DNA of 20,000 nucleotides from an uncultured virus (IMG/VR IMGVR_UViG_3300008110_000081) (Duplodnaviria; Heunggongvirae; Uroviricota; Caudoviricetes). Where the stretch lies: the IMG/VR virus record IMGVR_UViG_3300008110_000081; one strand, given 5' to 3'. The stretch's first letter is position 1, and every line of letters starts with the position of its first letter. The notes beneath the pieces were generated by a model. The model saw nothing but the letters and a program-made list of their open reading frames with translations. It did no database searches and was not told where the DNA came from. Positions 1 through 20,000 of this stretch are shown here, piece by piece. The position numbers were made by a program, and so were the translations under genes.

Positions 1-1
1 G

Positions 2-2410
2 TTGCAATGCTGTTTGATTAGCTTGTTCAGCCATTTGCTGTTCATGCTGCATTTGTTCCTGACGTTGAGCTTGAGCTTTTCTATCAGTTTCTTTTAATAC
101 ATGATTAACCTCAGCTAAGGATTCAGCCTGCATAACATTACCTAGGTCAAAGATTGTTGCTCCTGTAGTATTGTTGCCAATAACCATTTGTTTCATCTGT
201 TCAAGTATTGCTCTCTGGTTGGCCTTTGTTGTACAGAAGATATTAAGATCTCTCAGTAATAAGTCAGTACCGTTCATCTCAAAGTTAACTTTCTCATCAG
301 TGCTTGTGATATACTGCAAGCGTAATGATGGTTTTGAGGAATGATAAAACTGCGCTAAGTCAGTTCTCATCTGATGTACGCGTGGCATCAAATAATCACA
401 GTGTTGCATGAAGTAAGTTTCCGTCTGGGCGTACGAACCGGTTACAGCCTGTTCAATACCTTTAGCGGTCTCTGTTTGACCTATTTGCTGACCCAGACGT
501 TGAGGTGTGATACCTATCACCTCAAAACATTGTTGTTTAAAATAATTAGCCATTTGAATCCTGGACATCATACGATTTGTTTGCTCAAGATTTAATGTCT
601 GGAAGTGTTGGAAGTTAAGTGCATTTTCAGTGTTAGTGATGGATGTATCCAACGGTAACATCTGGAAGTTCTTCATTGCAACATAGGCTTTGGCCAAGTT
701 GTTCTTACCCCAGTCTTCATTCATAGAATGTCTTGGCAAAGCATTCTGATCTAACAGAATCACAGTACCTAATTCATCTACTAAGATATCAGCTATCTGG
801 TTATTAACAATGTTGTATCCAATTTGGAAAGGCTTCATTAAGTCAACCATTGCTGTTGATCTAGTATTACGATCAGAGAATACAGCTCCTTCTACAGGAA
901 GTTTACAGCCATACAAAGTTTTATCTCCTTTGAACTGAAACTTTAATGGTCTAATTGTGTTGCTATCAATACCTAAGTACATTGGATTAATACCACCTGG
1001 GTTATTCATACCCCAGAAGGAAGGATGATTAGGGCCAATTTTAATACCGCCCCATACTTCATTAATCCAGATCCAATCAATGTGTTCTCCAAAGACAAGA
1101 TTATCTTTAGTTTTGTTTTGCATTAACCGTGTATTGTACACAGGCTTATCAACTATTTTGTAACTTTCATCAATGATGTCTACAATGGTCTCTCCGTTTT
1201 CAGTAATCTTAGTAAGATGTCCTACCTTACGTTGAGACTTCCAGTAAGCTGTTGTAACACGGAGCAAAAAGGCAGCTCCCATCGGAGCATAGTCTTCTCC
1301 TTCAGCCATGATCCAGTTGATAATGTCTCCTCCGGGAGCAATAGAATTATCCCACATTGAAGTGTATTGACGGTAAGCTAAACCAGGCATATTAACGTTC
1401 CAATCATGATTTTTTGTAGCATCATAGTAAGAACCATCATTCTGATATCCTTGTAATGGATAACCTGCAGATCTTACTGGATAAATTGCTTCAATAGATT
1501 CTAGTTGTTCTTGGGTCATCATGTAACCGTACTTGTCAATTACATCAGAGATAGTCATCATATCAATACGGCCAACCCAGTTACCTTGAGAAATGTACCT
1601 TGCTTCTGGTGACTTGTGATAAAAAGTAGTTACTGGATTCCAAAGCTCAACATCATAATCATCTTCCATCATGCGCATGTGCCAGAACTCTCTATCGGTA
1701 ATAAGCATATCTCTAAAAGCTCTTTCCTCAAGTTCATCCATTCTAAATCTTTCCTCATCAACTTTCATCTGATGAGCAGCCCATTGCTCACACATGCTCC
1801 TGTAATCTTTATCAAAGTAATTTTGTATCTCAGGAAGAGTCTTAAGATTTTCAGGATTCATTTGTTGTTGCATTTGCTCTTGCATTTGTGGATCATTCAT
1901 ATCCATTCCTTGTTCAAGCATCTGAGCTAATAACTTTTGCTCAGCTTTTGCAAATAAAACATCTTCTACTTGTTTACGTTTTTCTTCTAGCTGCTCATTA
2001 TAAGTAAACTCATCAACCCCGCGGAAGGTTGCCTTAGTATTTCTTTTAGCAAACTCAGATACAAGCACGTTAACCACATTAGGAATAATAGGATAAAACT
2101 TAAGTTCTAAAGCTGTAGTATCTTCTTGGATAAGAGTTTCAACTAAGTCTCTCATCTCATTGTCATCTTCAACAATGTAATCAGCTTTGTCAATAACTCC
2201 TTTAGCAAGCTTATAGTTTTTCATAAGCCGGCGCGCATTACGGCGGATCTGTTTTAAACCATTCCACTCTAACCAGTCAAGATTCCAGGCTGTCCATTCA
2301 GCATCTTTCTCATCACGTGGAAGAAATTGAACAGGCTGTGTGATACTACCCATACGGTTAGTTTCAGATTTGGCACCAGCCTTAAGTTGCATTGCGTTTA
2401 ATACTTTCAT
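2..2410 (-). CDS. Portal protein, crAss-like (3' end truncated by window edge, >803 aa)
   Basis: Not in the ORF track because it has no stop inside the window. ATG at 2410, 4 nt after the terminase stop. Reads MKVLNAMQLKAGAKSETNRMGSITQPVQFLPRDEKDAEWTAWNLDWLEWNG...LELKFYPIIPNVVNVLVSEFAKR, and the same frame reads ...QEQMQHEQQMAEQANQTALQ at the edge. The YPII..V..L..E...R motif, the size, the Q-rich helical tail and the position after TerL match crAss-like portals. Confidence 0.85.
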   Translation of the reverse strand, partial: MKVLNAMQLKAGAKSETNRMGSITQPVQFLPRDEKDAEWTAWNLDWLEWNGLKQIRRNARRLMKNYKLAKGVIDKADYIVEDDNEMRDLVETLIQEDTTALELKFYPIIPNVVNVLVSEFAKRNTKATFRGVDEFTYNEQLEEKRKQVEDVLFAKAEQKLLAQMLEQGMDMNDPQMQEQMQQQMNPENLKTLPEIQNYFDKDYRSMCEQWAAHQMKVDEERFRMDELEERAFRDMLITDREFWHMRMMEDDYDVELWNPVTTFYHKSPEARYISQGNWVGRIDMMTISDVIDKYGYMMTQEQLESIEAIYPVRSAGYPLQGYQNDGSYYDATKNHDWNVNMPGLAYRQYTSMWDNSIAPGGDIINWIMAEGEDYAPMGAAFLLRVTTAYWKSQRKVGHLTKITENGETIVDIIDESYKIVDKPVYNTRLMQNKTKDNLVFGEHIDWIWINEVWGGIKIGPNHPSFWGMNNPGGINPMYLGIDSNTIRPLKFQFKGDKTLYGCKLPVEGAVFSDRNTRSTAMVDLMKPFQIGYNIVNNQIADILVDELGTVILLDQNALPRHSMNEDWGKNNLAKAYVAMKNFQMLPLDTSITNTENALNFQHFQTLNLEQTNRMMSRIQMANYFKQQCFEVIGITPQRLGQQIGQTETAKGIEQAVTGSYAQTETYFMQHCDYLMPRVHQMRTDLAQFYHSSKPSLRLQYITSTDEKVNFEMNGTDLLLRDLNIFCTTKANQRAILEQMKQMVIGNNTTGATIFDLGNVMQAESLAEVNHVLKETDRKAQAQRQEQMQHEQQMAEQANQTALQ

Positions 2411-2414
2411 AATC

Positions 2415-4622
2415 TTATCTTATATTTTTAAAAGGATTTCTTGGTGCTTGCATGCGACCAGGATTTCCTCTACCTTTTCCAATATGCCGGAAAGGGCTGT
2501 TACTTAATTTAAACAAATTTGCTGACTTTTCCAAGTGTTTTCTGTCAGTATTTTCAACTCTTTTTTTATAACCCCTATTTGCTTGCTGAACTTTAGCAAA
2601 AGCAATCAGTGCTCCTAGTGCTACCAGCCTATCCACGTTTATGTCTGAGTTATAAGCTTGCATCTCTTTCATGGCCATTGGATCAGGAATACGCTCAATG
2701 CCATAATATGTTTTTACAATAGTACCATCATCTTTAGTGTCAACATCTAATTCTTCTTTGAGAAACTCAATAAGATAACTTAAGATGTGATTCTTAAACA
2801 ATGTTCCTGTATTCTTCCAACCATATTCTTGAAACACGTTCCGGTTTGAGGACAACTCTTTCAAGAAAAAGATCTGATCTTTAGGTACAAGATAGCGCTG
2901 TTTGTGCTTACTTATCATGTACTGTATAAACAAAGATACGTTATTTTCTATTAAAGTCCACGAGTTATACCACTCAATTATTAAAGCAAGTCTTTCATGA
3001 GTTTTATTGATGTCATCAAAACGTCCGCACCATGCAGCAACAATCTTATCTCTCTCAATATAAGTCTCTGTTTTATCAGCATCAATCTTAGTTACTTCTA
3101 CAGGATTCTTATAAACGTAAATAGAACATAAAGATTCTGAGGTAGTTGTTTTACCTTCTGACACTGGGTCAATAGAAGCGTAGTAAGTTCCCCACTCTGC
3201 ATTAGGATCAGGTCTTTCCCACACAACTAATGTTCCTGTTTTGTCTTCAGTGTTTTTAGTTATTGGGAATTCAGATATAGGAAGCTTGGTTGTTAGATGA
3301 GGTTCTATTTTACCTGAGGCATCACGTTCAAGATTTATAAACTCGTAAGCATAATCTTTTTCTTCAATACGGCGAGTTTGTGCAGCTACTAAGTTTTGCG
3401 GGAATAGTGATACACTCCTGTAAGCAAATGCTTCAGCAATATTACGCGGATGCTGAGATATACGCAATTGGTATTTTTCTGGTGTAAGATCTTTCTTCCA
3501 CTTTTCAAATTTAGCATTTAAAGATTCTAAGGCTTCTTCAACAAGTGAGTTACCATACTTATCAATATATGGAGGCATTGACCATTGTTCAGGAATAAAC
3601 AAAGCTGATTCTCCTATAGTGCCTTTATCATCAATTAAGTTACTAGTGACAGGGTAGATACTATTCACAACGGGATATATTGTCATTTGCTTCAGTGGCT
3701 CACACTGATCTAAATCACCTACTGTTCCTGCTGCAATAAAGATACCTGTTGTAATATTACCTGATTGTAATGCTGGAAATAAGTACTCAACAGTCTTGTC
3801 CATATGTGGTGCAACACCGGCTTCTTCATAGAAGAAAATACGTACAGCACCACCGACACCTGAGGTATCACTCTTTTCAAAACTCACACCTTGTATTGTA
3901 CCTTTTAAACCTTTTAATGTTGATCTACCATCTGAACCGGTATCTTCAATTTGTTGTTGCCACATTAAAACTTTACTAGGATTCATAGGACGGTACCAAG
4001 CAGTCTTATCATCTAAGAATGACTTATACTCAGTTAAGAACTTCCATGAACCTTTATCATTAATGTAATCTTTTAATGAAGCACCTATCTTAAGGATTGG
4101 TGTTTCCTCAAACCAAATCTGATTAATCATTTTGGCCATATGGTAATAGGAGGAACCAAACTGCCTTTTCTTTAATACGGCCGCGTGCATCCAATGTAAT
4201 TCTGCCAACAACTCATATAGAGCCATGTGATACTGACTATCCCAGATATCTGGAAAATCAAATTTCTTTTTTACTTTATCATTGATTGGTAGGAAATTGA
4301 CCCACATGTAATACTCACGTGGTAAATACCAAGTGTCATTCTTACCTTTAAAAATAACACCGTTACGGCATTTGTTTTTCTGATCATTCCAATAAGCTAA
4401 GAAATCTTTACTGCCCTCAGGATAAGGACAAAAATAACGTAGCTTGTTAAATTTTCTTGCTTGAGTATTAAACTCAAAAGCCGTTTCATCAAAATTGTAC
4501 TGACCAGGTTCTTTAAATAAAGATAAAACAAAATCTTTAAACTCATCCCGTGTATTAAACGTGGTTGTGGACCATTCATCATTTTCCCAAGTAGGAACTA
4601 CTATGTATGGTTTATCATCCAT
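2415..4622 (-). CDS. terL: Terminase large subunit (735 aa)
   Basis: Walker A-like KKRQFGSSY, Walker B FFYEEAG, coupling motif AGTVG, and RNase H-like nuclease acidic motifs SIDPV and DRLVA. Length and adjacency to the portal are typical of crAss-like TerL. Confidence 0.93.
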   Translation of the reverse strand: MDDKPYIVVPTWENDEWSTTTFNTRDEFKDFVLSLFKEPGQYNFDETAFEFNTQARKFNKLRYFCPYPEGSKDFLAYWNDQKNKCRNGVIFKGKNDTWYLPREYYMWVNFLPINDKVKKKFDFPDIWDSQYHMALYELLAELHWMHAAVLKKRQFGSSYYHMAKMINQIWFEETPILKIGASLKDYINDKGSWKFLTEYKSFLDDKTAWYRPMNPSKVLMWQQQIEDTGSDGRSTLKGLKGTIQGVSFEKSDTSGVGGAVRIFFYEEAGVAPHMDKTVEYLFPALQSGNITTGIFIAAGTVGDLDQCEPLKQMTIYPVVNSIYPVTSNLIDDKGTIGESALFIPEQWSMPPYIDKYGNSLVEEALESLNAKFEKWKKDLTPEKYQLRISQHPRNIAEAFAYRSVSLFPQNLVAAQTRRIEEKDYAYEFINLERDASGKIEPHLTTKLPISEFPITKNTEDKTGTLVVWERPDPNAEWGTYYASIDPVSEGKTTTSESLCSIYVYKNPVEVTKIDADKTETYIERDKIVAAWCGRFDDINKTHERLALIIEWYNSWTLIENNVSLFIQYMISKHKQRYLVPKDQIFFLKELSSNRNVFQEYGWKNTGTLFKNHILSYLIEFLKEELDVDTKDDGTIVKTYYGIERIPDPMAMKEMQAYNSDINVDRLVALGALIAFAKVQQANRGYKKRVENTDRKHLEKSANLFKLSNSPFRHIGKGRGNPGRMQAPRNPFKNIR

Positions 4623-4827
4623 TCTTTAAAAGCTTTTTGATCTTTGCTTCATCTCCACCAGTCTTCTGAATAATATCCACTAGTGTATTATGATTTTTTG
4701 AAGTTAGCACATTTTGTAATTCTCCATTGAAGTATTTGCTAATATCTTCTCTTTTAAAAGCGGTCCAGCTTTTAACATAATGGTTGTAGTGAAACAACCA
4801 GTCATACAATTCATCTTTATTGGTCAT
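4615..4827 (-). CDS. Hypothetical protein (70 aa)
   Basis: ORF overlapping both neighbours in the operon; no recognisable motif. Confidence 0.7.
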   Translation of the reverse strand: MTNKDELYDWLFHYNHYVKSWTAFKREDISKYFNGELQNVLTSKNHNTLVDIIQKTGGDEAKIKKLLKNG

Positions 4828-5341
4828 AAGCTAATTTTTTATTTCCGCGTGTACGGCCTTTTAATTCTTCAAGTTCTTGTAAAGCAACCTTTTCAAGTTG
4901 TTTAAATTCCATGATTGTTTTACCAACTGATTTTACTTGTGACTGTAAAGCCCCTATATTACCATCTCTCCCTGTAGTAACTTCAGCAGTTCTTACAAAG
5001 CTACCTAATCTTTCCATCAAACGCTTATTGTCTAGATAATAACGGTATGTAGGAGTTACTGTTAAAGAATCAAGTTTAGTCATAGCAGCTATCATAACCT
5101 CATCTTCTAAAGTGTATTCACCAGGAAAGTCTCCCAGTATAATATCTTCTTTAGCATCTTCTTCTATATTAGCATATGCACTTTCAGGATCAAATTTATA
5201 AAATAAAAAGTTAAATGCTGGAATAGGATTCTCATAAGCATCATGTACAGCTTTAAGTTCCGGTATTGATAAACAATTATGATTTATAACCACTTGTCCA
5301 TTCACTATATCAAAAAATTTTAATGTCATGTCTTTCTCCAT
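4817..5341 (-). CDS. Hypothetical helical protein (174 aa); candidate terminase small subunit
   Basis: Lies two genes upstream of terL. Predicted helical, with a C-terminal amphipathic/coiled-coil segment and a basic RTRGNKK tail. The true start may be the MTLKFF ATG at 5329, which overlaps the upstream stop (ATGA). Confidence 0.75.
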   Translation of the reverse strand: MEKDMTLKFFDIVNGQVVINHNCLSIPELKAVHDAYENPIPAFNFLFYKFDPESAYANIEEDAKEDIILGDFPGEYTLEDEVMIAAMTKLDSLTVTPTYRYYLDNKRLMERLGSFVRTAEVTTGRDGNIGALQSQVKSVGKTIMEFKQLEKVALQELEELKGRTRGNKKLAYDQ

Positions 5342-5520
5342 TTAAAGTGAATACCAATGCATAAAATGCAGATAGTCATATCTACATAATGATCCATTGG
5401 AAATGAGACACCCAAGCACAACCCTGGGTAAATCTGAAAATCTATTTTAATTCTTTTTTTCTTGTTCATTTTTACATTGTTACAAAATAACTCTCTGTGT
5501 TCATAAGGATCATTGCTCAT
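5326..5520 (-). CDS. Small hypothetical protein (64 aa)
   Basis: Translationally coupled (ATGA overlap) to the nuclease gene; hydrophobic beta-like C-terminal half. Confidence 0.55.
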   Translation of the reverse strand: MSNDPYEHRELFCNNVKMNKKKRIKIDFQIYPGLCLGVSFPMDHYVDMTICILCIGIHFKWRKT

Positions 5521-6335
5521 TTTTTCTGTTCTTGAATATAGTTTATCATGTTAATAATCTCTCTTTTTAAATAAGGTGTTTCATAAGGCACAACTGTTTT
5601 TACAACAGGTTCATTATTAGCATCCTTGCGCAGTATGGGATTACCAAATTTGTCTTCACCATCCTTTTCAAAAATTACATGGTGTAACATCATCTTACCT
5701 GGTTTGTAATTAGGATTATGTTTTAAGATCATGTACATATAAGCACTTAACTGTAAAGCATAATGATTAAAGTTGCAATCATCTAAATGAGCGCATGGAC
5801 CCGTCATCTTCTTAGAGATGCCTTCCCAGCTCTTAAAGGATTCTTTTTTAATCTCTTTATTTGTTTTATAATCAATTATGTCCACAGTATCTTTTACTAC
5901 TTCAACTCTATCTGACTGACCACATAGACCTACTGATTTCAAATATACAAAATGTTCTGGATAAATCCCCTCTGTAAGTTTTTGAGACGGTGAATGTTTT
6001 ACACCATTATCATAAATAGGTTTGATAATAGGTATTGCTACACCTTGTCTCTGAATTGTATCAATGCTAAGTAAATCTGATTCACGTTGATCATGATAAA
6101 ATGTACCTGCTGATAAAGCTCTGTCTGTTTCATTTGACCAGTGAGCTTGTATTTCCTCAGGAGGAATACCATACCACTTAGACTTTTTATTCTTAGAAGA
6201 TTTGATTGACTGCGCTACCGGATCAAACTTCTGTTTAAACTGTCCAACAAATGTTGTGACACTCAACCATGTTATACGGTCATTAGGATCTAAGCTCTCA
6301 TACTTATGATCCTCTGCTTTAAATGTTACTGCCAT
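5517..6335 (-). CDS. PD-(D/E)XK (RecB/Cas4-like) nuclease (272 aa)
   Basis: Motifs GTFYH, E (YPEH), GQSD, IIDYKT and HYALQLSAY are the canonical RecB-family nuclease motifs. Confidence 0.85.
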   Translation of the reverse strand: MAVTFKAEDHKYESLDPNDRITWLSVTTFVGQFKQKFDPVAQSIKSSKNKKSKWYGIPPEEIQAHWSNETDRALSAGTFYHDQRESDLLSIDTIQRQGVAIPIIKPIYDNGVKHSPSQKLTEGIYPEHFVYLKSVGLCGQSDRVEVVKDTVDIIDYKTNKEIKKESFKSWEGISKKMTGPCAHLDDCNFNHYALQLSAYMYMILKHNPNYKPGKMMLHHVIFEKDGEDKFGNPILRKDANNEPVVKTVVPYETPYLKREIINMINYIQEQKK

Positions 6336-6861
6336 TATGAGTTATTGTTTGATTGGGTTGATCTTTTAAAACATGATTATAATACCATTTGTGAGAAAGT
6401 TCTTCATCTTGATTTGTTGGTTTATACTCTAATTTTTCTTTATCTTCTTCAGTTAATTTTATATAAAGACTGTGAAATACATCTCTACCTCTTTCTTCAT
6501 CAATCTTTTTTAGAGCTGGATCCATAAGTCTTTCCATTCTTATTTCATCTTTTTCTTCCTCTGTTCTTTTTAAAGCATTAGCAGGCTTAATATGATAAGG
6601 AAGCTCTCCTGTTTTATCTAGCTCATCTATAACATTTTTCATGTGTTCTTCTGCAAATACATTTATTTGAGCATCTTTAAGAAAAGTAGACGTTTCCTTT
6701 TCAACTTTTTCAATACTTGCTCTATTTGGTGGCAAGCCGGTCATCTCACTAATTATTCTTGCTCCTTTACAAGTTGGACAAGGCCAAGTTGATCTAGGCA
6801 ATTCTAATACAAAAGGATCATCTCCTGTACCATTACATATTGGACATTTTTGAAAACTCAT
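6319..6861 (-). CDS. Protein with N-terminal DnaJ-type zinc ribbon (180 aa)
   Basis: CPICNGTG ... CPTCKGAR (CxxCxGxG pair), followed by a charged helical region. Confidence 0.7.
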   Translation of the reverse strand: MSFQKCPICNGTGDDPFVLELPRSTWPCPTCKGARIISEMTGLPPNRASIEKVEKETSTFLKDAQINVFAEEHMKNVIDELDKTGELPYHIKPANALKRTEEEKDEIRMERLMDPALKKIDEERGRDVFHSLYIKLTEEDKEKLEYKPTNQDEELSHKWYYNHVLKDQPNQTITHNGSNI

Positions 6862-6863
6862 GA

Positions 6864-7211
6864 TTAATCTTTTTTAGTTGGTGAATAAGGATCATACTTT
6901 ATTGAATCATAGATTCTGTCTTGTTCTTCTTCTGATAATACAGCTCTCCACTTGGGCCCATTAGGATGTGCACATTCTGCAGCAAGTGATCTTACTTTAA
7001 ATGCTAAGCAACATCCACAAGCTGAACAACAAGGCGCTGTTCCTGGTACCATACAGCTATCACCTTTATTATCAAAAAGGCCGCAGTCTTCACAGATAGC
7101 CAATCTTCTTGTAGCTTCTTCTTCAATCATTTTCTTGTATATCATTCTGTTCCAAAAGCCCTCCCATATCTGAGCTCTGTTCTCCCATATCTTTTTGAGT
7201 TTTTTCCACAT
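6864..7211 (-). CDS. Cys-rich metal-binding protein, DUF6171-like (115 aa)
   Basis: Pattern RLAICEDC...C...CCSACGCCLAFKVR....C......KW, common in small phage Zn-binding proteins. Confidence 0.7.
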   Translation of the reverse strand: MWKKLKKIWENRAQIWEGFWNRMIYKKMIEEEATRRLAICEDCGLFDNKGDSCMVPGTAPCCSACGCCLAFKVRSLAAECAHPNGPKWRAVLSEEEQDRIYDSIKYDPYSPTKKD

Positions 7212-7596
7212 AGCGTTTATGTTTTATTTGTTTTTGTTTTTCACTTTCTTGATTTATTTTTACTTGTAGTTCATTGAGTATGTTTAATCTTTGCTCTGTC
7301 TCTTTGAGTATTGTAAATTTCTGAAAAGACGCAGTCTCTGGGTCATCTGTAAGAGTTTTATATTTGTTGTGAATTCTCTCATACTTGGCTATTGTGTCAG
7401 GTAATCTCCAGGGTTTAGCTTTAAATGTACCAAGACCTTCTAGTATAATATTAGGACTAAGACCTTTAAGCATGGCTTGCTTCACATCTTTCCAGTAGTA
7501 TTCTATAAGCTCTGCTACAAATTTCTCAGTTATGTTAAGCTCATTAGCAACGGGAGCATATAAATCTTTAGGCTTCTTGGGGTTCAACGTACACAA
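7123..7596 (-). CDS. HU/IHF-like DNA-binding protein (157 aa)
   Basis: VANELNITEKFVAELIEYYW...IILEGLGTFK matches the HU/IHF helix-helix plus 'I.L.GFGTF' signature. IHF-like genes are typical of crAss-like structural modules. Confidence 0.7.
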   Translation of the reverse strand: MCTLNPKKPKDLYAPVANELNITEKFVAELIEYYWKDVKQAMLKGLSPNIILEGLGTFKAKPWRLPDTIAKYERIHNKYKTLTDDPETASFQKFTILKETEQRLNILNELQVKINQESEKQKQIKHKRYVEKTQKDMGEQSSDMGGLLEQNDIQEND

Positions 7597-7990
7597 TTTT
7601 ATAGTTTAACAATACAGAACCATTTATCTGAATCTTTAAATCTGGATTAAGACTTATCTTCTTACGTCCTTTACCAGCTTTTACAAGAAGCTTATCTTTC
7701 TCAACTTTAATAAGGACATTCCTTATTGTTTGTGGAGAAGGGTCTGGTTTTCTCTCATTAGGTCTAGAAGGCTTCCAAGTCTTTAATTTTTCTTCAAGTC
7801 TCTTCTCTGCCATTATTGAACAAAATTCTGTGAGTTCTGATTCACCCATTTTACCAAGACTTATTAAGCAATCAAGATCAAGCTCACTCAAGGCTATATG
7901 GTTAATATAGCAGTGAGTGATCAATTGATATCTAATTATGTCATCCAAATCCATTCTGACTTGTTTGTTGACAACGTTTACTTTTGCCAT
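7568..7990 (-). CDS. Hypothetical protein, possible winged-helix DNA-binding protein (140 aa)
   Basis: SPQTIRNVLIKVEKDKLLVK..GRKKISLNP resembles a wHTH recognition helix plus wing. The function is inferred. Confidence 0.6.
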   Translation of the reverse strand: MAKVNVVNKQVRMDLDDIIRYQLITHCYINHIALSELDLDCLISLGKMGESELTEFCSIMAEKRLEEKLKTWKPSRPNERKPDPSPQTIRNVLIKVEKDKLLVKAGKGRKKISLNPDLKIQINGSVLLNYKIVYVEPQEA

Positions 7991-8007
7991 GTTGGTATAC
8001 TGACAGT

Positions 8008-8298
8008 TTAAACTTTAAGCTTACGCTCTTTCTTTTCAGTTTTGTCCACATCTAAATCTGAACCATCCTCAGATTCTTCTGGTGGAGGTGTCATCATTTG
8101 AGCAATTCTGATATTCATACTAATTCTACGAGCTCTTGCTTCTTCAATATCAGCTAGGTATTTCTCATACTCAGCTTGAATTTTTACTAAAGGTAGTTGC
8201 TCCTTGTAATACGCCTGCATGTTAGTGCGCATTTGTTTGATTTCTTCTGGGGTAGGCTCACGCAGGTCTTGCGGATCCATGTTGGTTGTTTCTGACAT
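8008..8298 (-). CDS. Hypothetical coiled-coil protein (96 aa)
   Basis: First ORF behind the promoter at 8327-8358; helical core with an acidic and then basic tail. Confidence 0.75.
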   Translation of the reverse strand: MSETTNMDPQDLREPTPEEIKQMRTNMQAYYKEQLPLVKIQAEYEKYLADIEEARARRISMNIRIAQMMTPPPEESEDGSDLDVDKTEKKERKLKV

Positions 8299-8326
8299 AA
8301 TAAACTTTTTAAATATTAAACTTATA

Positions 8327-8358
8327 CAAATATAATATAAAAAGTTTAAACTTACAAA
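8327..8358 (-). promoter_or_regulatory. Bacteroidota sigma-type promoter (-33 TTTG / -7 TATATTTG)
   Basis: The minus strand reads TTTG-taagtttaaactttttatat-TATATTTG, a perfect TTTG-N20-TAnnTTTG match, in the intergenic gap. Confidence 0.8.
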
Positions 8359-8360
8359 AT

Positions 8361-8909
8361 TTATTTCAGGAAGGGTAAATAGGCTTTAAGGTAACTTTTA
8401 CCTAATTTGATTAAGATCCACAGAGCTAATATACCTGCAGTAATCCAAAACCACCACCAGGTAAATCCATCAAACTTTGTTCTATGCTCAAGTTCACAAG
8501 GCTTTTGTACTGTATTCTCAGTATGACTTTTCTCTATATCTATGATATGATGTTCAAGATATTGGATCTTTGCTTTTAAGGAGTCTGTTTCACACTCTAC
8601 TACTAGTACATTTCCTACTGACTTAATAGTGCTTTTTAAGCCATTTTTTTTACCAGTCTTAATAAAAGGTTTAAGATTACCCAATGAATCACATAATAAC
8701 TTGCATGGATTTTCTAAATAAATTGGTGTGTTTACAATAGTGGGAATATATATAGTAGTATCCTTAAGGACTATAGAGTCTTTCTTGATATAGACTATGC
8801 TATCTTTTCTCTCACAGTACTTAGCTAAGAAGTTGTTCTTCTGCTTTTTAGTAAGCACACAACTACTAAACATTGTTAGGATTAGTAGTAATTTACTCAG
8901 GTTTTTCAT
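8361..8909 (-). CDS. Putative unimolecular spanin (lipoprotein with C-terminal TM, 182 aa)
   Basis: Signal peptide with lipobox MKNLSKLLLILTMFSS-C, beta-rich middle and C-terminal TM WWWFWITAGILALWILIKLG; lies directly downstream of holin-like genes. Confidence 0.7.
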   Translation of the reverse strand: MKNLSKLLLILTMFSSCVLTKKQKNNFLAKYCERKDSIVYIKKDSIVLKDTTIYIPTIVNTPIYLENPCKLLCDSLGNLKPFIKTGKKNGLKSTIKSVGNVLVVECETDSLKAKIQYLEHHIIDIEKSHTENTVQKPCELEHRTKFDGFTWWWFWITAGILALWILIKLGKSYLKAYLPFLK

Positions 8910-9123
8910 CTGTGAAAAAGTTAGTTAAGAATTTACCAGCTATACCTACTACCAAAGCTGCTCCTATAAACATCTTCAGTTCTTTAGGAGTGTAGATATC
9001 TTTTAACTGATCATAGGCTAGGATACCACCACCACCTATTAGGCCGGCACATGCTAATAAAGCATCACCTAGTTTTCTCCATTTCTTAGGAGTGGGCTTG
9101 TAGTAATTTTTTAAGGTCTTCAT
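8893..9123 (-). CDS. Putative holin (76 aa, two TM segments)
   Basis: Basic N-terminus (YYKPTPKKWRK) followed by two hydrophobic helices; overlaps the spanin start. Confidence 0.6.
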   Translation of the reverse strand: MKTLKNYYKPTPKKWRKLGDALLACAGLIGGGGILAYDQLKDIYTPKELKMFIGAALVVGIAGKFLTNFFTDEKPE

Positions 9124-9542
9124 ATTTCTTTTTTAGCTTTTAAGTATCCTGTTAATTCAGCCAGGGAAGTGCTCATATCTCTCTGCATTGTTTCTACAGT
9201 GTCTAGCTTTAACCAAAGCTTTTCATGAGCATCTTGTTGTTCTTTTTTTAACTCACTAATTCTAGTGTAGATCTGAGATTCTTTTTTCTCAACATCATCT
9301 TTGTTTTTCTGCATTGCATCCATAATATATTGAATATTAGCTTTTTTAGAGTTCTTACCATGTACAAACTTCTCATTTGTAGAAGCCTTAAAGTCTTCAA
9401 GATCTTTTTTTATTGTTGCTGCATTTTCAGTTGCTTTATCAGCATTCCTTTTAAGAGCATATAGAAAGCCCAAGATACTTATAACAGCAACTATAATTGC
9501 TGCTACATCTTTGGCTCCAAAGGTTATTTCAGTTGCATCCAT
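9120..9542 (-). CDS. Membrane-anchored coiled-coil protein, holin/antiholin-like (140 aa)
   Basis: Single N-terminal TM (VAAIIVAVISILGFLYAL) followed by a long heptad region; ATGA-coupled to the holin-like gene. Confidence 0.65.
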   Translation of the reverse strand: MDATEITFGAKDVAAIIVAVISILGFLYALKRNADKATENAATIKKDLEDFKASTNEKFVHGKNSKKANIQYIMDAMQKNKDDVEKKESQIYTRISELKKEQQDAHEKLWLKLDTVETMQRDMSTSLAELTGYLKAKKEI

Positions 9543-9545
9543 ATA

Positions 9546-9577
9546 ATAATATACTAAAAAATTACTACTACACCAAA
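9546..9577 (-). promoter_or_regulatory. Promoter TTTG-N20-TATATTAT, 3 nt before the ATG at 9542
   Basis: Minus strand TTTG-gtgtagtagtaattttttag-TATATTAT-tat-ATG; same geometry as four other sites. Confidence 0.65.
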
Positions 9578-9838
9578 TTAATTTTCATCTACTGGTACTA
9601 AAGGGCTCTCTTTAGGGACATACAATATTAAGTCTAGATCTTTAACCCACATATAGTTTGGGTTGACACAATATTCCATCTCCTCAATAGAGATAACCCA
9701 ATTATCAGCGTTATCTTGGATAGGATTAAAATAAGAATCTGGAGCATACATTTGCCCTACTAATTCATCCTTTTGTTCTACTGTTAGAAGTCCTACATAA
9801 GTAGTATATTCTGCTCTTGTTATATCTGTTAGTTTCAT
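9578..9838 (-). CDS. Hypothetical protein (86 aa), probable partner/chaperone of the upstream fibre-like protein
   Basis: Acidic small ORF (GLLTVEQKDELVGQMYAPDSYFNPIQD) immediately downstream of the 529-aa gene. The role is inferred from position. Confidence 0.7.
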   Translation of the reverse strand: MKLTDITRAEYTTYVGLLTVEQKDELVGQMYAPDSYFNPIQDNADNWVISIEEMEYCVNPNYMWVKDLDLILYVPKESPLVPVDEN

Positions 9839-9850
9839 AATTTATATTTT

Positions 9851-11440
9851 TTAAACATTTCTAGCTAAGGTTACTTGGAAGGCATTAACTGCATTGTATA
9901 GTGCTAAGGCTTCTGCATCTGTTAATCCATCTCCTATTGATGCAAAAGCACATTGTTTATTTGAATAATTAGCTGTAGTACCCAACATATTTCCAGCACC
10001 TAAATACATATTAACATTAACATAGGCTGCTGTATCACTTACAACTGAGGTTGTTTCTGAAATTCCATTTTTATAAACTTCTCTATCAGTATTACTTCTT
10101 TTACTACCTACCCAAAAACCTTGAGCATTAAGTGTTGATGTAAAAGGTACTATTACAGTGGTGCTTCCTGCTATAAAATTAGCAGCAGCTCTTAAATGAA
10201 GATAACTTGCACCTCCATTACTAACACCAATTTCTATAGTTGCACCAACTGGAGTTGCAGTTCTTGAATAGTAACTTAAATGAGTTGATGTTGCTGTTAA
10301 TTGGGTTGATGGATTTAAAAAAGTATTTGCAAAAGCATTTGTACCATTTGGTAAATATCCATTTGCACTAAACGTACCACCACCACTAAACACTAATCTA
10401 AATGCTTCATTAGTATCTTGTGCATTAACTAAATTAAACTTACAAGTAGTAGCAGTTCCACCAACCATAGGGTAGATAGCTTTCATCTTAGTAAAGATAT
10501 TAGCAGTCTTTAAATCACTAACTAAAGTATTAGTAGCAGTTTGAATAGTAGTATCTGTTATCTGTGTACTAAATAAGAAAGCATTAGTTTCATTGTTGTA
10601 TGCAGGATTGTAATAAAAAGATTGAGCAGGATATATACTTCTACTTAAAGCTACTTGGTATTTTTCTGTAATTTGATAAAGCAATAAAGATTCATTTTGT
10701 GTTAGAAAATCACTACAAAAAGCAAATGCAATATTCCCTGTTGAATAACTACCTATTGTGCCATTACTATTAGTTGCACCTAAAACAATATCTGTTGTTG
10801 CATAAGTAGCTACTGCTGTTGTTGCACTTGATACAAATGTTCTATTTCTATTCATTATGTAAGTATCTGCTGCACCTACTCTTGAATTTACAATAAAACC
10901 ATCCATAGATAGCGTAGCAGTAACAGTTGTATTTGTAGAAGCCTTATTTGCACCCCTAACAAAAGTAGTATTTACCAAAATATCCATATTTGTTGAACCC
11001 ATAGGTCTTGCCCCACCGACTGTTAAGGCTTGGTTTATATAAATACCAATAGCTGCATAACCACTACCAAAAACAGTATTTGGTATTAAGAATGTACTTG
11101 CATAAGCATTTGTACCATTTGGTAAAGCACCATTGGAACTATGTGTCCATCCACCGTTAAAAGCTAATCTAAATGCAGCATTGGTATCTAAAGGATTTTT
11201 AAGGTTGAATTTATGAGAGGTTGCAGTTCCACCTACCATTGGATAAATAGCTTTAAATTTAGTCCAAATATTAGCTGCTTTGCTATCTACTACCCATTGA
11301 TTAACTGCATCTTTTTGAGTAGTAGTAAGAGTTACTCCTGCTGCACTTTCAGCATTAAAGAATAGTTGAGCATCTGGGTCATAAGTTGGTCCAGTTACTG
11401 TAGTCTGAAGACCAGCTCCCATTAGTAGTATAGATCCCAT
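9851..11440 (-). CDS. Virion surface/fibre-like protein made of two tandem ~257-aa domains (529 aa)
   Basis: KAIYPMVGGTAT..KFNL.N..DTN.AFRL.F.GG.T.S.NG.LPNGTNA.A.TFL.P occurs twice, and the halves end in QVALSRSI and QVTLARNV. T/S/N/G-rich, possibly a lectin-like beta-sandwich. Confidence 0.75.
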   Translation of the reverse strand: MGSILLMGAGLQTTVTGPTYDPDAQLFFNAESAAGVTLTTTQKDAVNQWVVDSKAANIWTKFKAIYPMVGGTATSHKFNLKNPLDTNAAFRLAFNGGWTHSSNGALPNGTNAYASTFLIPNTVFGSGYAAIGIYINQALTVGGARPMGSTNMDILVNTTFVRGANKASTNTTVTATLSMDGFIVNSRVGAADTYIMNRNRTFVSSATTAVATYATTDIVLGATNSNGTIGSYSTGNIAFAFCSDFLTQNESLLLYQITEKYQVALSRSIYPAQSFYYNPAYNNETNAFLFSTQITDTTIQTATNTLVSDLKTANIFTKMKAIYPMVGGTATTCKFNLVNAQDTNEAFRLVFSGGGTFSANGYLPNGTNAFANTFLNPSTQLTATSTHLSYYSRTATPVGATIEIGVSNGGASYLHLRAAANFIAGSTTVIVPFTSTLNAQGFWVGSKRSNTDREVYKNGISETTSVVSDTAAYVNVNMYLGAGNMLGTTANYSNKQCAFASIGDGLTDAEALALYNAVNAFQVTLARNV

Positions 11441-11442
11441 AA

Positions 11443-12153
11443 TTATGCAGCTTTATAACCAGAAGCAGATACATAAACATTTGCAGCTATACTACAAATA
11501 GCTTGTAATTTTGTATTAGCTGAAGGCATTTTTATTGGAGTAGGTAGACTTACTGAGAAACCACCACCAGCAGGGCCAGCATAACCAGAATATATAGGAA
11601 AGCCTGTATCATCTTGTAATGTAACAACTGTTCCAGCTGTAGCATCAGAGTTAGTAACTAGTATTTGGGTGATGTAATTAAATAACCCAGCACCTGGTGC
11701 TACAATTACATCAGTTGCTGCTACACCTGTGATAGCTGTAGTTAATCCTGATACTCCTGTTTTTTCTACTTGGTTAACATTTACTGTATTAGTTATACCT
11801 GTAAGAGTACCACCAAGAACTGTTACACCACTAGGAGCAGATATAGGTGTCAGGTCTCCAGGTAATGGAGCAAGTGGTAGTGTAGTTTGTAAAGTTTGAT
11901 TGAACCATACAGTAGCTGATAATGATGAGGTAGCTACATCTATGATATCATATCTTACAATAATATCACCTGTAGAATATCCTGTACCACAAACTGTACA
12001 AGTAGCTTGATAAGTTGTAGTTCTAGTTTCATAGTCTACACCAGGTAGAGCTGCAATGCTATCATTGATAGCACCTAATAACTGTAATGTTTTTATTTGG
12101 TATGGGAAGTTATTACCCTTGTTACCTTGATCTTTTAAATTTCCTATTGACAT
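11443..12153 (-). CDS. Putative virion structural/decoration protein (236 aa)
   Basis: T/G/V-rich, beta-type composition within the fibre gene block; C-terminal VYVSASGYK. Confidence 0.65.
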   Translation of the reverse strand: MSIGNLKDQGNKGNNFPYQIKTLQLLGAINDSIAALPGVDYETRTTTYQATCTVCGTGYSTGDIIVRYDIIDVATSSLSATVWFNQTLQTTLPLAPLPGDLTPISAPSGVTVLGGTLTGITNTVNVNQVEKTGVSGLTTAITGVAATDVIVAPGAGLFNYITQILVTNSDATAGTVVTLQDDTGFPIYSGYAGPAGGGFSVSLPTPIKMPSANTKLQAICSIAANVYVSASGYKAA

Positions 12154-12164
12154 TGTGTATAATT

Positions 12165-12998
12165 TTAATATGTTTTAAATAAAGTAAATAATTCTGTATA
12201 TATACTGTTTAAAGGATCTGCACTATTCCATTGTGCTGTTACATTTAAAGTATTATTAGTAGTTGTATCAAAGGTAGTATTATTTATAATACTTACATTT
12301 TCTCCTTCAAAAGCATTGCTAGCATCTTTTGTAAATGTAAACATAGCTGTAGATGCAATGCTTGCTACTCCAGCAACACCTAATGATCTTACTGTAAAGT
12401 TTATTTTTAAATCCCAGTGTTGATTAGTACAACTTGGCATAATAACATCATTTGTATCAGCTAGTAATATACCTGTTGTTGTTTTAATTCTTATCCTAAG
12501 TTTATCATTATTTTTAGAATTAATATGACCACTAAGATTAGCTTGAAAACTATCACCTACTTGAAAACTATTAGAAGGAATAGTTAATGTTCCTACACCA
12601 CCATCAAGTAAGGTTAATTCTGAGGTAGTATTTGTTATAGGTATTGAATTAGCAGTTTGAGCATATAAACCAGATACTGTTGGAGACACTCCAGGAATAG
12701 TTATTGTAGTTTGATTATTTAAAGGATCATCAGTAGCAGTAACACCTGTCCCTACAAAATTTATAACATGCTGTTTTGGAAGACTTATTCCTTCATCTTC
12801 TATAGAATAATATCCTGTATTTATAAGATCAGATAAAGAAATAACAAAAGGTGGATAAGTATTAGCATCACCTGAACCTACTCTTCTGTTGTTTGGTTGG
12901 TATACTCCTACTTGTAAGAATGTTTCATCAGCATTTATATCAGCTGCTTCCACTACCCTACCCTGTGCAATTAATGATTGTATTTTAACTATGTCCAT
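12165..12998 (-). CDS. Putative tail fibre/appendage protein with shared N-terminal module (277 aa)
   Basis: N-terminal MDIVKIQSLIAQGRVV...TYPPFVISLSDL module, then a DEG......INFVGTGVTATDD fibre-type motif and a beta-rich C-terminal domain. Confidence 0.7.
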   Translation of the reverse strand: MDIVKIQSLIAQGRVVEAADINADETFLQVGVYQPNNRRVGSGDANTYPPFVISLSDLINTGYYSIEDEGISLPKQHVINFVGTGVTATDDPLNNQTTITIPGVSPTVSGLYAQTANSIPITNTTSELTLLDGGVGTLTIPSNSFQVGDSFQANLSGHINSKNNDKLRIRIKTTTGILLADTNDVIMPSCTNQHWDLKINFTVRSLGVAGVASIASTAMFTFTKDASNAFEGENVSIINNTTFDTTTNNTLNVTAQWNSADPLNSIYTELFTLFKTY

Positions 12999-13008
12999 TT
13001 TTATTTTA

Positions 13009-13608
13009 TTAACTTATTTTGTAAACCATGATATGAACATCTACTGTTCCTGGTATTCCAGAAGCTACATCTAATTGAATTGTTAAATCTGATCCCCCAT
13101 TTAGTACATATTGTCCATTACAAGGAGGTGGCCAACAAGGAGATCCTATATAATTTAAGTTAACATAATTAGCTGGAACAAATAAATTATCTAATACATC
13201 ATCACAAGCTGGTGGTGTACATGGAGCAGCTTCTTGTGATTGCCAATAAAGATCTCCTCCTATTGATACTTGTAAATTTGATGCTGGTGTAAGTGATGTA
13301 TTAATAGTAGCATTTGATAAGTATGCATCCTGAGGTATAAACTTACCAGTAGGAAAAGTAAATACTTGAGGTAATGTTGTGTTTAAATCAACTGTTACAG
13401 TAATTGCATTAGGTACATTACTTCCACCACCACCTCCAAGTTCACTTAAAGGAATTACAAAAGGAGGATAAGTATTATTAGCTGATCCAACTTTCCTGTT
13501 ATCAGGATGATAAATACCAATCTGCACAAAAGCTTGTGTAGGATCTATATCAGTAATACTTACTACTCTACCTTGAGCAATAAGTGATTGGATCTTAACT
13601 ATGTCCAT
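13009..13608 (-). CDS. Putative appendage protein with shared N-terminal module (199 aa)
   Basis: Same N-terminal module (MDIVKIQSLIAQGRVV...TYPPFVIPLSEL), a GGGGGS linker and an unrelated C-terminal domain. Confidence 0.7.
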   Translation of the reverse strand: MDIVKIQSLIAQGRVVSITDIDPTQAFVQIGIYHPDNRKVGSANNTYPPFVIPLSELGGGGGSNVPNAITVTVDLNTTLPQVFTFPTGKFIPQDAYLSNATINTSLTPASNLQVSIGGDLYWQSQEAAPCTPPACDDVLDNLFVPANYVNLNYIGSPCWPPPCNGQYVLNGGSDLTIQLDVASGIPGTVDVHIMVYKIS

Positions 13609-14042
13609 TACTTAATTGTATAAATTTCATAGTACATATAGAATGCACCTTCCCATTGATCAGCTGCTGCTGGAGCAGGACTTGCGTTATATACTTCAAC
13701 ACCTAAACCATTTGGTATTAATACACCATTGGCAAGAATATAAGGAATAGCTTTATCACTTATTGCTGGTTTATAATATGGTGTAAGTTGTACATAGATG
13801 TTATCTTTATTAGCCGCAGTCAAATTAAGACTTGGGTTATTAATATAAATTTGAACAGCTCCATCAAAAGCTGGATCTGCACCACCAACAGTTTCTATAG
13901 CATCTATCTCAATAATACCTTTAAGGGTATTAACAGTGATAACATTTCCATCAACTAAAGAGTGACTGTAATATGCTGTTTTATTAATTTTATCACTAGC
14001 AGTCTGCCAGTTAAACACTTTGGGTAATTTGAATTCTTGCAT
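13608..14042 (-). CDS. Putative structural protein (144 aa)
   Basis: Beta-rich ORF coupled (TAATG overlap) to the downstream gene in the fibre block. Confidence 0.65.
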   Translation of the reverse strand: MQEFKLPKVFNWQTASDKINKTAYYSHSLVDGNVITVNTLKGIIEIDAIETVGGADPAFDGAVQIYINNPSLNLTAANKDNIYVQLTPYYKPAISDKAIPYILANGVLIPNGLGVEVYNASPAPAAADQWEGAFYMYYEIYTIK

Positions 14043-14065
14043 GTTTTTATGTTTTTAATTATTAA

Positions 14066-14968
14066 TTAAAGTCTTACTGCTCCTATTGACATAGTTGCTT
14101 GATTATGATAAATATAAGTATTATTTGGTATACCTGTTGGACTAATTGCTGCAACAGCTGCTGCATGGTCTGCATAAGAAGGTAATTCACTATTTGATAT
14201 AATAAACATACCAGATAAAGGATTTGCTACACCAGCATTTGTTCCAAGTGCTATTACATTATCTCCTGTATTAAGATCAGCTGCATTAAGACCAAACGCA
14301 TTAATATAATTACCTGTATTACTACTAGCAGCATTAAGACCCAAAGCATTTACATAATCACCTGTGTTACTTTTTGCTGACTGACTACCAATACTATTAA
14401 CATAATCTCCTGTGTTATCTCTTGCTGCTTCATTTCCAATAGCATTAAGAGCATTTCCTGTGTTTTGAAAAGCTGCACTATTACCAATAGCATTCACAGA
14501 TACTCCTGTGTTTTGAAAAGCTGCGGCATTTCCAATAGCGATTACAGTTACTCCTGTGTTTCCAACTCCAGCGTTTGTTCCTTGGAAGTTATTACCAAAT
14601 AATAAGTCATGATTATTATCAAGTACTTCTTGTAAAGTAGGTGTTATTTTAGGTATAGATGCAACTAAAGGACTTCCTGGAGTACCATCACCAGTTATAG
14701 TTGTACCATCTACTGATATTTGAACAATAGGATTTTGAGGATCTGTATTATCTGTATTTAAACCTGTTACAGATTGAACACCAAGACCACCTCCCATTAC
14801 ATCACCAGCTTTAATAGCATAGATAGGATAGTTAGTAGCCTTCATGCTATTAGTCCTATAGTGATTAGTGTACTTGCCGATCAGGAAGTAATCCTCATTG
14901 GGATCAACATCTGCCGGGTCTATGATTTTATCTTGGGCTTTTAAGCCATCAAAATTTACAACATCCAT
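14066..14968 (-). CDS. Fibre/adhesin-like protein with beta-solenoid repeats (300 aa)
   Basis: Diverged copy of the N-terminal module (MDVVNFDGLKAQDKII...YPIYAIKAGDV), fibre motifs DNTDPQNP, ITGDGTPGSPL and TPTLQEVLD, and seven 16-aa NTGxxVxAIGxxAAxx repeats resembling YadA-head-type beta-rolls. Confidence 0.75.
   Translation of the reverse strand: MDVVNFDGLKAQDKIIDPADVDPNEDYFLIGKYTNHYRTNSMKATNYPIYAIKAGDVMGGGLGVQSVTGLNTDNTDPQNPIVQISVDGTTITGDGTPGSPLVASIPKITPTLQEVLDNNHDLLFGNNFQGTNAGVGNTGVTVIAIGNAAAFQNTGVSVNAIGNSAAFQNTGNALNAIGNEAARDNTGDYVNSIGSQSAKSNTGDYVNALGLNAASSNTGNYINAFGLNAADLNTGDNVIALGTNAGVANPLSGMFIISNSELPSYADHAAAVAAISPTGIPNNTYIYHNQATMSIGAVRL
14225..14560 (-). repeat. Seven tandem 48-nt coding repeats
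   Basis: NTG codons recur every 48 nt from 14264 to 14552; the 21-mer tcctgtgttttgaaaagctgc is identical at 14456 and 14504. Confidence 0.9.
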
Positions 14969-14971
14969 AAC

Positions 14972-15003
14972 ACAATATACAAATAAAGTTATAAATATAC
15001 AAA
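14972..15003 (-). promoter_or_regulatory. Promoter TTTG-N20-TATATTGT, 3 nt before the ATG at 14968
   Basis: Minus strand TTTG-tatatttataactttatttg-TATATTGT-gtt-ATG; an additional overlapping TATATTTG lies at 15000-15007. Confidence 0.7.
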
Positions 15004-15015
15004 TATATTTTTATA

Positions 15016-17013
15016 TTACAATATATTTTCTATTTTGACATTTACTTGATTTACTGTCCATACTGATGCTGTTCCGTTATTTACAGTTATTCCTAAAAAA
15101 GCATTAGCTGTTGTTGAGTTAAAACCTGAAGATGTTGCAAAAGCACCACCTCCACCTACTGACAAACCGGTTTGATCTAGTTGATGTATAAGAGAGTAAT
15201 GACCAACTAAAATTGCAGAAGTACCAGCACCAACAGTTCTAAATGTACACTGAATAGTAAACATTCCTGTATCTATAGCTGCAGATTGAGCAGCACCTGT
15301 AAAAGATAATATTGTCGCATCTGCTGTTGTTGCAGCAGTTCCAAATCTTACAGTAAATGCTGGAGCTTGTACACCTGATGCTGTTTTTGAAACAGATATG
15401 TTCCAAGTTACAACTGTACCAGCTTTAATGTTAGCAGTAGAAATATTAGAACCTGTTAAGTAAGTTACTGTTGCTGCAGTAATTGCTTGAGCAATTGTAC
15501 TATTATTATATTGTAATCTAGATTTATCATTAAAAGTAGACCAGTCAGTAGAAGATAGATACCCATTGGCTAATGAGCTAGATGCTGTTTGAGCTATGTT
15601 TACTCCACTACCTATTACTGCACCTGTACCACCTGTTACTGTAATACCATCTACACCTACATCTGTTAAGTTACCAAAAGTTAAAGCATTTTGTTTAGCA
15701 TTCCATGTAGCAGCTGATGCTATTCTTGCATCTGCCAAAGTTCCTGTCCAACCAAGAGTTAAACTTACAGCCTGCAATAGTGCACTAGCTGGAGTACCTC
15801 CTAGTGTAAGTGTAACATTAGTATCATCTACTTTAGTAAGAGCTGATGGAGTAATAGAAGGAATACTAGGAAATGTTGCAAGAGATCCATCTCCTCTTAG
15901 ATACTCACTAATAGTACCTGTTGGTATTGGAAAATAAGTAAGAGCTGCAGCAGCTGTAGTTAAATAACTAGATAAACTTGCTACAGTAGCAATGACAGAA
16001 CTATCTACTGATAAAACATTAGGTGTTAATTCTTGTAAACCATATCCGGCAATTACAGCCTGAGCAATGTTATATTGAACATAAGATATATTAGTTACAC
16101 CTACAGTTATAGTACCTGGGGTATTCATTATAAAACCAAAACCTCCATATAATACCCCAGTAATTGTTAGAGTAAAATCTCCATAAGCTATTTCTCCTGT
16201 GGGATTATTATCAGAATCTGTAGATCTCTTAAGTATAAAAGGTGTGGTAGGACTACCTGCATCAAAGACATCATAGATACCATTTTCTATTCCTGAAGAC
16301 TGTTGCCAAACTAAGACTCTTTCAGTATTAACCATTGGCTGACTATCTACTACTAGAGCACCGTTGGATGTGGCAGTAAGAGTTGCACCAACTCCAGCTA
16401 CTCCATTGAAGTAAGTAGCTACCAAGTTTGCAGTAGTGGCTGCATGAACAGGGCTATGGAAGTTGATGCCAGCGGCTATGTTATCTACATATTGTTTAGT
16501 TGCTGCACCTAGTGCAAAAGAAGGATCTGCATTTAAGATTAATGATCCAGTCATTGTATCTCCAGCTTTATTAACTGGAGTATAACCTAAAGCAGTAGTC
16601 ACATCTCCGGAAGTTATTCCAGATATATATCCTGCTGGGTTAGCAGCATCATAAGGTGTAAATCCTAAAGCAGTTGTAACATCTAATCCAGTAATACCTG
16701 ATATATAACCTGATGGATTAGTTAAAGGATAATAAGTTAAGGCTGCTGTGGCAGATGTAAGATATCCACTTAGTGCACCTGAAGTAAGATAACCAGCTGG
16801 GTTAGTAGAGAGAGGATAATACAAAAGATCATATACAGGAGAACCTAATGACCAGTTGACTCCAGGGTTAGGATAAGATCCAGACAAATCACCGCCGGCA
16901 GGACCAGTTGGTGCTCCACCTCCAGTACTAGCGGTTTTGGGTTTACCATTTGAACCAATGATTTGTACATTGTGTTCCCCGTATACATTACCTGCGTTAT
17001 CTATTAATTGCAT
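15016..17013 (-). CDS. Tail fibre protein (665 aa)
   Basis: Fibre motifs GPAGGDLSGSYPNP, repeated NPxGYxxG and DVTTALGxTP, VNKAGDTMTG.L, AATKQYVD, YLRGDG and GYLSSTDWSTFN; beta-rich C-terminal tip. Confidence 0.85.
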   Translation of the reverse strand: MQLIDNAGNVYGEHNVQIIGSNGKPKTASTGGGAPTGPAGGDLSGSYPNPGVNWSLGSPVYDLLYYPLSTNPAGYLTSGALSGYLTSATAALTYYPLTNPSGYISGITGLDVTTALGFTPYDAANPAGYISGITSGDVTTALGYTPVNKAGDTMTGSLILNADPSFALGAATKQYVDNIAAGINFHSPVHAATTANLVATYFNGVAGVGATLTATSNGALVVDSQPMVNTERVLVWQQSSGIENGIYDVFDAGSPTTPFILKRSTDSDNNPTGEIAYGDFTLTITGVLYGGFGFIMNTPGTITVGVTNISYVQYNIAQAVIAGYGLQELTPNVLSVDSSVIATVASLSSYLTTAAAALTYFPIPTGTISEYLRGDGSLATFPSIPSITPSALTKVDDTNVTLTLGGTPASALLQAVSLTLGWTGTLADARIASAATWNAKQNALTFGNLTDVGVDGITVTGGTGAVIGSGVNIAQTASSSLANGYLSSTDWSTFNDKSRLQYNNSTIAQAITAATVTYLTGSNISTANIKAGTVVTWNISVSKTASGVQAPAFTVRFGTAATTADATILSFTGAAQSAAIDTGMFTIQCTFRTVGAGTSAILVGHYSLIHQLDQTGLSVGGGGAFATSSGFNSTTANAFLGITVNNGTASVWTVNQVNVKIENIL

Positions 17014-17327
17014 TATCTGAATTCAAATACTTGTATTACATAATTAGTTCCAGCAACTGAATTGTCAATAGCTATATAATCACCAGGTCTTAAGTAGTAA
17101 TTATTATTGTCAATAACTACATCACCAGCAGCTAAGTTGAAAGTATATACGGTAGTTGTTATAGCTTGCAGATTATCATATCTTTTAAGACTAACCGTAT
17201 TAGCAGCAGGATTATTAAACTTAAGATTTAATCTAGATCCTGTAGCTATTGGACAAGTATATAATGTTATACTACCTGTACCTAGTGTACCTTGTTCTGA
17301 TAATTCAGTCATAATTAATTCAGCCAT
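17013..17327 (-). CDS. Small putative structural protein (104 aa)
   Basis: Beta-sandwich-like pattern (TLYTCP...YLRPGDYI); coupled (TAATG) to the tail fibre gene. Confidence 0.7.
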   Translation of the reverse strand: MAELIMTELSEQGTLGTGSITLYTCPIATGSRLNLKFNNPAANTVSLKRYDNLQAITTTVYTFNLAAGDVVIDNNNYYLRPGDYIAIDNSVAGTNYVIQVFEFR

Positions 17328-17330
17328 GCT

Positions 17331-17362
17331 ACAATATACTATTTTATTTATGAATAAGCAAA
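17331..17362 (-). promoter_or_regulatory. Promoter TTTG-N20-TATATTGT, 3 nt before the ATG at 17327
   Basis: Minus strand TTTG-cttattcataaataaaatag-TATATTGT-agc-ATG. Confidence 0.7.
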
Positions 17363-17368
17363 ATTATT

Positions 17369-18289
17369 TTAATAACTTACAAGCATATCAATAAGTTCTT
17401 GTTGCGGGAACATATCAACTTTACCTTTCTGAACATTAGTGTGAGTCCATAGACCTTTAGTTTTTGCGCACATTGTCTCATCACATGTATCAAAAGCTTT
17501 ATGAGCACCAGCCGACCTAATCAACTCAGGTAGTCCTTTTCTAACATCAATCCCATCACGTTCTCCTATAAACAAGATAAGCTTTTTAAGATTCTCAATT
17601 TGTTTATTAGAGTATCTATGCCAGAACTCATACCCACGGAAAGCTTTACTTAATCTAACAACTTGTTCAGGAGCAGCTTCAACACCCACGTAAGTATAAA
17701 ACGAGTTTGGTTTTAAAGCAATCCATCTGCCATCCTTCTTGTAACCACCTTTAGTAAGCTGACCAAAGTTACACACTTCAATACCAATTGAGTTTTTATG
17801 CATAACATTATTACCAGTACCTAGATGCCAGGCATAACCACTACGAGGAAATGACTGCACGATAACTCCATCAGACTTAACTTCATCACCTTTAATAGAC
17901 TGACCGCCTAGAACAAACTCAGTTGCTACAGGACCACGAGTATCTTTACCCCATTGAGTAATAGTATTAAAAGGATCATGCCAGCCGGCAGTATGATGTA
18001 GAAACAACCACTCTTTCTTAGTAGGCCCAGCTAGATACTCACCAGTAGGAAGATGTAATCTCTTAATTTCAAGAGAAGACTCTTTCTTTTCAGACAAGTC
18101 CGTTGTGATGTACCCCATCTTAGTCATAGTATCAGTACCAACAATCCCATCCGGCGTTAACCCGTGGGTTAATTGCCAAGCCCTAACCTTAAGCTCAGTA
18201 CCTGAACCAAAGATACCATCATCTTTAACATTTAAAAATTTCTGTAACTGCTTTACATGCTCACCAGTAGATCCAAATCTTAAAACCAT
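17369..18289 (-). CDS. Endolysin: peptidoglycan-binding domain plus N-acetylmuramoyl-L-alanine amidase (306 aa)
   Basis: LRFGSTGEHVKQLQ...DGIFG..T...V..WQ...GL.PDGIVG..T (PG_binding_1) and Amidase_2 motifs LHHTAG, AWHLG, SIGIEVCN, HTNV..K.D..P. Start moved from 18334 to 18289 because the longer extension overlaps the promoter at 18304-18335. Confidence 0.9.
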   Translation of the reverse strand: MVLRFGSTGEHVKQLQKFLNVKDDGIFGSGTELKVRAWQLTHGLTPDGIVGTDTMTKMGYITTDLSEKKESSLEIKRLHLPTGEYLAGPTKKEWLFLHHTAGWHDPFNTITQWGKDTRGPVATEFVLGGQSIKGDEVKSDGVIVQSFPRSGYAWHLGTGNNVMHKNSIGIEVCNFGQLTKGGYKKDGRWIALKPNSFYTYVGVEAAPEQVVRLSKAFRGYEFWHRYSNKQIENLKKLILFIGERDGIDVRKGLPELIRSAGAHKAFDTCDETMCAKTKGLWTHTNVQKGKVDMFPQQELIDMLVSY

Positions 18290-18303
18290 AATAATTTTTT
18301 TTG

Positions 18304-18335
18304 CTAATATACACACTATAAGAGACATAAACAAA
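18304..18335 (-). promoter_or_regulatory. Endolysin promoter TTTG-N20-TATATTAG
   Basis: Minus strand TTTG-tttatgtctcttatagtgtg-TATATTAG, followed by an A-rich 14-nt stretch and the ATG. Confidence 0.7.
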
Positions 18336-18359
18336 AATCCCCAGAATTATCCAGGGATT
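18329..18359 (-). terminator. Intrinsic terminator (minus strand)
   Basis: AATCCCTGGA-TAAT-TCTGGGGATT stem-loop (10 bp including two G-U pairs) followed by TTTGTTT. Confidence 0.65.
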
Positions 18360-18408
18360 ATTGTAGAAAAAAAATCAAGCAAACAATAGAGAATCTCTAT
18401 ATGAAGTA

Positions 18409-18416
18409 CAAATATA
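18409..18416 (-). promoter_or_regulatory. -7 promoter element TATATTTG with weak -33
   Basis: Perfect TAnnTTTG (gTATATTTGtac) in non-coding DNA; the -33 position is only a T-tract. Confidence 0.5.
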
Positions 18417-18512
18417 CACAACGCTTTTTAATAAAAAAATTTTGGAGTATAAAAAAACAAGATGAGTGTTAGTTTGAGTGGTATATGAAAATCATATGTG
18501 TATTAGTTTGAG

Positions 18513-18563
18513 GGGGGTCTATTATAACAGGCCCCCGGCAAAACTTCCAGAGTGGGGTACCCC
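18513..18563. other. GC-rich hairpin and palindrome at the strand switch (possible terminus/packaging or origin element)
   Basis: GGGGGTCT-attataac-AGGCCCCC (18513-18536) and the perfect palindrome GGGGTACCCC (18554-18563) in otherwise AT-rich non-coding DNA. The function is inferred. Confidence 0.45.
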
Positions 18564-18670
18564 CTAGGCAAATTATTACAGCGTTTCAAATCCAGGGTGA
18601 GTATATAAAAGAATTCTTTTTGCTAGAAAATGTTGATGGGTCTAGGTTACTGAAGGAATGATGGTGATGC

Positions 18671-18749
18671 TACATGTCTTTCTTCCTTGTCATCATACGT
18701 TACATGTCACAGGTCAACCTCATCACTACTACATGTCACTGATCAACTA
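18671..18749. repeat. Degenerate ~30-nt tandem repeat with TACATGTC core
   Basis: TACATGTC at 18671, 18701 and 18730; the units catcatacgttacatgtcacaggtcaacct and catcactactacatgtcactgatcaacta align. Confidence 0.8.
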
Positions 18750-18757
18750 GATGTTTA

Positions 18758-18780
18758 TATTATATTAGGCCTTTCCTTGT
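18758..18780 (+). promoter_or_regulatory. Repeated upstream motif, copy 1 (candidate early promoter)
   Basis: TATTATA-ttag-GCCTTTCCTTGT, 31 nt before the ATG at 18812. Confidence 0.6.
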
Positions 18781-18811
18781 GCTTGCCTACTAACCAATAG
18801 GTACTATAGCC

Positions 18812-19078
18812 ATGTATACATTACGTTACAGATCATCACAACATCCAGAGTCATTAAAGGTTATTGAGTTTCATCTATATGATGCAGCTCTACAACATGC
18901 AGTTAATCTACATTACGTAGGCATTAGAGGTAGATATCAATTCTGGGATATCACTCTTGATGGAGAACACGTTGACTGGAAAGAAGCTGAGATATTCTTA
19001 GCTTACAAAGCGGATCTTGAGAGAAGACAAGACTTCATTGAAATGAGAAGCTCTGAAGCCGATGAATTACCCTTCTAG
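18812..19078 (+). CDS. Small early hypothetical protein (88 aa)
   Basis: Flanked by the motif upstream and a UUCG terminator downstream; ends in the acidic tail ADELPF. Confidence 0.75.
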   Translation: MYTLRYRSSQHPESLKVIEFHLYDAALQHAVNLHYVGIRGRYQFWDITLDGEHVDWKEAEIFLAYKADLERRQDFIEMRSSEADELPF

Positions 19079-19084
19079 TGATAT

Positions 19085-19107
19085 AGCCCTTCGGGGCTTT
19101 ATCTTTT
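19085..19107 (+). terminator. Intrinsic terminator
   Basis: AGCCC-TTCG-GGGCT followed by TTATCTTTT, 6 nt after the stop codon. Confidence 0.75.
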
Positions 19108-19153
19108 CCCACGTCACTCCGCTCCGCTTCGTTCCTATCAACTAGCTGTCTAG

Positions 19154-19181
19154 TATTATACCTGGGCCTTTCCTTGTCACT
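19154..19181 (+). promoter_or_regulatory. Repeated upstream motif, copy 2 (candidate early promoter)
   Basis: TATTATA-cctgg-GCCTTTCCTTGT-CACT; similarity to copy 1 extends upstream (ATCAACTAGnTGTnTA). Confidence 0.6.
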
Positions 19182-19184
19182 GCT

Positions 19185-19340
19185 ATGATCACAACTACCA
19201 TTAGCACTGAATTGTTCCAGGAACAAATCGTGCGCGTCCTTGCCGTAACGTATAACAACGGCACAAGTAAGCGTTACTTAAACGCAGAGGGTGTTCCATT
19301 CCACATTGTTTGGATACCTAAAGACAAGCAGGGTAAATAA
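19185..19340 (+). CDS. Small hypothetical protein (51 aa), absent from the ORF track
   Basis: MITTTISTELFQEQIVRVLAVTYNNGTSKRYLNAEGVPFHIVWIPKDKQGK*; fills the space between motif copy 2 and an 11-bp hairpin. Confidence 0.6.
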   Translation: MITTTISTELFQEQIVRVLAVTYNNGTSKRYLNAEGVPFHIVWIPKDKQGK

Positions 19341-19351
19341 CCTGCTTGTCT
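19322..19351 (+). other. Perfect 11-bp stem-loop over the stop codon (terminator or processing site)
   Basis: AGACAAGCAGG-gtaaataa-CCTGCTTGTCT; no strong U-tract. Confidence 0.55.
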
Positions 19352-19384
19352 ATTACTAATCATTAATCATTTAAAATTAAAACC

Positions 19385-19660
19385 ATGAGACACTTTCCAA
19401 ATTTCACAAAGACACAAGCAGCTGTGTTTAAACTTGCAGTATTGTATGTAGTAACAGCTATATGCTTCTTGTTCATTGCCTTCTCTTGTACTACAAGTAA
19501 GAAAGCTATCACAGGTAAAATTGATGCTTGCCCTAAATGGGTAAACAACATCAAGAACCCTGAGAATGAGGAGTTCGTAGTTGAGGTTGCATTCAACTTA
19601 AACAAGCCTGTTAGTCAGGTAACACAACAAGAATTTAATAACCGTTACTTAAACAATTAA
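19385..19660 (+). CDS. Small putative lipoprotein/membrane protein (91 aa)
   Basis: A-rich leader (aaaattaaaaccATG) and a hydrophobic stretch ending in the lipobox-like IAFS-C. Confidence 0.7.
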   Translation: MRHFPNFTKTQAAVFKLAVLYVVTAICFLFIAFSCTTSKKAITGKIDACPKWVNNIKNPENEEFVVEVAFNLNKPVSQVTQQEFNNRYLNN

Positions 19661-19664
19661 TATT

Positions 19665-19796
19665 ATGTTATCACTTATGTTAGGCTTTCCAGTAGCCATG
19701 TCAGACGACAAAAGCTGGACAGGTGCGCGTAAAGCTGTTGCTCTTGTATGGATTGCCATACTAGATGTACTTATCATCGCCGTATGCTGTATGTAA
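19665..19796 (+). CDS. Small membrane protein (43 aa), absent from the ORF track
   Basis: MLSLMLGFPVAMSDDKSWTGARKAVALVWIAILDVLIIAVCCM*; starts 4 nt after the previous stop and is followed by a hairpin. Confidence 0.55.
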   Translation: MLSLMLGFPVAMSDDKSWTGARKAVALVWIAILDVLIIAVCCM

Positions 19797-19803
19797 TTCG
19801 TGG

Positions 19804-19844
19804 TGAATAGCTGGGTGGGACACTAACGTGTCCTGCCCTATTCA
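19804..19844 (+). terminator. Stem-loop after the small ORFs (probable terminator/processing hairpin)
   Basis: TGAATA-gct-GGGTGGGACAC-taac-GTGTCCTGCCC-TATTCA followed by TCTTATT. Confidence 0.55.
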
Positions 19845-19927
19845 TCTTATTACAATGGTAAGTGGTTTTACTATCATCCTCACACACGCGCTCAAGGCTC
19901 GCTCCGCTCGCTCTCACCTTGTGGTCA

Positions 19928-19954
19928 TATTATATCAAGCCTTTCCTTGTCACT
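19928..19954 (+). promoter_or_regulatory. Repeated upstream motif, copy 3 (candidate early promoter)
   Basis: TATTATA-tcaa-GCCTTTCCTTGT-CACT; the 12-mer core ends 28 nt before the ATG at 19979. Confidence 0.6.
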
Positions 19955-19978
19955 AGTATTAACTTAAACCAATTCGCC

Positions 19979-20000
19979 ATGGCACAACCATTTAATGAGA
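19979..20000 (+). CDS. Probable start of the next early gene (MAQPFNE..., truncated)
   Basis: ATG after an A-rich leader downstream of motif copy 3; only 7 codons are visible. Confidence 0.4.

Follow-up and report, generated by a model that had tools for sequence, protein, structure and literature searches.

A two-box motif repeated before the early gene cassettes of a crAss-like phage, a candidate promoter for a virion RNA polymerase

Introduction

In phi14:2, a phage of crAss-like type, gp66 makes early RNA in the presence of rifampicin, prefers single-stranded DNA and transcribes foreign single-stranded DNA well, and the E. coli holoenzyme read the middle promoters, as reported in the main text of the preprint, which describes no detectable common motif for the early transcripts (10.1101/2020.03.07.982082). 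Early genes of crAss001 are on within 10 min (PMC8375218, PMC10136315). In the Thermus phage P23-45, an AT-rich pre-early motif was assigned to the two-barrel virion polymerase gp96, and a 26-nt termination motif was described for this polymerase in the pre-early genes (PMC10770324). Very stable mini-hairpins formed by GCGNAGC-type 7-mers are found at phage priming sites, GNA mini-hairpins also at plasmid priming sites (PMC13037366), and such mini-hairpins are present at N4 early promoters (PMC4496689). On the host side, TAnnTTTG at -7 is the primary-sigma element of Bacteroidetes (PMC7366714). A literature search that covered the phi14:2 study as preprint main text turned up no paper in which the early promoter of crAss-like phages is defined, and the word “promoter” does not occur in the available part of PMC11054128.

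Here we describe a motif array in a 20,000-nt stretch of an uncultured virus (IMG/VR IMGVR_UViG_3300008110_000081; this whole stretch is referred to as the window), which an earlier reading of the letters without database searches (the sequence-only reading) had proposed to be the early promoter of the phage's own polymerase.

Genomic setting and motif copies

The phage is crAss-like, as the sequence-only reading had assumed: a terminase, portal, and capsid gene block of crAss type is present, the terminase (Table 1) being ~25% identical to Crassvirales terminases and 81% identical to that of the complete record G007, with which the capsid-block genes of the window lineage share 65-94% identity. 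A non-coding strand switch (18290-18757) separates the late arm from small plus-strand genes of no known family.

Table 1. Positions of the features discussed, in window coordinates
Feature	Position	Strand	Basis or remark
Large terminase, crAss-like type, late-arm marker	2415..4622	-	PHROG 6681, E 7.7e-62
Endolysin (PG-binding + amidase), first late-arm gene	17369..18289	-	Pfam PF01471, PF01510
Host-type TAnnTTTG box TATATTTG, upstream of endolysin	18409..18416	-	Kept in 5/5 aligned sequences
G/C-run element at strand switch	18512..18564	.	Contains half-site TATTATA-N4-GCC at 18520
Motif copy 1	18758..18780	+	First element of early arm; TATTATA invariant, right box nearly so (6 distinct variants)
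88-aa gene, cassette 1, no family	18812..19078	+	Unrelated 133-aa gene instead in 3/6 sequences
Intrinsic terminator, end of cassette 1	19085..19107	+	Terminator scan
GCGGAGC DNA mini-hairpin, template strand, before copy 2	19121..19127	-	Inside purine tract
Motif copy 2, spacer 5	19154..19177	+	ATG 7 nt downstream
Cassette 2: three small genes (51, 91, 43 aa)	19185..19796	+	No family; kept in relatives
Terminator-like hairpin, end of cassette 2	19813..19848	+	Terminator scan
Second conserved 13-mer	19867..19879	+	Also further down array (L089:1588)
GCGGAGC DNA mini-hairpin, template strand, before copy 3	19901..19907	-	Sequence match
Motif copy 3	19928..19950	+	Exact 12-mer match
Start of 70-aa gene	19979..20000	+	Complete in L089, L117; copies 4, 5 beyond window

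The three intergenic, co-oriented copies of a 12-mer on which the sequence-only reading was built are exact: GCCTTTCCTTGT occurs on the plus strand at 18769, 19166, and 19939, and is the sole 12-mer present three times in the window. Its description of an upstream TATTATA (here at 18758, 19154, and 19928), a spacer of four or five nucleotides, and a nearby ATG also agrees with our measurements, the spacer to the right box being 4, 5, and 4 nt and the distance from the motif to the next ATG 31, 7, and 28 nt for copies 1, 2, and 3 respectively. A triple 12-mer arose in 0 of 2000 dinucleotide shuffles of 18600-20000, and in 17 of 200 when the window was shuffled in its entirety, so that the significance of the motif rests on its clustering. 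With a two-box weight matrix, the three copies scored 32.7 bits and the next-best site in the window 10.4, and no site on the minus strand of the window exceeded 8 bits.

The contigs L117 and L089, identical to the window over their overlaps, extend the array, and together with record G001, its rightward continuation, they add two more full and two partial copies on the same strand. The lineage therefore has five full copies, all intergenic and on one strand, and the expected clustering before co-oriented early genes was found, with the motif restricted to the beginning of that arm. In close relatives the flanks drift, TATTATA is unchanged, and the right box is almost unchanged. The ATCAAC.. 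stretch common to copies 1 and 2 (18742, 19137) and the partial copy TTCCTTGTCA at 18683, which had been listed alongside the motif, are indeed present in the window, but neither is kept in the relative L001, and both therefore probably lie outside the signal.

In wider searches, the exact motif pattern had 0 matches in viral contigs and annotated phage records gave no DNA match. A metagenome scan returned 52 loci, eight of which are window relatives (by BLAST or flanks); the others are single motif matches, and those inspected looked like chance. The single Rfam match was at chance level. Copy 1 has what we take to be a resemblance to a dif site; this likeness is absent from the other copies and was dropped.

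The motif is always co-oriented with genes and lies 7-90 nt upstream of a start codon or of a small non-coding unit. Most copies adjoin terminators, with a gap of 0-60 nt and no TAnnTTTG between; in the window, terminators precede copies 2 and 3 by 47 and 80 nt respectively. Ahead of copy 1 the plus strand carries no gene, leaving nothing to terminate, and the first copy likewise heads the arm in G002, L171, and L181-L183. In three of the six sequences compared, an unrelated 133-aa gene stands in place of the 88-aa gene that follows copy 1, with breakpoints downstream of the leader and upstream of the stop codon, outside the motif.

Several other features were observed at the switch and in the array. 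The G/C-run element is possibly a genome end or origin, and similar elements are present at the switch of G025, G032, G033, G034, G035, and phi14:2. A 34-nt tandem duplication at the switch of the window (18447-18514) is single in L001, L086, and L088. Clusters of tRNA genes lie on the late strand beside the switch in G007 and G021 (L152:4030-4300; L270), and none was seen there in the window. Within cassette 2, a 14-bp inverted repeat (19322-19351) separates the 51- and 91-aa genes, with no motif downstream. The second conserved 13-mer stands in non-coding array DNA and has three copies in the distant L173 (4829, 6926, 7810), a lineage without a promoter-like motif. Further down the array are paralogous 115- and 120-aa genes of no family (L117:1542-1889 and 2999-3388), each with its own motif copy, and both are kept in G007 at 77-79% identity. 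An acidic tail with LPF ends unrelated first early genes in the window (18812-19078), in the swapped 133-aa gene (L086, L088, L104), and in G002 (L140:15913-16110). This tail resembles the C-terminal tail of bacterial SSB, and the early proteins may therefore act as mimics and bind DNA-repair proteins of the host.

Host-type promoter elements

Boxes similar to the TAnnTTTG box upstream of the endolysin occur at 8327, 15000, and 17359 of the window. In the late-arm non-coding gaps of the window, G002, G003, and G007, TAnnTTTG was found 28 times in sense and 5 times in antisense orientation (binomial p 7e-5), to which the window contributes 4 and 0 respectively. In the arrays it is nearly absent: there were no sense matches in the 858 non-coding nt of the window array and one in L117, and in the four arrays together it occurs once in ~4.2 kb. 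The motif itself does not match TAnnTTTG, the Bacteroidetes primary-sigma element, which agrees with the sequence-only reading. Its view that two promoter systems face away from each other here likewise fits the sequence, TAnnTTTG being enriched in the late arm and hardly present in the arrays.

A sigma-70 scan was at chance (8 found vs. 11.2 expected). The reverse reading, in which TATAAT on the minus strand would be a late or antisense promoter, was rejected because there is no -35 at 16-18 nt, the scan is at chance, and the motifs of the relatives lose TATAAT.

Motifs in related genomes

In the complete record G007, the early genes and their order are those of the window lineage, but a motif of its own stands before them, namely before the orthologs of the 70-, 115-, and 120-aa genes. 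Yet other motifs are present in G002 and G003, within 2-3 kb past the switch, and seed matches fell inside the array in 12 of 13 cases in G002, 10 of 11 in G003, and 5 of 7 in G007. We surveyed 21 long polymerase-bearing records, comparing motif counts with resampled controls. A clear own motif was found in eight (G002, G003, G007, G012, G025, G026, G033, G034), and another eight (G020, G021, G027, G029, G031, G032, G035, G036) were weak, with 3-5 well-placed copies at or near control counts; for instance, G020 (terminase 79%) has three copies, a count at chance. No array was found in the remaining five (G022, G023, G028, G030, G037), among which the stretch was cut or missed the switch in G022, G028, and G037. 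In L173/G022 (G022 terminase 70%), terminators delimit the units, which show no distinct motif beyond a T-tract and TAAA.

A conserved 74-aa early gene, with 106 matches at E <=0.001 and none of them annotated, gave access to further loci, 17 of 19 of which were run (two duplicates of G002 and G007 were dropped). Further motifs were found in L170, L171, and L181-L184, and little or no motif in L168, L172, L173, L176, and L186. The sense strand of most motifs is pyrimidine-rich. Neither the phi14:2 sequence nor the start of the early arm of crAss001 showed such an array.

Some observations in these genomes concern other elements. G002 and L181 have in common a candidate small RNA (L140:16900-17010; L181:5645-5750), a motif-headed unit of ~110 nt whose ends pair and which lacks a long ORF. 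Behind the TROVE gene of crAss001 (L188, 96.1-96.8 kb), tRNA-like non-coding DNA holds four copies of a 12-mer and may contain Y-RNA-like genes. A DUF2828 protein of G007 was considered as a homolog of the early TROVE protein of crAss001 and dropped (E only 0.007). A probable intein, inserted in frame and ~360 aa long, splits the terminase of G036 (G036:C1:77076-80336).

Virion polymerase homologs in the relatives

The sequence-only reading looked to a large virion RNA polymerase gene elsewhere in the genome as support. A gp66 homolog is present in close complete relatives; the gene is not in the 31-kb fragment G001, and no polymerase-bearing record overlapped this fragment to give a physical link. 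The 3437-aa protein of G007 matches phi14:2 gp66 at E 2e-27 (22% over 938 aa) and by profile at E 3.5e-33 (0 of 200 shuffles). A giant polymerase gene with DFDxD was found in 5/5 relatives whose records reach the region, and also in G012. The polymerase homology of these giant proteins rests on the direct comparison with gp66, and PDB sequence searches with them returned no polymerase.

The polymerase core is only 32-42% identical among four relatives. Based on hand-defined motifs, some of them from 2-3 copies, motif likeness was correlated neither with the identity of the polymerases (Mantel r -0.07, p 0.72; 16 genomes, 120 pairs) nor with that of the terminases (r 0.06; 16 genomes). Individual pairs give evidence in both directions: G027 and G036 (polymerase 87%) share their motif, G025 and G029 (polymerase 76%) have a low motif likeness score, and the motifs differ within G003/G035 and within G033/G032, where identity is 87-89% for the terminase and 40-46% for the polymerase core. 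In the latter two pairs, the polymerase module seems to undergo exchange or very rapid evolution.

Template-strand mini-hairpins

GCGGAGC mini-hairpins on the template strand precede copies 2-5, i.e., four of the five full copies, with none at copy 1, and this is a new observation. The sequence-only reading mentioned neither these minus-strand sites (19121, 19901) nor the two extra full copies, the half-site at 18520, and the terminators before copies 2 and 3. The array has eight GCGNAGC matches (six separate sites) vs. 0.45 expected, with a maximum of three in 200 resamples. In the window lineage, the hairpins lie 20-33 nt upstream of the left box (a spread of ~13 nt), and their canonical stem is only 2 bp. 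DNA folding of eight strands with ViennaRNA gave z of -1.4 to +1.4 and no hairpin support; the ViennaRNA model has no stabilization by sheared G.A pairs. The purine tract could extend the stem by such G.A pairs, and symmetric changes in L104 are in favor of this extension.

In a broader set of 85 copies from 10 lineages, 20 copies have a GNA triloop on the template strand, closed by at least 3 pairs and no more than 45 nt upstream, vs. 7 downstream and 2 on the opposite strand, these copies being non-independent. The GNA loop is constant and the stems are variable; the distance is 12-17 nt and nearly fixed within a lineage, and the triloops are found mostly at the last array copies.

Proposed function and alternative explanations

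The two-box motif is very probably a promoter, judging from its sequence and placement. Our preferred reading, to which we assign a probability of about 0.65, is that it would be an immediate-early promoter read by an injected gp66-like RNA polymerase, alone or with a co-injected subunit. The proposal of the sequence-only reading that the motif is the early promoter of the phage's own polymerase is supported in part, by the placement of the motif, the absence of the host box, gp66 in the relatives, and the eight of 21 polymerase-bearing records with a clear motif of their own; the lack of a common early motif in phi14:2, the missing array in crAss001 and in five of the 21 records, and the missing correlation of motif likeness with polymerase identity speak against it. 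The replacement of the motif before the same genes in G007 fits a changed phage-encoded reader rather than a host sigma factor. Under the preferred reading, the AT-rich left box would melt or be bound upstream, and the pyrimidine-rich right box would place the start no more than a few bases from the box end, a limit suggested by copy 2, where a conserved ATG follows after 7 nt. Each unit of motif, one to three small genes, and terminator may be transcribed separately, and the last copies may drive the replication arm by read-through. The GNA mini-hairpins would perhaps help to open the DNA at some copies for an enzyme that prefers single strands, and the repeats may double as gene-swap points. 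Small phage shares were present in six of nine listed RNA runs, all as contigs; four were compared, and they carry no start, strand, or level.

It is unlikely that the motif is instead a promoter for the host RNA polymerase, recognized through an alternative (ECF) sigma factor or through an injected phage factor that redirects the host enzyme in a PeSL-like manner. The cassettes do share the anatomy of PeSLs (PMC2839356), Bacteroidetes have many ECF sigma factors whose motifs are mostly unknown (PMC7366714), the left box resembles a -10 element, the E. coli holoenzyme reads the middle promoters of phi14:2, and the motif shows no overall tracking of the virion polymerase. Yet the motif differs between phages that share the late-arm TAnnTTTG box, the sigma-70 scan remained at chance, and the early genes of phi14:2 are rifampicin-resistant. 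Considerably less probable is a role mainly in termination, pausing, or RNA processing or translation, with the motif joined to the terminator and initiation taking place elsewhere or independently of sequence. Such a role would account for the terminators adjoining most copies and for the motif-less units of L173/G022, and it has parallels in the termination motif of P23-45 (PMC10770324) and in the ready transcription of foreign single-stranded DNA by gp66; it is at odds with the first copy, which in the window and at least five relatives has no upstream gene on its strand, and with the gaps between terminator and motif in the window.

A repeat serving recombination or protein binding (cassette swap, operator, or replication/priming), with no promoter role and with the hairpins as single-strand priming signals, seems slightly more remote again. 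The gene behind copy 1 is indeed swapped among close relatives, and GNA mini-hairpins are known from phage and plasmid priming sites (PMC13037366), but the swap breakpoints lie outside the motif, which is asymmetric, strictly co-oriented with genes, and kept 7-90 nt before a start codon or small non-coding unit. That the repeats are functionless relics of local duplication is hardly credible: the additional upstream stretch common to copies 1 and 2, and not found in a relative, is what such duplication could leave, yet the boxes and their 4-5 nt spacing are kept between differing flanks in the window and its relatives, and many genomes show a like pattern built from other sequences.

A bolder extension of the promoter reading, which we regard as doubtful, is that the crAss-like two-barrel virion polymerase, related to QDE-1, an RNAi polymerase of eukaryotes, uses a fast-changing two-box promoter without sigma and is loaded at a subset of copies by GNA mini-hairpins. 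This would be a convergence with N4 and would imply dozens of orthogonal pairs; with a hairpin extended by G.A pairs, only one strand could fold.

The arrays of this clade provide explicit candidates for the promoter of a crAss-like virion polymerase. The motif is a testable candidate start signal because host promoters lack it and related phages substitute versions of their own. Complete records that pair a motif with the polymerase gene (G002, G003, G007, G025, G033) turn the question into a direct in vitro test. If true, the preferred reading would show by what means a two-barrel polymerase without sigma locates its start and would supply orthogonal polymerase-promoter pairs.

Comparison with known systems

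Phage-specific early promoters and terminator-promoter cassettes are already known kinds of elements. The locus resembles phi14:2 in its divergent early and late arms, in the homologous polymerase of the window's close relatives, and in the host-type promoters of the late arm, but the early units of phi14:2 have no common motif in the preprint's main text, whereas the early units here begin with a strictly repeated motif. Coliphage N4 (early promoters P1-P3) likewise has an injected polymerase preferring single-stranded templates and a template-strand hairpin with a sheared G.A loop close to the early starts (PMC4496689). However, the N4 polymerase is T7-like, and the window's relatives encode a gp66-like two-barrel enzyme; the hairpin is on every N4 promoter and at four of five copies here, and the N4 stem has 5-7 bp centered at -11 (PMC4496689), compared with a canonical stem of 2 bp located 20-33 nt upstream of the left box in the window lineage. 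From its sequence, the mini-hairpin is best regarded as an accessory feature outside the N4 class.

The PeSLs of the T4-type phages RB49 and phi1 are similar to the array in that small unknown genes are separated by a terminator joined to an early promoter and that genes are swapped among relatives (PMC2839356). Their promoters follow the host sigma-70 consensus (PMC2839356), whereas the motif here matches neither sigma-70 nor TAnnTTTG and differs between lineages. The array therefore belongs to neither the PeSL nor the N4 class. Phage P23-45 also has a phage-specific motif cluster before its first genes and an injected two-barrel polymerase (PMC10770324). Its enzyme differs in being fused to the tape measure protein, and its starts were mapped and its polymerase occupancy shown (PMC10770324). 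As in P23-45, the motif in the window lineage is conserved, non-host, co-oriented, and confined to the first early genes. By analogy, the array would function like the pre-early promoters of P23-45 and be built like PeSL cassettes.
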